Part shown: positions 1 to 64,000 of the stretch, in pieces
Layout: each line of letters begins with the position of its first letter
Numbering within the stretch: the stretch's first letter is position 1
Source: an uncultured Candidatus Saccharibacteria bacterium
Lineage (GTDB): Bacteria > Patescibacteriota > Minisyncoccia > Phycocordibacterales > WO2-35-19
Reading direction: 5' to 3'
Assembly (NCBI GenBank): GCA_964548205.1
Contig: CAZJPJ010000002.1
Coordinates: 69,737 to 133,736, forward strand
DNA: 64,000 nucleotides
The notes under the pieces: generated by a model
Database searches by the model: none
Told to the model about the DNA's origin: nothing
What the model saw: only the letters and a program-made list of their open reading frames with translations
Translations under genes and position numbers: made by a program

Positions 1-396
1 CTTGAAAATAAGTGTAGGAAGATAATAAAAGAAAAAGAACTTAAGGACGTAATAATAATTAGGTGGAGTGATATAGAATCAAATAGTTATTATATTGAAT
101 ATTTAGAAAAGATAAAAAATCTTTTTAGGCAAAATGAGGAATTCAAGATCGATATAGAGAATACAACTCGAGGTGTACTAAAAAATAATGTTACTGATTT
201 GGATGAGGGTAGGGCGATAGAAATCGGTGTTAATTTTTTGTTTCAAGAACTAGCCTTCATTTCTAATGCTGCTAGGATTTTAGATCTAGATAAAATAGCT
301 TATCTCTACCATTCAACTATGCCAGTGTTCAAAAATATGGTTGAAGGTAGATATCCTTTGGATACCCATAACGTTGGCTATATTACAGCAGTATAG
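1..396 (+). CDS. Cyclodipeptide synthase (CDPS)-like protein, C-terminal fragment; 5' end lies outside the window
   Basis: Frame 1 is open from base 1 to the stop at 394-396. The C-terminal sequence FLFQELAFISN...AYLYHSTMPVF aligns by eye with AlbC-type CDPS C-terminus (Y-x3-E region and Y202-H203 of the NYH subfamily). This is from my recall of AlbC, not a search. Confidence 0.45.
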   Translation, partial: LENKCRKIIKEKELKDVIIIRWSDIESNSYYIEYLEKIKNLFRQNEEFKIDIENTTRGVLKNNVTDLDEGRAIEIGVNFLFQELAFISNAARILDLDKIAYLYHSTMPVFKNMVEGRYPLDTHNVGYITAV

Positions 397-553
397 CTTA
401 CTGCGAACAAGAATCCCGGTCTGGTAGGGAGGTGGTAGTTGATCATGATGTGATGAGTGCAAACCAACAGGCTGCAGAAATAGCAGCAAACAAAGCTGTT
501 GGTTCCCCCAACTATAGGGAGGATCAAAAATAACAGGTTACCAAACAAAACAA

Positions 554-590
554 CCCGACACGAAGCCTGTGTCGGGCTTCGTTTTTATTT
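554..590 (+). terminator. Rho-independent terminator after the CDPS-like gene
   Basis: 8-bp perfect stem cccgacac/gtgtcggg with a 7-nt loop, followed by a T-run (cttcgtttttattt). Confidence 0.6.
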
Positions 591-615
591 ACAGAACTAT
601 GGTAGTATTTTGGGC

Positions 616-1209
616 ATGGAAAGTTTTAAAAATTATAGAGAATTAAGATTTGCTAACCTTGCTCCAGAAGTATGGAAAAAACTTGATGAAATTCCTAGAA
701 CGGGTTGGGTAAAAAGAGGTGTTAAAAACCCAGAAACAGTACAAGAACACACGGTTTCTTTGAGGGATTTGGCCATAAGTCTATTTTCAAAACTTACAGA
801 ATTTTCAGAAGAAGAAAAACAAGTGTTGATTGATATGTTAGAAATCCATGACTGGCCTGAAGCAATTGTTGGGGATGAGATTGTTTTAGAAGATGGAACT
901 GAAGAGAAAAATAAACTAAAAGAAGAAAAAAAGATAAAAGAAACTAAAGCTATGGTTCAGATATGTAGTAGTCTTGGAGATGAAGGTAAAAGGGTTATGG
1001 AGCTTTGGTTGCAATTTGAAGAAGGAAAAGGTTTGGTGGAATCTTTTGCACGAGAATTAGATAAATATCAGGCAGTAGAAAAAGCTTTGGAATTTGAGAG
1101 AGATCAAAAATTATCTTTGTTTCAGGAGTTTAAAGAGTATGCCTCAAGGTTTATCAGACACCCTTTGTTGGTTGAGCGTATGAACGGACTAAATAATGGT
1201 GCAAACTAG
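616..1209 (+). CDS. HD-domain phosphohydrolase (YfbR-like 5'-deoxynucleotidase family)
   Basis: The ORF track starts at 499, but 554-590 is a terminator hairpin, so the likely start is the ATG at 616 (MESFKNY). Motif RTGWVKRGVKNPETVQEHTV matches the HD hydrolase signature R.GW....E.V.EHS. Confidence 0.7.
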   Translation: MESFKNYRELRFANLAPEVWKKLDEIPRTGWVKRGVKNPETVQEHTVSLRDLAISLFSKLTEFSEEEKQVLIDMLEIHDWPEAIVGDEIVLEDGTEEKNKLKEEKKIKETKAMVQICSSLGDEGKRVMELWLQFEEGKGLVESFARELDKYQAVEKALEFERDQKLSLFQEFKEYASRFIRHPLLVERMNGLNNGAN

Positions 1210-1251
1210 TGATGTAGATGTGGTGGAGTATGGATCTGTTATTTATTTTCA

Positions 1252-1282
1252 ATAATCCTAGTTCTAACATCGTCCACTAGGT
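1252..1282 (+). repeat. Copy A of a 24-bp direct repeat (ATAATCCyAGTTCTAACATCrTCC) plus ACTAGGT
   Basis: Same 24-mer recurs at 2232-2255 immediately after the next gene. In copy B a GC hairpin is inserted before ACTAGGT. Confidence 0.6.
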
Positions 1283-1296
1283 TGCGCAGCGAGCAA

Positions 1297-1330
1297 AAAG
1301 ACTACTGAATTTCAGTAGTCTTTTTGATTG
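1297..1330 (+). terminator. Rho-independent terminator after the HD gene
   Basis: agactactg / cagtagtct perfect stem followed by ttttt. Confidence 0.55.
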
Positions 1331-1339
1331 CCTATGCAG

Positions 1340-1547
1340 GCAATGGATGAGATTTGAAAGCCGCAGCGCCCGAGCGTAGCGAGGCTGGACTTAGCAAAGT
1401 CCAGAAGCGAGGCAGGGTCGTGTGGCCAAAATTACGACGGTAATTTTGGAACACCTGACCAAATCCCAGCGTCTCCCTCTGTAGCTTTAGCGAAAGGGGA
1501 TCACTCGCGCATCGAAAAAAACCATAGAAGTATGGTTCTTTTTCTTT
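1340..1547 (+). ncRNA. Candidate structured RNA (sRNA or cis-regulatory leader) upstream of the methyltransferase gene
   Basis: GC-rich ~200 nt in an AT-rich genome. Consecutive perfect hairpins: ttgcc/ggcaa, ctggact/agtccag, ccaaaattac/gtaattttgg, aaccata/tatggtt, the last followed by a T-run (terminator at 1514-1547). No protein-coding potential. Confidence 0.3.
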
Positions 1548-1584
1548 ATACTGACGGGACGGAGAACTGTGGTATATTTGAAAT

Positions 1585-2235
1585 GTGGAAGAATTAAATC
1601 CAAATAATAACTTATCTGAAAATTCAGAGAATGGTGAAGGTTTAGATTTTCGAAAGCTAATCCAGCACGAACCTTATGAGTTGGAAATTGGAGGGGAGAA
1701 AATATCTATTCATGATGGTGTATTTGCTCCTGACTCAAGCCTTACAAATTCTCCTTTTATTATTCTAAATAATTTACCTAATGTTTCAGGAAAAGAGGTT
1801 TTAGATATGGGAACGGGGACAGGAATAATTGCCTTGGTATGTGCTAGAAATGGAGCTAATGTTGTTGCTGTAGACAGTGATGATAAGGCTATTGAAAATA
1901 CTAAAGAAAATGTCCAAAAAAGTGGTCTAGGAAATATTGAAGTCGTTAAATCTAATTTATTTGAAAATATAAGTGGTAAGTTTGATTACATTTTTGCCAA
2001 CCTGCCAATTTTAGATGAAATCTGGGATGGGACTGAAAAAACGGCATCTACGGTTGAAAGATTTTTAACGGAAGCAAAAGCGCATTTAAATACAGGTGGA
2101 TCAGTGTATGTACCTTGGTTTTCAGTTTCGGATATTAGAGACATCCAAGATATTGCAAATCAGCTTGGTTATAAACAAGAATTAATTACTGAAAGTAAAT
2201 TGGGATTTGATTGGTACCTACTGACTTTATCATAA
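1585..2235 (+). CDS. Class I SAM-dependent methyltransferase (small-domain / HemK-RsmC-like)
   Basis: GTG start. Motif I VLDMGTGTGIIAL and a motif IV-like DYIFANLPI (variant of NPPY). Confidence 0.7.
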   Translation: MEELNPNNNLSENSENGEGLDFRKLIQHEPYELEIGGEKISIHDGVFAPDSSLTNSPFIILNNLPNVSGKEVLDMGTGTGIIALVCARNGANVVAVDSDDKAIENTKENVQKSGLGNIEVVKSNLFENISGKFDYIFANLPILDEIWDGTEKTASTVERFLTEAKAHLNTGGSVYVPWFSVSDIRDIQDIANQLGYKQELITESKLGFDWYLLTLS

Positions 2236-2298
2236 TCCCAGTTCTAACATCATCCCTGCCCGCAATGCTTCGCATAGCGATGCAGGCGGGCACTAGGT
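2232..2298 (+). repeat. Copy B of the 24-bp repeat, carrying a ~35-nt GC-rich hairpin insertion before ACTAGGT
   Basis: ataatcccagttctaacatcatcc, then the hairpin tgcccgc...gcgggca, then actaggt. The TAA inside the repeat (2233-2235) is the methyltransferase stop codon. Confidence 0.6.
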
Positions 2299-2696
2299 GT
2301 TCCGAATTATGCTAATATTTCACGCATGATACGTTGGTTGGTTGATCGTAAATACTTTAGAAACGAAAATCATGCCATATGGTTTGCATGTTCGCTGGCC
2401 ATAATATTTTTCGTGACACTCACGTATCTGAGGCCAAGCAAATTCATTTTTCTTTTGACACCGCTCGTTGTACATATACCCGCTCTCATAAACTCTTCTA
2501 TCTCCGTTTACTTTGCTAAGGAGAGCGACTTGTATTCTAAAGACTGCATTTGGTTCAATGCTCTTTTGATAATTGTTTACCTAATATTATTTTCACTTTT
2601 TTAGACTCTATAGAGTGTCTGGCTTTCGCTTTTATAAAAAACGTAGAGGCTTGATGTGGTATCATATAAAAATAAGAAGCTATAACTGAGTAGTTT

Positions 2697-3101
2697 ATGA
2701 GAAAGTATAAAAAATGGTTGGTGTCAGGTGTTATCTTGATTGTAATCGGGTATGTCGTATATAGCTTTGTCGACAAAGGTCCAGGTGAAAATGCTTTTGA
2801 TAATCAGGTGACTATTGTAAGCAAGGTAGACATATCTTGGTCTGAGAGGGATCAGCTAGCCAAGTCTGTAGATCAGTTTATGAATGAATACAAATTGCCT
2901 AAAGGAGTACAAAATACATACTCCATGACTATCGAAAAAAGATTGAATGATTCTATCGAGATAAGTACTATGGTTCTTGGTGCCGGGGCTGATGATAGTG
3001 TGGTTATCTTTGCAAAGAAAACTAGCGGTGTCTGGCAAGTGGATCCGAATGGAGGCCCTTGGTGCACCATAGAAACTTTTGACAACAATACTTGCTTTTA
3101 G
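2697..3101 (+). CDS. Hypothetical protein with N-terminal membrane anchor
   Basis: 134-aa ORF with an N-terminal hydrophobic helix (WLVSGVILIVIGYVVY). No recognisable domain. Confidence 0.45.
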   Translation: MRKYKKWLVSGVILIVIGYVVYSFVDKGPGENAFDNQVTIVSKVDISWSERDQLAKSVDQFMNEYKLPKGVQNTYSMTIEKRLNDSIEISTMVLGAGADDSVVIFAKKTSGVWQVDPNGGPWCTIETFDNNTCF

Positions 3102-3148
3102 TCTATGAAATAAGTGAGAGTTTGAAGTGAGTGTGGCAGTAGATGTAG

Positions 3149-3394
3149 GTGTTAGTTTTAATCACAATGTCAAAAATAATAAAAGTAAAAGTGGGCGCTG
3201 GGGCGAAGAGTGAAAAGGTGGAGGAAGTAGGAGATGGAGCCTTTAGGATAAGGGTGACAGAGCCACCAGATAAAGGTAAGGCCAACAAAAGGGTATTGGA
3301 GCTTGTGGCAAAACACTTCGATGTGTCGACCTTGAGTGTACGGCTAGTCAGCGGTAATACTTATAGGGAGAAGGTGATAGAAGTAGATGTGTAG
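3149..3394 (+). CDS. YggU/DUF167 family protein (UPF0235)
   Basis: IKVKVGAGAKSEKV...EPPDKGKANKRVLELVAKHF...VSGNTYREKVIEV matches the DUF167 pattern. Likely start is at MSKIIK (3167). Confidence 0.6.
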   Translation: MLVLITMSKIIKVKVGAGAKSEKVEEVGDGAFRIRVTEPPDKGKANKRVLELVAKHFDVSTLSVRLVSGNTYREKVIEVDV

Positions 3395-3433
3395 CGATCT
3401 TGTGTTGTAGACTCCTATCTTGGGCTGTAACTA

Positions 3434-3793
3434 CTAAGAAACTTTTTTGTATACAAAGTTTATTAATTTTGCGATAAGGCAACCGGCGATTGCTGCAAGG
3501 AGGGGGATGTAAAACAAGGAGGCTTTGGCGTATAGGTAAAATAGTAGCACTGGTGCTAGGAGTATTGCTGTCCACCAATTTTTCTTACCTCTACCAAAAA
3601 GTCCAAATACTAGTGGTGTGAAGAAGGTATAGGAGAGTAGGAAGCCTGAAAATTTTATTGAATCAGCTTTATCGTAAATCCATGAGCCATAATGTGGTAC
3701 TAGATTTGCATACCAATTACCTACATATTCTGAGGTAAGATAACTCAATGCTATTGTTGCAATTAGTAAAATCAGATTTATATATTTACTCAT
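3434..3793 (-). CDS. Hypothetical integral membrane protein
   Basis: 119 aa with about four predicted TM helices. Abuts the large gene on the same strand. Confidence 0.45.
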   Translation of the reverse strand: MSKYINLILLIATIALSYLTSEYVGNWYANLVPHYGSWIYDKADSIKFSGFLLSYTFFTPLVFGLFGRGKKNWWTAILLAPVLLFYLYAKASLFYIPLLAAIAGCLIAKLINFVYKKVS

Positions 3794-3796
3794 GTT

Positions 3797-6700
3797 TTAA
3801 TTATTATTTATTAAATATTCCAAATCAGATTTCAATAAGTTGTAAGCTTGCTCATTTATTTTACCTCTTCTCAAGAAAGAATCGAGCTCTGCTTCTAATA
3901 ATTTTATTATTATCTTATCCACTTTTTGCTCATACTTACCATATCTCTTTTTCTCAAACTTTATTATTAGCTTAGCTTGCCTCAACAACCGGTCTCTAGT
4001 TTTTTTGTCTTTTATCCAGCCAAGATCATAAGCCCCATTTATATCTCCAATGACAATATCGAGTGTGGTTACTCGTTCTGTTTCCAGCTCTTCGGGATTG
4101 TCATTATTTACTAGGGCATTTATTTCTGTGATCTGGTCTGGCTCTGTTACTCCCAACACCTCTTTTGTAACAAAATCTGTATCAGAAATATAGCTTGTGG
4201 CTACTTTGTACTCTCCGCCATTATCAGTACCTATTATTTCTATTTTATATTCCCCATTTTGTGGGTTAGGGATGGTAATGAACTCGTTGTTTGTATCAAA
4301 GCCAGAATAGAATGCTAGGGGTATCTCACTATATTCCTCTCCTGTCGCAAAATTTTTGCCTACCCGCTTGCCATCAGGAGCAGTAATCACCACATCGATA
4401 GGTGAGTATAGTTGGATAACAAAGAGATTTTCAATAAGACTATTGTTTATATTTTCGATCGAATCGCGACCAGTTAATATTTTTACTACATCTCCTTCGG
4501 TTATAGTAGGTAAGGCTCTATGATCGGCAGAATAAGATACATTAGGAATATTGTCATCTAGTGTTGCACCAAATATAGTAACTGTGCCGTCTCCTTGTCC
4601 AAGTTCTAAAGATTCTACTTCACCGTGTTCCCACTTTTGTGTATCTGTTGTTGGGACAACTACAATATTTTCAATAGTGTTGTTGCCAGTATTGCCAGTT
4701 ATATTTGTAATCTTTACTCCACTGCCTATGAGTTTGTCGGTATTTATATTTAAGGCTTCGAGAAAAATATTTCTAGGATAATTATCTGGGTATTGTCTTA
4801 CTACGCCCGTGTCTTTATCCTCTATATAATCAAATGTTGGCAAAAGTTCCTGTATAGATACTATCGGTCTATTCCTTATATAATCAAATAAATTTGTATA
4901 ATAATTATGGAATGCCTCAGCTGTGAAAATTAACTTAAGTATTTTACCAAGAGGGTCGTCTAAAAATTGACCAGCTTCCCAGTTTAGATAAGATTGTGGC
5001 GACCCCCTGTGTGGTGTTCCTAAGAAAATAAGTTGGTCGACATTATGTTGGTACTGACCAGATTGGATATATTCTCGCGCTACTAGGCCTCCCATAGAGT
5101 GTGCGACCAAGTCAACTTTGTTACAGTCTACCTCTGATAAATTTGCACTAGCACACTCAGATATCACATTGGTAATCTTATCTTTGAGTAGATTCGCCGT
5201 GATGATATTTGAATCTCTCCACTCATAAGGGAAGGTAAAGAGTGTGGAGCCTTTTTCATAACCATTGGCTTCGAGTGTGGCAATGAGGTTGTCGTATGTG
5301 TGGAGAAGTGGATCGATCAACCATTTGCCTAGTGATGCTTTGTACTGACTCCCCATAATCCCCGGAATTATTATGACGGGGTTTAGGGTGGGAGTAGGAG
5401 GTTCTGAACCAGGAGGGGAAGTGAGAAAGGGTATAAAGTTGGCGCTGCCTTTTATAGTATGGCCAGAGCCAGAGGTGTTGTCGGTCTGATGATAAGGACC
5501 ATCGGGGGAACCCCACCAGTTGCTTGTGACATTTGGTATCTCGGTACCACTTTTGTTCCATAGTCCATAGAAGCTGATACTACTCTGATTTTCGCCTTGG
5601 GTGAAGAAAGAAGAATTGTGCATGGCAAAATATCCACCTTCGAAAACTATTCCATAATTGTATATACCGCTATCGATGGCTGAGTTTTGGATATCGGTAG
5701 TTCCCGACAGTTGATTGATGGCAGTATTCTCACCCTTTTCAATTTTTAAATTATCTACAACGATATTGCCCCCATTGTTTATCAATGCCCCGTAGTTGTA
5801 AGTATAAGGCGCTGGGAAAACAACACCCCTGGCATATTTCAAGGTTGTGTTCGATATATTTATAGTGCCACCATTTTCAGCAACAATGCCTCCTGTTAGT
5901 ACATTATAATTGCTAGTAGCATCTCCATCGTTGTTGGTGTCACCTCCAAAGCTGTCGTCGTAGATTGAGGTGAAGATCACAGGGTTCTCTTTTGTGCCCT
6001 CGATACTTACTTCACCCCCTCTGGCTATGATACCGTTGTCTTGAGTACCTTTGAGTATAGTACCTGCAGTGACTATCAGCTTGTTTGGAGCTTCTACGGT
6101 GCTACCTAGAAAGACATATGGTTTACCATCTATAGGGCTTAGGGTTTTTGTACCTTTCGGTGAACCGTTTATAATCCATGTGTCGAAGTCGCCCCCAGTT
6201 ATAGTCGTACCCTCTATGTCGAAGTCAATACCAAGTGAGACATAAGGAGCGTGTTGATTGTCTACAAAATCTACATTTCTTATGTATAAACTACTTTCAT
6301 TGTTGCTTGTCTGAAAAATATTTAACCCATGCGATATCGTGGAGTTGGTAAGATGGAGAGAGCCGTTCTCCAAGCTTACAGCTCCGAAGTTGTTATCCAT
6401 GGTTGTGTTGTCTATGTCGGTGTCTCCTCCGTCTAAGTAAAAAACTTGAGAATTATTTATGAAGGTAGAGTTTGTTACACTCACATTGCCTCCTAGGTTT
6501 GTGATACCAGCACTGCCGGGAGGGAATTGGGCAAACCCAGCCCATCTTTGGTGTAAAAAATTGATATTGCCCCTTGAGCCATCTCGGAAGACAAAACCAC
6601 CCCAACGGTCAGTGAAGTTTGGGGCGGAATCAGAAGTGTTTCTAAATATTACTGGATCATCGTTTTGTCCTAAAATGTTGAGCGTACCAAAGATGTCGAA

Positions 6701-6928
6701 TTTTCTTCCATTGCCCACTATCACCTCGACTCCAGCCTCAATATTTAAGACCCCAGTGTCTGTGATGGTTATATCTCCACCGTAAATATTTGGAATAAGG
6801 TAGGGGCTACCAGCAAGGTCCCAAGTGGTGTTGTCTTCTATATACAAATCAGTGACCACTGTTTCAGCCAGCGCGGCTGTAGGCCACAGTGCCGACAAAA
6901 GCAACAAGTATACGAAGCTTTTTGTCAT
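3797..6928 (-). CDS. Large secreted multidomain protein: signal peptide, parallel beta-helix-like repeats, lipase-type alpha/beta-hydrolase domain
   Basis: 1043 aa. N-terminal signal peptide (LLLLSALWPTAALA). Asn/Gly/Thr-rich repeats typical of right-handed beta-helix proteins. Lipase-like domain with GxSxG nucleophile elbow (LVAHSMGGLVAREY) resembling Bacillus LipA/PGAP1-like hydrolases. Confidence 0.75.
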   Translation of the reverse strand: MTKSFVYLLLLSALWPTAALAETVVTDLYIEDNTTWDLAGSPYLIPNIYGGDITITDTGVLNIEAGVEVIVGNGRKFDIFGTLNILGQNDDPVIFRNTSDSAPNFTDRWGGFVFRDGSRGNINFLHQRWAGFAQFPPGSAGITNLGGNVSVTNSTFINNSQVFYLDGGDTDIDNTTMDNNFGAVSLENGSLHLTNSTISHGLNIFQTSNNESSLYIRNVDFVDNQHAPYVSLGIDFDIEGTTITGGDFDTWIINGSPKGTKTLSPIDGKPYVFLGSTVEAPNKLIVTAGTILKGTQDNGIIARGGEVSIEGTKENPVIFTSIYDDSFGGDTNNDGDATSNYNVLTGGIVAENGGTINISNTTLKYARGVVFPAPYTYNYGALINNGGNIVVDNLKIEKGENTAINQLSGTTDIQNSAIDSGIYNYGIVFEGGYFAMHNSSFFTQGENQSSISFYGLWNKSGTEIPNVTSNWWGSPDGPYHQTDNTSGSGHTIKGSANFIPFLTSPPGSEPPTPTLNPVIIIPGIMGSQYKASLGKWLIDPLLHTYDNLIATLEANGYEKGSTLFTFPYEWRDSNIITANLLKDKITNVISECASANLSEVDCNKVDLVAHSMGGLVAREYIQSGQYQHNVDQLIFLGTPHRGSPQSYLNWEAGQFLDDPLGKILKLIFTAEAFHNYYTNLFDYIRNRPIVSIQELLPTFDYIEDKDTGVVRQYPDNYPRNIFLEALNINTDKLIGSGVKITNITGNTGNNTIENIVVVPTTDTQKWEHGEVESLELGQGDGTVTIFGATLDDNIPNVSYSADHRALPTITEGDVVKILTGRDSIENINNSLIENLFVIQLYSPIDVVITAPDGKRVGKNFATGEEYSEIPLAFYSGFDTNNEFITIPNPQNGEYKIEIIGTDNGGEYKVATSYISDTDFVTKEVLGVTEPDQITEINALVNNDNPEELETERVTTLDIVIGDINGAYDLGWIKDKKTRDRLLRQAKLIIKFEKKRYGKYEQKVDKIIIKLLEAELDSFLRRGKINEQAYNLLKSDLEYLINNN

Positions 6929-7036
6929 CTTTTGATGAAAATAGTAATTGATTTATTTATATAAATAATTACCTTGGGTGTCTAGCAAGAGTGGGGAAAG
7001 TAAAACCGTTGTGCCAGGATGTGCTAATATTTTTAT

Positions 7037-7591
7037 ATGGAAGGTGATGCAAAGAATGAACAAATTCAATACCCGCAGATAGCGCAAGAGTTGATAGAAA
7101 TGGCAGAAGCAGATCAAGCTATGAGAGAGCGAGCGGAAAATGAAGAAGGTTTTTGGGATGGCGAGGTAGATGAGAAAAATACGGCAAGGCTACAGGAGAT
7201 AGTCGGAGAAATAGGTTGGCCTACTGTTTCAAAAGTGGGCAAGGAAGCTTCTTTGCGAGCTTGGCTTTTGGTACAACATGCAGATCATGACCCAGAGTTT
7301 CAACAACATTGTCTTGATTTGATGAAGGAAGCTCGAGATGGGGAAGTAGACCCACACGACGTTGCGTATCTTGAGGATAGGGTAAGAGTAAATACTGATA
7401 GACCACAACTATACGGCACACAGATGGATACAACTTTTGATCGAGAGGGTAATGTCATAAGTTACAAACCAAGGCCAATCGAAGATCCAGAAAATATTGA
7501 TGCACGCAGAGCAAGTATGGGTATGGGCCCGCATGCTGAGTATGTACGAGAAATTTTAGAAAGCCATCATTCACATTTGTTAAAAGAATAA
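7037..7591 (+). CDS. Hypothetical protein (GC-rich gene)
   Basis: 184-aa ORF, noticeably higher GC than neighbours. No confident domain (WLLVQHADHDPEFQ motif). Confidence 0.5.
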   Translation: MEGDAKNEQIQYPQIAQELIEMAEADQAMRERAENEEGFWDGEVDEKNTARLQEIVGEIGWPTVSKVGKEASLRAWLLVQHADHDPEFQQHCLDLMKEARDGEVDPHDVAYLEDRVRVNTDRPQLYGTQMDTTFDREGNVISYKPRPIEDPENIDARRASMGMGPHAEYVREILESHHSHLLKE

Positions 7592-7592
7592 C

Positions 7593-7838
7593 ATGCAGAA
7601 TTTTTGGCAATACTATGGTTTTGATTGGATTGCTCTGACATTAGGGACTATCGGCATCTGGAAAGTTGGCAACAAAAACAGAAATGGTTTTTTGTTTTAT
7701 ATAGCGGCGGCAACTTCAGGTCTCATTTTTTCTTATTTGGCACATTCTTATGCATACATGATAGTAAATATAATATCGATAACTCTCCAGACTCGTGCAT
7801 ATATTCATTGGAAGCAGATGGAAGCGGCTACTCTATAA
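7593..7838 (+). CDS. Small hypothetical membrane protein
   Basis: 81 aa, two hydrophobic segments. Start overlaps the stop of the upstream gene. Confidence 0.3.
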   Translation: MQNFWQYYGFDWIALTLGTIGIWKVGNKNRNGFLFYIAAATSGLIFSYLAHSYAYMIVNIISITLQTRAYIHWKQMEAATL

Positions 7839-7874
7839 AGCGTGTGTAGTAAAAGTTGTGCTAAAATATTCTAA

Positions 7875-8432
7875 ATGCTCAAGAATAACGCTCTAGCTCA
7901 TTTTGTCAAAGATGTTTTCATAATATGCGCAAGTATCATACTGGCTTATGTCTTGGCCAAGAGTGGGGCTGTGGCTAAACTTGTGGAGCTCGATGGGCCG
8001 TTTATGTTTGTCTCTTGGCTAGTGGCTGGAGCGTTTTTCACCTCTATATTTACTGTAGCTCCTGCAGGGGTGGCTCTGACAGAGATGGTCGATGGCAATT
8101 CTATGATTCTCATATCTGCTGTGGCTGCTCTTGGGGCCATGATCGTGGACACTATTATTATCTCTTTTGTCCGCAAAGATATAACCAACGACCTAAGTTC
8201 TCTTTCTGACTTTGCATTCCGCAAACACCTAATAGGAGCCTTTCATTTCGGCTTTCTCAAATGGGTAGCCTTGATATTGGGAGTCTTTGTTGTAGCTTCG
8301 CCTCTCCCTGATGAGCTTGGGTTATTCTTGATAGGTCTTTCTAAAGTACGCTCATCATTTTTGCCTCTATTATTTTTTATTGCAAACTTTATAGGTATCT
8401 TTGCTCTTCTTTCTATTGCTTCATCTTTCTAG
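7875..8432 (+). CDS. Hypothetical integral membrane protein
   Basis: 185 aa with multiple TM helices. Confidence 0.5.
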   Translation: MLKNNALAHFVKDVFIICASIILAYVLAKSGAVAKLVELDGPFMFVSWLVAGAFFTSIFTVAPAGVALTEMVDGNSMILISAVAALGAMIVDTIIISFVRKDITNDLSSLSDFAFRKHLIGAFHFGFLKWVALILGVFVVASPLPDELGLFLIGLSKVRSSFLPLLFFIANFIGIFALLSIASSF

Positions 8433-8453
8433 TTGGTGTGATATTCTAAGAAA

Positions 8454-9347
8454 ATGAAGACATTTGCATTTCTTGTAGTAATAGGGACACTTGGATATTT
8501 CGGGTATGAGACTTTTGTTTCTCCTTGTGATAATCCGATTCATTATTCTATCGGGGAGATAGACAGCCGTTTTGGTGTTAGTGATGAAAATTTTAAGAAA
8601 GGCTTACTGGAAGCTGAAGCGGTATGGGAGAGTGTCGCGCTTCGCGAGCTATTTGTTTTTGATCCGAATGCGTCTTTTAAGGTAAACCTGATATACGACG
8701 ATAGACAAGCCGAAACAGATGCAAAACAAAAAGCATCCTTTGGATTGACTGCTAAGGAAGAAATTTTTAATAAATTAGACACCGCACTTTCTCTTGTACA
8801 ATCTAGTTATGAAGCAAAGAAGCTTCAATATGAAAGCAACCTTAATATTTTTGAAAACAAAAAAACTAAGTATGAACAACAGGTAGATTATTGGAACTCT
8901 AAGGGAGGAGCTCCGAAAGGTGAATATCAAAAACTTGAAGACGAAAGATCTGAACTAAGCAGACAGGCTGATCTAATAAATGAAGAAGCTGCTGCTCTAA
9001 ATGTCTTAGCTTCACAGCTAAACAAAGCTCTCGCTGAGCGCAATATAGCTGCGAATGATTACAATAAAGTGGTCTCTGAATACAATCAGAAATATGGCAA
9101 AGGTGTAGAGTTCAACCAAGCAGAGTATGTAGGCAAAGCAATCAACGTATACCAGTTTACAAATCATGCAGATTTGGTGCTTGCTTTGGCTCATGAATTT
9201 GGTCATGCGCTAAAGATAGGTCATGTAGAAGAAGAGGGCTCAGTCATGTACTATACTTCGGTCAGTGCCGAAACAGCCAAAATAACCCTTAGCTCTTCTG
9301 ATATATTGGCTCTAAATAAAGTTTGTAAGTTTAAAGTAAATGAATAA
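8454..9347 (+). CDS. Membrane-anchored metzincin-like zinc metalloprotease
   Basis: N-terminal TM anchor, long coiled-coil-like middle, and HExxHxxGxxH motif (AHEFGHALKIGH). Confidence 0.65.
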   Translation: MKTFAFLVVIGTLGYFGYETFVSPCDNPIHYSIGEIDSRFGVSDENFKKGLLEAEAVWESVALRELFVFDPNASFKVNLIYDDRQAETDAKQKASFGLTAKEEIFNKLDTALSLVQSSYEAKKLQYESNLNIFENKKTKYEQQVDYWNSKGGAPKGEYQKLEDERSELSRQADLINEEAAALNVLASQLNKALAERNIAANDYNKVVSEYNQKYGKGVEFNQAEYVGKAINVYQFTNHADLVLALAHEFGHALKIGHVEEEGSVMYYTSVSAETAKITLSSSDILALNKVCKFKVNE

Positions 9348-9990
9348 ATCAAAAATTGCTGAATTGTCTTGGATGTTTTTTCTAATAGTGTTATTTGTCT
9401 TTTCGCTAAAACTGACCAAGAGTGGAGAACTTGCATCGGTACTTTCATCATTCGGATTTTTCGCCCCAATAGCTCTGGTTTTTTTGAAAGCCTCTACTCT
9501 TATTATCGCTCCGCTCGGTGGCTCCCCCCTCTATGTTATAGCAGGAGCTCTTTTTGGTACCAAACTCGGGTTGGTTATAGTGCTTTTAGGAGACATCTTG
9601 GGAAGCTTGGTTTGTTTCTTGCTCGGTCGCCGTTTTGGGGAAAGGGTAGTCGGCTATCTTGCAGGAGATAAATACATCAGAGAAATAAAAAAGATAACCG
9701 GGCTCTTGGATAGCACGAAAGGTTTTATGAAGGCACGACTTGCACTCATAACAATACCTGAGCTTCTCGCGTATGCTGCCGGTCTCTCCACTATAAATGT
9801 CGCAAAATTCATGTTGCTACATTCGATAGTATACGTACCAGTAGATATTATTTTTGTCTTCCTAGGAGAAAAGGTTGCCTCTACTTCTAGTCTGTATTTG
9901 TTTGTAGTTTATGGTATCGTATTTTTGTTGGCCCTATCCGGTTTTGCTTCTTTGTATAAAGATTATCATAGGGTAGATAATAGTGAGTAG
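9340..9990 (+). CDS. DedA/TVP38 family membrane protein
   Basis: Hydrophobic profile and G-x-x-G-rich motif region (LGDILGSLVCFLLGRRFG) typical of DedA/SNARE-associated proteins. Confidence 0.55.
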   Translation: MNKSKIAELSWMFFLIVLFVFSLKLTKSGELASVLSSFGFFAPIALVFLKASTLIIAPLGGSPLYVIAGALFGTKLGLVIVLLGDILGSLVCFLLGRRFGERVVGYLAGDKYIREIKKITGLLDSTKGFMKARLALITIPELLAYAAGLSTINVAKFMLLHSIVYVPVDIIFVFLGEKVASTSSLYLFVVYGIVFLLALSGFASLYKDYHRVDNSE

Positions 9991-10119
9991 ATTTTGGCGC
10001 TTTTTTTTGCTATAAATTTCTTACTACTGTTTTGCCGTTGTAGTGCAGCCCCGACGCTTGACTGCAAAGTGTTAGAGGGTTGGGGAGCCAACCGAAGCGT
10101 CGGCTTTGGTCCCATGAGA

Positions 10120-10192
10120 GCCGATATAGCTCAGGTAGTAGAGCATTCCCATGGTAAGGGAAAGGTCGTCAGTGCAAATCTGGCTATCGGCT
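10120..10192 (+). tRNA. tRNA-Thr (anticodon GGT), atypical T-loop
   Basis: Hand-folded cloverleaf: acceptor gccgata/tatcggc, D-stem gctc/gagc, anticodon stem ttccc/gggaa with loop atGGTaa, T-stem gtcag/ctggc. T-loop reads tgcaaat (G at position 55), which is unusual. Confidence 0.5.
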
Positions 10193-10311
10193 CTCACGGG
10201 ATAAATGTCGCACGCCCATGGCCTGCCCGACACGCAAGACGAGCTTGTGAGTCGTTGCGGGCGGGTAAGGGCGAATTCATCGGTCCAATCCCGATCAACG
10301 GTACTAGCGAT

Positions 10312-11181
10312 CTAACCAAGATTAAGTTGGCGGAGATATTTTTTGAATTCTACCCCTACTTCTTTGTGTTTGAGACCGAGTTCGACTGTGGCTTTGAGAA
10401 AGCCTAGTTTGCTACCACAATCATAACGTTTACCTTCAAACAGCAATCCGTATATAGGTTTCTTTTTTAGGTACTCCTTTAGAGCATTTGCCATTATCAC
10501 TTCGCCACTCTTGGTTCTCTTTTTTAATTTTTCTAATTCTTCAAAAATTTCAGGAGTAATAATAAATTTACCAGCACAAACCATGTCTGAAGGGGCTTCT
10601 GATACAGAAGGTTTTTCTACAATGTCGATTATTTTGTATACGTTGTCTGATATTTTTTTTGCTTTTACTACTCCGTATTTACTTACTTCTTTTTTGTCTA
10701 TTTTTTCTAAAGCAATCACAGGTGTGCCAAATTTTTGATGGACTTTGACCAACTGACTTATGACGGGGGTCTTGCTGTCTACCAAATCATCCCCAAACAT
10801 TACAGCCACGTTTTCATCTTCGCCCACCATGTGTCTTCCGCAAAGTATGGCATCGCCGTCTCCAAGGGGTTTGTTTTGTCTTATATAAGTAAATCTGGCT
10901 AGACTAGATATAGCCCTGACTTCTTCGAGAGTATTGTTCTTGTTCTTGAAAGAGAGGGCTAGTTCGAGTTCGGGGGAAAAGTCGAAATGATCTTCGATGG
11001 CTCTTTTGTTGCGGCCGGTTATAAATATCACATCCTTCATACCAGATTTTTTAGCCTCTTCGACCAGGTATTGTATTATCGGTTTGTCGATAATAGGCAA
11101 CATCTCTTTGGGTTGGGCTTTGGTGGCGGGGAGGAATCTGGTACCCAAACCAGCTACTGGTATTATCACTTTCTTTATCAT
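10312..11181 (-). CDS. galU: UTP--glucose-1-phosphate uridylyltransferase
   Basis: N-terminal PVAGLGTRFLPATKAQPKEMLPI and the LGDGDAIL region are canonical GalU motifs. Confidence 0.9.
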   Translation of the reverse strand: MIKKVIIPVAGLGTRFLPATKAQPKEMLPIIDKPIIQYLVEEAKKSGMKDVIFITGRNKRAIEDHFDFSPELELALSFKNKNNTLEEVRAISSLARFTYIRQNKPLGDGDAILCGRHMVGEDENVAVMFGDDLVDSKTPVISQLVKVHQKFGTPVIALEKIDKKEVSKYGVVKAKKISDNVYKIIDIVEKPSVSEAPSDMVCAGKFIITPEIFEELEKLKKRTKSGEVIMANALKEYLKKKPIYGLLFEGKRYDCGSKLGFLKATVELGLKHKEVGVEFKKYLRQLNLG

Positions 11182-11231
11182 TGCCCATAATGTAGCATCT
11201 TATAGAAGCATGTCTGTGGAGCTGTGGAAAA

Positions 11232-11305
11232 GCCGAAGTAGCTTAGTTGGTAAAGCAATGCTTTCGTAAAGCAGAGAGCGTGGGTTCAAGTCCCACCTTC
11301 GGCTC
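11232..11305 (+). tRNA. tRNA-Thr (anticodon CGT)
   Basis: Cloverleaf: acceptor gccgaag/cttcggc, D-arm gctt...aagc, anticodon loop ttCGTaa, T-arm gtggg-ttcaagt-cccac. Confidence 0.8.
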
Positions 11306-11307
11306 AT

Positions 11308-11336
11308 TTGACAAAAAAACTATTTGTATATAGTAT
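11308..11336 (+). promoter_or_regulatory. Sigma70-like promoter immediately downstream of tRNA-Thr
   Basis: Perfect -35 TTGACA (11308-11313) followed by a TA-rich -10 region (tatagt/tagtat) at 15-17 bp spacing. Confidence 0.45.
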
Positions 11337-11342
11337 TGAGTA

Positions 11343-11495
11343 CGTTGGGGTGGGATCCTCAAAAGCTTACTAGATGAGCCTCTGGGACGTTGGGGACGCT
11401 CTGAGGCGCCATCTCAAGTTCCGAGGATCACCACCTCACACAAGCAAGTTCTTCCACGGCTGTGGATAACGGACTTGCTTTTTTTGTGCTTTTGT
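11343..11495 (+). ncRNA. Candidate small RNA (~150 nt) between tRNA-Thr and prfB
   Basis: GC-rich and hairpin-dense (ggtgggatcctc pairs with gaggatcaccacc). Ends in a terminator: gcaagt-[tccac ggc tgtgga]-acttgc plus 7 Ts at about 11441-11492. Confidence 0.4.
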
Positions 11496-11548
11496 ATATA
11501 GTGGAATCAAAGATTCTTAGTTCCCTTGGGGGAACTTGAGATGGCGCA

Positions 11549-11585
11549 GGGGCCGGACACATTACAGGTTCGGCCCTTTCTATTT
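11549..11585 (+). terminator. Second rho-independent terminator upstream of prfB
   Basis: gggccg / cggccc stem followed by tttctatttgtttgttttg. Confidence 0.5.
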
Positions 11586-11650
11586 GTTTGTTTTGTTTGT
11601 TGCCAATTTTGCCTATAATTTCACAACATATATCTGCTATACTCTCTAGT

Positions 11651-12544
11651 ATGAATAATATGAGCAAAGAGGAGATTGGAAGCAGAATAAAAGAAATAGA
11701 AGGGCAGATGGAGAACCCGCGGTTTTGGGAAGATAAGACTCGTGCTCAGCTTATCGTCAAGGAATACCAATCTCTAAAGGCAAAGCTAGAAGGTAGTGGT
11801 GGGTACGAAAGCGGAGGAGCAGTCATGACTATATTTAGCGGTGCGGGGGGAGATGATAGCGAAGACTTCAGTGCCGTGTTGCTACACATGTATAAGAAAT
11901 ATTTTGAGAAGCAAGGTTGGAGCTTTTTTATTGTGCACCAAAACCAGAATGATCATGGTGGATATAGGAATGTGACAGTAGAGATAGATGGCAAGGGGGC
12001 ATACGGCGCTCTCAAGCATGAATCTGGTGTACATCGACTGGTCCGTATCTCTCCTTTCAATGCCAACAAAAAGCGACACACCAGCTTTAGTATGGTGGAG
12101 GTAATACCAAAATTCGAGGAACAAAGCGAGAGCGATATAAAGCTCAAAGACGATGATCTGAAAATAGAACTTTCTCGATCGAGTGGTCCGGGGGGGCAAA
12201 ATGTAAATAAGAGAGAGACGGCTGTCAGGATAGTGCATGTACCAACGGGACTTTCTGCTCATGTAGATGAAGAGCGCAGTCAGGCGGCCAACAAAGAAAA
12301 AGCTTTGGCCATACTAAAAGCGAAGATATTCAAGGCTTTGGAGGAGAAAAGAATAAGCGAAGAGGAAGGTATGTATATATCCAAGACTACTCAGGTGGAG
12401 TGGGGCAACCAGATACGTTCTTATGTGCTGCACCCATACAAAATGGTAAAAGATCATAGGACAAATACTGAAACTAGCGATGTGGATGGAGTGCTTGAAG
12501 ATGGAGATATACAAATATTTGTGGATGCAGAGAAAAAACTTTGA
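11651..12544 (+). CDS. prfB: Peptide chain release factor 2
   Basis: GGQ motif (SGPGGQNVNK) and SPF tripeptide (RISPFNANKKRHTSF) mark RF2. ORF track starts at 11588, but a likely start is MNNMSKEE at 11651. No in-frame UGA frameshift site seen. Confidence 0.85.
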   Translation: MNNMSKEEIGSRIKEIEGQMENPRFWEDKTRAQLIVKEYQSLKAKLEGSGGYESGGAVMTIFSGAGGDDSEDFSAVLLHMYKKYFEKQGWSFFIVHQNQNDHGGYRNVTVEIDGKGAYGALKHESGVHRLVRISPFNANKKRHTSFSMVEVIPKFEEQSESDIKLKDDDLKIELSRSSGPGGQNVNKRETAVRIVHVPTGLSAHVDEERSQAANKEKALAILKAKIFKALEEKRISEEEGMYISKTTQVEWGNQIRSYVLHPYKMVKDHRTNTETSDVDGVLEDGDIQIFVDAEKKL

Positions 12545-12559
12545 TAGAATATCTGGGTA

Positions 12560-13240
12560 ATGATTCTTTTTGATAATGTTTCGAAGAGGTACAACGGTGA
12601 CTTCCCAGCTCTCAGCAAGGTTTCTTTTGAGGTCGTACCAAATGAATTTGTCTCTATAGTGGGCTCTTCTGGGGCTGGTAAGACCACACTCCTTAAGATG
12701 CTCATAGCTGAAGACAGACCTACAGAAGGCAAGGTTTTGCTTGAAGGTACAGATGTCCACACTCTTTCCGGAGAAGACATCAATAACCTCAGAAGAAAAA
12801 TTGGAGCAGTTTTTCAAGATTTTAGACTTATTCCACAGAAAAATGTTTTTGAAAACATTGCTTTTGCAATGGAGGCCGCTGGACGTAGTGATGAAGAGAT
12901 CGAGTCCGATGTGCCGCATGTATTAGAACTTGTGGACCTTGGTCCAAAGATATGGAACTTTCCACACGAACTATCTGGTGGAGAGAAGCAAAGGGTGGCC
13001 ATAGCTCGTGCTATAGTAAATCAGCCTGATATTATTATTGCAGACGAACCAACTGGTAATCTTGATCCGGCCAATACTTACGACATAGTCCAGATCTTCA
13101 AAAAGATAAACGATCTTGGCACTACCGTAATATTGACTACTCACAACAAAGGAGTGGTAGATTCGATAGGTAAGAGGGTTATAACTATGCAGGATGGTAA
13201 AATAATAAGAGACGATGTAAGTGGGAAATATATTTTATAG
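12560..13240 (+). CDS. ftsE: Cell division ATP-binding protein FtsE
   Basis: Walker A GSSGAGKTT, ABC signature LSGGEKQRVAIARA, Walker B IIIADEPTGNLD. Followed by ftsX. Confidence 0.9.
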   Translation: MILFDNVSKRYNGDFPALSKVSFEVVPNEFVSIVGSSGAGKTTLLKMLIAEDRPTEGKVLLEGTDVHTLSGEDINNLRRKIGAVFQDFRLIPQKNVFENIAFAMEAAGRSDEEIESDVPHVLELVDLGPKIWNFPHELSGGEKQRVAIARAIVNQPDIIIADEPTGNLDPANTYDIVQIFKKINDLGTTVILTTHNKGVVDSIGKRVITMQDGKIIRDDVSGKYIL

Positions 13241-13309
13241 CTTATAGATTTTAGCTTTTGGCTTTTAGTCCGACTAGAAGCTAGAAGCTAGTAACTAAAA
13301 GCTAGATAT

Positions 13310-14248
13310 ATGGAGCAAGCAAGTTTTAAAACAAAATTTAATAGAGTTGTGAAGTCTGGTTTTTTCAACTTTTGGAGGAGTGGCTACGTCTCTTTGGCTT
13401 CTGTGGTCGTGATGACAGTCACTCTTTTTGTGATGGGCTCTGTTATCTTTCTTGGAGCGATACTCAACACTACTCTTGAAACAATAAGGAATAAGGTAGA
13501 TGTCAATGTGTACTTTTTGGTTAGTGCGGATGAATCAAGTATTCTCTCGCTCAAAACAAAGATAGAAGCTTTACCAGAAATAAAAAGCGTCGAGTACGTC
13601 AGTCGTGAGATGGCTCTAGAAAACTTTATAGCGAGGCATGCCGATGATCAGGTAACTCTCCAAGCTTTAGAAGAGCTTGGCGAAAACCCACTTGGTGCTG
13701 TCTTGAATATAAGGGCAAAAGAACCTTCGAGCTACGAGTCGTTGGCAGATTTTCTCGGAGAGGAAAAAATACTTTCAACAGATGGCGAAAAAATAATAGA
13801 CAAAATAAACTATTTTGAGAACAAAGAGGCCATAGATCAGCTTTCTAGGATCACTGATTCGGCTGGCAGATTGGGCTCGATGCTCTCTATAGTGCTTGTG
13901 ATCGTATCTATTATCATTACTTTCAATACAGTCAGGCTTGCTATATATGTTTCGAGAGAGGAGATAAGTGTCATGCAGCTCGTGGGGGCTAGCAAGAATT
14001 ATATTCGCGGCCCATTTGTGGTCACTGGTATTATTGACGGTCTTGTTTCAGCGCTTCTCACCATAGTTCTGTTTTTCCCTTTGCTATATTGGCTAGGGGG
14101 TGTGACAGAAGATTTCTTTATTGGACTCAATGTTTATAACTATTACCTATCAAATATCATACAGATAGCCGGCATAATACTAGTATCTGGTGTCTGTATA
14201 GGAGCAGTCTCTAGTTTCCTTGCAGTACGTAAGTATCTTAAGTTATAA
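13310..14248 (+). CDS. ftsX: Cell division permease FtsX
   Basis: Four-TM FtsX-like topology with a large periplasmic loop, directly downstream of ftsE. Confidence 0.8.
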   Translation: MEQASFKTKFNRVVKSGFFNFWRSGYVSLASVVVMTVTLFVMGSVIFLGAILNTTLETIRNKVDVNVYFLVSADESSILSLKTKIEALPEIKSVEYVSREMALENFIARHADDQVTLQALEELGENPLGAVLNIRAKEPSSYESLADFLGEEKILSTDGEKIIDKINYFENKEAIDQLSRITDSAGRLGSMLSIVLVIVSIIITFNTVRLAIYVSREEISVMQLVGASKNYIRGPFVVTGIIDGLVSALLTIVLFFPLLYWLGGVTEDFFIGLNVYNYYLSNIIQIAGIILVSGVCIGAVSSFLAVRKYLKL

Positions 14249-14270
14249 ATATGCAGTAAAGAAATCGTAA

Positions 14271-15944
14271 ATGAAGAAAGATCACAAGTATATATTTGTT
14301 GTAGGTGGTGTGATGTCTGGTGTTGGTAAGGGGATAACAACTTCAGCGATCGGAACGATCTTGCAATCGAAAGGTTTTAGAGTCTCCCTTATAAAGGCTG
14401 ATCCGTATCTGAATGTAGATGCAGGTACCATGAACCCCACTGAGCATGGGGAAGTTTTTGTATTGGACAGTGGCCTTGAGACTGACCAAGACATGGGTAA
14501 CTATGAGCGATTCCTAAACAAGTCATTGCCGAGCGAAAACTATATGACAAACGGCATGATATTCAAGTATGTCATCGACAAAGAAAGAGCTCTTGGTTAT
14601 AGGGGTAAATGTGTAGAGCCAGTCTATCATATTACCGAAGAGATCCTTAGACGTATCAAAAAATCAGTCGAGAAAAATAATTCAGAAATTACTGTTTTCG
14701 AAATAGGTGGCACTGTCGGAGAGTATCAGAATGCTATCTTCTTAGAAGCGGCGAGGATGCTTAAAATCAAGCATCCTAAGGATGTCATGTTTGTTATGGT
14801 GAGTTATCTACCTGTGCCGGGTAAAATCGGCGAAATGAAAACCAAGCCGACTCAGAATGCAGTGAGGCAACTAAATTCTTATGGGATAAATGCGGACATG
14901 ATAATAGCGAGAAGTGAAGTACCTCTAGACCATAAAAGAAAAGAGAAGATTGCTCTGGCTACAGGGGTGATGGCCGAAAATGTTATCAGTGCTCCAGATA
15001 TAGATAGTATTTATGAAGTGCCGATAAACTTCGAAAAAGACGGTCTTTCAGAACGAGTTTTAGAATATTTTGACCTCGTACCTCGACAAAAGGATCTGAA
15101 GGAGTGGAGGGCGATGGTGGGGAAGATAAAGTCCGCCAAGAAAGAGATAAGGGTAGCAGTAGTCGGTAAGTATTTTGATACAGGAGATTTCGTACTCTCA
15201 GACGCTTATATATCGGTGATAGAGGCAGTCAAGTTTTCGGCTTTTTCCCAAGGAGCTAAGGTTGTACTTTCTTGGATAAATTCTAAAGAATACGAAGTTA
15301 ACCCAAACAAAGTCAAAGAACTCAAAAACTTTGACGGCATTATCGTACCCGGCGGTTTTGGTGAGTCTGGTATAGAGGGGGTAATATCTGCGATAAAATT
15401 TGCTAGGGAAAATAAGATACCGTACCTTGGGCTTTGCTACGGTATGCAGCTTGCTGTCATCGAGTTTGCTCGCAATGTTTGTGGCATGAAGGACGCGCAC
15501 ACAAGGGAAGTAAACCCAGAGTCGAAGCACTTGGTCATAGATGTGATGCCGGATCAGCGAAAGAAGATAGAGATGGGAGAGATGGGAGGCAGTATGAGGC
15601 TCGGGGCTTATGAAGCGATAGTAAAGATGGGTACAATAGCTGATAGTGCCTACAAGAAATTTTATAAAAAAGACTATAAGAAAAAAGGAATTTTCGGTAT
15701 TATCTCCGAACGACATCGCCATAGATTTGAAGTCAATCCGGATTTTATAGAGGAGATAGAAAAGAACGGGCTTGTCTTTAGCGCCACTTCGCCAAATGGC
15801 AACCTGATGGAGATAGCAGAGTTGCCCAAGAGTAAGCACCCGTTCTTTCTCGGTTGCCAATTTCACCCAGAACTCAAGGCTCGACCGCTCTCACCTCATC
15901 CACTTTTTAGTGCATTTGTAGAGGCAATACTGAAGAAAGGGTAG
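14271..15944 (+). CDS. pyrG: CTP synthase
   Basis: N-terminal synthetase domain (GGVMSGVGKGITTSAIG) and C-terminal class-I glutamine amidotransferase (GLCYGMQ, HPE). Confidence 0.95.
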   Translation: MKKDHKYIFVVGGVMSGVGKGITTSAIGTILQSKGFRVSLIKADPYLNVDAGTMNPTEHGEVFVLDSGLETDQDMGNYERFLNKSLPSENYMTNGMIFKYVIDKERALGYRGKCVEPVYHITEEILRRIKKSVEKNNSEITVFEIGGTVGEYQNAIFLEAARMLKIKHPKDVMFVMVSYLPVPGKIGEMKTKPTQNAVRQLNSYGINADMIIARSEVPLDHKRKEKIALATGVMAENVISAPDIDSIYEVPINFEKDGLSERVLEYFDLVPRQKDLKEWRAMVGKIKSAKKEIRVAVVGKYFDTGDFVLSDAYISVIEAVKFSAFSQGAKVVLSWINSKEYEVNPNKVKELKNFDGIIVPGGFGESGIEGVISAIKFARENKIPYLGLCYGMQLAVIEFARNVCGMKDAHTREVNPESKHLVIDVMPDQRKKIEMGEMGGSMRLGAYEAIVKMGTIADSAYKKFYKKDYKKKGIFGIISERHRHRFEVNPDFIEEIEKNGLVFSATSPNGNLMEIAELPKSKHPFFLGCQFHPELKARPLSPHPLFSAFVEAILKKG

Positions 15945-16036
15945 TTGACTTTACAAAAGTCGGCGATTATAATTTTCTCAAATGATGACAATTCCGATCT
16001 CCCTGGTCGGAGGGAGTCGTAATGTCACAAACTTGA

Positions 16037-16092
16037 GGGGTGAAGCGTAGGATTCAAGCCTTCTGCACTTCACCCCCCAGGTTGTTTTTTTT
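16037..16092 (+). terminator. Rho-independent terminator of pyrG
   Basis: ggggtgaag/cttcacccc stem followed by ttttttttatt. Confidence 0.6.
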
Positions 16093-16093
16093 A

Positions 16094-16121
16094 TTCAAAT
16101 TTTTTGAGATATTGGTATAAT
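16094..16121 (+). promoter_or_regulatory. Extended -10 promoter (TTCAAA-N16-TGgTATAAT)
   Basis: ttcaaa at 16094-16099, 16-nt spacer, TG-extended tataat at 16116-16121. Confidence 0.45.
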
Positions 16122-16127
16122 TTAACT

Positions 16128-16208
16128 ATAGACGAGTTTGCCACTTAATGTGGCAAGGGGTGTCGGTATATCCCTGGGCCCGGCACCCTTATTTTTTTGT
16201 GTTTATTT
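16128..16208 (+). ncRNA. Candidate sRNA 1 (~80 nt)
   Basis: Starts ~7 nt after the -10. Two hairpins (ttgccac/gtggcaa; gggtgtcgg/ccggcaccc), then ttattttttt. Confidence 0.35.
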
Positions 16209-16229
16209 TATCATTGTGTATTATGTACT

Positions 16230-16326
16230 TGTAGGCTTCTGTTACCGCAGAAGTTGTGCGGCTGGATGTGGTGACTCGAGGATTCTATCCTTCTCCTCCG
16301 TTTCGAGTCACCTGCCAGCTTTTTTG
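16230..16326 (+). ncRNA. Candidate sRNA 2 or second terminator structure
   Basis: Hairpin cttctg/cagaag, then long hairpin gctgg..gtgactcga/tcgagtcac..ccagc followed by tttttt. The 80-aa ORF called here has no support. Confidence 0.25.
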
Positions 16327-16405
16327 TTGGTAAAAATGTTTATCACGAACTGGCCGTCTGACTTGCCTGCCGGTAGGTAGGGATAATATTAGAACAAGTT
16401 TAATA

Positions 16406-16780
16406 TTAGACTGGTCTATTATAAAACTCTAATCTATACCCATTTGGGTCATCAAACCAAATAAACTCTTTATTCCCGTACTTATCTATCTGGATACCAC
16501 TATTTTTAATATTTGCTTGGTTAAGAGCGTTTTCAAATTCTTTTAGTTCTTCAGTGCTACGGACGCCAAATGCTAGATGGTTGAGTCCAGTCATGTCTTT
16601 ATCAAAAGTAGCCCATTCTTTATAAGGAAGTCCAAAGAATATTTTTGTTTCTCCTATTTTATAAGAAACTGAATCTTCTCCGATGTGTTCTGGCTTACCT
16701 AAAAAATTAGTATAAAACTTTTCAGTTTCCTGAACGTTTTTAATTATTAAAACTATGTGATCTATAAATTTTGGTGTCAT
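16406..16780 (-). CDS. VOC/glyoxalase-bleomycin resistance family protein
   Basis: 124 aa, paired beta-alpha-beta-beta-beta modules typical of the glyoxalase I fold (HIVLIIKNVQETEKFY ... HLAFGV). Confidence 0.65.
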   Translation of the reverse strand: MTPKFIDHIVLIIKNVQETEKFYTNFLGKPEHIGEDSVSYKIGETKIFFGLPYKEWATFDKDMTGLNHLAFGVRSTEELKEFENALNQANIKNSGIQIDKYGNKEFIWFDDPNGYRLEFYNRPV

Positions 16781-17525
16781 ATTTGTTAGATTTTAATTTA
16801 TTTTTTGTTATTTTATTAATTATTTTTTGTGAAAAATTAAAAAAGGTTTCTCTAAATGACATATATTCATCGTGAGTAAGCTTGATGCTTTTCTTATCAG
16901 TATAATTATGACTTTTTATATCTCTTATTTGATTTAAAAAAGCATGATCAACTTTGCTATTGTTGTGTATTATAATATTTCTTAAGGCTTGTCCTAAAAT
17001 TATTAAATTTTTTTCTTTTTCCAGCAAATCAATATCTAATTCAAAATATTCTCTTAAAAATCTTAAGGTTGCTTGTAGGTCTTGAAAATTAACCTCTCCT
17101 CTTAATGAATTAAGTACTAAATCTCCCACGGTTGGATTTGAGTAGCGAAGTAAAGTGACATCAACATGCAATTTATTTTTCTTCTCAGGCCATTTAATCA
17201 GATGAGGATATTTATCTATAATTGATTTTGTTAGATCATTTAAAAAAGACTCAAAATTTTCAACTAATAAAACTAATGCTTGGTTATAGATAACCTGATA
17301 TTTTGCTATTAAAGATGAATGATTCTTTATGTTTTTAATCGTTTCAATTATGGTATCGAGCTTATTTTTATATTCAAGAAACGCTGGCATCTTTTCATAT
17401 TGTGTTTTTAAATTTTCCAATATGGATACAACCAAACCTCCTACATCACTACCGATATTAACGATTTGATCTACTAATTTTAGATTTTCTTCAAATTTTT
17501 CTTTTATGATTTTTAAATCGTCCAT
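16740..17525 (-). CDS. Hypothetical protein with HEPN-like R-x4-H motif (possible Abi-type RNase)
   Basis: 261 aa in a very AT-rich gene. C-terminal half has LGQALRNIIIHNNSKVDHAF (R-x4-H, the HEPN catalytic signature). Domain assignment is inference only. Confidence 0.4.
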   Translation of the reverse strand: MDDLKIIKEKFEENLKLVDQIVNIGSDVGGLVVSILENLKTQYEKMPAFLEYKNKLDTIIETIKNIKNHSSLIAKYQVIYNQALVLLVENFESFLNDLTKSIIDKYPHLIKWPEKKNKLHVDVTLLRYSNPTVGDLVLNSLRGEVNFQDLQATLRFLREYFELDIDLLEKEKNLIILGQALRNIIIHNNSKVDHAFLNQIRDIKSHNYTDKKSIKLTHDEYMSFRETFFNFSQKIINKITKNKLKSNKYDTKIYRSHSFNN

Positions 17526-17531
17526 GACATT

Positions 17532-17960
17532 TTATGGCAATAATTCTTTGTATTTTTTTAGTACTTTTTTAATCTCTTTATCATTTAAATCTCGCATTTT
17601 GATTAATGAAAGCGAAGCAACAATAACAGAAAGTATAGCTGAAATTAAATCTATGCCGGTTAAAGATATATTGATAGCAAAACCAGAAAGCCATTGAAAG
17701 ATAGCTTTTAGAACTGGAAATACAACTACTAGTGTACCTATAGCAGTAAGAGCCATCATTATTAGTTGGATCTTATAGTTTGCAATTTCAAGCTTCTCTG
17801 AATGTTCGTTAGATATTTCTATTGTTTTCTGTAGCTTCTTTAAAGTTCGTCTTGTTAGCTCATCAGAGGCAAGCACCGTAAAAGTTGGGCTAAGTTCGTT
17901 AACCATATACATCAGCTGGTCATCTGTTGCATCCTCCAATTTAGGAGAAAAATTGCTCAT
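17532..17960 (-). CDS. Hypothetical membrane protein, upstream partner of the HEPN-like gene
   Basis: 142 aa with a charged N-terminal region then 2-3 TM helices. Stop is 7 bp from the HEPN-like start, so the two look like an operon. Confidence 0.5.
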   Translation of the reverse strand: MSNFSPKLEDATDDQLMYMVNELSPTFTVLASDELTRRTLKKLQKTIEISNEHSEKLEIANYKIQLIMMALTAIGTLVVVFPVLKAIFQWLSGFAINISLTGIDLISAILSVIVASLSLIKMRDLNDKEIKKVLKKYKELLP

Positions 17961-18126
17961 GTATGAAAAATACCACTCTGTTAGTCTTCTGTCTAATGTT
18001 TGTTATATATAAACCTATTCGTATTTTTATGTTTTATAACTATGCAGACAATTAAATTCGTAGTCCAGACACTCTTCGATTATTGCATAACTTGGTTGGC
18101 AGTCTACCTTTCCTTAAGCTTCAGAT

Positions 18127-18155
18127 TGGCAAATCAGGGACTCGGTCACCCATAA
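18127..18155 (-). repeat. Degenerate direct copy of the tRNA-Gln variable loop, T-arm and 3' end
   Basis: On the minus strand, ATTATGGGTGACCGAGTCCCTGATTTGCC against the tRNA's GTATTGGGGTTCGAGTCCCTGACCGGCA. It lies ~115 nt 3' of the tRNA. Confidence 0.5.
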
Positions 18156-18266
18156 TTTTGTAGAGCAAAATTTGCTCGACCCCGACTCGGCTACGATTGC
18201 TTCGCAATCGGCTTCGCAGCCTCCGTCTTTCTCGTCCCTGACCGGCAGCTCTCCGCTGCGCTCCGA

Positions 18267-18337
18267 GCTGCCGGTCAGGGACTCGAACCCCAATACTCGC
18301 CTCCAGAGGGCGATGTCCTACCATTAGACGAACCGGC
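18267..18337 (-). tRNA. tRNA-Gln (anticodon CTG)
   Basis: Reverse complement folds with U1-A72 acceptor TGCCGGT/ACCGGCA, D-arm GTCT..GGAC, anticodon stem TCGCC/GGCGA with loop ctCTGga, T-arm TGGGG-TTCGAGT-CCCTG, discriminator G. U1-A72 and G73 are typical of bacterial tRNA-Gln. Confidence 0.8.
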
Positions 18338-18617
18338 AATACGTATAAATATTACATTTTTGCCTGTTTTTTTCCAGTTAAGCTCTTGTTTTGCTTGGGC
18401 TGGACTCTAGACCCACTCTTGTGTATAAAGAAAAAGTGGTAAGATTGGCAGCATAGAAACAAGTAACAAATGAAAAATTTTTCTGAGATATTTATAGCAA
18501 ACCAAGGTGAAGACGTATGGCTGACTCACGGGTTGCACTTGTAAATGGGGAAGTAAAAGAGATGACATACAATGAGTTTAAAATGAGTAATGTTTGAACG
18601 CGTGTTAATATGCATAT

Positions 18618-19046
18618 ATGTTACCTGACGAAAACTCGAAAAAATTTGTGGCAGTTTTGAATAAGAAGGTCGAAGTGGGGAAGCTTATGAATGCGCTTGG
18701 GCATATGACAGCAGGGCTGGCTGGGGGTTTTGGTAAAGGAGATGAAATGAATTTCCTTGAGTATGTTGATAAAGATGGAGGTATTCACCCCAAAATTTCT
18801 CATTTCCCTTTTATCGTTTTAAAAGCAGAAAATTCGAATCAGATTCGAAAGATTAGAAATGAAGCTCTGCAAAGGAGTATTTTGTGTAATGATTTCACAA
18901 GTACTATGACAGTGGGTACTTCAGACGATCAACTGGAAAGAACAAAAAATACCGCAGAGGTAGAACTGGAATATTGGGGAATCTGTATGTTTGGCAATAG
19001 CAATGAGTTGAAAGAATTTACAGGAAAATTTTCTTTATTTAATTGA
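18618..19046 (+). CDS. Hypothetical protein (DUF2000-like small conserved protein)
   Basis: 142 aa. Family assignment is from memory of the KFV.VLNKKVEVGKLMNALGHM pattern and is uncertain. Confidence 0.4.
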   Translation: MLPDENSKKFVAVLNKKVEVGKLMNALGHMTAGLAGGFGKGDEMNFLEYVDKDGGIHPKISHFPFIVLKAENSNQIRKIRNEALQRSILCNDFTSTMTVGTSDDQLERTKNTAEVELEYWGICMFGNSNELKEFTGKFSLFN

Positions 19047-19114
19047 TAATTTTAGAAAATTAGCCTACTAGAGCCCCCATCGTTTTTAATTGTCAAAATG
19101 TTAAAATAACCCCC

Positions 19115-19795
19115 GTGAGTGAGCTTGAGAGAAATTTTCATAAATTTAAGCAAATAACTAAGGAGGAGTCTATTATTGCTGAACAAATCAGAAAGAATAT
19201 CGATATCAAAGATACCGATACGATTTTAGATGTGGGTTGTGCCGACGGTAACCTTTCAAAGTCGTTAACGAAAAATACTTCAAATATCACATTTTTAGAT
19301 GTCGATGAGTTCAATTTCTCCCCGCAGGAAAAGTTTATTAGGTCATCTTTTGAAGAAGTAGAACTAAGTGAGAAGTTTGATGTTATTTTAAGCTCTCATG
19401 TCTGGGGGCATTTTTATAGGAACAATACTTTTGTTTTTTGCTTTCACAAAGCACTCGATTTGCTTAAAGAAAATGGGAAGCTGATCGTAGTACATAACTC
19501 AAACAAAGATTTTATAGGCAAGCTTATCGAATTTTCAAAAACACTTTTTGATCAGATAGAGTTTGATGTCTTTCTTGATGAGTTTCTAGAGAATGTAGAG
19601 TATAAAGAGTCTTACTTTGATGTGAGTTTTAAAGCTGAGACATTCAAAGAACTAGCCGAGCTCGTACAGGTACTCTTGGTTGTCCCGGACAATATCTATT
19701 ACTCAAAAATAGAAGAGGTGACCAAATTTTTAGAGACTAATCTTAAAAAACCAGAATTTCCTATCAATCAGAGGTTATTGATAATAGAGAAGTAA
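19115..19795 (+). CDS. Class I SAM-dependent methyltransferase
   Basis: Motif I ILDVGCADGNLS, acidic residue after beta-2 (FLDVDE), Rossmann-like layout. Confidence 0.65.
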   Translation: MSELERNFHKFKQITKEESIIAEQIRKNIDIKDTDTILDVGCADGNLSKSLTKNTSNITFLDVDEFNFSPQEKFIRSSFEEVELSEKFDVILSSHVWGHFYRNNTFVFCFHKALDLLKENGKLIVVHNSNKDFIGKLIEFSKTLFDQIEFDVFLDEFLENVEYKESYFDVSFKAETFKELAELVQVLLVVPDNIYYSKIEEVTKFLETNLKKPEFPINQRLLIIEK

Positions 19796-19870
19796 ATATT
19801 TGCATTGGAGACTGCGTCATTTGAATTATCAGAAAAACAATGTATATTGAGTAAAGGAGGTACACCCTAA

Positions 19871-20104
19871 ATGTCCAAGAGAATTCGCTTGGCAGATCTT
19901 CCTGCTACGCATTTAGTGAATCGTTATACCCAGATAGTTAGACGTTGTTGGGAAGAGTATCAAAAGCATAATAAGGCGAACAGAAAGCCTTTACATGGTG
20001 GCCATGATCCTTTCTACCAGAGGGAACTTGCAGTCAAAAGGGAAATACTCCGGCGTCTAGGAGTCGAACCTGATCGCACGGGTGCCAAAAAGAGAAAAAA
20101 GTAA
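19871..20104 (+). CDS. Small basic hypothetical protein
   Basis: 77 aa. Strong SD (aaaggaggt) 7 nt upstream of the ATG. First gene of the GC-rich block. Confidence 0.5.
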   Translation: MSKRIRLADLPATHLVNRYTQIVRRCWEEYQKHNKANRKPLHGGHDPFYQRELAVKREILRRLGVEPDRTGAKKRKK

Positions 20105-20206
20105 CAATTTCAAAAAAAGGCCTGTCTCCGGACCGGCCTTTTCAATTATCAATATAGAATCTAGAGCGTAGCTCGCGGATATGTCCTTATCGCGCTATGC
20201 TATGAT

Positions 20207-20659
20207 TTGCATATGAAAGAAATAACTCTGCATAGGCAATGGGTGATCAGAGCTTCTGTCGAAGAAGTTTTTAAGATAATGACAGACTTTGAAAGCTTGC
20301 CCAAGCATTTCCCCAAAGTGGCTGAGTCGGTGACTATAAGAAAAAGGGAAGGAAATTTTTTGGAAATGGATGCTATGGTAAGATCGTTCGGAAGACTTTT
20401 CCCCGTAAAGATGAGAACAGAGATATTGCCTATGCGGGGCTTTGTTTCAGAAAATGAGAGTCCTAAGTTTGGTACATCTGGCCATGAAGAGCTGTTGCTC
20501 TCTGAGCATGCAGAAGGCGCTCTGGTCGACTACACCTACCAAGTATCCATACACAAACCCTGGCTCCGCCTTGTAGCCACACCACTCATCAAATGGTATT
20601 CGATGAAATTATGGGAAAAGGCAGTGATAGACGAGCTTAAGAAGCTGCTCGAGAAGTAG
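20207..20659 (+). CDS. SRPBCC (START/Bet v1-like, polyketide-cyclase-type) protein
   Basis: 150 aa. N-terminal pattern WVIRASVEEVFKIMTDFESLPKHFP is typical of polyketide_cyc2/SRPBCC ligand-binding proteins. Confidence 0.5.
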   Translation: MHMKEITLHRQWVIRASVEEVFKIMTDFESLPKHFPKVAESVTIRKREGNFLEMDAMVRSFGRLFPVKMRTEILPMRGFVSENESPKFGTSGHEELLLSEHAEGALVDYTYQVSIHKPWLRLVATPLIKWYSMKLWEKAVIDELKKLLEK

Positions 20660-20718
20660 TCTCAGTTTACGGTATTTGACTGCGAGATATTTTATAGTAT
20701 AAAGACTTGGGAGGTCCT

Positions 20719-21054
20719 ATGAGATCATATGAAATTCCGCGGATTCTTTACAATGAGTTGAAGGACGGCAAGCTAACGGTTGAGGGGTTTCCAAACTGCG
20801 AAGCGGTCTTTAGGGAGGATTACCCCAATACTATGTTTTTGGTTTACCTCAAGGGGGCGGCTGCAACCGTCCACTTGGGTGATGATCCTGATTTCCGAAT
20901 CACATCTTCTGGAGCCGGTTCGCCGTGGGTGCGAACAAGCCTTGAGCTTCTTGAACAGTCATCATTCAGGGACATCTATGCGCGAGCCTTAGCGCTCTAC
21001 AAGGAGACTGAAGACTACACTCGCTTTGCCAGATTTCCGCAGAGCAAGGGGTGA
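20719..21054 (+). CDS. Hypothetical protein (GC-rich)
   Basis: Start chosen at MRSYEIP, preceded by gggagg. ORF track gives 20707. No domain recognised. Confidence 0.45.
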   Translation: MRSYEIPRILYNELKDGKLTVEGFPNCEAVFREDYPNTMFLVYLKGAAATVHLGDDPDFRITSSGAGSPWVRTSLELLEQSSFRDIYARALALYKETEDYTRFARFPQSKG

Positions 21055-21142
21055 ATGGCAGGGCGGCGTTCCTACAAGGAACGCCGCCCTTTCTAATGGT
21101 TGATTTTGCTTCTACTTAGTATATATTAACCTCGGAGGTCAC

Positions 21143-21832
21143 ATGAACAATAAGGTAACGCTCATCAGAGTGCCAGCCGCGTTGACGCGTACTCTCGAAG
21201 GGGTTGTCGCAACCAATGAAGACCTTCGAAAGAAGTGTCCTTCTGGGCACGACGTGAAGGTTTCCATCAAAATTTGGTATGCACCCAAAGGGGAGAGAGG
21301 GTTTAGTACCAAATCTGATAAAGTCCCAGTTGGGTTGATGCGAAAGTTGAAAGCCGTCGTCGAAAAAAGCGGGACAGTTCGGAGAAACTGTCCGTTTGAA
21401 CACGATGTCAAACTTTCTGTCTCGGTACAATATGTGCACAAAGGTCCGCCACGCATCGACTTTCGTGCAGAGATGAGGAGAGCGAGAGTTCCCAAGGGTC
21501 CAAAGCTCGTAAGGTCCGAACAGGAGTTTGGTAGCGAGCACTTCGGGATGCTCTTGGGCTCTGCTTTGCACATGAGAGACAAGCGTTTTGTCCTCCTTTT
21601 CCAAGAAAGGGGAAATAGGCCGATGGCGCCTATAGAATGGATGAGGGCGGGATATAATAGGGTATCTCATGTACAGGGGATCAATGCGTTGTGCAGGCGT
21701 CATCGCCTGCCGGCATCTTTCGGCAGGACGGGTCACTATATTATGGAAGATGGCGTCGACTTCGATCGGAGGGAGTTGTACAAATTTTACGTCATGGAAC
21801 CGGCCCGTCGCGGCCGGAAGGCTCGAGAGTAA
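21143..21832 (+). CDS. Hypothetical protein with an internal CP-x-HDVK tandem repeat
   Basis: SD ggaggt before the ATG. Two ~45-aa repeats (KKCPSGHDVKVSIKIWY... / RNCPFEHDVKLSVSVQY...). Overlapping antisense ORFs in this GC-rich stretch are judged spurious. Confidence 0.5.
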   Translation: MNNKVTLIRVPAALTRTLEGVVATNEDLRKKCPSGHDVKVSIKIWYAPKGERGFSTKSDKVPVGLMRKLKAVVEKSGTVRRNCPFEHDVKLSVSVQYVHKGPPRIDFRAEMRRARVPKGPKLVRSEQEFGSEHFGMLLGSALHMRDKRFVLLFQERGNRPMAPIEWMRAGYNRVSHVQGINALCRRHRLPASFGRTGHYIMEDGVDFDRRELYKFYVMEPARRGRKARE

Positions 21833-21900
21833 AATCTCGAGCCTTTTTGATAACCAGTTTATTGGAATTTTCCAGAATATCCTGAGGCTATGCCTCAGGG

Positions 21901-22311
21901 ATGAATGGAAATATAAAACAAGAGCAAGCGGAGCTTGCTCTATACCAACAAAGTTGCCCTGATGTCTCTCGCCTAATACCCCGCCAGTTTACTGAGGGGA
22001 TAGGACGAGAGGCCAACTTTATTATCAAAAATGGTATGATGGGGGGTATGGAAGGAGTAGGTAACAATCCAAATAAAGAGTTCGCAGAGATGACAGAAGA
22101 GCGGATGGGGGAGATAGAAAGGTTGATAGAGGGGGAGTGTAAAAAGGTGGAGATGTATCCTGATGCGGTGTATGACGACATGGCTACGTTTTATGGATTA
22201 GGTCAAGAAGATGAAAGTGCAAAAGGTTACTTTGAAGCGCTTGCCGAAAGGTTAGGAATTACGATAGAAGAAATGCTTAAGTATGCAGAAAAAGTGTATC
22301 TGAGTGAGTAA
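21901..22311 (+). CDS. Hypothetical acidic protein
   Basis: 136 aa, no domain recognised. Last gene of the GC-rich block. Confidence 0.4.
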   Translation: MNGNIKQEQAELALYQQSCPDVSRLIPRQFTEGIGREANFIIKNGMMGGMEGVGNNPNKEFAEMTEERMGEIERLIEGECKKVEMYPDAVYDDMATFYGLGQEDESAKGYFEALAERLGITIEEMLKYAEKVYLSE

Positions 22312-22341
22312 GAGTAATTCAAGAGTAATTATGGTATCGAT

Positions 22342-23493
22342 ATGAATAAAAACGTTTTTTTAATTTTTATTTTAGCCTTCATTTCCTACAGTACCTCTGC
22401 TTTTTTTAGTGCTACATTTGCTCAAGAAGTTTATCAAAGTTATCAAGGTACTTATAAGGCAGAAGTAGTAAATATCTTGGAGCAAGAGGAGAGGTTGATA
22501 CCGGGCACAGATACACCTTATCTTTTTCAAAAAATTGAAGCGGAGGTGTTGGACGGTCCCCAAAAAGGTACCAAGGTGCACATAGAAAATGATTACACAG
22601 AACTCGATGAGGGGGATAGATTTTATTTTAATCACAATGTTTATATAGACGGAAGAGAGATTTATGGCATCACAAACATAGATCGAAGTAGTTCTATATT
22701 TTTGTTGGTAGCTATATTTGTAGGGGTAGTACTATTTTTTGGAGGCAAGCAGGGGGCAAGGTCACTCTTAGCTCTGTCTGGTAGCTTTTTTGCAATATTT
22801 TATATTCTCTTACCCGGACTTGTAAAAGGCTGGGATCCTCTTGTGGCTAGTTCTCTCGTGGCTGGAGCTATACTGTTCGTAGCCATATTCTTTACTCATG
22901 GATTCAACAAAGAGTCTTTGGTTGCCTACGGCGGCACTATGATATCTGTCTTTATTACAAGTCTCTTTGCTGCCTATGCGGTCAACAGTACTGATCTGAC
23001 TGGTTTTGCTAGCGACGAGTCTATATACCTAAACTTCAATACCAAGGGGGCCATAGACTTTGTCGACCTACTACTAGGAGCTATTATCATAGGTGTACTC
23101 GGAGTACTTGATGACATTTCTATTACCCAAGCTGCTGTAGTGACTGAGCTTTATAATAGCAATGAGCAAATGAGCCGGTATGAGGTCTACAGAAGAGCCC
23201 TGCGGGTAGGGCGCGAACATGTCGGAGCTTTGGTCAACACTCTTGTTCTTGCATATGCTGGCACCTCGTTACCTCTACTGCTATTTTTCTATATGTCGCC
23301 CCACGGCTTTATTTCCTCGATAAATTCTGAAGTATTTGCAACTGAAATAGTCCGTACTATTGTTGGTAGTGTCGGGCTCATATTTACGGTACCGGTAGTG
23401 ACTTTGCTTGCTGTTTTCTATCTTAAAGGTTACAAGTCAAAATCAGGACATTCACACCACCACCATCATCATCATGATAACCATAGCCACTGA
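22342..23493 (+). CDS. YibE/F-family membrane protein with C-terminal poly-His tail
   Basis: N-terminal extracytoplasmic domain plus ~7 TM helices typical of YibE/F. C-terminus is SGHSHHHHHHHDNHSH. Confidence 0.65.
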   Translation: MNKNVFLIFILAFISYSTSAFFSATFAQEVYQSYQGTYKAEVVNILEQEERLIPGTDTPYLFQKIEAEVLDGPQKGTKVHIENDYTELDEGDRFYFNHNVYIDGREIYGITNIDRSSSIFLLVAIFVGVVLFFGGKQGARSLLALSGSFFAIFYILLPGLVKGWDPLVASSLVAGAILFVAIFFTHGFNKESLVAYGGTMISVFITSLFAAYAVNSTDLTGFASDESIYLNFNTKGAIDFVDLLLGAIIIGVLGVLDDISITQAAVVTELYNSNEQMSRYEVYRRALRVGREHVGALVNTLVLAYAGTSLPLLLFFYMSPHGFISSINSEVFATEIVRTIVGSVGLIFTVPVVTLLAVFYLKGYKSKSGHSHHHHHHHDNHSH

Positions 23494-23529
23494 CCGTTTA
23501 TAAAAAAGTTCATCTAGTTTGTTGCGCCC

Positions 23530-24246
23530 CTATACTATAGCTATGAGAGTTATACCTATGATTATAAAAATAAATTGCATGGCGCTGCTTACGATTTTTT
23601 TTGTTTTATGAAGTTCTGGTAGCAGGTCAGACATGGCTATATATATGAAGCCTCCGGCTGCTATTGCTAGCAAAGCTGTTTCTAACGATTCTGACACATC
23701 TTCGAATAAAAATATAAAAGTAAGACCGAGTACAGAAGCAAGTGCAGATATGAAATTGTAAAACAAAGCTTTGCTTTTGGAATATCCAGCTTGGAGTAAT
23801 ATAGCAAAGTCGCCTATCTCTTGAGGTATTTCGTGTATTATGACAGCGATAGTAGTAGCTATACCAACCTCAGTACTTAAAAGATAGCTTGCGCCTATTA
23901 TGAGTCCATCAACAAAGTTATGTAAGCCGTCTGATAGTAGTATCAGTTTTCCTACCGGGTGTTCATGTTCGCAGTCTTCGTGGTGGTGCCAATGTATTAC
24001 CTTTTCAAGTATAAAAAATAAAAGTATCCCAACTATTACAAGCAAAGGGGTTGTTTCGCCTAGTACCTCCATTGATTCTGGTATCAAGTGCAAGAATGCA
24101 TTACCAAGCAGAGCTCCGACAGAAAGGCTAACAAGTAGCAGAGAATACTTTTTTATTCGGTTTGATCCTAGTACTAAGGTAACGGCTCCGATCATTGATA
24201 CGAGGCTTACAAATAGAACACTGATAAGTGGGGGATAATAAATCAT
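23530..24246 (-). CDS. zupT: ZIP-family zinc transporter (ZupT-like)
   Basis: HEIPQEIGDFAILL motif and His-rich loop (HWHHHEDCEHEH). Eight TM segments. Confidence 0.8.
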   Translation of the reverse strand: MIYYPPLISVLFVSLVSMIGAVTLVLGSNRIKKYSLLLVSLSVGALLGNAFLHLIPESMEVLGETTPLLVIVGILLFFILEKVIHWHHHEDCEHEHPVGKLILLSDGLHNFVDGLIIGASYLLSTEVGIATTIAVIIHEIPQEIGDFAILLQAGYSKSKALFYNFISALASVLGLTFIFLFEDVSESLETALLAIAAGGFIYIAMSDLLPELHKTKKIVSSAMQFIFIIIGITLIAIV

Positions 24247-24344
24247 TTTGTTAAATATTTTTTAATCAACATCAAATTGTGTAGCCATATTATATTATAC
24301 CCAATTATTTTGGTAATAAAGGGCTTAAATTATATAATTAGTAC

Positions 24345-26195
24345 GTGATTGTGATCAGAAAAAGATATTCTGTCGCTTTTTGGCTTGTTGGAGCCTTTCT
24401 TGTCGCATCTATCATTGGCAATACTGTTACTGTAAAAGCTAATACCTACAATCTTTATTCTACCTCTTGTCTTGGGGGTTGGGAGAATACCAATCTTGCT
24501 GTAGGAAAGCCAGATGTATCACCTGAATCACCCTTGTATAACGAAGGTAATAGCGCACGACTTTCGGGTAATGCTCATGCTCAGATATACTGCGGAGGAT
24601 TCTATGGAGATGTAATCGAAAATACTGTGCCAAAAAAAATATCTGTAAAATTTTCTTGGGCAGTAGAGTATCCAAATTTCGGTGTAAATAATTCAGATTC
24701 AAGTACAGAAGAAGTTTATAGTTCGGATATCATTTCGGAAGACCAAACCGAATCTGAGACATTAAAAACAAGTGAACCTCAAGAAAAAGACCTAGAAATG
24801 AGTTTAGTCGAAGGAGATTCGTTAGATATTGGGGAAGTGCAAGGTGAGAGTATAGAGAGTTATGACGAAGATGAAATAGTGTCAGGAACGGAGGATTTTT
24901 CTAAATCAGAAGAATCACAAAATGAAATAGTTGAAGTCAAAGATGATGAATCCACATTAGATAGTGACAACGGGGGTACTTCTCTGCCGAGTGATATTGA
25001 GGAAAATTTGGCTGTACCCCCTGAACAATCTGAGTCAGTATCTGGAACAGAATTACAACCGGAATCTGATGTTGCATCTGATCCTATTTCTAAGAAAGAT
25101 TTTATGCCCTGGTATATCACTATGTTTGCAAGCATTGCAAATGCGCAAGGGGTAGAAGAAGAAAATACAAACACACAAGAAAGCACAGATTTCGAGGAAT
25201 CCTCTGGGGTCATTATTGAATTAGAGGATAATGCTGAAAATGATGCAAATAATAATATAGCCACAAGTACAAACAATAGCGTAGACAATACCGCTAAATT
25301 TCTCGATGCCCCTTCTGGTCTTGTAGAAGTCTTTTATACTCTAGATGGTATAGATTGGAAGAGTATGGGTTATGTGGGCAGTGATGAATTTCAGGGTAAA
25401 TATTTTGAAATCCCAATAGAAGAGGCTTCGAGTTGGGAAGACATATCAAAGATACAAATAAGTGTTCAAAGTACGTCTATAATAGACGTAAGGATACCTA
25501 CGTTATATTTAGACTCAATATGGATAGAAGTAGACTATGAACTTGGAGAAGTGCAGAAATTAGATGGTCCACATGTTTATGATAAAGATGTAATTATAGA
25601 CCCACAAGCAAAACATTCTTGTGCAGTCAATCCTTCTTCTTTGTCACTTCAGTATGGCACAGATTATAAAGCGATAGTTTCCCTTGCTTTCTCTGGGGAC
25701 CCTAGTCCTACATTAGAAACTGTTAACGGAGATCAAAATGAAAATACTGATGAAAATAATGAACAATCACCCAAACGTACTAGGTTCGGTTTTATCGATA
25801 TAGGCGCTCTACCGCGTGGTATAGATGTGAGGTTTTTTTCAACTACTACTCCGTATAGTTACTTGATTGATGAATATGGCCCAGATAATATTGAGATTAA
25901 CGTAAGTATATATACACAGGATGCACAAAGAGGCTCTTTTAGTATCCCGTTTATTTTTACAAAGACAAAAGGTAAAGATTCATCTACTATTTGCCAACTA
26001 AACCTCATATATTCTCAATCAGATACTGTAATAAATCATGAAGTGGTGCCAACAGAGTCAATAAATTATAGCGATATCCCGGGTGACGTTTTTTTTGAAG
26101 ATGTCTCGCGCGAAAATGACACAGGACGTGAAGATCTTAAACAAGAAATTATTGAAGAAGAAAATCAGGCCGCTATAATTGATCATGATTTATGA
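24345..26195 (+). CDS. Secreted highly acidic protein (signal peptide, Asp/Glu/Ser-rich region, C-terminal beta-rich domain)
   Basis: 616 aa. N-terminal signal/TM segment. Residues ~120-320 are low-complexity acidic. Confidence 0.55.
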   Translation: MIVIRKRYSVAFWLVGAFLVASIIGNTVTVKANTYNLYSTSCLGGWENTNLAVGKPDVSPESPLYNEGNSARLSGNAHAQIYCGGFYGDVIENTVPKKISVKFSWAVEYPNFGVNNSDSSTEEVYSSDIISEDQTESETLKTSEPQEKDLEMSLVEGDSLDIGEVQGESIESYDEDEIVSGTEDFSKSEESQNEIVEVKDDESTLDSDNGGTSLPSDIEENLAVPPEQSESVSGTELQPESDVASDPISKKDFMPWYITMFASIANAQGVEEENTNTQESTDFEESSGVIIELEDNAENDANNNIATSTNNSVDNTAKFLDAPSGLVEVFYTLDGIDWKSMGYVGSDEFQGKYFEIPIEEASSWEDISKIQISVQSTSIIDVRIPTLYLDSIWIEVDYELGEVQKLDGPHVYDKDVIIDPQAKHSCAVNPSSLSLQYGTDYKAIVSLAFSGDPSPTLETVNGDQNENTDENNEQSPKRTRFGFIDIGALPRGIDVRFFSTTTPYSYLIDEYGPDNIEINVSIYTQDAQRGSFSIPFIFTKTKGKDSSTICQLNLIYSQSDTVINHEVVPTESINYSDIPGDVFFEDVSRENDTGREDLKQEIIEEENQAAIIDHDL

Positions 26196-27196
26196 GTATG
26201 GATAGGTCGTCTAAAATTAATAAAAAAAATATTGTAGAAAAATTTACAATGAGGTCAGTGCTAATACTATGCATTGTGCTCCTTGTAATTAGTAATATTA
26301 CAACTTTGGTGCTGTATGTTTTTGGTTCAAGTGAGAGTATAGATCAGTTTAGAGAAAAATATCCTCTGATTGATGTCTCTAGACACTTAATTTCGCAAGA
26401 CCATTTTATTTCAACTCTCCAGCCACTAAGGGAAAGTCTGAATAGTGTTGTCGAGAGGAATGGTAAAGGTGTTATATCTATATATTTCGAATATTTAAAT
26501 ACTGGAGCGAATATATCTATCAATGAGGACCTAAGGATGTTCCCAGCATCATTAGTGAAAGTGCCTCTTGCTATGGCTGTTATGAAAAAGGTGGAGAGAG
26601 GTGATTGGCTTATGCATAACGAACTCGTTCTTATGAAGGAGGATAGAGATTATGCTTGGGGAGATGTGCATAAGCGTCCTATTGGGACACGTATAAGTAT
26701 AGACGATCTTTTACACGAGATGCTCGTATCATCTGATAATACTGCTTTCCGTATGCTTTATCGCAATCTTTCCTTTGATGAATTACAAGATGTTTTGGTG
26801 GCTGTTGGGCTTGAAGAGTTATTTAACGAAGATGGTAAGATCACGGTCAAAGAGTATACTAGACTTTTTCGGGCCTTATATACATCAAGTTATCTTAATC
26901 GAGAAAACTCGCAAAAAATTATTGATATCTTAACCAAGACTTCTTACGATGAATATTTAGGCCAAGGGGTGCCAGATAATGTTTTATTTGCACACAAGAT
27001 AGGTGAGAATGATGAGGCTGAAGTGATACTCGATACCGGTATTGTGTATATAGAAAATAGACCATACCTTATCTCCGTCGCTATTGATTACGGTACTACA
27101 AACATAGGCCGCGATGGAGCTCTCGAGATACTAAAAGAAGTATCCAAGATGAGTTATGATTATATTTTGAATTATGATACGCAAGGTGCTCCGTAA
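26192..27196 (+). CDS. Class A beta-lactamase-like serine hydrolase
   Basis: S-x-x-K (ASLVK), SDN loop (VSSDNTAFRML, compare TEM MSDNTAANLL), and K[T/S]G-like HKIGEN. Membrane-anchored N-terminus. Confidence 0.6.
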   Translation: MSMDRSSKINKKNIVEKFTMRSVLILCIVLLVISNITTLVLYVFGSSESIDQFREKYPLIDVSRHLISQDHFISTLQPLRESLNSVVERNGKGVISIYFEYLNTGANISINEDLRMFPASLVKVPLAMAVMKKVERGDWLMHNELVLMKEDRDYAWGDVHKRPIGTRISIDDLLHEMLVSSDNTAFRMLYRNLSFDELQDVLVAVGLEELFNEDGKITVKEYTRLFRALYTSSYLNRENSQKIIDILTKTSYDEYLGQGVPDNVLFAHKIGENDEAEVILDTGIVYIENRPYLISVAIDYGTTNIGRDGALEILKEVSKMSYDYILNYDTQGAP

Positions 27197-30100
27197 TATA
27201 ATAAGGGGCTTTGCTTCTGTATTTTTGATATTAGCCATCTTTTTTATAGGTGTGCCATTTGATGGTATTGTTCATATTATAGAAGAGCGCAATATAGTCG
27301 ACCTACTATATAAGGCAGAAAAAAGTAGCAATGTAGTCGACAGCCTTTTCAAAGATATTGTCTTACCAAAGACCGAAAAAACTAGTGCGGCGACTAATGA
27401 TGCGATGCTCGTCTTCAACTCTAAAGTTGGGACATCTACCATGCAGTATAGGGTCTGGAATGGAAGTTCTTGGGGGAGTGAGTCAACAACCTCTGATTTT
27501 CATGGCTCAGAGATTCGTTGGGCCCAGATGAAATATGCGCCAAATCGTGATGAGGCTATTTTAGTAGTACTTACAAATACAGGTCAAGTACAAGCGCAAA
27601 TATACGATGGTAGTTTCTGGGGGGAAACTACTATTTTATCGACCTTGAGTGACTTAAATGGAAGTTCTGATGGAGGTTCTTTATACAGAGGATTCGATGT
27701 TGAGTATGAACAATCTTCAGGAGACGCTATTGTTGTTTCTGGAGATGGCACGGCGGATCCAAATTATCATGTTTGGGATGGGTCTACGTGGAGTTTGAAT
27801 AATAATATCGATATCCCAACTACAGGGAGACCAAACTGGATTGAGCTTGCTGCTCCTATGGCTACGACCACTAATGATTCTTTGGCACTTATTACATTAG
27901 ATTCAAACAGTGATATATATGGCATGCGTTGGACTGGTAGCTCTTGGGATAATATGGGGGTAACAACTACTTGGGATGCGGCCGCAAGTATCTCGACAAG
28001 GAAAGCGATAGATGTTGCGTTTGAGACAGGCACTGGAGATATCATGTTCTTATGGGGTGATTCTGTTGCTGCTGACGATCACAATTATCGTACTTATGCT
28101 GGTGGGGCTTTGAGTAGTATTGTTGCTCTTCCTAACTCAAATGCTGGAGGTCAGCCAAACTGGGTAAGGCTCGCACCAAATACTACCTCTGGTGCAAACG
28201 TAAATCAGATAATGCTTGGCACCTTGGACTCCGCTGCTGATCTATCCACTTTTATTTGGAGCGGTACTGCTTGGAGCGCTGTGCATGCAGAGCATTCTGC
28301 TGCCGTAGAGAATGCTGCTGTTCAACAGGATTTTGAAATTGTCTTTGAGACTCATGTATCAAATCCTGATGATGCGTGGCTCTTATGGAACAATGGTTCA
28401 ACAGTTTCTAGGAAATTATGGAATGGCCCTACTGCTGCCTGGGGTTCAGCTACGACAGTGGGAGATGATAGCGCCGGGTTGGTATTAAATTCACATCCCA
28501 ATAATGGAGCCGTGCTTGCTGGTATATATGAAGATACAAGTTCAGCCTCTGATGATATTAGTGAAATACATTTGACGGGTGGGAGTCAGACATGGTCTTC
28601 GCTTGCTGATTTTTGGACAGGACCAGTGCAAAGAGAGATCGGTCTTCTTCGTATGGCGCAAGCGGTGCAAAGTTATAATAATTCAAATGAAGCCATGGTT
28701 GCTTATGTTACAGAAGGGAGCACCTCGTATCCTCAGTATGCGCGTTGGAATGGTTCTTCTTGGGGCAGTGTTGCATCTACATCTCCTACCGCTGGCGAGA
28801 TTAGACACATGGTACTAAAGGCTGCTCCTACTAGAGATGAGCTCATGCTCGTTACCTTAGGTCATACTGGTCAAGTGCAGGCTCAGGTATACAGTGGTGA
28901 GAGTGGAGCTTGGGGTTCTGCTCAATTGTTAAACACTATGAATAATTCACAGGGTACTAGGGATACCCAGTCTTTATATAGAGGTTTTGACATTGAGTAT
29001 GAGAGTGCTTCAGGAGATGCTATCGTGGTGACTGGAGATGGCACGGCGGATCCAAATTATCATGTCTGGGATGGGAGCTCTTGGACGGGGCCTACTGACA
29101 TAAATATTCCAAATACAGGTCGCCCGAATTGGATAGAGTTGGCTGCACCACTCGCTACTACTACAAACGATTCACTCGCTTTTATATTGGTGGATAGTAA
29201 TGTTGATGTATATGGTATGCGATGGACTGGAAGTGCGTGGGACAATATGGGGGCTGCCGCAGTATGGGATGCGACAGGTGCTATTGCCACTGAAAAATCT
29301 GTTGACGTGGCTTTTGAAACAGGAAGCGGGGACATTATGTTTATATGGGGAGATTCGGTATCTACTGATCAATACTACCGGACTTATTCTGGAGGATCGT
29401 TATCTGCCGCTACTCTTCTTGATAATGCACAAGCTGGAGCTGTAAACAACTGGATGCGTCTTGCTCCAAATCCTACAGGTGGCTCTTTCCAAGATCAAAT
29501 CCTCTATGCAGTTCTCGACGGCGGTTCGGACCTCAATACATTTATGTGGAGCGGTACTGCTTGGAGTAGTGTGCACACTGAACACACTGCTGCTGCAGAA
29601 AATCATTCTAATCAGGTTTTTGATATTGCGTTTGAAACCCACTCCTCAAATCCTGATGATGCATGGCTTGCTTATGGGGATGGAAATACCATATCTCGTA
29701 AGCTTTGGAATGGTGCAACACAAACGTGGGGTAGCGCTACAACTCAAGGAGATGACACTGACTATATTGCTCTCAATGCTCATCCCAATACAGGAGCATT
29801 CTTTATGGCCGCTTATGAAAGTTCTGCTTCTGCTTCTGATGACGCCACCATCAATAATCTTAGTGGAGGCTCTCAAACATGGGGATCTGCAACAAGTATC
29901 TGGCCTGGTCCTGTTGGACGTGTTGGCTTAGGTCTTACACAAATTGCGATTGCTAGTGATCGATATCAATCTCCTACATTTGAACAATCTGCCTACCGTC
30001 TATTTACAAACACAAACTCGGCTGATGTAGGAAGCCCTCTTGCTCTGCAAGACACTTCGGCAACTCTTAGTTCTACCGGAGATGCTTTTAGACTCAGAAC

Positions 30101-31064
30101 ACTTATTCATGTGGGGAGTAACCAGCTCACAACTGGGTCTACTAGTTTCAAGTTGCAGTATGCCGAAAAGTCAGGCACTTGCGATACTTCATTTTCGGGG
30201 GAAACTTATGCTGATGTGACAGGTGCTACCCCCATAGCTTTTAATGACAACGCTTCGCCTGTGGATGGAGCGTCATTGGTTGCAAATGTAAATGATCCGA
30301 CCCATGGTGGGCACGCTATAGTAAATCAGGATTATGAGGAATCTAATAATTTTACTAACTCTGAGGCTGCTATACCGGCAGGTCAGGATGGTAAGTGGGA
30401 TTTCTCACTTATAGATAATGGTGCACCAGCAAATACAAGCTATTGTTTTAGAATTGTAAAATCAGGAGGTGCATTGCTCGATACATATACTGTCATTCCT
30501 GAGGTAAGTACTGCGGACGGTGCGCCGTCACTTACATTTACAGTGACTACCAATAACTTCGGCTCTATTGTTCCGGGTTTCCCAGTTTTTGCTACCAGCA
30601 CTCTTTCTGTAAATACAAATAATTCGTCTGGATGGTTTGTGACTGTTTCAGCAGATGATGTTACTGACACAGTTCAAACAATGGATCTAACAACTGATAC
30701 AAATATTGAGATTATGGACCTTGATCCTCAATGGATCGCTCCTGTATCAACTACAACGACTAGTAATGCTATATCCATAACTAATGGTCAGAATGCTCTA
30801 GCTTTCAGGGTGATGACTGCAAGTGGTACGACTTCTTTCCGTTCTACTTCTTGGTGGGGGAGTGGAGATGATCCTTATACTACGGCACGATGGGCTGGCT
30901 TTGCTAGTTCTAGTGCCCCGACTACAAATTTGAAGATAGGTATATCAAGCACTGATTCTGGCGGAGAAGCTATTAATACTATCCAATATTATTTGGATGT
31001 ATCAGAGAGTCAATTGAGCGGGGACTATTCTGGGTCTATTACCTTTACTGCTGTTGCAAACTAA
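27174..31064 (+). CDS. Giant secreted protein: two tandem ~420-aa beta-propeller-like lectin-type repeats plus a ~200-aa C-terminal domain shared with the next gene
   Basis: 1296 aa. Blade-like motifs recur every ~50 aa (YRVWNGSSWG, YHVWDGSTWS, YGMRWTGSSWD, FIWSGTAWS). The whole block is duplicated (aa ~78-505 and ~505-930). The C-terminal region aligns with ORF 31166-31858. Confidence 0.75.
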   Translation: MIRKVLRNIIRGFASVFLILAIFFIGVPFDGIVHIIEERNIVDLLYKAEKSSNVVDSLFKDIVLPKTEKTSAATNDAMLVFNSKVGTSTMQYRVWNGSSWGSESTTSDFHGSEIRWAQMKYAPNRDEAILVVLTNTGQVQAQIYDGSFWGETTILSTLSDLNGSSDGGSLYRGFDVEYEQSSGDAIVVSGDGTADPNYHVWDGSTWSLNNNIDIPTTGRPNWIELAAPMATTTNDSLALITLDSNSDIYGMRWTGSSWDNMGVTTTWDAAASISTRKAIDVAFETGTGDIMFLWGDSVAADDHNYRTYAGGALSSIVALPNSNAGGQPNWVRLAPNTTSGANVNQIMLGTLDSAADLSTFIWSGTAWSAVHAEHSAAVENAAVQQDFEIVFETHVSNPDDAWLLWNNGSTVSRKLWNGPTAAWGSATTVGDDSAGLVLNSHPNNGAVLAGIYEDTSSASDDISEIHLTGGSQTWSSLADFWTGPVQREIGLLRMAQAVQSYNNSNEAMVAYVTEGSTSYPQYARWNGSSWGSVASTSPTAGEIRHMVLKAAPTRDELMLVTLGHTGQVQAQVYSGESGAWGSAQLLNTMNNSQGTRDTQSLYRGFDIEYESASGDAIVVTGDGTADPNYHVWDGSSWTGPTDINIPNTGRPNWIELAAPLATTTNDSLAFILVDSNVDVYGMRWTGSAWDNMGAAAVWDATGAIATEKSVDVAFETGSGDIMFIWGDSVSTDQYYRTYSGGSLSAATLLDNAQAGAVNNWMRLAPNPTGGSFQDQILYAVLDGGSDLNTFMWSGTAWSSVHTEHTAAAENHSNQVFDIAFETHSSNPDDAWLAYGDGNTISRKLWNGATQTWGSATTQGDDTDYIALNAHPNTGAFFMAAYESSASASDDATINNLSGGSQTWGSATSIWPGPVGRVGLGLTQIAIASDRYQSPTFEQSAYRLFTNTNSADVGSPLALQDTSATLSSTGDAFRLRTLIHVGSNQLTTGSTSFKLQYAEKSGTCDTSFSGETYADVTGATPIAFNDNASPVDGASLVANVNDPTHGGHAIVNQDYEESNNFTNSEAAIPAGQDGKWDFSLIDNGAPANTSYCFRIVKSGGALLDTYTVIPEVSTADGAPSLTFTVTTNNFGSIVPGFPVFATSTLSVNTNNSSGWFVTVSADDVTDTVQTMDLTTDTNIEIMDLDPQWIAPVSTTTTSNAISITNGQNALAFRVMTASGTTSFRSTSWWGSGDDPYTTARWAGFASSSAPTTNLKIGISSTDSGGEAINTIQYYLDVSESQLSGDYSGSITFTAVAN

Positions 31065-31165
31065 GTAAAGTTTTTGTTTTATGGACTGTGGATATCGTCT
31101 TGTAATATGTACCTTTTCAAAATAAAATTAAGAGGTCAGTTCTTCCTTATTAATATAAAAAAGAA

Positions 31166-31858
31166 ATGAAAATAGAATACATTAGTAGTTTTAGTAAATC
31201 TGATACAAGGTTGCTTGCTTTTTGTTTGGCTGTATCTTTCTTGGTCACCAGTTTGTTTTATGTAAATTATGCTAAGGGTGAAGCTGTGGTGCTTACTGTT
31301 ACTGTCCAGTCCACTCTTTCTTTTTCAACCACTTCTGATAATTTCGGCAACATTACTCCCGGTAGTCCGAAGTTTGCTACTACAACTCTTGCTCTTTCTA
31401 CAAACAATACTCCAGGATGGAATATTATTCTTTCCGGAGATGATCAAGGTACATCGAATGAAGTATGTGATTTAGACAGTGATGCTTCGGTAGGTCTTAC
31501 TGATCAAGCAGAATGGGTCCCGGGTGCAGCTACGACTACAGCTGGTAATGCTGTCCGTATAGGTTCATTTGATAATTCAGGTGACGTTTTAGCTTTTCGA
31601 GTGATGACCGCAAGTGGTAGCGCCCCTTTTAGATCTACTTCTTGGTGGGGAAGTTCTGATACATATACTGATAATGCGAGCACCCTGTGGGCTGGTATAT
31701 CGAGTTCTTCGCCATCAAGACAGATAGGTAATGCAGGTAATGGTTCTTATAGCGCAAGTACTCATTTGAATACAGTATTGTATTATCTTGATGTTCCTGC
31801 TTCTCAGCAGACGGGTGCTTATAGTTGCCCACTTACATTTACAGCAACAGCCAATTAG
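31166..31858 (+). CDS. Secreted protein consisting of the C-terminal domain shared with the giant propeller protein (WxL-like cell-surface domain candidate)
   Basis: Signal peptide. TVTVQSTLSFSTTSDNFGNITPGSPKFATTTLALSTNNTPGW...LAFRVMTASG..FRSTSWWGS...YYLDV...TFTATAN is colinear with the last ~200 aa of the giant protein. Confidence 0.65.
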   Translation: MKIEYISSFSKSDTRLLAFCLAVSFLVTSLFYVNYAKGEAVVLTVTVQSTLSFSTTSDNFGNITPGSPKFATTTLALSTNNTPGWNIILSGDDQGTSNEVCDLDSDASVGLTDQAEWVPGAATTTAGNAVRIGSFDNSGDVLAFRVMTASGSAPFRSTSWWGSSDTYTDNASTLWAGISSSSPSRQIGNAGNGSYSASTHLNTVLYYLDVPASQQTGAYSCPLTFTATAN

Positions 31859-31868
31859 AAGTCTATAA

Positions 31869-32795
31869 ATGACGTCAATTATTAAAAAAATCGTTGTCTG
31901 TTCTATCGTAACAGTGGCTTTAGGAGTTGAGCTTGTGTCTGCAAGTACTGGCCTTTCAATACAACCAGTAAAGGTAAGTCACACCTTAACTCCTGGAGAT
32001 GAAGTATCGGGTATTATTTCATTGAAAAATGAAAGTGGTGAAAGAATTGCGGTCGATGTAAGTGTCGAAGACTTCACACCTTCGGCAGGAACAACAAACA
32101 TATCGTTTGTAGGTAGGGCAGATGGCAATACTACGGTTAGGGATTGGGTCACTCTGGATGTACCAAGTAATTTTTTCTTTGAATCTGGTGAAAGTAAACA
32201 AATCAAATATACTATCAAAGCTCCTCAGGATGCAGAGCCGGGGAGTCATTTTGGGGTTTCTTTTTTTAAAGCATACAAACCTGAAGATCAGAGTCAGCTC
32301 AAGGTTAGTACTAGGATAGGGATGCTAATGTTCGTGACTATTCCAGGAAATCAACTTCAGAGTGGAAGAGTTCTAGATTTTAAATCCCCATTATTTCTTC
32401 AGAGAGGTCCAGTGCCGTTTACGATAAAGTACGAAAATACTGGGACTGTTCACTTTGAACCCAAGGGTAAAATTGAGATAAAAAATATCTTGGGTAAAAA
32501 AGTTGGGGAAGTGGAGGTTGCAGGTCAAGCTGTTCTACCAACTGGTATAAGAGACCTTGAAGCGGCATGGAACGAGGGAGGTCTTGTGTTCGGTCGTTAT
32601 ACCGCCAACCTAACCATACAGGATGGCGAAGGTAATGTCATGAATTCAGAACAGATTTCCTTTTATGGATTTCCATTGATGTATACAGGTGGTTTTATTT
32701 TCTTGGCTTTTATAATATTTGTATTAGTCAAATTTTTGAAGAGAAGACTACATATAAATATAAGTGTTGGTAAAAAGGATGATACAATGATGTAA
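31869..32795 (+). CDS. Membrane-anchored cell-surface protein (DUF916/DUF3324-like architecture)
   Basis: Signal peptide, ~250-aa beta-rich ectodomain, C-terminal TM helix plus basic tail (GGFIFLAFIIFVLVKFLKRR). This architecture, and its position after two proteins sharing a C-terminal domain, recall Gram-positive csc/WxL clusters. Family call is tentative. Confidence 0.45.
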   Translation: MTSIIKKIVVCSIVTVALGVELVSASTGLSIQPVKVSHTLTPGDEVSGIISLKNESGERIAVDVSVEDFTPSAGTTNISFVGRADGNTTVRDWVTLDVPSNFFFESGESKQIKYTIKAPQDAEPGSHFGVSFFKAYKPEDQSQLKVSTRIGMLMFVTIPGNQLQSGRVLDFKSPLFLQRGPVPFTIKYENTGTVHFEPKGKIEIKNILGKKVGEVEVAGQAVLPTGIRDLEAAWNEGGLVFGRYTANLTIQDGEGNVMNSEQISFYGFPLMYTGGFIFLAFIIFVLVKFLKRRLHINISVGKKDDTMM

Positions 32796-33820
32796 TGATG
32801 GGCCTGCGCTTCCACTTTATTTCTCTGTTTTTTATATTATTTTTTTTCTTAATTTTTAATCAAATTATTGCTAGCTCTACAACTTTGAGAGTGGTTGTTG
32901 TAGGAGATAAACAGTGTAATGACGGTATTGACAACGATGGGGACAACCTCATCGATTATTTGGGTGACCCTGGGTGTGACACCTCAATTGATGATGATGA
33001 AAGTAATCCATCTACTGGTGGTGGGGGCGGTTCTGGTGGTGGAGGAGGCGGTGGGGGTGGTACAACGGTATCTAGTCAGTCTCTTACTGGGGTAATATTT
33101 AGGGGGGTAGCCTACCCAAATAGTAGCGTTTTTATACTAAAAAACGGTAGCATAGTGGCTTCCACTATATCTGGACCTGATGCTAGGTTTGATGTACTCA
33201 TTAACAACATATCTTCTGGAAACTATACTTTCAGTATTTATGCTACAGATGCTAATGGTATGTCATCTACACCCAAAGTCTTTTCTATTAGTTTGATATC
33301 AGGTTCTACAGCCACAGTGAGTGATATTTTTCTTTCCCCAACAATATCAACTGATAAAGTAGAAGTGAGAAGAGGTGATCCGATTGTACTGTTCGGTCAA
33401 GGAGCGCCTGAGTCAAAAGTAACGATCGTAGTAAATTCTGAAAATGAGATAATAAAAGAAAAAAACACTGATACTAAGGGGGTTTGGTCGTATCAGTTAG
33501 ATTCTATCTTACTTGAAAATGGAGACCATGAAGCAAAAAGTAGAATTTCTTCTTCTGAATCAGTTAGTCCTTTTTCTAAATCTGTATTTTTTAAAGTTGG
33601 TAATGTAAATAAGAATAGAGACAAAGAACCAAATACACTCAGAAAAGGTGACCTCAATAGTGATGGAAAAGTGAATCTAGTGGACTTTTCTATCGCGGCA
33701 TTTTGGTATAGGAAGCAGTTGTCCGGAGATATAATAGAAAGGGAATTAGAAAGATTAAATGCTGATAGCAAAATAGATCTAAAAGATTTTAGCATTATTG
33801 CTTATTGGTGGACTGGTTAA
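32795..33820 (+). CDS. Secreted protein with a Cys-bounded DNDGDG calcium-binding motif, Gly-rich linker, Ig-like domains and C-terminal dockerin-like repeats
   Basis: CNDGIDNDGDNLIDYLGDPGC; a GGGGGSGGGGGGGGG linker; two dockerin-type calcium-binding repeats (DLNSDGKVNLVDFSIAAFWY, ADSKIDLKDFSIIAYWW). Confidence 0.6.
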   Translation: MMGLRFHFISLFFILFFFLIFNQIIASSTTLRVVVVGDKQCNDGIDNDGDNLIDYLGDPGCDTSIDDDESNPSTGGGGGSGGGGGGGGGTTVSSQSLTGVIFRGVAYPNSSVFILKNGSIVASTISGPDARFDVLINNISSGNYTFSIYATDANGMSSTPKVFSISLISGSTATVSDIFLSPTISTDKVEVRRGDPIVLFGQGAPESKVTIVVNSENEIIKEKNTDTKGVWSYQLDSILLENGDHEAKSRISSSESVSPFSKSVFFKVGNVNKNRDKEPNTLRKGDLNSDGKVNLVDFSIAAFWYRKQLSGDIIERELERLNADSKIDLKDFSIIAYWWTG

Positions 33821-34730
33821 TATGAAAAAAATATTTAAAATACTAATTATACTCTCTGTTAGCTCTACCCCACTTCTCAGTAGTGCGGCTGTTTTTGGAG
33901 TCGATAAAAATAACATAAGCCCATCTGATAGTTCAGAATTATTTTTAGACGTTTATGTAGATACTGAGGGTGAGGCTATAAATACTTTTGCGGGAGAGCT
34001 ATTTATACCAGATTTTATTCAGGTAAAAAAAATATACTATGGAAATTCTATAATAAATACTTGGATCCAAACACCAGAATACATAAATAATAGCATCATT
34101 TTTTCTGGAGTTGTGCCAGGGGGGTTTGAAAGAGATGTAAATCCTCTAAGTAAACTTGGTACCAAGGGGTTGCTTTTTCAGGCGTTAGTATCAATTGAAA
34201 ATAGAGAAGAATTAGAACAAGGAAAGGGAGAAAAGGAATTATTATTTTTAAGTGCCGAAGCTTTTTTGAATGACGGCGAAGGTACAAGTGCCAAAGTAAA
34301 ATTTAAAGAAATCGATGTTACCAAATCCGTTGGCGGATCAAGTTATGAAGTACCCGTTGTTACTGATAGGCTTTCTCCGGAATCAATAAATTATGAGATA
34401 AGCAGAGATCGTTCTATTTTCAATAATAAGTATTTTGTATCTTTTTATTCTGAAGATAGGCATTCTGGGGTCAATAGGTATGAGATATGTGAGTCTTGGT
34501 TGCCATTGCCTTACCCGTATACTTGTATCGGTAAGTGGTATGAGGCTTCCAGTCCATATCTCCTCACTGACCAATCACTCAGAAGTGATATTTATATCAA
34601 AATTTATGATGTAGAGAATAATGTGTATACAAAAGTTATTTATCCTAAGCACAGCTCTGTCTTATATACTTTCTATCTTATTGGTATAATTTTGTTGTTG
34701 GTTTTTTATAAGTATTATATAAAAAGATAA
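33798..34730 (+). CDS. Cohesin-like domain protein with C-terminal membrane anchor
   Basis: Signal peptide, N-terminal ~150-aa beta-sandwich region resembling cohesin modules, C-terminal TM helix (FYLIGIILLLVFY). Confidence 0.45.
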   Translation: MLIGGLVNMKKIFKILIILSVSSTPLLSSAAVFGVDKNNISPSDSSELFLDVYVDTEGEAINTFAGELFIPDFIQVKKIYYGNSIINTWIQTPEYINNSIIFSGVVPGGFERDVNPLSKLGTKGLLFQALVSIENREELEQGKGEKELLFLSAEAFLNDGEGTSAKVKFKEIDVTKSVGGSSYEVPVVTDRLSPESINYEISRDRSIFNNKYFVSFYSEDRHSGVNRYEICESWLPLPYPYTCIGKWYEASSPYLLTDQSLRSDIYIKIYDVENNVYTKVIYPKHSSVLYTFYLIGIILLLVFYKYYIKR

Positions 34731-34738
34731 AACAAAAA

Positions 34739-36178
34739 TTGAAATTTTATAAATCTAAAATTTTTTTATTTTCATTTCTGTTTGTCTTAGCTTTTGTTTT
34801 GTTGCCCTCAGTTACAAATGCCGCAAGTCTGTATTTCAATCCTTCCAGTTCTGAGTATAAGATAGGCGATTCTTTTTTTGTAAATGTTGTCATTGATAGT
34901 GCTGATAAGTCTATCAACGCACTCTCTGGAAGTATCGATTTCTCAAGCGATGTTTTAGAGGTTGTTTCTATAAGCAAAACTGGCTCAATTGTAAATTTTT
35001 GGGTACAGGAACCAAATTATTCTAATGCCAATGGGAGTGTCAGTTTTGAGGGTGTTGTACCGAATCCTGGGTTTATAGGTAATGTCGGTCGTGTTATAAC
35101 CATAAATTTTAAGGTAAAAAGAGCTGGGCTGGCAAAACTTGCGTATTCATCTGCTTCTGTTTTGGCGAATGACGGTTTGGGTACAAATATTCTTTCTGGT
35201 GTAAAGGGCGCCACTTTCTCTATCAAGGAAGCTTTGGTTGTACCACAAATAAAATCAGATTTAGATGTTATTGATAATAGTCCTTCTATATTGAACTCAA
35301 TAAAAGAAGCCCCAAGAGAGGATAAGACTGTTCCGATTGTGGGGCTTGAGTATGTTTTAAATCAAAAAGTTTCTGATGAATATAAGTATCAAGTTTATAT
35401 CGGAGGGTTTGGACCTACAGATTGGCAAACTGATACAGATAAGATTTTTAGTACAAGTCCGTTACAGCCAGGAGAGCATACAATAAGAGTTGTAATATCA
35501 GATCGGAAGGGTAATGAATATACAAAGATTTTTAATGTTTATGTAGCTCCTCTTGAAAGGCCAACTCTTAATCAGACTCTCAGTATTGTAAATTCCGATG
35601 AACCTATTGTGGTAAACGGTTATTCGAGCTATGTAGGAGAGAGGGTTATGCTTCATATAAAGAACAATGATGGAAGTTTTATAAAAAAATATGAGGTGGT
35701 TATAAAATCTGATGGTACTTTCTCCATAATAGGCGATAAGCTAGGTAGCGATGTTTATACAATGTACGTAGAGGTTGTAAGGCAAGATGGAGCAAGAAGT
35801 CTGCCTACAGAATCAGTGACATTCCTTGTAAGAAGCTCAAATATTTTAAGGCTCGGTAATTTGGCTATAAGTTACCTCTCTATCATTGTTACCCTTCTTT
35901 TGCTTATAGCCGGAGCGATTGTGCTCGGGCTATTTATCTTGAGGTATGTCTATGTCTACAATCGCAAAGTCAAAAAATGGCGTGAAAATGTCGATACTGA
36001 GGTCTCTCGCGGAGTTTCAGATCTTGAGTCTGAGATAGATTATCTAATTTCTCAGTTTGATGGTAAGCCAAACCTGAGTTCTAAAGAAAAGGAAATGCTG
36101 GATAAGATAACAGCTCTCTTGGAGAGGTATCGACATAATGTTGTTAAAAAACTTGGTAAAGAAATAAAGTCTGAATAG
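34739..36178 (+). CDS. Cohesin-like domain protein with Ig-like middle region and C-terminal membrane anchor
   Basis: Signal peptide. The N-terminal module LYFNPSSSEYKIGDSFFVNVVIDSADKSINALSGSIDFSSDVLEVVSI resembles type-I cohesins. C-terminal TM helix plus cytoplasmic coiled-coil tail. Confidence 0.5.
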   Translation: MKFYKSKIFLFSFLFVLAFVLLPSVTNAASLYFNPSSSEYKIGDSFFVNVVIDSADKSINALSGSIDFSSDVLEVVSISKTGSIVNFWVQEPNYSNANGSVSFEGVVPNPGFIGNVGRVITINFKVKRAGLAKLAYSSASVLANDGLGTNILSGVKGATFSIKEALVVPQIKSDLDVIDNSPSILNSIKEAPREDKTVPIVGLEYVLNQKVSDEYKYQVYIGGFGPTDWQTDTDKIFSTSPLQPGEHTIRVVISDRKGNEYTKIFNVYVAPLERPTLNQTLSIVNSDEPIVVNGYSSYVGERVMLHIKNNDGSFIKKYEVVIKSDGTFSIIGDKLGSDVYTMYVEVVRQDGARSLPTESVTFLVRSSNILRLGNLAISYLSIIVTLLLLIAGAIVLGLFILRYVYVYNRKVKKWRENVDTEVSRGVSDLESEIDYLISQFDGKPNLSSKEKEMLDKITALLERYRHNVVKKLGKEIKSE

Positions 36179-36197
36179 AAATCTAAATATAAGAAAA

Positions 36198-36225
36198 GCC
36201 CCCGGCGCGTACCCGCGCCGGGGGC
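36198..36225. terminator. Bidirectional GC-rich terminator hairpin between convergent genes
   Basis: gcccccggcgcg-tacc-cgcgccgggggc, a perfect 12-bp stem. Confidence 0.6.
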
Positions 36226-36235
36226 TGAAGGCTGT

Positions 36236-37429
36236 TTACCACGATACAACAATGATCATGGCAAGGTAGCCCAAAAGGAATCCTGCGGGCACAAACCATC
36301 CCTCAACTACCCATCGGATGATATTCTTCGCCTCTGGAAACTGCCCAGAGGCGACCACCCCTGCGCTTGAGCCAAACCAAGTGTTGCTACCACCAGTGCC
36401 AACGGCGTAGCATAGGTAGGCCCAATTGTAACCACCTTGGGACAAGGCTAGCTTGGTTAGCGGAATGTTGTCCAGAAATCCGGAGAACACCCCAATCCAA
36501 AACGTCGATAAGATGCTTGCAATTGGGAGTTGGTCGATCGGCATCATCGACGCCGACAGTACCAAACATAGTAGGAATGAGACACTACCCACTGCATGCC
36601 TCAACCCGACAATATCGAACTCAAAATGCAAACTCCTTATCGGTAAAAATGACACGCAAACCCCGATAAAGGCTGCCGCGCCCACCCAGGGAAATGAGTC
36701 GGCGTACTCTTTGAAGCTCATGTTGACGATAGTGTTGACCCCCGCTGCAAATGACAGTATCCCAACAACCCACCACAGATACTCGGTCTTTATTCTTATG
36801 TTTTTTACCGGGTCAATCTGTATGGGGCTGATAGCTTGTTGCATCCGCCCTGCGAAGAATGCTACAAACAGGACGTTTACAACAGAACCGACGATTGCCG
36901 GTGCGATTTCTAGCACAGAGACACCGGAAATCCACGCCATAGTTGTGGTGGTGTCGCCGATAACACTCCATGCTCCACCTGCATTTGCACATGCTACAAT
37001 TCCAGCCAAATATCCAATTGTTATTTGTGTGAATACTACTTTGGCAATGGTTCCGCCTATGATTGTGGATGCAATGTTGTCTAGAAATGCAGATCCTGTT
37101 GCTACCATGAGCAACAGGAAAAAACCACCCCGCCAGTTGTCTGGCAGGATCTTAGGGAGCCAGTCTGGTACCAGGCTGGCTTTGAAGTACTGACCAAGCA
37201 CTTCAAAGCTAAATATGAGAGCTAATATGTTTGCCCCCAATACCCATTCGTGGCCTAAGTGTTCCATGAGTGGGTTAAGCCCAATGTGACCTTTGAACCC
37301 AAAGCCAAAGGTTTTGACCGCGGCGATGGTTAACATCCCCGCAATCGCAATTCTGAGATTGTGCTCGTGGTATTTGTTAATACCAAAGAGCATTAAAAAA
37401 AGTAGCCCAAAAAGGGCGATTGCTTCCAT
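36236..37429 (-). CDS. NhaD/ArsB-superfamily ion transporter (Na+/H+ antiporter NhaD-like)
   Basis: 397 aa, ~11 TM helices, duplicated motif regions (FLDNIASTIIGG / FLDNIPLTKLAL). GC content is clearly higher than flanking genes. Confidence 0.6.
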   Translation of the reverse strand: MEAIALFGLLFLMLFGINKYHEHNLRIAIAGMLTIAAVKTFGFGFKGHIGLNPLMEHLGHEWVLGANILALIFSFEVLGQYFKASLVPDWLPKILPDNWRGGFFLLLMVATGSAFLDNIASTIIGGTIAKVVFTQITIGYLAGIVACANAGGAWSVIGDTTTTMAWISGVSVLEIAPAIVGSVVNVLFVAFFAGRMQQAISPIQIDPVKNIRIKTEYLWWVVGILSFAAGVNTIVNMSFKEYADSFPWVGAAAFIGVCVSFLPIRSLHFEFDIVGLRHAVGSVSFLLCLVLSASMMPIDQLPIASILSTFWIGVFSGFLDNIPLTKLALSQGGYNWAYLCYAVGTGGSNTWFGSSAGVVASGQFPEAKNIIRWVVEGWFVPAGFLLGYLAMIIVVSW

Positions 37430-37526
37430 CTCTTATTATCTCCGTGTTTTGAATTTACAACTTCCGGTACAAGACTACAATATTTTGGTTATTTAGCAAC
37501 TAAGTGACCTCTTTTTGTGATAATAT

Positions 37527-38099
37527 GTGTATATGAAAATGGTGTCGCTTAGGCGGTTCATTTATATCCTTGTGGCTCTGGCTCTTATCGCAGGAGTCTT
37601 TTATATAACTCTCGATCGCACTAAAACACAAGAAAAAAAAGAGATTTTGAGTTTTGAAGATTGTGCTGCTACAACCAATATAGTTATGGAAAGTTATCCA
37701 AGGAAGTGTATGACAGAAGATGGTAGAACTTTTGTAGAGGAGATAGGTAATGAACTTGAAAAGATGGATCTCATAAGAATCGCATCACCGCGGCCCAACG
37801 ATCAGGTTTCTAGCCCAATCAAAATTTCAGGAGAAGCTAGAGGTTTTTGGTTTTTTGAAGCCACTTTCCCTGTAGTTTTGACCGATTGGGATGGACGGAT
37901 AATAGCCGAAGGTTATGTCTCTGCAGATCAAGAGTGGATGACAGAAGATTTTGTGCCATTTAGTGGGGAGCTAGTTTTTGATAATAATTACCTAAGTGAG
38001 GCATATTCAAACAAAGCTTACCTCATTCTTCAAAGAAACAATCCTTCTGGTCTACCAGAAAATGATGACGCTCTTGAGATACCTGTTTACTTGGAATAA
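37527..38099 (+). CDS. Membrane-anchored Gmad2/GerM-like immunoglobulin-fold protein
   Basis: N-terminal TM anchor. The C-terminal region (ISGEARGFWFFEATFPVVLTDWDGRIIAEGYVSADQEWMTEDFVPFSGELVF) matches the Gmad2 Ig-like pattern. Confidence 0.5.
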   Translation: MYMKMVSLRRFIYILVALALIAGVFYITLDRTKTQEKKEILSFEDCAATTNIVMESYPRKCMTEDGRTFVEEIGNELEKMDLIRIASPRPNDQVSSPIKISGEARGFWFFEATFPVVLTDWDGRIIAEGYVSADQEWMTEDFVPFSGELVFDNNYLSEAYSNKAYLILQRNNPSGLPENDDALEIPVYLE

Positions 38100-38157
38100 C
38101 TCTCCGCAAGGTTGGCATTTTGTAAAACAGACTTGACGTCGGTGTTATAATAGATAC

Positions 38158-38703
38158 ATGCAAAATGAGACCAAAGAAACAATTGTATTTGGCGGGGGGT
38201 GCTTCTGGTGTACAGAAGCTATATTCAGGCACCTTAAAGGTGTCTTGTCTGTGATGCCGGGGTATGCGGGAGGTAGCAAAGATAGTGCGAGTTATGAGAA
38301 AGTCAGTGGTGGCGATACGGGTCATGTAGAGGTAGTAAAGATAGAGTTCGATAACCATACGATAACTCTCGAAGATCTCTTGAATGTATTTTTCCATACT
38401 CACAACCCTACTACTCCAAATAGGCAAGGGGCTGATGTGGGGGAGCAGTATTCTAGTGTCGTATTTTATTCGACTGACGATCAGAAAAAGACAGTAGAAG
38501 ATTTTATTAAGTTACTTGAGGACCAAAAAGCTTACCAAGAAAGAATAGTGACCAAAGTACTACCTCTCGAAGGTTTTTATGAGGCTGAAGATTATCACAA
38601 AGCATATTATGAAAAGAACAAAGAAGTGCCATATTGCGAGTTGGTCATAGGTCCGAAGATAGAAAAGCTCAATAAGCAATTTGCCAATCTTGTCAAAAGC
38701 TAA
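38158..38703 (+). CDS. msrA: Peptide methionine sulfoxide reductase A
   Basis: Active-site GGGCFWC motif and MsrA fold signature (PTTPNRQGADVGEQYSS). Confidence 0.9.
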   Translation: MQNETKETIVFGGGCFWCTEAIFRHLKGVLSVMPGYAGGSKDSASYEKVSGGDTGHVEVVKIEFDNHTITLEDLLNVFFHTHNPTTPNRQGADVGEQYSSVVFYSTDDQKKTVEDFIKLLEDQKAYQERIVTKVLPLEGFYEAEDYHKAYYEKNKEVPYCELVIGPKIEKLNKQFANLVKS

Positions 38704-38734
38704 AAGTTAAAAGCAAAAATAAAATTAAAAAGAT

Positions 38735-39109
38735 ATGGACGAAGAAGATTTTAAGAAAAAGCTTACAGAAGAAGAATATAAGGTTTTGAGAGAAAAGGGT
38801 ACCGAGGCTCCTTTTAGTGGTAAGTATGTACACGAAAAGAGTGATGGAATGTATAAATGCAAAGCTTGTGGTAATGTGCTCTTTGATTCAAATACAAAGT
38901 TTGATTCTGGTACCGGTTGGCCGTCGTTTGATCAAAGCTTGCCTGGTGCAATAGAATATATAGAGGACCGATCGCATGGCATGCTTCGGACTGAAGTTGT
39001 TTGTGCCGAATGCAAGTCTCATTTGGGGCACGTTTTCGACGATGGACCGACAGATACTAAGAAACGATATTGTATAAACTCAGTTTGTCTTTATCTGGAA
39101 AGTTATTAA
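38735..39109 (+). CDS. msrB: Peptide methionine sulfoxide reductase B
   Basis: Two CxxC zinc motifs ([21 protein letters not shown]) and catalytic RYCINS. Confidence 0.9.
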
Positions 39110-39162
39110 TAATGCACCCCTCTATATTTGGAATTTATTTACTAATTTTATTTTAAATAAAA

Positions 39163-39696
39163 ATGAAAAACAAAAACTATCAATCAGGAAACATTGCTTA
39201 TATAGTTATAGCTCTAGTGGTCATCGCTATAGGATTTTATTTTATAACAAGTGACGGTGATGATAGAAACAATACAACTGACAAGACAGAAAATGAGTCT
39301 TTGGTGATGGAAGAAAAAGCTGAAAGCAGAGGAGCTATGATGGAAGATGGGACAATCGATTCTTCTCAAGAAATTGCTATGGCTAAGAAGGGGACTTATG
39401 AGGCTTACAGTGCAGACAAGCTAGCTCTCGCTGACACTGGTAGTGTAGTGCTCTTTTTCCATGCCTCTTGGTGTCCATTTTGTCGATCAGCCGAAGCAGA
39501 TATCAACAAAAATATTTCGAGTATTCCTGAAGGAGTTCATATCCTAAAAACCGACTATGATAAAGAGACTAGTCTAAAGCAAAAGTACGGGGTCACCACT
39601 CAGCATACTTTTGTACAGGTAGACAAAGAGGGTAATTTGATCAAAAAATGGTCTGGTTCTGAGACCTTAGCAGCTATCGTCGGCAACATACAATAA
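39163..39696 (+). CDS. Membrane-anchored thioredoxin-like protein
   Basis: N-terminal TM helix. WCPFC active site in a thioredoxin-fold region. Confidence 0.7.
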   Translation: MKNKNYQSGNIAYIVIALVVIAIGFYFITSDGDDRNNTTDKTENESLVMEEKAESRGAMMEDGTIDSSQEIAMAKKGTYEAYSADKLALADTGSVVLFFHASWCPFCRSAEADINKNISSIPEGVHILKTDYDKETSLKQKYGVTTQHTFVQVDKEGNLIKKWSGSETLAAIVGNIQ

Positions 39697-39698
39697 CG

Positions 39699-41504
39699 AT
39701 GATCTTCTTTATCATCTCTCTTGTTGCTGGATTTCTGACGGTCCTCACCCCGTGCGTTTTACCTATTCTACCTATTGTTCTCACAAGTTCGGTTGCTGAT
39801 GGGGGTGTTAGTCGCAAGAGAAGTTTTGTGGTCACATCATCTCTTATTGTCTCGGTTTTTGTTTTCACTTTTCTCTTGAGGGTTAGTACTGCGCTTATCA
39901 TGGTGCCGCCGGCATTTTGGACTTACCTATCTGGTGCGATTATATTGATCTTTGGTCTATCGCTTGTTTTTCCAAATATGTGGGGCAAGTTGTCAGGGAG
40001 TCTTTTTGCTAAATCAAGTGATTTACTCAATCAAAGCTTTCAAAATCGCAAAAAATGGTGGGGGGATATAGCTCTAGGTGCATCTCTTGGTCCCATCTTT
40101 ACTACTTGTTCGCCAACTTTCTTCCTTATCTTAGCTACAGTTTTGCCAGCGAGCTTAGCTCAAGGTGTTGTATATCTTGTAGCCTATTGCATTGGCTTGG
40201 CGACAGCATTGCTACTCATTGCATTTCTTGGGCAAAAGATACTTCTCAAGTTCAATACTATTTCTGACCCGAACAGTAGCTTCAAGAAAGTTCTAGGCTT
40301 TGTTTTTATTGCTCTTGCTATACTTATAGCAACTGGTCTGGTCAAACGGATAGAGAGCAAGATTCTTGATGTAGGCTTCTTGGACTTTACCAAGATAGAG
40401 CGCAGTATTACTGACTTGCTCAGTGGTAAAGAAGATATTGATACAGGAGCCGATACCATAGAAGACTATACAGGACAAAATCAGGATTTATCGTTAGGCA
40501 AGATGGGAGCGACACAATCAGATCAAGATAGTACAAACAGAAAGATATCTAGCGACTATGATAGCTACCCATACAAAGAGATAGTCAACCCATCAGGTTT
40601 TGTAAACGCTAACGCATTCAAACTCGGTGATCTTGTAGGTAAGAAAGTTATTCTTCTCGACTTTATGACCTATTCTTGTATAAACTGCCAACGTACATTT
40701 CCATATCTCAGAGCTTGGTACGATAAATACAGAGACCAAGGTCTTGAAGTAATAGCTATCCATACTCCAGAGTTTGCTTTTGAGAAAAATATAGACAATG
40801 TCCGAAAAGCGGCAAAAGATTTTGGTCTTGAATTTCCCATTGTGCTCGATAATGATTATGCTACTTGGAATGCTTATGCCAACAGATTTTGGCCCCGTAA
40901 GTATCTGATAGATATAAATGGCAATGTAGTGTATGACCATATAGGCGAAGGGGAATACGATACTACTGAAGCAAAAATCCAAGAACTCTTGCAAGAAAGA
41001 GCAGAAAAGAAGGGTGAGTATGTGAGTCTTAATAGTACTGATGTGCCAGAATATGGGATATATAGTAGAAGCCCAGAGACCTATTTCGGAGCATGGAGAA
41101 ATCGAAATTTTGGTAATGGCAAGGCAGGTGTCGAGTATAGCGATATCTTTAGTTTACCAAACATTATCTTTGAAAATACATTTTACTTGGGAGGTGAGTG
41201 GAATATAGGCAGGGAGTATGTGGAAAATATTGGAGCTCCGGTGGATTTAGTCTTTAAATTTGATGCAAAAGAAGTGTATATGGTGGCAGAGTCGGCAGAT
41301 GAGTTTGATAGAGAGGTGGAGGTGTACCTCGATGGCTCTATGGTAACAAGTGTATATGACGGAAATGATGTAAATAGTGGCAAGGTGATGATAAAAGATT
41401 CTACTCTATATCACCTTATATCTCTTCCAGAGGCAGGAAAGCACACCTTGCGTCTTGTATTTAAAAAACCAAAGACACGTATTTACACTTTCACATTTGG
41501 GTAA
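39699..41504 (+). CDS. CcdA/DsbD-type transmembrane thiol-disulfide transporter fused to a periplasmic TlpA/ResA-like thioredoxin domain
   Basis: N-terminal LTPCVLPILP motif of CcdA/DsbD, ~8 TM helices, C-terminal redox domain with YSCINCQ. Confidence 0.7.
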   Translation: MIFFIISLVAGFLTVLTPCVLPILPIVLTSSVADGGVSRKRSFVVTSSLIVSVFVFTFLLRVSTALIMVPPAFWTYLSGAIILIFGLSLVFPNMWGKLSGSLFAKSSDLLNQSFQNRKKWWGDIALGASLGPIFTTCSPTFFLILATVLPASLAQGVVYLVAYCIGLATALLLIAFLGQKILLKFNTISDPNSSFKKVLGFVFIALAILIATGLVKRIESKILDVGFLDFTKIERSITDLLSGKEDIDTGADTIEDYTGQNQDLSLGKMGATQSDQDSTNRKISSDYDSYPYKEIVNPSGFVNANAFKLGDLVGKKVILLDFMTYSCINCQRTFPYLRAWYDKYRDQGLEVIAIHTPEFAFEKNIDNVRKAAKDFGLEFPIVLDNDYATWNAYANRFWPRKYLIDINGNVVYDHIGEGEYDTTEAKIQELLQERAEKKGEYVSLNSTDVPEYGIYSRSPETYFGAWRNRNFGNGKAGVEYSDIFSLPNIIFENTFYLGGEWNIGREYVENIGAPVDLVFKFDAKEVYMVAESADEFDREVEVYLDGSMVTSVYDGNDVNSGKVMIKDSTLYHLISLPEAGKHTLRLVFKKPKTRIYTFTFG

Positions 41505-41523
41505 ATTGTGCTAGATTTTTGGC

Positions 41524-42159
41524 ATGAAAACATCAACATGGGTTATTGTTGCCATAGTGGCTATAGTCGGTTTATTGCTAATACTAGGAGGTGGAGGGCC
41601 GAAAATTGAGCCCGCATTTGAGCTTAACGCTCTGCATCCTCTTGATCGTATAAAAGGGAATCCGAGCGGGGATATTGTCCTCCTGGAATACAGTGATTTT
41701 CAGTGTCCTGCTTGTAGGAGTTATTATCCGATTTTGAGACAAGTTGTGGAACAATTTGGCGATAGAGTAACTTTTGTTTATAGACATTTTCCTTTATCGA
41801 GCATTCATCCCAATGCGGATTTTGCCGCAAGAGCTGCTGAAGCTGCGGGCATGCAGGGCAAGTTCTGGGAGATGCATGATTTGCTTTTTGAAAAACAGGC
41901 TGAATGGTCTAGTCAATCAGATGTGGAAACAATATTTTCAAATTATGCAACTCTACTCGGTATAGATGTAGAAAAATTCAAAATCGACTGGAGATCTGAT
42001 GGTGTGAAGAATTTGGTTAATGCTCAAAAGCAGCATGCGATCAAATCAGGCTTTCAAGGGACTCCCACATTTCTTATAGACGGAAAGGTTATCGAAAATC
42101 CAAAATCTAAAGAACATTTTGAATCTGTTTTGATGGCTGTCATAGATGCAAAGAAATAG
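41524..42159 (+). CDS. DsbA-family thiol:disulfide oxidoreductase
   Basis: N-terminal TM anchor, active site FQCPACR, cis-Pro region GTPTFLIDG. Confidence 0.8.
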   Translation: MKTSTWVIVAIVAIVGLLLILGGGGPKIEPAFELNALHPLDRIKGNPSGDIVLLEYSDFQCPACRSYYPILRQVVEQFGDRVTFVYRHFPLSSIHPNADFAARAAEAAGMQGKFWEMHDLLFEKQAEWSSQSDVETIFSNYATLLGIDVEKFKIDWRSDGVKNLVNAQKQHAIKSGFQGTPTFLIDGKVIENPKSKEHFESVLMAVIDAKK

Positions 42160-42211
42160 TTTATCAACAGTTTTGCTTCCAAGACTTTTTCTAGAGATAT
42201 AAAATATATTC

Positions 42212-42517
42212 ATGAGTTCTTACTCTGAAATATATTTTGCAGTTCTTTCTGTCTCAACTATAGCCATCGCCGGTCTTTTGCTAGCTATTTTATTTTATGC
42301 ACTTTCTGTACTGCGAGACATAAAGAAGATGTCAGAGATAGCAAAAAGAGAAGCAGAGTCAGTAGCCAGTGCTGTTGCAAGGGGGGCAAGTATTCTCGGA
42401 GCAGGACTTTCTTCAGAGGCTGCTGGTTTCGTAAAGACTGTATTCTCACTCCTTATTTCGAAGGCTGTAGAGAAGAAGAGTAAGAAGAAATCATCCTCTA
42501 GTGCCAAGAAAGTTTAA
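42212..42517 (+). CDS. Small hypothetical membrane protein
   Basis: 101 aa with one N-terminal TM helix and a Lys/Ser-rich tail. Confidence 0.35.
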   Translation: MSSYSEIYFAVLSVSTIAIAGLLLAILFYALSVLRDIKKMSEIAKREAESVASAVARGASILGAGLSSEAAGFVKTVFSLLISKAVEKKSKKKSSSSAKKV

Positions 42518-42519
42518 TT

Positions 42520-42990
42520 TTGATGAAAAACACTTTAAGGTTTGTTACATATATTGCCGCGTGTGTCGCAGTCTATCTGATAATAGTTGCGAGTACAGGT
42601 AGTGGTGTAAGTATAAATACAAGTAAGGTCGTTGCTTTCGAAAGGGAAGTAGATGCCAAGATCTATTTTGCAATGGATACTTCCAAAGGTGCTTGTGCCC
42701 CAGTAGATTTTGTTACAAAGAAGATATACAACGCTGAAACTCTTGGGCTTGGGGCTCTAGAGAAACTTCTTGCTGGCACCTCGCCGAACGATAGAAGGAA
42801 GGGTTTTGTAAGTACGATTGATCCTGATGTCAGGTTAGTAAGTTTTGAAGTCAAAGATGGCACAGCTTATGTAGAATTTGATAAGCCTATATCTAGCGAC
42901 CCTGAAAGCTGTGCTTACAAGACCGCTATGAGCCAAATAGAGAAGACTCTAACTTCTTTGCCTGATGTTCAAAAAGTGGTACTTAAATAA
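42520..42990 (+). CDS. GerMN-like lipoprotein-type protein
   Basis: 156 aa, N-terminal anchor, GerMN-like pattern (VDAKIYFAMDT ... GTSPNDRRKGFVSTI ... VRLVSFEVKDGTAYVEF). Confidence 0.4.
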   Translation: MMKNTLRFVTYIAACVAVYLIIVASTGSGVSINTSKVVAFEREVDAKIYFAMDTSKGACAPVDFVTKKIYNAETLGLGALEKLLAGTSPNDRRKGFVSTIDPDVRLVSFEVKDGTAYVEFDKPISSDPESCAYKTAMSQIEKTLTSLPDVQKVVLK

Positions 42991-42994
42991 AAAG

Positions 42995-43264
42995 CTAGTT
43001 TAACCATTTTTCAACATCTGGTCTAACTGAATTTTCTACAACGGCACTCATTATGTCAGGAGCTTTTCCTGTAACTTCTCTAAGTTTCAGATATGCTTCT
43101 CTCGCGGCAAGGAAATTGCCAAGGTCAACTTTCAAACCATTGGCACCAATCCCAGTACTAACAACTTGTTTTGTCAGGGGATCATCTTTTAAGATAGGGC
43201 TCTCCATAGCTAGCATTCTAGCTGCGTCTCTATCTTGGGGTCTAATGTTTTCTGCGTACTCCAT
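42995..43264 (-). CDS. Hypothetical protein
   Basis: 89-aa ORF with non-repetitive composition but no clear RBS. An alternative ORF lies on the opposite strand. Confidence 0.3.
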   Translation of the reverse strand: MEYAENIRPQDRDAARMLAMESPILKDDPLTKQVVSTGIGANGLKVDLGNFLAAREAYLKLREVTGKAPDIMSAVVENSVRPDVEKWLN

Positions 43265-43288
43265 TTGTAAATAATTAAATATTAATAG

Positions 43289-44443
43289 TTATTTTGTATC
43301 CTTTATTGGTATAAAAAACAAGCCTGAAATGGTGATAAACGACAGTATTGTAAAAATACTAGAATAACCTCCATAATTCAGTATCGGTATAGCTATAAGC
43401 GGTGCGGCTATGTACGCTACTGGTCTTGTAATTCTGAACAGGCTTATTAATCCGGAATCCTCCTCATCTACATGCTTAAAGAAGTAGCTTTGGTTCGATA
43501 TCTCTATCATGCTTGCTCCGATTCTGGATACAAAAAGCAATAGAGCCCAATAGTAAATTGAGCTATCAGTACTGGAGCCTACAAAATAAGTGGCCACAGC
43601 TGTTATTATGATGCCAGCCCCCAATATTTCTCTTTCTCCTACTTTCTTATCCTCAAGATATCCGATTGGGTACTCAAACAGGAGGAATGGCAATAGCATG
43701 ATAGTCAAAATGATTCCGATCTCTGCCCAAACAAACCCGTTTTTTAAAATCAACAAAAGAGGTAGGTATATAACCATTGTGGCGTAGAAGAATTCAAGTA
43801 TTGTATTGGAAATAAGTATTCTCCTTATATCTCCTTTGTGGAGAGCTGATTTTAGCGTTTTTTTGATCGCAAAGTTTTCTGGGTGTATTTTTCGGTATCG
43901 TTTGTAAAATCTGGCTATTAGAAACAAGGCGGGCAAAATAAGTAAAGAGGCTCCCATGTAAACCATGTCAAAGTTGCCTAGAGGCGAGATAATGCTCACA
44001 AGTACGGGAGATGATACCCAAGCAATATTTTGAAAAGTCAGATAAGCTCCGCGGCTTGCTCCGGTCTCAGATTCACTTTTTATCTCATGTTCTAGAAATA
44101 TATCCAACATATAGTATAGGATCGGCCCTAGTGCTTGGTGGATTACGAAAAATGAGAGAAGGTACATAGGGGCTATATTTGTACCCAGACTAAAGGTGGC
44201 AGCTATCTGTATGCACGCTACTACAACAAAAGTCTTTAGCAGACCACTCTTGAGTATTTTAGGAGCGAAAATGAGTATTATAAGGCTTATTATCGAGGAA
44301 AATGTGTATAGTAAGCTTACTGTACTGCTACTTGCTATGTTCGATAGTAAGGTAGAGTTTATATATATAGTTAGGGTGTAATAGAAGGCTATAAACATCC
44401 CCGCAAAGTATATATTTTTCCTACCCTTAAACATTTTAGACAC
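43289..44443 (-). CDS. MFS transporter
   Basis: 384 aa, 12 predicted TM helices in two bundles of six. Confidence 0.7.
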   Translation of the reverse strand: MSKMFKGRKNIYFAGMFIAFYYTLTIYINSTLLSNIASSSTVSLLYTFSSIISLIILIFAPKILKSGLLKTFVVVACIQIAATFSLGTNIAPMYLLSFFVIHQALGPILYYMLDIFLEHEIKSESETGASRGAYLTFQNIAWVSSPVLVSIISPLGNFDMVYMGASLLILPALFLIARFYKRYRKIHPENFAIKKTLKSALHKGDIRRILISNTILEFFYATMVIYLPLLLILKNGFVWAEIGIILTIMLLPFLLFEYPIGYLEDKKVGEREILGAGIIITAVATYFVGSSTDSSIYYWALLLFVSRIGASMIEISNQSYFFKHVDEEDSGLISLFRITRPVAYIAAPLIAIPILNYGGYSSIFTILSFITISGLFFIPIKDTK

Positions 44444-46328
44444 CCAAGATTACAGGTATAACGATTGGTCGTTTTGCAGTATTTTGGAATAGGTATCGAG
44501 CTACAGTGTCTGATACGTTTGTCTTTACTATATCGAAGTTGATAGGGTTCATACCTGTGCAAGTATTCTCAATGGTCTTTTTTATCAATAGTCTTGTCTG
44601 TTGCAGTAAATCTTGAGATTCTCTCAAATATACAAAGCCTCTTGAAATGATATCGGGGGATTTTCGCAGTTTACCCGTTTTTAGGTTTATTATGGCTACC
44701 ACCACGAACATACCGTCCTGAGCCAACATCTGGCGATCTCTCAAAACAACTTCTTGGATGTCTCCTATCGCAAACCCATCTACCATCACCAAATCACTCG
44801 GAGCTCTTTCTTTTCTTACTCTTATTTTTTGACCTTCATCATAAATTTCTACGATAGAACCGTTGTCTGGTATCACAACATTTTCTTTTGCTGTGCCTAA
44901 AGATTCTGAAAGCTCACCGTGCTGGCGAAGTAGATAATGGTAACCGTGCACAGGCATAAAGAAGCGATAATTTATTTTTTGGTGTATCCATTTGAGCTCG
45001 TCCCTGTTTCCGTGACCAGAGGCATGAATGTCTGAATCAAGGTAGGTAATGACTTTTGCATCTGATCGATAAAGATTGTCTTTCAATTTCACAATCGCTT
45101 TGTAGTTTGTTGGAATGATAGAAGAAGAAAGCAGTACGGTGTCATTTTTCTTCAGGTGTATGTACTTGTGGGATTTGTTCGCCATGCGCATCAAAGCTGC
45201 GAACTCTTCACCTTGAGCACCAGTTACTAGCATTACGATTCTATCGGGAGGATAATTTTCTATATCTTCTACAGGTATTACGTTTGTTATGTCTGCAAGT
45301 TTTAAGTATTTTATGATTTCGAGGTTTGTCTTCATGCTCCTACCCTCGACCACAATCTTTTTGTTGTATTTTTCTGCAGTTTTTATAATAGATATTATTC
45401 TCTCTACCTGAGATGCAAATGTCCCAATGATAAGTCTGCCATGTGTATCTCTAATGAATTTTTCTATGTTGTCAGCTACTACGTTTTCAGATAAAGAGAA
45501 ACCAGACTTTTCGATGCTTGTAGAGTCCATAGTGAGAAGAAGTACATTCATATCCTTAAACATCGCGTACTGCTCCTCTTCTTCTTTAGTAGGAATGCCT
45601 TTTACATTGTCGACACGGACATCTTCAATAAAAACTATATTGCCATAGGGGGTTTCTATGATTAGCCCCATAGAGTCAGGTATTGTGTGGGATATAGGAA
45701 AGGTTTTAACCTTTATATTTCCTGCACGCAAAGTTTCGTCTCCATCTATTACTTTAACATCTAGCTGTTTAAGGTGAGGAAATTCTTCTTGTCTTTTTTG
45801 GATCATTATGGCACCGAATTGTCTGGTGTATAGTGGGGGATAGCCAATTCTATCAACAACAAAAGGAATGCCTCCGATGTGGTCGAGGTGTCCGTGGGTT
45901 ATAAAAAGTGCTCTGATTTTATCTTTTCTTTCCTCAAGATAGCGTGTATTGGGTAGAATATAATCTATACCAGGGGAGTCTTCGTCTTTGAATTGAAAAC
46001 CAGCATCTACCACTATTATATCGTCGCCGATTTCAATAGCTGTCATGTTTCTACCGATTTCTTCCACTCCACCAAGTGGGATTATTCTAACCACACCACT
46101 TTCTATTGTTGGTACTGGTAATCCATCGTCCTTATCACGTTTTTTTAATGGTCTAGAAGGTCCTTTACGTGGAAGCTTGCCCATCTTATTTATAGGTCTA
46201 AGTTTATTTGTATGAATATTTTGTGGTTTATTTGAAGATTGAATCCTTGCTCTGGTTGGTCTTTGGGTAGGGGCATGAAAACTTCTGATCCTGCTCCTGC
46301 TTTGGTTGTTTTGATTGTTATTTTCCAT
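44436..46328 (-). CDS. rnj: Ribonuclease J (metallo-beta-lactamase/beta-CASP RNase) with basic N-terminal extension
   Basis: MBL motif ALFITHGHLDHIGG, beta-CASP region, C-terminal domain. N-terminal ~90 aa are Lys/Arg/Pro-rich. Confidence 0.9.
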   Translation of the reverse strand: MENNNQNNQSRSRIRSFHAPTQRPTRARIQSSNKPQNIHTNKLRPINKMGKLPRKGPSRPLKKRDKDDGLPVPTIESGVVRIIPLGGVEEIGRNMTAIEIGDDIIVVDAGFQFKDEDSPGIDYILPNTRYLEERKDKIRALFITHGHLDHIGGIPFVVDRIGYPPLYTRQFGAIMIQKRQEEFPHLKQLDVKVIDGDETLRAGNIKVKTFPISHTIPDSMGLIIETPYGNIVFIEDVRVDNVKGIPTKEEEEQYAMFKDMNVLLLTMDSTSIEKSGFSLSENVVADNIEKFIRDTHGRLIIGTFASQVERIISIIKTAEKYNKKIVVEGRSMKTNLEIIKYLKLADITNVIPVEDIENYPPDRIVMLVTGAQGEEFAALMRMANKSHKYIHLKKNDTVLLSSSIIPTNYKAIVKLKDNLYRSDAKVITYLDSDIHASGHGNRDELKWIHQKINYRFFMPVHGYHYLLRQHGELSESLGTAKENVVIPDNGSIVEIYDEGQKIRVRKERAPSDLVMVDGFAIGDIQEVVLRDRQMLAQDGMFVVVAIINLKTGKLRKSPDIISRGFVYLRESQDLLQQTRLLIKKTIENTCTGMNPINFDIVKTNVSDTVARYLFQNTAKRPIVIPVILGV

Positions 46329-46348
46329 TCTGTTGTTCAGTTTTATTT

Positions 46349-48100
46349 TTAATTGCTTGCAAACATACTCCAGACTCTATTTGTCTCTATATACCAATCT
46401 GACAAATATCTATATCTGTCATGGGTAGAGGATACTTTGTCTAAGCTTACGTTCTTTATATCTTCACTATAAAGGTATGTATAGTTTGGACTAAATAAGA
46501 ATATTGCAGGTATATCTGAAACTATTTCTTCGTTTAGTTGTTTTGTTTTCTCACTCAATTCAGTGTTACTAGCAGAATTCCTCAACTCCTCTAATATCTT
46601 ATCTGTGGTAATGTTTGCATACATTGCAATATTTAGCCCTGGATCGTTTCTTTGGGATGAATGCCAGAAAGTATACAGATCGCTTTCTGAGTTTACCACC
46701 TCACCAAACAGCAGGGCATCATATTTTCTCGGTCTGATGACATTTTGGTTTAGGTCACTTGTCTCAAATATTTCTACTTTTACTTTGGCTCCTATTTTGC
46801 CCCAGCTAGACTTTATGATTTCAGCAACTTTTTTCAGATCAGAATTGTCAGAAGTAGCTATAGAAAACTGCAAAACTTCAGTTCCGGATTTAGTTTTCTT
46901 TGACATTATACCATCTTCGCCTATTTGCCAACCAGCATCTAAGAGTATTTTTTTGGCTTGCTCATATATCTCCTCGGTCTCATTCTCTGTTAAATCTCTA
47001 GAGAATTGAGGTAAAATACCAGTAATTACAGAACCTCTCCCTCTTAGCACTTCATTTACTATAGTATTCTTGGGGGTGGCGGTTTCAAGTGCGAGGCGAA
47101 CTTCTTTGTGGAGTAGTGTTTGGGCATTATTTTGGTTAAAAAATATACCGAATACTCTGGGCAAGGAAGAGCTTATAGCTTTTTCTGATTGCGATGTCTC
47201 AACCTTGTCGCCGGATGATAGAATTGCATTAGATACCTCATTTGTTTGAATGGCTTTATGCAAAGCTTCCTCATTTTGATAAAACTTAAACAGTACATTT
47301 TGTACCTTATAAGGTAGAGCTGTGTACTTCTTCGACAGTTCAAGACTAATACTTGTAGGTATGCCGGCTGAATTTTTCTTTACTGACACAATCTTGTAGG
47401 GTCCACTTCCAATAGGATCAATATTGAGAGGGCTGAATGGAAACTCTTCAGAAGTTGCACTTTGCCATATATGTTTTGGTAGTATGCCAAAAGTCAGCGT
47501 ATCAAGAAAGTTTGATTTTTTTTCGGGAAGAATAAACTTCACTGTCCTTTGGTCTATTTTTTCTATAGAAACTTTGTCAAAAGTGGATTCCTTTGGGCTT
47601 TTTATTATAGGATCTCTTGCTTTTTCTACGGTAAAGATTACATCATCACTTGTGACGGGAAAATTGTCATGAAAAACAGCATCTTCGCTTATGGTTACAG
47701 TATATTGCAATCCATCTTCAGATACTTCGATATTGCTTGCCATGTCGTTGATGATTTTCCTACTATTTTGATATCTGGTTAGACCTGAATATATAAGTGA
47801 TGCTATAGATTTGTCTGTATCCGAGATTGCAAGCACTGGGTTCAAAAACCGAGGTGATCCTACGATTCCTTCTGTTATCCTGCCTCCGACTGCTGGGACC
47901 TCTGTAAGAAAGTAATTGTTTACATTTAAAAGGAGGATCGCCCCACTTATTGTCATCGTTATTGCAAAAATAATAAACCAAGTTTTCTCGCTAATAGAAA
48001 AACTTGCAAATATCCTTTTGAAAACCTTTTCTAGCCGACTTTCTTTGGGGTTTTCAAATATAGCCTCGAAAAAGCCAATCAGCACTTTATTTAACTTCAT
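46349..48100 (-). CDS. ABC transporter substrate-binding protein, family 5 (OppA/DppA-like), membrane-anchored
   Basis: 583 aa with N-terminal TM helix and SBP_bac_5-like layout. Confidence 0.75.
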   Translation of the reverse strand: MKLNKVLIGFFEAIFENPKESRLEKVFKRIFASFSISEKTWFIIFAITMTISGAILLLNVNNYFLTEVPAVGGRITEGIVGSPRFLNPVLAISDTDKSIASLIYSGLTRYQNSRKIINDMASNIEVSEDGLQYTVTISEDAVFHDNFPVTSDDVIFTVEKARDPIIKSPKESTFDKVSIEKIDQRTVKFILPEKKSNFLDTLTFGILPKHIWQSATSEEFPFSPLNIDPIGSGPYKIVSVKKNSAGIPTSISLELSKKYTALPYKVQNVLFKFYQNEEALHKAIQTNEVSNAILSSGDKVETSQSEKAISSSLPRVFGIFFNQNNAQTLLHKEVRLALETATPKNTIVNEVLRGRGSVITGILPQFSRDLTENETEEIYEQAKKILLDAGWQIGEDGIMSKKTKSGTEVLQFSIATSDNSDLKKVAEIIKSSWGKIGAKVKVEIFETSDLNQNVIRPRKYDALLFGEVVNSESDLYTFWHSSQRNDPGLNIAMYANITTDKILEELRNSASNTELSEKTKQLNEEIVSDIPAIFLFSPNYTYLYSEDIKNVSLDKVSSTHDRYRYLSDWYIETNRVWSMFASN

Positions 48101-48176
48101 TTACTTTAGTTTTATTTTGGGGGGTTGCTTCTCTAGAATCAAAGAGGTGTTTCTGCTCAGAAAATAACGCTTTTAA

Positions 48177-48386
48177 TTATAACAAGTTCATTAATGTAGA
48201 TGCAACAAACAATATAGCTACTATGATAGTTATCCTAAATATCTGCAATTCCGCGCCTCTTCTGGTATGAGTAATAGCATCACCCGAGTCAGAACCAAAA
48301 GCACTCCCTAGTGATCCTTCAGATTGTTGAAGCAGTATGAGGGCCCCCAGTATCAAGCCTAGTATTATTTGTATGTAAGTAAGCAT
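48177..48386 (-). CDS. secG: Preprotein translocase subunit SecG
   Basis: 69 aa, two TM helices flanking the Gly-rich LLQQSEGSLGSAFGS loop. Confidence 0.65.
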   Translation of the reverse strand: MLTYIQIILGLILGALILLQQSEGSLGSAFGSDSGDAITHTRRGAELQIFRITIIVAILFVASTLMNLL

Positions 48387-48531
48387 CTTGTGGAGGGTAT
48401 AGTAGCACTAAACAGCAATACTTGCAAATGCAAGATAAAAACATTAGGAGGGTGGTGTCAAGTTTATTTTTTTGACAAATGGCTTATAATGTGGGCGCAA
48501 GCAGATTTTTTATTAACTAAAAAAATTCTAT

Positions 48532-48903
48532 ATGAAGAAGATAAAACCAAAGTCGACAAGCAAAAGTAAGGTCACAAAAAAAACAGTTTTAAACAAACAG
48601 ATCAGCTTTGGAATGACACCTCTTCAAGATAGGGTTATTCTTAAACCTATAGTTTCGGAAGATCTAGTTAAGAAAACAGCCTCGGGGATCATTATTCCTG
48701 ATACCGTGTCTAAGGAAAAGCCAGAGCAGGGTGTGGTTGTTGCCGTTGGGGAAGGTAAGGTCGTTGACGGCAAACTTGTAAAAGTTGCATTATCTATAGG
48801 AGACAGAGTTGTGTTTTCGAGATATGGCTATGATGAGGTCAAACATGATGATGAGGATTTTTATATTGTAAAAGAGGAAAATATACTAGCTGTTATCAAA
48901 TAA
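48532..48903 (+). CDS. groES: Co-chaperonin GroES
   Basis: [10 protein letters not shown]...[14 protein letters not shown]...[10 protein letters not shown]...[19 protein letters not shown] track includes a ~25-aa basic N-terminal extension, and a later start is possible. Confidence 0.85.
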
Positions 48904-48932
48904 CAGCTAAGTCTAAAGCAGAAAGTTTATAA

Positions 48933-50585
<1,653 letters not shown>

Positions 50586-50789
50586 TATAAAAGACTTGTA
50601 TTTATATGCTATAATACTCTTATGCATATAATGAGAGTATTGATTTTCGCCTCTTTTTCAGCTTTATGTGCAGCTGTTATTATTCTTTATACTGATTATT
50701 TATTTCCTCCAGATGAGTCTGCGGTTAGTTGTCCGTTTTATGACCAAAGCTGCCAAGAATTATTGAAGATATAATTAACATAAACTAAA

Positions 50790-51338
50790 ATGAATCTAGT
50801 ATTACTTGCAATATTCATAGTTGTTATACTCTGGTTCGTCTTGTCTTACAACAGGTTTGTAGCTCTAATGAATAGAGTAAAGGAAGCATGGAGTGATATA
50901 GAAGTACAGATGAAAAGGCGTTATGATTTGATCCCGAACCTTGTTGAAACAGTCAAGGGTTATGCCTCTCATGAACAAAATACACTGGATAAAGTAATAA
51001 AGGCAAGAAATATGGCTATGCAAGCTACCAGTACAAACGAGCACGCAGAAGCTGAAAATATGCTATCCGGCACTCTAAAGTCTCTTTTTGCTCTTTCTGA
51101 AAATTATCCAGACTTGAAAGCGAATCAGAATTTTTTGGAGTTACAGCGCGAACTTTCAGATACTGAAAACAAGATACAAGCTGCTCGACGGTTTTATAAT
51201 ACAAATGTAAAAGATCTAAACATCACAGTAGGATCATTTCCTTCTAATCTAATCGCAAGCATTTTCGGGTTCAAACAGATGGATTTCTTTGAGCTAAATG
51301 AAGAAGCGGCAAAAGAGCCAGTAAAAGTTCAGTTTTAA
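50790..51338 (+). CDS. lemA: LemA family protein
   Basis: N-terminal TM helix, then YNRFVALMNRVKEAWSDIEVQMKRRYDLIPNLVETVKGYASHE, the LemA signature. Confidence 0.85.
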   Translation: MNLVLLAIFIVVILWFVLSYNRFVALMNRVKEAWSDIEVQMKRRYDLIPNLVETVKGYASHEQNTLDKVIKARNMAMQATSTNEHAEAENMLSGTLKSLFALSENYPDLKANQNFLELQRELSDTENKIQAARRFYNTNVKDLNITVGSFPSNLIASIFGFKQMDFFELNEEAAKEPVKVQF

Positions 51339-51360
51339 ATTAAAATTAATACCCAAGTAT

Positions 51361-51648
51361 ATGAACGAAACAAACACAAGCAACGCTACTAGTGATTCAG
51401 TATCTGACAACACAAAAAATGTCGTCATATATTCGACCCCAACATGTCATTTTTGCCATATGGCCAAGGAGTTCTTTGCTGCAAATGGTATAAAGTATAC
51501 AGATTATGATGTCCTTTCAGATATCGAAAAAAGGCAAGAAATGGTACAAAAATCTGGTCAATTAGGTGTACCGGTAATATTGATAGGCGACAACGTGACT
51601 GTCGGGTTTGATGAACCAAAGATTAGGGAGCTTTTAGGCATAATGTAA
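51361..51648 (+). CDS. Glutaredoxin/NrdH-like redoxin
   Basis: VVIYSTPTCHFCHMAKEFF (CxxC) and GVPVILIGD (cis-Pro). 95 aa. Confidence 0.7.
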   Translation: MNETNTSNATSDSVSDNTKNVVIYSTPTCHFCHMAKEFFAANGIKYTDYDVLSDIEKRQEMVQKSGQLGVPVILIGDNVTVGFDEPKIRELLGIM

Positions 51649-51650
51649 CT

Positions 51651-51896
51651 ATGACTCCAGAAGAGAAACAGATAATAAAGAAAACCCTTGAGCTTGCCGA
51701 AGAAAATAACAGGATGCTCAAGTCTATAAAGCGCCAAATGTTTTGGGGTAAAGTGTATAGGATAGTATACTGGGCCATAATTCTCGGTACGGCTGTTGGT
51801 TTGTATTATTATATAGACCCTTACATAAGCGAAGCTATAAACGCCTACGGAGGCCTTAAAGGTGATCTGCGAAGCTTTGGAGATCTGATCAAATAG
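51651..51896 (+). CDS. Small hypothetical membrane protein
   Basis: 81 aa with one TM helix. Start is 3 nt after the redoxin stop. Confidence 0.4.
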   Translation: MTPEEKQIIKKTLELAEENNRMLKSIKRQMFWGKVYRIVYWAIILGTAVGLYYYIDPYISEAINAYGGLKGDLRSFGDLIK

Positions 51897-51902
51897 ATTT
51901 TT

Positions 51903-52277
51903 CTAGAAATCTAATTTTGTTCCTTTGTATGAGAGTGCCTCCTCCAAGAATCCCTGATCACTTTTTGTGCTGTGTTCTATAATGTGACAATTTGCACATA
52001 GTAATTTACATTTTTTAACTTCTGATTTTATGGAATTCCAACTCTTGTTTGCCGCATTCCCTATAATAAAATTTTTTTTACCTGGGTCTAGATGATGAAA
52101 TTGTAATCCGGCTTGATCTTCTTTCCAGCCACAACGTTGACATTTACCTCCTAAAAGTTTAATCGCTGCAGCTTTAGCTCTGAATCGCCTAATTTTTGTG
52201 TTACAAGATCCACACCTTGTTCTATTTCTACTCTCGTAGTTTTTGATTTTATTACGGCACAACTTACAAGTCTTCAT
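51903..52277 (-). CDS. HNH endonuclease
   Basis: Cys-rich zinc-finger region and HNH core (LQFHHLDPGKKNF...LLCANCHIIEH). Confidence 0.7.
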   Translation of the reverse strand: MKTCKLCRNKIKNYESRNRTRCGSCNTKIRRFRAKAAAIKLLGGKCQRCGWKEDQAGLQFHHLDPGKKNFIIGNAANKSWNSIKSEVKKCKLLCANCHIIEHSTKSDQGFLEEALSYKGTKLDF

Positions 52278-52359
52278 TTTTTCAGTATAACATCTAGTGT
52301 TCTACCAATAGAATAATTTGTTGAAAAAGTAGTAATTTATTGATACTCTGTAGTCACAT

Positions 52360-52436
52360 GCCGGGGTAGCTCAGTTGGTAGTAGCGCTCCCCTGAAGAGG
52401 GATAGGTCGGCGGTTCAAGTCCGCCCCCCGGCACCA
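52360..52436 (+). tRNA. tRNA-Phe (anticodon GAA) with encoded CCA
   Basis: Acceptor gccgggg/ccccggc, D-arm gctc-agttggtag-tagc, anticodon loop ctGAAga, T-arm ggcgg-ttcaagt-ccgcc, discriminator A, CCA. Confidence 0.85.
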
Positions 52437-52482
52437 TAACCAAACAAAAATTTCAAATATCATTTTAGAAACAACTAAATAT

Positions 52483-53409
52483 GTGGTTAAAAATTCTGAT
52501 TTCGTCAAAATCAATCATGGAAAAGTTGAAGAATTTTCCAATAGTTTTGACCATGGTCAGGTGGCACATTGGCTTAGTGCTGCACCCTACGATTTTTCAC
52601 ATTTGAATGATGAGGATAAATTGCATTTTGTTTTTCTTTTTAACGCGCTAAGTTTTTCATATTGGGGCAATCCAAAATGGGCGGTTGCACATAAAGACAA
52701 AGAGCATGATGGCTCATGGGGCATGATTCTTGCGCTTGGGCGTAGTCTTGATGAAGGTACAAAACTTTTAGATTTTAAGTATTGTTCTCAAATCTCTAAA
52801 CAAGAGTTTTCAAAAATTTTGCGAGGTAATGTTGTCATTCCTTTACTAGAAGAAAGATGGAAGATTTTACGTGAAATTGGAACAAATATGGTTGCAAAAT
52901 ATGGTGGAAAAGTTAGCAACCTTACCAAGGAAGCTGGGGGAGATGCACAAAAACTTGTCGAGCTAATAGTTAAAAATTTTCCATCTTTCTCTGATACTTC
53001 TTCTTTTAAAGACAGGGAAATTTATTTCTACAAAAGAGCTCAGTTGTTTGTTGCAGATATTTATCAATTATTTAAGGGTAATAATTTCGCTGCGGTAAAA
53101 AATATTGATCAACTAACAGCATGTGCCGACTATAAACTACCGCAAATTCTCAGAAAGGTGGGGATTCTGGAGTATGCGACTGAACTTGCGGAAAGAATAG
53201 ATAACAAGATTGAAATTAACCATGATTCACAAGAAGAGCTGGAAATACGAGCAAACACGATATGGGCAGTAGAGAGCATTAAAGAAAAAGCGAAGGAACA
53301 TAATCCTCGAGTCTTGTCTTTTGAAATAAATGACCATCTCTGGTTATTAACACAACAAAAAGTGGCAGGCGAAAAACCTTATCACTTAACACGGACTACA
53401 GCTTATTAA
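52483..53409 (+). CDS. DUF2419/Qng1-like protein (queuosine-salvage hydrolase family candidate)
   Basis: 308 aa. Pattern FYKRAQLFVADIYQLF and general similarity to C9orf64/Qng1 family. Assignment from memory, moderate. Confidence 0.5.
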   Translation: MVKNSDFVKINHGKVEEFSNSFDHGQVAHWLSAAPYDFSHLNDEDKLHFVFLFNALSFSYWGNPKWAVAHKDKEHDGSWGMILALGRSLDEGTKLLDFKYCSQISKQEFSKILRGNVVIPLLEERWKILREIGTNMVAKYGGKVSNLTKEAGGDAQKLVELIVKNFPSFSDTSSFKDREIYFYKRAQLFVADIYQLFKGNNFAAVKNIDQLTACADYKLPQILRKVGILEYATELAERIDNKIEINHDSQEELEIRANTIWAVESIKEKAKEHNPRVLSFEINDHLWLLTQQKVAGEKPYHLTRTTAY

Positions 53410-53415
53410 TGAAAA

Positions 53416-53886
53416 CTAACCCTTAACTTTAAGTCTCGTTTGCCTGTTTTTATCTAGTTTTGGAAGCTTTATTATCAGAAGGCCGTGCTTTTCTACCGCA
53501 TCGGCGGCGTCTACATCTATCTCTTGTGGCAATACTATAGTTCGAGAAAAAGAACCCCAATAAAGCTCTCTATGGAAGAAGTCCTCTTCGCTTATAGTTC
53601 TTTCAGTTTCTCTTTTGCCCTTTATTGTTACCATATCTCTCGAAATAGATATATCAAGATCTTCTGGCTTTACACCAGCTACCATAGATTTTATAACTAT
53701 TTCATTTGGGTTCTGAAATACGTCAACACTGAGTTCCCCCTCTTCTTGGGTTTCTTCAAGCCACCCGCTTTGACTTTGAGGTATTGCATAAGTCTCTGTC
53801 TCCAATTCTTCATCTTCGGGTAAGGAGACAGATCCTGTTATTCTATCGAAGAATGACTTTTTTGCTCTGTTTTTTGATCCAAACAT
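53416..53886 (-). CDS. Hsp20/alpha-crystallin family small heat-shock protein
   Basis: Alpha-crystallin domain (VDVFQNPNEIVIKSMVAGVKPEDLDISISRDMVTIKG...GLLIIKLPK). Confidence 0.8.
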   Translation of the reverse strand: MFGSKNRAKKSFFDRITGSVSLPEDEELETETYAIPQSQSGWLEETQEEGELSVDVFQNPNEIVIKSMVAGVKPEDLDISISRDMVTIKGKRETERTISEEDFFHRELYWGSFSRTIVLPQEIDVDAADAVEKHGLLIIKLPKLDKNRQTRLKVKG

Positions 53887-53891
53887 ATATT

Positions 53892-54578
53892 TTATTTAAG
53901 CCTTGTCCTTTTTACCTTTTCGATCCACACAATTATGAAGGTAAGTAGTAGCCACAACCCTGCGAATACTAAGAATATTCCTTGTTCAGATCTAATTATA
54001 AGCAAATTAAAGAGAGAGTGCAATACTATAGCGATAATCAGTCCGATGAAAAGCGCAAGCTCCTTTTTAAGAGTACTTCTATAGAAATAAAGTGCATAAA
54101 GTATACCTACGACGGCTGAAGATGCTGTGTGTAGCAGTGTTGCACCTACAAATCTCATGTTACCGGTTATAAAAGTTTGTAGGAGGAGTCCGTTGTCAAC
54201 TATGTTCCATAAGAAAAAAGTGTTTTCGAGTGCAGAGAACCCTAATGCCCCCGTTATCATGTAGATAACAGCGTCTATTGGTTCATCTGTGTCTTTGTTG
54301 TGTATAGCTATGAAATATACAGCAGCGAATTTGCATATTTCTTCTACGGCAGACCATAGAATTATGGTAGCAGGACGTAAGTCGCCGATAAAACCATATA
54401 TTAATTTTTCTATAGGGAGCACTACAAGTACTGACACCATACCCCCAAAAAAAGTAAGAGCAAGCCTGTTTTTTGGCTCAGGGTGTAACTTGTCCTCTTG
54501 AAGCCAAAACCAGAGCCATAGAAGGGTTGGTATTATTCCCAGTACTATAGCAAACGCTACTCTAATGTTTATGTCCAT
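53892..54578 (-). CDS. PrsW-family intramembrane protease
   Basis: Multi-TM protein with EEICKF (EExxK) and FVGATLLHTASSAVVG (F-x3-H) motifs. Confidence 0.6.
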   Translation of the reverse strand: MDINIRVAFAIVLGIIPTLLWLWFWLQEDKLHPEPKNRLALTFFGGMVSVLVVLPIEKLIYGFIGDLRPATIILWSAVEEICKFAAVYFIAIHNKDTDEPIDAVIYMITGALGFSALENTFFLWNIVDNGLLLQTFITGNMRFVGATLLHTASSAVVGILYALYFYRSTLKKELALFIGLIIAIVLHSLFNLLIIRSEQGIFLVFAGLWLLLTFIIVWIEKVKRTRLK

Positions 54579-54588
54579 TATTTAAATT

Positions 54589-56715
54589 TTATATTTTTAT
54601 TGGCCATTTTTCTATAATCAACAAGTTTTTCCTGTTTGGCAACATACCCCATATCTTCTCTGTCACAAATGGCATGAAAGGGTGCAAGATTTTCAACTGT
54701 TCTTCAAGTAAGTGTCGAAGTAGAATTTGAGCGGATCTCTTGTCCTTTTCTTCCTTTATTCTTGTTTTGCAATTCTCGATAATTACATCTGCAAAAGTGT
54801 GCCAAAAGTAGTGATAAATTTTTTCAGCTGCAAAATATAGGCGATAATTTTCCAGATCGTTTGTTATATCTTTTACCACTGCTTCAAACTCTGCCAGTAT
54901 CTCTCGGTCTGACTCAATTAGTGTAGCAGGGTCATGGGCCCCGTCGGCTCCTTTTTCTGTATTTTCAAGTACAAAACGGGAAGCATTCCATATCTTGTTT
55001 GCAAAATGTTTGTAACCCTTTACTTTATCTTCACTTAGGTTTAAATCATTACCTGGAGGGTTGCCTACTATAAGCGCCATACGCAACGCGTCAGCTCCAT
55101 ATTTGTTTATCAGGTCTACTGGGTCTATTATGTTGCCAAGCGATTTGGACATTTTTCTTCCTTGATAGTCTCTAACCAAGCCATGTAGATATACTGTTCT
55201 AAATGGTATTGTGCCCACTAGATATTTGGACATAAGTATCATTCTGGCTACCCAGAAGAATATTATGTCGTAACCTGTCTCAAGTAGGTCTGTTGGGTGG
55301 AATCTTTTCAAATCATCTGTGCGTTCTGGCCAGCCCAGTGTAGAGAAGGTCCAAAGACCAGACGAGAACCATGTATCCAAGGTGTCTTCATCTTGTAACC
55401 AACCTTCTCCTTGGGGGGCTTCTGTTCCTACATATGCTTCATCAGTACGGTACCAGACTGGTATTCTGTGTCCGTACCATATTTGTCTGCTTATACACCA
55501 ATCTTTTAGGTTGTTTATCCATTCAAAATAAACTCTTTCATACCTGTCGGGTACAAACTTTATGCCATCTACCCTCACGGCTTCGATCATAAGTTCTTTT
55601 AGGCTCTTTCCCCAGATATTAGACTTTTTATTTACACTTACAAACCATTGAAGTTTGATCTGGGGTTCTATGATTCCTCCAGATCTCTCAGCTGTGGACA
55701 CTTGGTGGGTATAGTCTTCTTCTTTTACCAGCAAGCCTTTATTTTTTAGCTTCTCTACGATTTTCTCTCTTGCTTCGCCAATCTTCATTCCGGCAAATTC
55801 ACCTGCTATAGGGAGAAGTTTTCCTGTCTCGTCGATTATCTGTTCTTTATCCAAGCCGTGGCGTTCAGCTATATCAAAATCTATACTGCTGTGCCAAGGA
55901 GTTATAGTCATAGCACCTGTCCCAAATTCCATGTCTATTACCTCATCTTTTATAATGGTGGCCTTAATTTTCCCATTTATCCATTCGAGCTCGAATTGGT
56001 CTCCATGTTTGAAGTTTGCATACCTACTATCTTTCGGGTGCACCACTACGTATTTATCGCCGAATTTTGTTTCTGGCCTTGCTGTACCTATAACAAATGG
56101 TCCGTATTTGAAATAATAAAACTTTGTCTTTTCTTCTATATAAACAAGTTCGTCATCTGATATGGTTGTCTGACCTTTGGGATCCCAGTTTACGATACGG
56201 TGTCCACGGTATATGAGTCCATCTTCGTACATTTTGGTAAACGCTGTTCTCACTGCCAGACTTCTTTTTTTATCCAAGGTAAAGGCTTCTCTTGACCAAT
56301 CTACTGATGCGCCCATTTTTTTGATTTGATGAACTATGGTGTCATGACTCTCTTGGGCGAATTGATCCACTCTTGTCAGGAAAGCCTCTCTGCCTAGATC
56401 ACGTTTATTAAGCTTTTCCTTTGAGATCTCTTTTTCCACCTTAGATTGGGTGGCTATAGCTGCGTGATCAGTGCCAGGCAACCACAAGGTTGCTTTACCG
56501 AGCATTCGCTGAAATCGTACTATTATGTCTTCTACTACCAACATAAGAGCGTGTCCAGTGTGCAGTGTACCTGTAACATTGGGCGGCGGGAGTACTATTG
56601 AAAATCTCTCCGCCTCATCAGCACTTGGTTCAAAATATCGACCCTTATGCCAAGAAGAGTAAATCAGCTCTTCGTTCGAGCTTGGGTCGTATGGCCTTTT
56701 TATTTCCTCGTTCAT
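54589..56715 (-). CDS. valS: Valine--tRNA ligase (compact form)
   Basis: PPPNVTGTLHTGHAL (HIGH region, ValRS-type PPPNVTG context) and KMSKSLGN. 708 aa, shorter than typical ValRS. Confidence 0.8.
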   Translation of the reverse strand: MNEEIKRPYDPSSNEELIYSSWHKGRYFEPSADEAERFSIVLPPPNVTGTLHTGHALMLVVEDIIVRFQRMLGKATLWLPGTDHAAIATQSKVEKEISKEKLNKRDLGREAFLTRVDQFAQESHDTIVHQIKKMGASVDWSREAFTLDKKRSLAVRTAFTKMYEDGLIYRGHRIVNWDPKGQTTISDDELVYIEEKTKFYYFKYGPFVIGTARPETKFGDKYVVVHPKDSRYANFKHGDQFELEWINGKIKATIIKDEVIDMEFGTGAMTITPWHSSIDFDIAERHGLDKEQIIDETGKLLPIAGEFAGMKIGEAREKIVEKLKNKGLLVKEEDYTHQVSTAERSGGIIEPQIKLQWFVSVNKKSNIWGKSLKELMIEAVRVDGIKFVPDRYERVYFEWINNLKDWCISRQIWYGHRIPVWYRTDEAYVGTEAPQGEGWLQDEDTLDTWFSSGLWTFSTLGWPERTDDLKRFHPTDLLETGYDIIFFWVARMILMSKYLVGTIPFRTVYLHGLVRDYQGRKMSKSLGNIIDPVDLINKYGADALRMALIVGNPPGNDLNLSEDKVKGYKHFANKIWNASRFVLENTEKGADGAHDPATLIESDREILAEFEAVVKDITNDLENYRLYFAAEKIYHYFWHTFADVIIENCKTRIKEEKDKRSAQILLRHLLEEQLKILHPFMPFVTEKIWGMLPNRKNLLIIEKWPIKI

Positions 56716-56957
56716 TTGTATCTGTAGTGTTTATTGACTAAGTTTAGCTTAAAGTCACAATATTGTAAAAATGTCCTTTATATATTCTATATGACCTATA
56801 AGAGTATTGTGGCTATTTTAAGGCGTAAAAACGTCCTATAAAAGACAATGTTTTCAAAGGACAATCATTGAATTTGTGTCACATTATGTTTTAAGCAAAA
56901 AACCCCCTTATATTTCAACGTATTCTAGGAATATGGATTCAGTTGACCTTTAGGGGG

Positions 56958-57000
56958 TATTTGTCAAATACTTGACAAATTTTGTCAAATGTACTAAGAT
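56958..57000 (+). promoter_or_regulatory. Promoter (TTGACA-N17-TAAGAT) overlapped by a 9-4-9 palindrome and a third direct half-site
   Basis: atttgtcaa-atac-ttgacaaat palindrome at 56958-56979 includes the -35 ttgaca (56972-56977). tttgtcaaat is repeated at 56981-56990. The -10 taagat is at 56995-57000. Confidence 0.45.
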
Positions 57001-57095
57001 ATATGAGTAAGTTATTTGTGTTGTCTTTTACTATGGGGTTTCAAACTTTCATGGCTGACAATGATTTGTTATAAGTAAATTGTATTAGAAATTGT

Positions 57096-60000
57096 ATGAA
57101 AAATCTGATAAATAATAGTGGAAAGAATTTTCGAGGAGTGATGGCTTCATTCTTGATTTTTTCTGTTGTCTTCGTAAATCCACTTTTGGTTCTTGCTGAT
57201 GAGGTTGTCGACGAGGCCGCACCTGTCCAAGATAATAGTGCGGTTGTAGAAGAGTTAACTACTCCGTCTACGGAAGACTCGGTAGTTGTTGATACTCCTG
57301 CTGACACTATTGTTGACGATAGCTCAGAATCAGAAACACCATCAATAGATGAAAACACAGTGGCAAATGATGAGCCTATGGACGCTTCATCTGATGTATC
57401 TACTGAAGGTGGTCTGGAAGGAAAGACAGAAGGATCTAGGACAGATGAAAAATCTGTAACCATCGATCAGGTTGAAACTGAAACTTCTTCTTCGACACAG
57501 GATTCACAAGAATCTGAGGTTTCAGACCAATCTAATAGCAAATCATTCGCTCCTACTTCTATAAGTTCATCTTCATATTCTGTTGCAAACACAAGCTGTC
57601 TGTTGCCAAGCGCTCTTGGTGATACAAAAGTAGACCCAATAACACATGGTCTAGATGCTGACTCGCTACAGGATATATTTAACACCAACAATACTGTAAA
57701 TAAGAATGTAATCTCTGATCAGGAGCAATATCAGGTTTGGTATACAACCAAGACTGATACTCATATAGTAGTCGAGTATGTAAATCCAGAAGGCAAGTTC
57801 ATTTCTGGCTTGAAGCATGTATTTGGTTTTTACAATATGGGTGACAAGTCTTCATTTGCTCCGCTTATGAAGAACGGGTCAGTTTCAGGTTTTGAATCCG
57901 TACCCCTACTAAGCTCTCATGGTGCCACTACATATTTTGACGTTACAGGAAAGAATAAGGCTATTGGTTTCGCTATAAAATCTAGCGAAAACTCTGCTGT
58001 GCCGGGCTCTCCTTTTGAAAACTATTCGGAAAACAGCTTGAACGATGATCAGGCTGATAAAATGGTCGCTTACAAGATATCTGACAACGAGTACGTGATG
58101 TCTTTTGAAGACTTACCTTATGATATCTCTGACACCGACTACAATGACTACACTGTTCGCATTACGGTTTCTTGTGAGGATATATACAAAAATCATCCTC
58201 CAGTCATAACTCTAATCGGCAACAACCCTCTGGTCATCACGCAGAACTCTACATTTACTGATCCAGGTGCTAGTGCTACAGACACAGAAGACGGCGATCT
58301 AACTTCAGCTATCATTGTAAGTGGCAATGTGGATACATCTGTACTCGGTACTACTACGCTTACATATTCTGTTTCAGACAGTGATGGTGCTACTGCTCAA
58401 GTTACAAGAAACGTGGTGGTTGTAGAGAATACCAATCCATTGATGTGTACAGAAAAAAATCTAGATACTTTTGCATCGGTTGGTGATTATCTAAAATTTA
58501 TTTACAAATCAAATTCTGGCCAAAAGCTTAGCAATACAGTAAAAAACACTGGTATATTGGGTGGAGAACTCGATGTTATGTATGTCGGAGATGTGAGTGG
58601 CAATGTCTCTAGTATTGATATTGGTGGCGGTAATCTAGAATTTAATAATAGTGTTAATACTACTGGAAAGGTGTTGCTTGTCTGGGATGGTGTCGATGGC
58701 GATGCTACAGAAATAAACTACAACGGCCTCAACAGTTTCAACCTTTCTCAAGGTGATAAAGCTGAGTCTATAAAGTTTAATTACAAATCTGATATTACTG
58801 AGAAGAGTATCTACCTAGATATGGTTGTTTACTCAAATGCGAGCAATGCCTCAAAAGCTACATACGTGATATATGGTGGAGATAATCAGGAACACCAAGC
58901 TGAGATAAAGCTATCTAGCTTTACAAATTTCTTGGGTAACGGAGCTGATTTTAAGAACGTCGGAGCCATTACGCTGAGTATCGATCTGACAGCCGGTACA
59001 GGTATAGATTTTGCTTTAAACAGCATAAATGTTGGTTGTGAAAGTGGTGATAATGGTGGTAATGGAGGTGGTGGTGGTGGAGATAATGATCCAAGTTTTA
59101 TTTGCCCACTTGAAACAAAAACAAACAGAATAATAGTTAGCTTTGAGGATGTTTGGGATGGTCTAAAGGGTGGCAAAATATTTGGAAATCAGGGATGGCA
59201 GAAAATGATAAGAGGTCCTTCTTCTACAAACATACCAGCTGGTGAATATAAAGTGACTTTCGTATCTTATGATGATAAGCATCCAAACGAAGTTACTCAG
59301 AATCATGAGCAATACAGAGTCTATCTTATGACTTCTTATGGTCATGACATAATAGGTCCAAGTGCAGACTTGCCTGACAACCAAACTTCACTCGTATATA
59401 CTCTCCCAAATACAATAAATATTACCGAGACTATTACTGAAGTTTATGCAAAGCACTATGCTTATCCGAACGGAAGCAACGACGAAGACGGAGTGTACCC
59501 TGTATGTGTAGCGTTCGATGCAGCTACTTCTACTCCTGTTATCAAATATCCTCCAGTCATAACTCTAATCGGCAACAATCCTCTAATTATCACGCAGAAC
59601 TCTACATTTACTGATCCAGGTGCTAGTGCTACAGACACAGAAGACGGCGATCTAACTTCAGCTATCATTGTAAGTGGCAATGTGGATACATCTGTACTCG
59701 GTACTACTACGCTTACGTATTCTGTAAAGGACAGTGACAACAATCAGGCTACTACTACAAGAGATGTAGTCGTCGAAGCAGCGGCAAATACTCCTGCAAT
59801 TTGTTCTGACAACATCGACAATGATGGTGATGGTAAAGTTGATGCGGATGATCCTGGTTGTCATCGTGATAACGATCCAAATAATAGTTCATCTTATGAT
59901 CCAAATGATGGAGATGAAACAGATGCAACTACACCTACAAATCCTCCTACAAATACCGGAGGTAGTGGAGGCGGAAGTAATGGTGGTGGCAGCAGTAATA

Positions 60001-61028
60001 CAGGAGGTCATAGAAGAGACATCTCAAATCTGATCTCAACTGGTGAAATCCTAGGTGCAACATCCTGCTTCTACTTGCGAGATTATCTAAGACAAGATTG
60101 GCAAAACGACAAAATAGAAGTCCTTAAGTTGCAGTCCTTCTTGAATGTCTTTGAAGGAGAAAAATTGTCCTTGAGTGGTGTCTTTGATCAATATACCTTT
60201 GACGCTGTATCAAGATTTCAATTGAAATATGATAGCGATATCCTTTCTCCTTGGGGCCACGACAACTCAACAGGTTTTGTCTACATTCTTACAAAGAAAA
60301 AAGTAAACGAGATATATTGTTCAACGCTATTCCCAGTATCAGCTTCACAACAGCAAGAAATAGACGCTTTTCGTTCAATGCTTTTGAATGGAGGTTTTAG
60401 GGGAATAGATACAGGTGACAGTATAGGTTCAGATTCTTCAAGTAATGGCTTGGTGAATGATGGTCTTAACACAGAAGAAGCTTCGACTGCTCAAAGTGTT
60501 GTAAATAATGTAAAAGAAGTAGGAAGTAGGGCAGAGGGTATAGTTAAGAATGCTGCAATTTCATTGCTCGCATTTCCAAATAACTTGAATCTAGGTACAC
60601 AGTGTCTAGAACAAGGTTGTCTGATAGTATTCGTTGTGTTGCTCGCTATCGTGTATCTACTTGCTGGACATATATCAAGAATCATCAAGATAGATCATTA
60701 TACTTATAGGCGAACATCTGTACTGTTTATCATAGGTTCACTACTTGCTATCTTGCTTGGGATTCTTGCTCCACTTTATTGCATCATATTGCCGTTTATC
60801 TTGGCGATAGTGGTAGCAGTAATAATCTTATTGGTTAGAGGTAGAAACAATGGTGCCCACTCAACTCAGTCTGAATCAGATGTAAGTGGCATGAAGAAGG
60901 TTGTAGAAGTGCCAAATATGCACGAGCAAGATGCTAAAAACTTTGGTTTTAGTTCTCTAAAACTTGAAGATAAGTCAGAATTAGATTTGCCCGATGAGAT
61001 AATAATAGACGAAAGCGAAACAGAATAA
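57096..61028 (+). CDS. Giant cell-surface protein: signal peptide, acidic low-complexity region, two near-identical Ig-like (DUF5011/HYR-like) domains, DNDGDG motif, Gly-rich linker, C-terminal multi-TM anchor
   Basis: 1310 aa. PPVITLIGNNPL(V/I)ITQNSTFTDPGASATDTEDGDLTSAIIVSGNVDTSVLGTTTLTYSV occurs twice. CSDNIDNDGDGKVDADDPGC motif. C-terminal hydrophobic helices. Confidence 0.8.
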   Translation: MKNLINNSGKNFRGVMASFLIFSVVFVNPLLVLADEVVDEAAPVQDNSAVVEELTTPSTEDSVVVDTPADTIVDDSSESETPSIDENTVANDEPMDASSDVSTEGGLEGKTEGSRTDEKSVTIDQVETETSSSTQDSQESEVSDQSNSKSFAPTSISSSSYSVANTSCLLPSALGDTKVDPITHGLDADSLQDIFNTNNTVNKNVISDQEQYQVWYTTKTDTHIVVEYVNPEGKFISGLKHVFGFYNMGDKSSFAPLMKNGSVSGFESVPLLSSHGATTYFDVTGKNKAIGFAIKSSENSAVPGSPFENYSENSLNDDQADKMVAYKISDNEYVMSFEDLPYDISDTDYNDYTVRITVSCEDIYKNHPPVITLIGNNPLVITQNSTFTDPGASATDTEDGDLTSAIIVSGNVDTSVLGTTTLTYSVSDSDGATAQVTRNVVVVENTNPLMCTEKNLDTFASVGDYLKFIYKSNSGQKLSNTVKNTGILGGELDVMYVGDVSGNVSSIDIGGGNLEFNNSVNTTGKVLLVWDGVDGDATEINYNGLNSFNLSQGDKAESIKFNYKSDITEKSIYLDMVVYSNASNASKATYVIYGGDNQEHQAEIKLSSFTNFLGNGADFKNVGAITLSIDLTAGTGIDFALNSINVGCESGDNGGNGGGGGGDNDPSFICPLETKTNRIIVSFEDVWDGLKGGKIFGNQGWQKMIRGPSSTNIPAGEYKVTFVSYDDKHPNEVTQNHEQYRVYLMTSYGHDIIGPSADLPDNQTSLVYTLPNTINITETITEVYAKHYAYPNGSNDEDGVYPVCVAFDAATSTPVIKYPPVITLIGNNPLIITQNSTFTDPGASATDTEDGDLTSAIIVSGNVDTSVLGTTTLTYSVKDSDNNQATTTRDVVVEAAANTPAICSDNIDNDGDGKVDADDPGCHRDNDPNNSSSYDPNDGDETDATTPTNPPTNTGGSGGGSNGGGSSNTGGHRRDISNLISTGEILGATSCFYLRDYLRQDWQNDKIEVLKLQSFLNVFEGEKLSLSGVFDQYTFDAVSRFQLKYDSDILSPWGHDNSTGFVYILTKKKVNEIYCSTLFPVSASQQQEIDAFRSMLLNGGFRGIDTGDSIGSDSSSNGLVNDGLNTEEASTAQSVVNNVKEVGSRAEGIVKNAAISLLAFPNNLNLGTQCLEQGCLIVFVVLLAIVYLLAGHISRIIKIDHYTYRRTSVLFIIGSLLAILLGILAPLYCIILPFILAIVVAVIILLVRGRNNGAHSTQSESDVSGMKKVVEVPNMHEQDAKNFGFSSLKLEDKSELDLPDEIIIDESETE
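58195..58390 (+). repeat. Intragenic direct repeat copy 1 (~195 bp, ~95% identical to 59539-59734)
   Basis: cctccagtcataactctaatcggcaacaa...ggtactactacgcttac is repeated almost verbatim 1.34 kb downstream. Confidence 0.8.
59539..59734 (+). repeat. Intragenic direct repeat copy 2
   Basis: See copy 1. Only a few substitutions (ccctctggtc vs tcctctaatt). Confidence 0.8.
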
Positions 61029-61060
61029 AAAACAAAAAGCCCCCTAGAGGGGCTTTTTGT

Positions 61061-62251
61061 TTAGATACTCTGGTTGCCGTTTGCTTTCAGATCATCAGCG
61101 TTATTTGCTCCTTGTTCTACGTATTGCAGATAGCCAGTCGCCGCGATCATGGTAGCGTTATCCGTAGTCAACATCTTTTCTGGTATCAGTGTTTTTACCC
61201 CACATTCATCACCGAGAGTTTGAAGCTTTAGTCTTAGGTATTTGTTGGCTATAACTCCTCCGCCTACTATCAGTGTTTTTGCATTTGTTTGCTCGAGTGC
61301 TTTTTTGGTTTTCGATACCAAAACTTCTGTGACAGCTTCTTCGAATTCGTAGGCTACTTTTTGTTTTAGTTCTAGAGAAAAAAAAGTTACTTTGCTCTCT
61401 TGTCCTCCCCGACTCTCGTCGGGTCCGGATGTTCGCTCCGCAACTTTTTTTTCTCTATCACGTAAATAGTACAAAACTGCTGTTTTTAGACCAGAAAAAG
61501 AGAAATTAAGGTCTTTGGAGTGCATCATAGGGCGGGGGAATTTGAAATTTGCCTCAATACCTTTCTCTCTGGCCTCATTGGCCAGCTTCGATATTTCAGG
61601 GCCTCCAGGGTAGGAAAGTCCGAGCATTCTGGCTACTTTGTCGTAAGCTTCGCCCACAGCGTCGTCGAGTGTTTGGCCTATTTTTTCCTTCTTGGTCCAA
61701 CTATCGAGTCTGACAAGCTCTGTATGCCCACCACTTATGAGCAGTGCTACGGCTGGAAATATTATAGAGTTTGGATTTTGTGATTTGTGATTTGTCATTT
61801 CTTCCGTTTTGTTAAGTAAAACAGAAGCTATATGACCCTCCATATGGTTTGCCCCCACTATCGGGATTTGCCACTTTTTGCTCAAATCCTTGGCGAACTC
61901 TATGCCTGTCCAAAGAGCTGGCTCAAGCCCAGGGCCTACTGTGACTGCTATAAGATCGATCGGGAAGCTTTTGTCTACATTTTTCTCCATCCATAATTCA
62001 TGATTCATAATACTTAATTCACCTCCGATCCCTGCTTCTTCAAGGGCTTTCTCAAGTACTATAGGCAGGTATTTCTGGTGCTCTCTCTTCGCTATATTTG
62101 GTACTACTCCACCAAACTCTTCGTGTTCTTTTATTTGAGAGTGGACTATATGAGAGAGTACTCTGAAAGTAGGCTTATCCAAACCTCCTTTTGCTTCGAC
62201 TATGCTTATAGCTGTCTCATCGCAACTTGTCTCTATACCTAGTATCAACAT
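61061..62251 (-). CDS. tsaD: tRNA N6-adenosine threonylcarbamoyltransferase TsaD (Kae1/Gcp family)
   Basis: MLILGIETSCDETAISIV N-terminus and metal-binding H-x-x-H (HMEGHIAS). Contains a ~25-aa Ser/Gly/Glu-rich insertion. Confidence 0.85.
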   Translation of the reverse strand: MLILGIETSCDETAISIVEAKGGLDKPTFRVLSHIVHSQIKEHEEFGGVVPNIAKREHQKYLPIVLEKALEEAGIGGELSIMNHELWMEKNVDKSFPIDLIAVTVGPGLEPALWTGIEFAKDLSKKWQIPIVGANHMEGHIASVLLNKTEEMTNHKSQNPNSIIFPAVALLISGGHTELVRLDSWTKKEKIGQTLDDAVGEAYDKVARMLGLSYPGGPEISKLANEAREKGIEANFKFPRPMMHSKDLNFSFSGLKTAVLYYLRDREKKVAERTSGPDESRGGQESKVTFFSLELKQKVAYEFEEAVTEVLVSKTKKALEQTNAKTLIVGGGVIANKYLRLKLQTLGDECGVKTLIPEKMLTTDNATMIAATGYLQYVEQGANNADDLKANGNQSI

Positions 62252-62344
62252 GGGGAAAATATATCACAAATGTACAGAATAAGTGCTTTTGTATCAAAAT
62301 CCATACCTCTCCCTTAACGACATAATTGAGGGGAAAATAAAAAA

Positions 62345-62962
62345 CTAACTATTTAATAGGTTACCAGTCCTGGGTATATATCCTTTATTATCGAAGCCTT
62401 CAATTTTTTTAAAAAAATTTGGCTTTGCCTTTCTTGGTACATCTGCTTTTTGTCTCAATTGCCAAGAGCCAAAACCTTTGAAATATACTATTTCTACTTT
62501 TTTTCCTAATTCCTGTGCTCCTGTTGTTGCCCCAACAAAATCGTGATCGTTTGAAACAATAATGGCAGTATCGTACTTATTTAAAGCGGCCATTTTAACT
62601 ATGTCGGTGGTCATTTGGGTGTCCAAATTTTTCTCCTGTAAATTTCCTTTGCCCCCATTTACTGTTGCATAATGTATAAAAATATTTTCTATCTTGGATA
62701 CTAAGCCGTAGTATTTCATGGTAAAGGAGTATCTATTCTTATCAGCCTCATCGCCTTGTATTAAATATGCAGGAGGGGGAGCACAATAAAAACCAATAAA
62801 CGCCAAAGTTCTATTCCCAGCCAATTTTTTTGCAAGGTGTTCGGGGCAATAGGCGGAAGGATATGAAAAATTTCCCACTTTTTGTAAATCTTTGATTGTG
62901 TTAAGAACGTTACTATTATCTATAAAAATTGCCACACGATTAAGTGAATCCATGAAAATCAA
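62345..62962 (-). CDS. NYN-domain (LabA-like) protein
   Basis: VAIFIDNSNV...LDTQMTTDIV...AIIVSNDHDF pattern of NYN/PIN-like nucleases. Confidence 0.55.
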   Translation of the reverse strand: MIFMDSLNRVAIFIDNSNVLNTIKDLQKVGNFSYPSAYCPEHLAKKLAGNRTLAFIGFYCAPPPAYLIQGDEADKNRYSFTMKYYGLVSKIENIFIHYATVNGGKGNLQEKNLDTQMTTDIVKMAALNKYDTAIIVSNDHDFVGATTGAQELGKKVEIVYFKGFGSWQLRQKADVPRKAKPNFFKKIEGFDNKGYIPRTGNLLNS

Positions 62963-63099
62963 TCTAACATAAAAATAGACAAAAACAAAGAGGGGTTGCC
63001 CCCTCTTTGTTGCTTATTAGCACCGAAGTACCAATAAGGATTTATTTAACAATTATTATATACTTACAATTGAGAATTTTCGATGAAGATTGTGGAAAA

Positions 63100-64000
63100 C
63101 TCTCTAGAGTAATGCTATCATAGTTGGGTAAAAATATCAAGTTACCATGAATAAGGCCATTTTTATCTCTATTTTGAAGCGTGTAATAAAGCACCCATTA
63201 AAACGCCAAACCTCTGATTGTCGTTGCCTCGATTGTTGTAATGAAAGACAAAAGCGTCAAGGTAAGACTGTAAGTGCTGTCTAGAAATAACTTTGAAAGT
63301 ACCCTTGATACTTCTCTTTAGGTGGCTGAAAAATGTCTCCACTGTGTTTATATAAACATCACCTCTGACATACTCGCCTCTGTGGTGGTCTACAGCTTCT
63401 CTTTTGTGAGTCTTGTCGCTTCTCCAGTATATCTTTGAGCTATCAGTTAAAATTCTAGTCTTCTTTGTATCTATATTTCTTTCGATAAAGTCTTGCATAG
63501 TTTGAGCAGTATTGTTTGGAGTTATCTCTGCTTTAATCTTTCCTCCTCTTTCTACTGCTACCATAACAACTGATTTTTTAGACATAACCTTGCTCAAGTT
63601 TTCATTATCCTTTCCAGCGTTGCCTTTACCTCCGAAATATCCTGTATCAATTTCTACATCGCCCCTAAGTTTAATACTATCTTGTTTTAGTGATTTTCTA
63701 ATTAAGCTAAGTATCCTCCAAGCTGTCTTGTATGTACAACCAAGCTGTCTTTCAAGTTCCTTTGCTGAAATACCGCTTTTAGCATTTGAGAATATCCATA
63801 TAGCGTGGAACCAATCAGAGAGTTTGGTATCCGACTTATGAAATATGGTATTGGCACAAGGAGCTATCTGGTATCTACATTTAGAGCATTGAAACTGCTT
63901 TCTACCCTTTATCTGTCTGTATTCACCACCACAAGAGCATTTACGACTGTGTAGGGTATCGAATATCAAAGCTAGACATGCCTCATCTGTGGGGAAGTCT
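63100..64000 (-). mobile_element. IS1595-family insertion sequence (partial; one end beyond the window)
   Basis: Transposase ORF reaches to within 31 bp of the window end. Terminal inverted repeats cannot be assessed. Confidence 0.55.
63169..63969 (-). CDS. IS1595-family transposase (ISXO2-like DDE domain with N-terminal zinc ribbon)
   Basis: N-terminal C-x2-C...C-x2-C zinc ribbon and VEIDTGYFGGK (IS1595 signature EIDETY.GGK). Confidence 0.8.
   Translation of the reverse strand: MIFDTLHSRKCSCGGEYRQIKGRKQFQCSKCRYQIAPCANTIFHKSDTKLSDWFHAIWIFSNAKSGISAKELERQLGCTYKTAWRILSLIRKSLKQDSIKLRGDVEIDTGYFGGKGNAGKDNENLSKVMSKKSVVMVAVERGGKIKAEITPNNTAQTMQDFIERNIDTKKTRILTDSSKIYWRSDKTHKREAVDHHRGEYVRGDVYINTVETFFSHLKRSIKGTFKVISRQHLQSYLDAFVFHYNNRGNDNQRFGVLMGALLHASK

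Follow-up and report, generated by a model that had tools for sequence, protein, structure and literature searches.

To our knowledge, the recognition of host cells and the attachment to them constitute a central open question for CPR bacteria, of which very few adhesins are known, TM7x PilX2 being the only one known to have been tested. PilY1, a tip protein of type IV pili, carries a propeller at its C-terminus. PilX2 from the saccharibacterium TM7x is a minor pilin endowed with a 7-bladed RCC1 propeller and is required for the binding of the host, which is inhibited by rhamnose (PMC11623550). WxL gene clusters consist of a small and a large WxL protein along with a WxLIP protein of the composition DUF916-DUF3324-TM (Hassan, Chaudhuri and Williamson, 2023; PMC10599100). 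The Pam pilus of Ca. Mycosynbacter amalyticus comprises the pilins PamA and PamB, the tip pilin PamT as well as the TM-anchored chaperones PamC and PamD; neither a propeller-bearing subunit nor an adhesin is described in the respective preprint (Troman et al., 2026; bioRxiv 10.64898/2026.03.03.709456). The window analysed here, i.e. the whole stretch of 64,000 nucleotides, harbours a conserved operon whose third gene encodes what we judge to be a pilus- or wall-displayed propeller adhesin. The features referred to below are the following:

24310-24338: promoter-like site
24345..26195, + strand: first gene of the operon, an ORF for a protein of 616 aa, secreted or anchored, whose middle is acidic and of low complexity
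26192..27196, + strand: membrane-anchored class-A beta-lactamase/PBP-like protein, 334 aa (PF13354 Beta-lactamase2, E 2.7e-43)
27174..31064, + strand: adhesin gene, an ORF of 1296 aa, stop codon included
27174..27392, + strand: N-terminal signal/anchor helix (aa ~12-28) and juxtamembrane segment, assigned from the sequence and an N-terminal comparison
27393..28682, + strand: beta-propeller 1 (aa 74-503), eight four-stranded blades, assigned from AF2/DSSP, Foldseek, hhalign periodicity and blade register
28683..29963, + strand: second beta-propeller (aa 504-930), likewise of eight blades and sharing 59% identity with the first
29964..30518, + strand: middle beta-sandwich 'stalk' domain (aa 931-1115), assigned from AF2 model m98c58b5d39a3
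30519..31061, + strand: pilin-like / WxL-like domain of Ig type at the C-terminus (aa 1116-1296), paralogous to the small subunit but devoid of its N-terminal strand
31166..31858, + strand: small secreted subunit, 230 aa, with signal peptide, candidate donor strand EAVVLTVTVQST and a single pilin-like domain
31869..32795, + strand: chaperone/anchor candidate, 308 aa, with signal peptide, beta-rich ectodomain and C-terminal TM helix
32795..36178, + strand: three further surface proteins, one of 341 aa that is Big_6/dockerin-like and two TM-anchored ones, of 310 and 479 aa, that are cohesin-like
36197-36226: strong terminator, end of the operon

The first-pass annotation had assigned a giant gene to positions 27408-29960. 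This range corresponds to aa 79-929 and lies inside the single ORF 27174-31064 (+), whose product of 1296 residues, though of considerable size for a CPR genome, cannot be called giant; a protein identical to it is present in the public collection (P0001, encoded on a contig of 136 kb). In support of its secretion, the protein bears an N-terminal signal/anchor, and it is extracytoplasmic. Comparison of the N-termini reveals that the juxtamembrane segment (aa 29-73, about 45 residues) is kept in the adhesin's own clade only, and that distant homologues possess an ordinary cleavable signal peptide immediately ahead of blade 1. Within the adhesin's clade the hydrophobic helix is followed by these conserved residues with no obvious signal-peptidase site among them and, judged from the sequence, the adhesin might remain tethered to the membrane via its N-terminus. 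Such a tether would fit poorly with a position at the distal tip of a fibre.

The propeller fold proposed in the first-pass annotation is supported by structure prediction. The AF2 model of the propellers (mdaabbb3d8ef5, pLDDT 87) is all-beta with about 32 strands per unit according to DSSP and, using AF2 models of multi-domain constructs as Foldseek queries, nearly all of the top 50 PDB matches (E 1e-15 to 1e-12) contain propeller domains, among them LRP6, ROS1, WD40 tandems and tricorn. Searching viral structures in the same way yields generic propeller proteins only. At the sequence level, neither Pfam nor NCBIfam nor the PDB provides a specific match to the whole adhesin, the sole hit, Peptidase_M60_C with an E-value of 0.035, being regarded as fortuitous. 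When the PDB is searched with profiles of the two-unit, C-terminal, chaperone and blade-pair alignments, low-complexity or marginal matches alone are returned (SNF5, Q-beta A1, Epx1 at E 0.005 and DUF4374 at E 0.13). A divergent eight-bladed propeller of the PQQ/BamB type, suggested by a PQQ_2 match in the relative P0052, was rejected since this match (aa 430-614) is located outside the homologous region (aa 28-392). Faint precomputed matches exist to PF26696 'PTL_trimer', on which a literature search yielded nothing.

The duplication recognised in the first-pass annotation holds as well, the two units of about 428 residues each extending from aa 74 to 503 and from aa 504 to 930. In a BLASTP comparison of aa 71-510 with aa 501-940, they share 59% identity over 431 residues (E 1e-175), while the alignment of their DNA spans 716 nt only at 68%, which indicates that the duplication is old. 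Within the clade, unit 2 is 62-79% identical to unit 2 of the homologues, compared to 52-60% between unit 1 and unit 2; each unit is thus closer to its own counterpart in the homologues than to its sister unit, so that the duplication must be older than the lineages of this clade. The Trp-Gly-Trp blade motif is indeed present in both units, W-x-G-x-x-W starting at aa 95, 201, 253, 362 and 416 in unit 1 and at aa 525, 632, 684, 792 and 845 in unit 2; degenerate forms of it occur at aa 145, 305 and 469 as well as at aa 578, 736 and 898, respectively. The number of about seven repeats per unit given originally has, however, to be corrected. Self-comparison of a profile built from an alignment of 75 units by means of hhalign produces off-diagonal shifts of about 108 (E 2e-35) and 52 residues (E 8e-16), besides further ones of about 213, 158, 267 and 324 residues. 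These shifts imply eight blades of about 53 residues per unit, arranged as four two-blade super-repeats, a count with which the strands of the AF2 model agree.

The propellers are followed by the stalk domain, which is predicted with high confidence (pLDDT ~95 for residues 1-190 of m98c58b5d39a3), is retained in most two-propeller homologues and remains without match in family searches. The C-terminal domain of the adhesin (~180 aa) is a paralogue of the small subunit encoded by ORF 31166-31858, with which it shares 45% identity (E 2e-45). This paralogy between a large and a small protein is found in four lineages, as it recurs, in divergent sequences, in L001 (60%, 1e-58), in the Gracilibacteria locus L002 (42-44%, ~1e-35) and in L011 (43%, 6e-45), and the family of the small subunit comprises 437 matches in CPR, all of which are unannotated. 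In the window, L001 and L002, the small subunits possess an extra N-terminal strand ahead of the shared domain (VVLTVTV, VSVSATV or FTLTV), the place of which is taken by a polar linker, Y-x-x-x-P-E/Q-I/V-S/T-T-A, in the large proteins. Similarity to described pilins is faint: NF058581 (CPR_Pam_pilin_C) scores 22.5 bits (E 9e-5) with the C-terminal domain of the adhesin and 20.3 bits (E 5e-4) with the small subunit, both far below its curated cutoff of 55, and weak HMM similarity to PamT is likewise found among the proteins of the window. With the C-terminal two-domain model, Foldseek retrieves CsuE, CfaE and FimH, all of them tip adhesins, among its matches (E 1e-5 to 1e-4); these have to be taken as generic tandem Ig-like folds, as integrin legs and Fabs score alike and TM-scores amount to 0.2-0.3.

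Downstream of the small subunit, ORF 31869-32795 encodes a protein which, judged by profile comparison, appears distantly WxLIP (DUF916)-like. Its family comprises 473 matches, and PF06030 weakly matches 18 out of 35 members (best E 5e-4); the window protein itself reaches E 0.17 only. In L004, a homologue connected to the window protein by tblastn (5e-12) matches PF06030 above the gathering cutoff (2e-11). Genes of this kind accompany the propeller gene not only in the window but also in L001, L002 and L004. The ORF 31869-32795 product matches no Pam chaperone model of NCBIfam, a library which may hold no such model, and a single one of the 35 family members gives a marginal 'fimbrial chaperone' match (E 0.031). 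Usher and PapD models of Pfam find no match in the operon. The 616-aa protein has no match in Pfam or NCBIfam; its C-terminal part is kept in L001, L002 and L011, where it lies upstream of the propeller gene. The beta-lactamase-like protein, whose gene shares its last 23 nt with the beginning of the adhesin gene, retains SLVK (S-x-x-K) and SDN, with KTG changed to KIG, and in L001, L002/L003, L011 and L012 the gene for its homologue immediately precedes that for the propeller protein. The 341-aa protein matches Big_6 of Pfam (3.9e-7) and weakly a dockerin; homologues of it and of the two cohesin-like proteins occur in L001, L011 and L012, some of them with precomputed Cohesin matches.

Beyond this operon, the propeller module is represented by no fewer than 1178 clusters when grouped at 50% identity, of which 827 match at E<=1e-10, and belongs to no Pfam family. 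A scan for related loci with a single protein returned four. Elsewhere the module is associated with type IV pili: in L006, L007 and the archaeal L013, the operons of such pili include genes for homologous propellers, the L007 gene being located between minor pilins and following PilB and PilC, and many relatives from bacteria and archaea bear pilin-type N-termini. In other relatives the module is joined to cadherin-like, fn3, Big, LamG or C25-peptidase domains. The adhesin gene of the window, as judged by Pfam and NCBIfam, is not situated in a type IV pilus operon among genes for minor pilins.

These observations are best accommodated by a cell-surface adhesin of a CPR bacterium that combines a propeller head with a stalk and a C-terminal domain anchoring it in an assembly of the small subunit with the aid of the chaperone-like protein, a reading to which we assign a probability of about 0.6. 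After export via Sec, the two eight-bladed propellers would form the distal ligand-binding head and the beta-sandwich domain (aa 931-1115) the stalk, while the Ig-like domain at the C-terminus would join the adhesin to the assembly of small subunits, presumably helped by the membrane-anchored two-domain protein. As the adhesin is devoid of the N-terminal strand of the small subunit, it could accept a strand but not donate one, which would place it at the distal tip of a fibre formed by donor-strand exchange, following the logic of FimH, PapG and CsuE; on a platform of the WxL type its place would be the outside. Both the polymerisation of the small subunit and the tip position of the adhesin are inferred. 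Counting against this explanation, among other observations, the matches to the Pam-pilin HMM span just about one third of the model, and L012 contains the propeller and beta-lactamase-like genes with no detectable small paralogue or chaperone-like gene. The propellers would then bind some structure of the host surface, perhaps a glycan. The binding of a host cell, already suggested in the first-pass annotation, appears reasonable because the context of the window and of the related loci is that of an adhesin presented on a pilus or a wall platform, for which PilX2 constitutes an experimental precedent (PMC11623550).

Instead of being incorporated into a fibre, the adhesin could belong to a non-polymerising platform bound to peptidoglycan, in which, as in the WxL cluster of Firmicutes, the shared domain binds the wall, the WxLIP-like protein stabilises the complex and the propellers project from the wall. 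We consider this the less probable but by no means negligible arrangement. It accords with the gene layout, which is that reported for WxL clusters (PMC10599100), with PF06030 being the only family the chaperone-like protein consistently resembles, with the LysM wall-binding repeats borne by the chaperone-like proteins of L002 and L004, and with the presence of only one small-subunit gene in the window. Yet PF13731 (WxL) does not match the C-terminal domain of the adhesin or the small subunit at E<=10, nor the small proteins of L001, L002 and L004 at E<=1, and by HMM the shared domain resembles nothing other than Pam pilins. Moreover, the conserved N-terminal strand of the small subunit with its alternating hydrophobic residues resembles the polymerising pilins PamA and PamB, as does the NTD-linker-CTD layout of the L001 subunit, features which count against such a platform.

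As to what the propellers do, the first-pass annotation had likened them to the RSL/AAL fucose lectins and to tectonins and tachylectin. The likeness stands for the propeller fold and the Trp motif; membership by sequence does not. RSL and AAL form six-bladed propellers, either from six tandem blades or as a trimer of two-blade units, and the blades of tectonins and tachylectin, five or six in number, comprise about 35-45 residues. The blade motif of the adhesin, [YF]-x-[VW]-W-[DN]-G-S-x-W, recalls W-x-W-D-G-x-G-W, which we take to be the RSL motif, and DUF2510 of Pfam, presumably a motif of the type R-Y-W-D-G-x-x-W, matches blades in 7 of 62 relatives. If one adds that PLL fucose lectins resemble the propeller pilin PilX2 of TM7x (PMC11623550), a secreted multivalent lectin of the RSL/AAL or tectonin/tachylectin family, binding host glycans in Trp-lined pockets between its blades, would be conceivable. 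We nevertheless regard it as unlikely. None of the Pfam models for fungal lectin, tectonin, tachylectin, PilY1 and RCC1 matches the adhesin at E<=1, and no PDB chain of RSL, BambL, AAL, PLL or tachylectin is matched at E<=10 by phmmer with the whole protein or by the two-unit and blade-pair profiles. No such lectin is contained in the Foldseek top 50, a list dominated by tandem propellers, and eight blades of about 53 residues are opposed to five to seven shorter ones. Finally, the Trp residues of the blades are present, but at the level of sequence no Glu is kept three positions ahead of the first Trp as in RSL, and the Arg of the RSL site likewise appears to have no conserved counterpart. 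Still less credible, indeed very improbable, is a catalytic role of the propellers as a glycoside hydrolase, sialidase-like enzyme or other hydrolase acting on polymers of the host envelope. The Foldseek matches do include the xyloglucanase Xgh74A and, in the viral library, sialidase/BNR-like propellers, and a near-invariant acidic residue terminates the inner strand of every second blade (FD-x-x-YE, E76). Sequence searches, however, detect no hydrolase family, the module is recurrently fused to pilins and to adhesin-type Ig, cadherin and fn3 domains, and a catalytic propeller would not usually be expected to be duplicated in tandem. In sum, we take an adhesin for host attachment to be the most likely identity of the protein, rather than a fucose lectin of the classical type.

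The locus provides a concrete candidate adhesin from a large uncharacterised propeller family which is repeatedly wired into pilus systems, and its pilin-like anchor connects two recently described systems, the WxL clusters and the Pam pili. If the assignment is true, Pam-like fibres would gain the tip adhesin they have been missing, metagenome studies a marker for the prediction of host-range determinants, and Pfam a new domain family. A wider reading, which we put forward only tentatively and hold to be possible rather than probable, is that of a portable propeller head for host recognition, which episymbiotic and small-celled prokaryotes, namely CPR bacteria as well as archaea, including those of DPANN/TACK type, would mount on three or more kinds of surface filament: bacterial type IV pili, archaeal type IV-like pili and a WxL/Pam-like strand-exchange assembly; the present locus might then link WxL clusters and Pam pili as one usher-less, chaperone-assisted pathway with a tip adhesin.

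Compared with the WxL clusters of Lactobacillales and Bacillales, the locus displays the same division into a small protein consisting of the shared domain only and a large one which combines a host-binding part with a C-terminal copy of it, a layout found in the window, L001, L002 and L011. In addition, both have a beta-rich partner with signal peptide and C-terminal TM helix, which here is a WxLIP-like candidate with PF06030-like signals. In contrast to the WxL cluster, the WxL model of Pfam fails to recognise the shared domain, the locus belongs to a CPR bacterium, two eight-bladed propellers in tandem serve as the putative host-binding part, and the operon includes beta-lactamase-like and cohesin/dockerin-like genes. 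With the Pam pilus the locus has in common its occurrence in CPR, Sec-exported Ig-like subunits with a strand ahead of the C-terminal domain, chaperone candidates anchored through a C-terminal TM helix and the lack of an usher; it differs in scoring far under the family cutoffs (CPR_Pam_pilin_C) and in a small subunit which consists of one domain plus the N-terminal strand instead of NTD-linker-CTD. FimH, PapG, CfaE and CsuE likewise arrange an N-terminal receptor-binding part ahead of a C-terminal pilin domain lacking a donor strand of its own. This likeness to the two-domain tip adhesins of chaperone-usher pili is one of architecture only, as here there is no outer membrane, no usher and no sequence similarity, and two propellers plus a stalk take the place of a single jelly-roll lectin domain. 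RSL/AAL, PLL, tectonins and tachylectin-2 share with the adhesin the propeller fold and, in most of its blades, the Trp-x-Gly-x-x-Trp hairpin motif, whereas no sequence or profile similarity to them is detectable, a conserved Arg/Glu pair for sugar binding appears to be lacking, and its blades differ from theirs in number and in length. PilY1 and PilX2, eventually, are propeller heads presented by a pilus, and homologues of the adhesin's propeller are encoded between minor-pilin genes (L007) or fused to the N-termini of pilins; the adhesin differs from both in its gene being located outside a type IV pilus operon, in its eight blades and in matching neither PilY1 nor RCC1 of Pfam.

The putative adhesin, a large protein of 1296 amino acids, is encoded within an operon of nine genes. 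The features of the locus are as follows (window coordinates, or residues of the large protein where indicated).

24310-24338: promoter-like site of the operon
24345-36178, plus strand: operon of nine genes
24345-26195, plus strand: first operon gene, 616 amino acids; its middle is a long low-complexity stretch, acidic and rich in Ser, Glu and Asp
26192-27196, plus strand: membrane-anchored class-A beta-lactamase/PBP-like gene (PF13354)
27174-31064, plus strand: large protein, enclosing the interval 27408-29960 (residues 79-929) flagged in the first-pass annotation
Residues 1-73, plus strand: N-terminal region, a hydrophobic signal/anchor helix followed by a ~45-residue segment
Residues 931-1115, plus strand: middle beta-sandwich (structure prediction, very confident)
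Residues 1116-1296, plus strand: C-terminal beta-sandwich (structure prediction, less confident)
31166-31858, plus strand: small subunit, 230 amino acids
31869-32795, plus strand: 308-residue chaperone or anchor candidate
32795-36178, plus strand: Big_6/dockerin-like and cohesin-like genes
36197-36226: strong terminator (GC-rich hairpin with a perfect 13-bp stem, T-runs)

The duplication of a unit with W-x-G-type repeats, proposed in the first-pass annotation, is clearly borne out. Unit 1 (residues ~74-503) and unit 2 (~504-930) share 59% identity over 431 amino acids (E 1e-175), and W-x-G-x-x-W motifs, interspersed with degenerate versions, are located at residues 95, 201, 253, 362 and 416 of the former and 525, 632, 684, 792 and 845 of the latter. 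The proposed number of about seven repeats per unit has to be raised to eight, since profile self-comparison (75 aligned units) reveals off-diagonal shifts of ~108 (E 2e-35), ~52 (E 8e-16), ~213, ~158, ~267 and ~324 residues, all of them significant, and hence eight repeats of ~53 residues arranged as four two-blade super-repeats. As the DNA similarity of the units is limited to 68% identity across only 716 nt, the tandem duplication is old. Within the window's clade, identity between units 2 of different homologues amounts to 62-79% versus 52-60% between unit 1 and unit 2; judged by sequence, each unit is orthologous to the matching unit of these homologues. The two units of the distant homologues P0035 (comparison locus L004, 10001-13189) and P0032 are 95% and 89% identical, respectively, compared to 59% in the window, which indicates that some lineages either duplicated the unit independently or homogenise the two copies by gene conversion. 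In a WWE3 genome (L005 9421-12784) the two-propeller gene is broken into ORFs of 204 and 927 amino acids overlapping by 35 nt, so that the gene is frameshifted, misassembled or a pseudogene. The database translations of the Gracilibacteria homologues P0006-P0015 (L002 10001-13855) show Trp where relatives have Gly (e.g. TSWDIMF vs TSGDIMF); UGA was evidently translated as Trp (code 4) rather than Gly (code 25), so that the Trp content of these entries is inflated.

The suspected beta-propeller fold is supported by structure prediction as well as structure comparison. The AlphaFold2 model of residues 60-935, based on a 34-sequence alignment, is all-beta (mean pLDDT 87) with ~32 strands per unit, a number which fits eight four-stranded blades with 1+3 closure. 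Foldseek retrieves from the PDB chiefly tandem-propeller proteins at E ~1e-15 (LRP2/LRP6, ROS1/Sevenless, WD40 tandems, tricorn and Xgh74A) and from a viral structure library generic propeller proteins only. While the fold and the general functional idea stand, membership of the RSL/AAL or tectonin families is not borne out: the units have no sequence match in Pfam, NCBIfam or PDB, and the two-unit and two-blade super-repeat profiles match no solved structure in the PDB at E<=10, chains of RSL, AAL, PLL, tectonin and tachylectin being absent. By analogy, a glycan is a plausible ligand of the propellers.

An exhaustive phmmer search of 1.84 billion representatives with unit 1 yielded at least 1178 clusters of homologues at E<=1e-3, of which 827 reach E<=1e-10 and 200 reach E<=1e-30; by these searches, the units constitute a sizeable family without an assigned model. 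Named relatives comprise Pacebacteria, Gracilibacteria, Saccharibacteria, WWE3 and Peribacteria among CPR, and Hadarchaeales and Methanosarcinales among archaea. DUF2510, which describes a short motif of the R-Y-W-D-G-x-x-W type and matches 7 of the 62 relatives of one alignment (best E 7.6e-6), is the sole Pfam model that presumably touches the blades; it may be a single-hairpin relative of the propeller blade. Precomputed "faint" matches to PF26696 (PTL_trimer) occur in P0009, P0013, P0017, other homologues and L012 1779-7334, and also in the 204-residue fragment of L005 (9421-10035), which consists of signal peptide and first blades only. The PQQ_2 domain of the relative P0052 lies outside the region homologous to the propeller unit.

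Residues 29-73 (27258-27392, plus strand; PF[DE]G...R[ED]GN[IV]VD.LY.A.K..NVVD), which connect the N-terminal helix to the first blade, are conserved in the window's clade only and lack an obvious signal-peptidase site; the helix may remain uncleaved in this clade. More distant homologues carry an ordinary signal peptide immediately ahead of the first blade. The C-terminal half matches tandem Ig-like proteins in Foldseek, and CsuE, CfaE and FimH, tip adhesins of chaperone-usher pili, are among the best matches (E 1e-5 to 1e-4), yet integrin legs and Fabs are likewise found, so that the tip-adhesin likeness is suggestive only.

Immediately 3' of the large gene lies that of the secreted small subunit, whose whole mature part is 45% identical to the last ~180 residues of the large protein (E 2e-45). 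The same rule, the C-terminal domain being a paralogue of the adjacent small protein, holds in three further loci with quite different sequences: L001 (60% identity, E 1e-58), L002 (Gracilibacteria, genetic code 25; two small genes, 42-44%, E ~1e-35) and L011 (43%, E 6e-45). In L012, which has a propeller gene, no small paralogue is detectable. Comparison of the domain boundaries in the window, L001 and L002 reveals that the small proteins possess, directly ahead of the shared domain, a short strand of alternating hydrophobic residues (VVLTVTV, VSVSATV or FTLTV), whereas the large proteins have a conserved polar linker at this position. This would correspond to fibres built by donor-strand exchange, whose tip adhesin accepts a strand and cannot donate one. 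The strand of the L001 small protein is preceded by an entire additional N-terminal domain, giving an NTD-linker-CTD layout as in PamA/PamB. NCBIfam CPR_Pam_pilin_C weakly matches both the C-terminal domain and the small subunit, and PamT the former, all below family cutoffs.

The 308-residue protein starts with a signal peptide, continues as a beta-rich ectodomain and ends in a TM helix. Its family (473 matches) and that of the small subunit (437 matches) are both unannotated and abundant in Parcubacteria-type CPR genomes. For several matches of one family, the length of the longest contig equals that of a match of the other, suggesting a location on the same contigs. PF06030 (WxLIP_PGBD, formerly DUF916) weakly matches 18 of 35 members of the 308-residue family; the L004 homologue, which adjoins a two-propeller gene and also carries LysM repeats, exceeds the Pfam cutoff (E 2e-11). 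In five loci of different CPR lineages the PF13354 gene directly precedes the two-propeller gene, in most with overlap (elsewhere L001 9034-10017, L002 9037-10014, L011 1473-2450 and L012 703-1677). Its product retains the S-x-x-K and SDN motifs, with KIG in place of KTG; wall remodelling and transpeptidation are possible roles. The 616-residue protein has no family match; L001, L002 and L011 have conserved counterparts of its C-terminal ~150 residues upstream of the adhesin operon. The region downstream of the large gene, conserved across loci (L001 16001-20352, L011 8490-12095, L012 7529-11624), encodes a Big_6/dockerin-like protein with an N-terminal acidic disulfide motif (CNDGxDNDGDxLIDYP) as well as two cohesin-like proteins with TM anchors, which suggests a cohesin-dockerin surface scaffold encoded by the same operon. 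The hairpin, placed between the operon end (36178) and a convergent minus-strand NhaD-like gene (36236-37429), is likely a bidirectional terminator. The 64-kb window contains four tRNA genes (10120-10192, 11232-11304, 18268-18338 on the minus strand, 52360-52433) and no rRNA or further Rfam family.

With a probability of roughly 0.6, we regard the large protein as a surface adhesin. Its two propellers would form the distal binding head, and the pilin-like C-terminal domain would fit it into an assembly formed by the small subunit encoded next to it, assisted by the membrane-anchored WxLIP/Pam-chaperone-like protein. The assembly could be either a fibre with the adhesin at its tip or a wall-bound platform.

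Independent support for an adhesin role comes from homologues of the propeller, several of which are linked to pili. In Saccharibacteria (L007) a two-propeller homologue follows two pilin genes, PilB, PilC and a minor pilin and precedes a PilV-like minor pilin, the operon position of PilY1. In L006, the genes for T2SSE, T2SSF and a pilin are followed by that of a homologue which has one propeller and the N-terminus of a prepilin (G|FSxxE); in the archaeal L013, T2SSE and two T2SSF genes precede a homologue whose N-terminus is of the archaeal pilin type. PilX_N or N_methyl models recognise 11 of 62 mid-sized representatives; on visual inspection, the N-termini of roughly 40 resemble those of bacterial or archaeal pilins. 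In other relatives the unit occurs together with cadherin-like, Big, fn3, LamG, RCC1 or C25-peptidase domains, all extracellular. As an experimental precedent, the minor pilin PilX2 of TM7x is needed for host binding; it resembles PLL lectins and PilY1 (PMC11623550), but its seven-bladed RCC1 propeller differs from that of the window.

In the Pam pilus of CPR, Ig-like pilins are joined via strand exchange, PamT being a single-domain tip pilin, and PapD-like chaperones are TM-anchored, with no usher; the preprint mentions neither propellers nor adhesins nor WxL (bioRxiv 10.64898/2026.03.03.709456). WxL clusters encode a small protein, a large protein and a TM-anchored DUF916-DUF3324 protein, of which AlphaFold2 predicts a DUF916 beta-hairpin strand to insert into the WxL domain (PMC10599100). 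The window's locus shares this WxL architecture and shows weak sequence signals to both systems which stay short of the curated thresholds of each; all its Pam and WxL links are architectural or below family cutoffs. Propeller adhesins displayed on pili or walls are already known; new here is a propeller family without a model, joined to a pilin/WxL-like anchor in a CPR operon bridging the two recently described systems.
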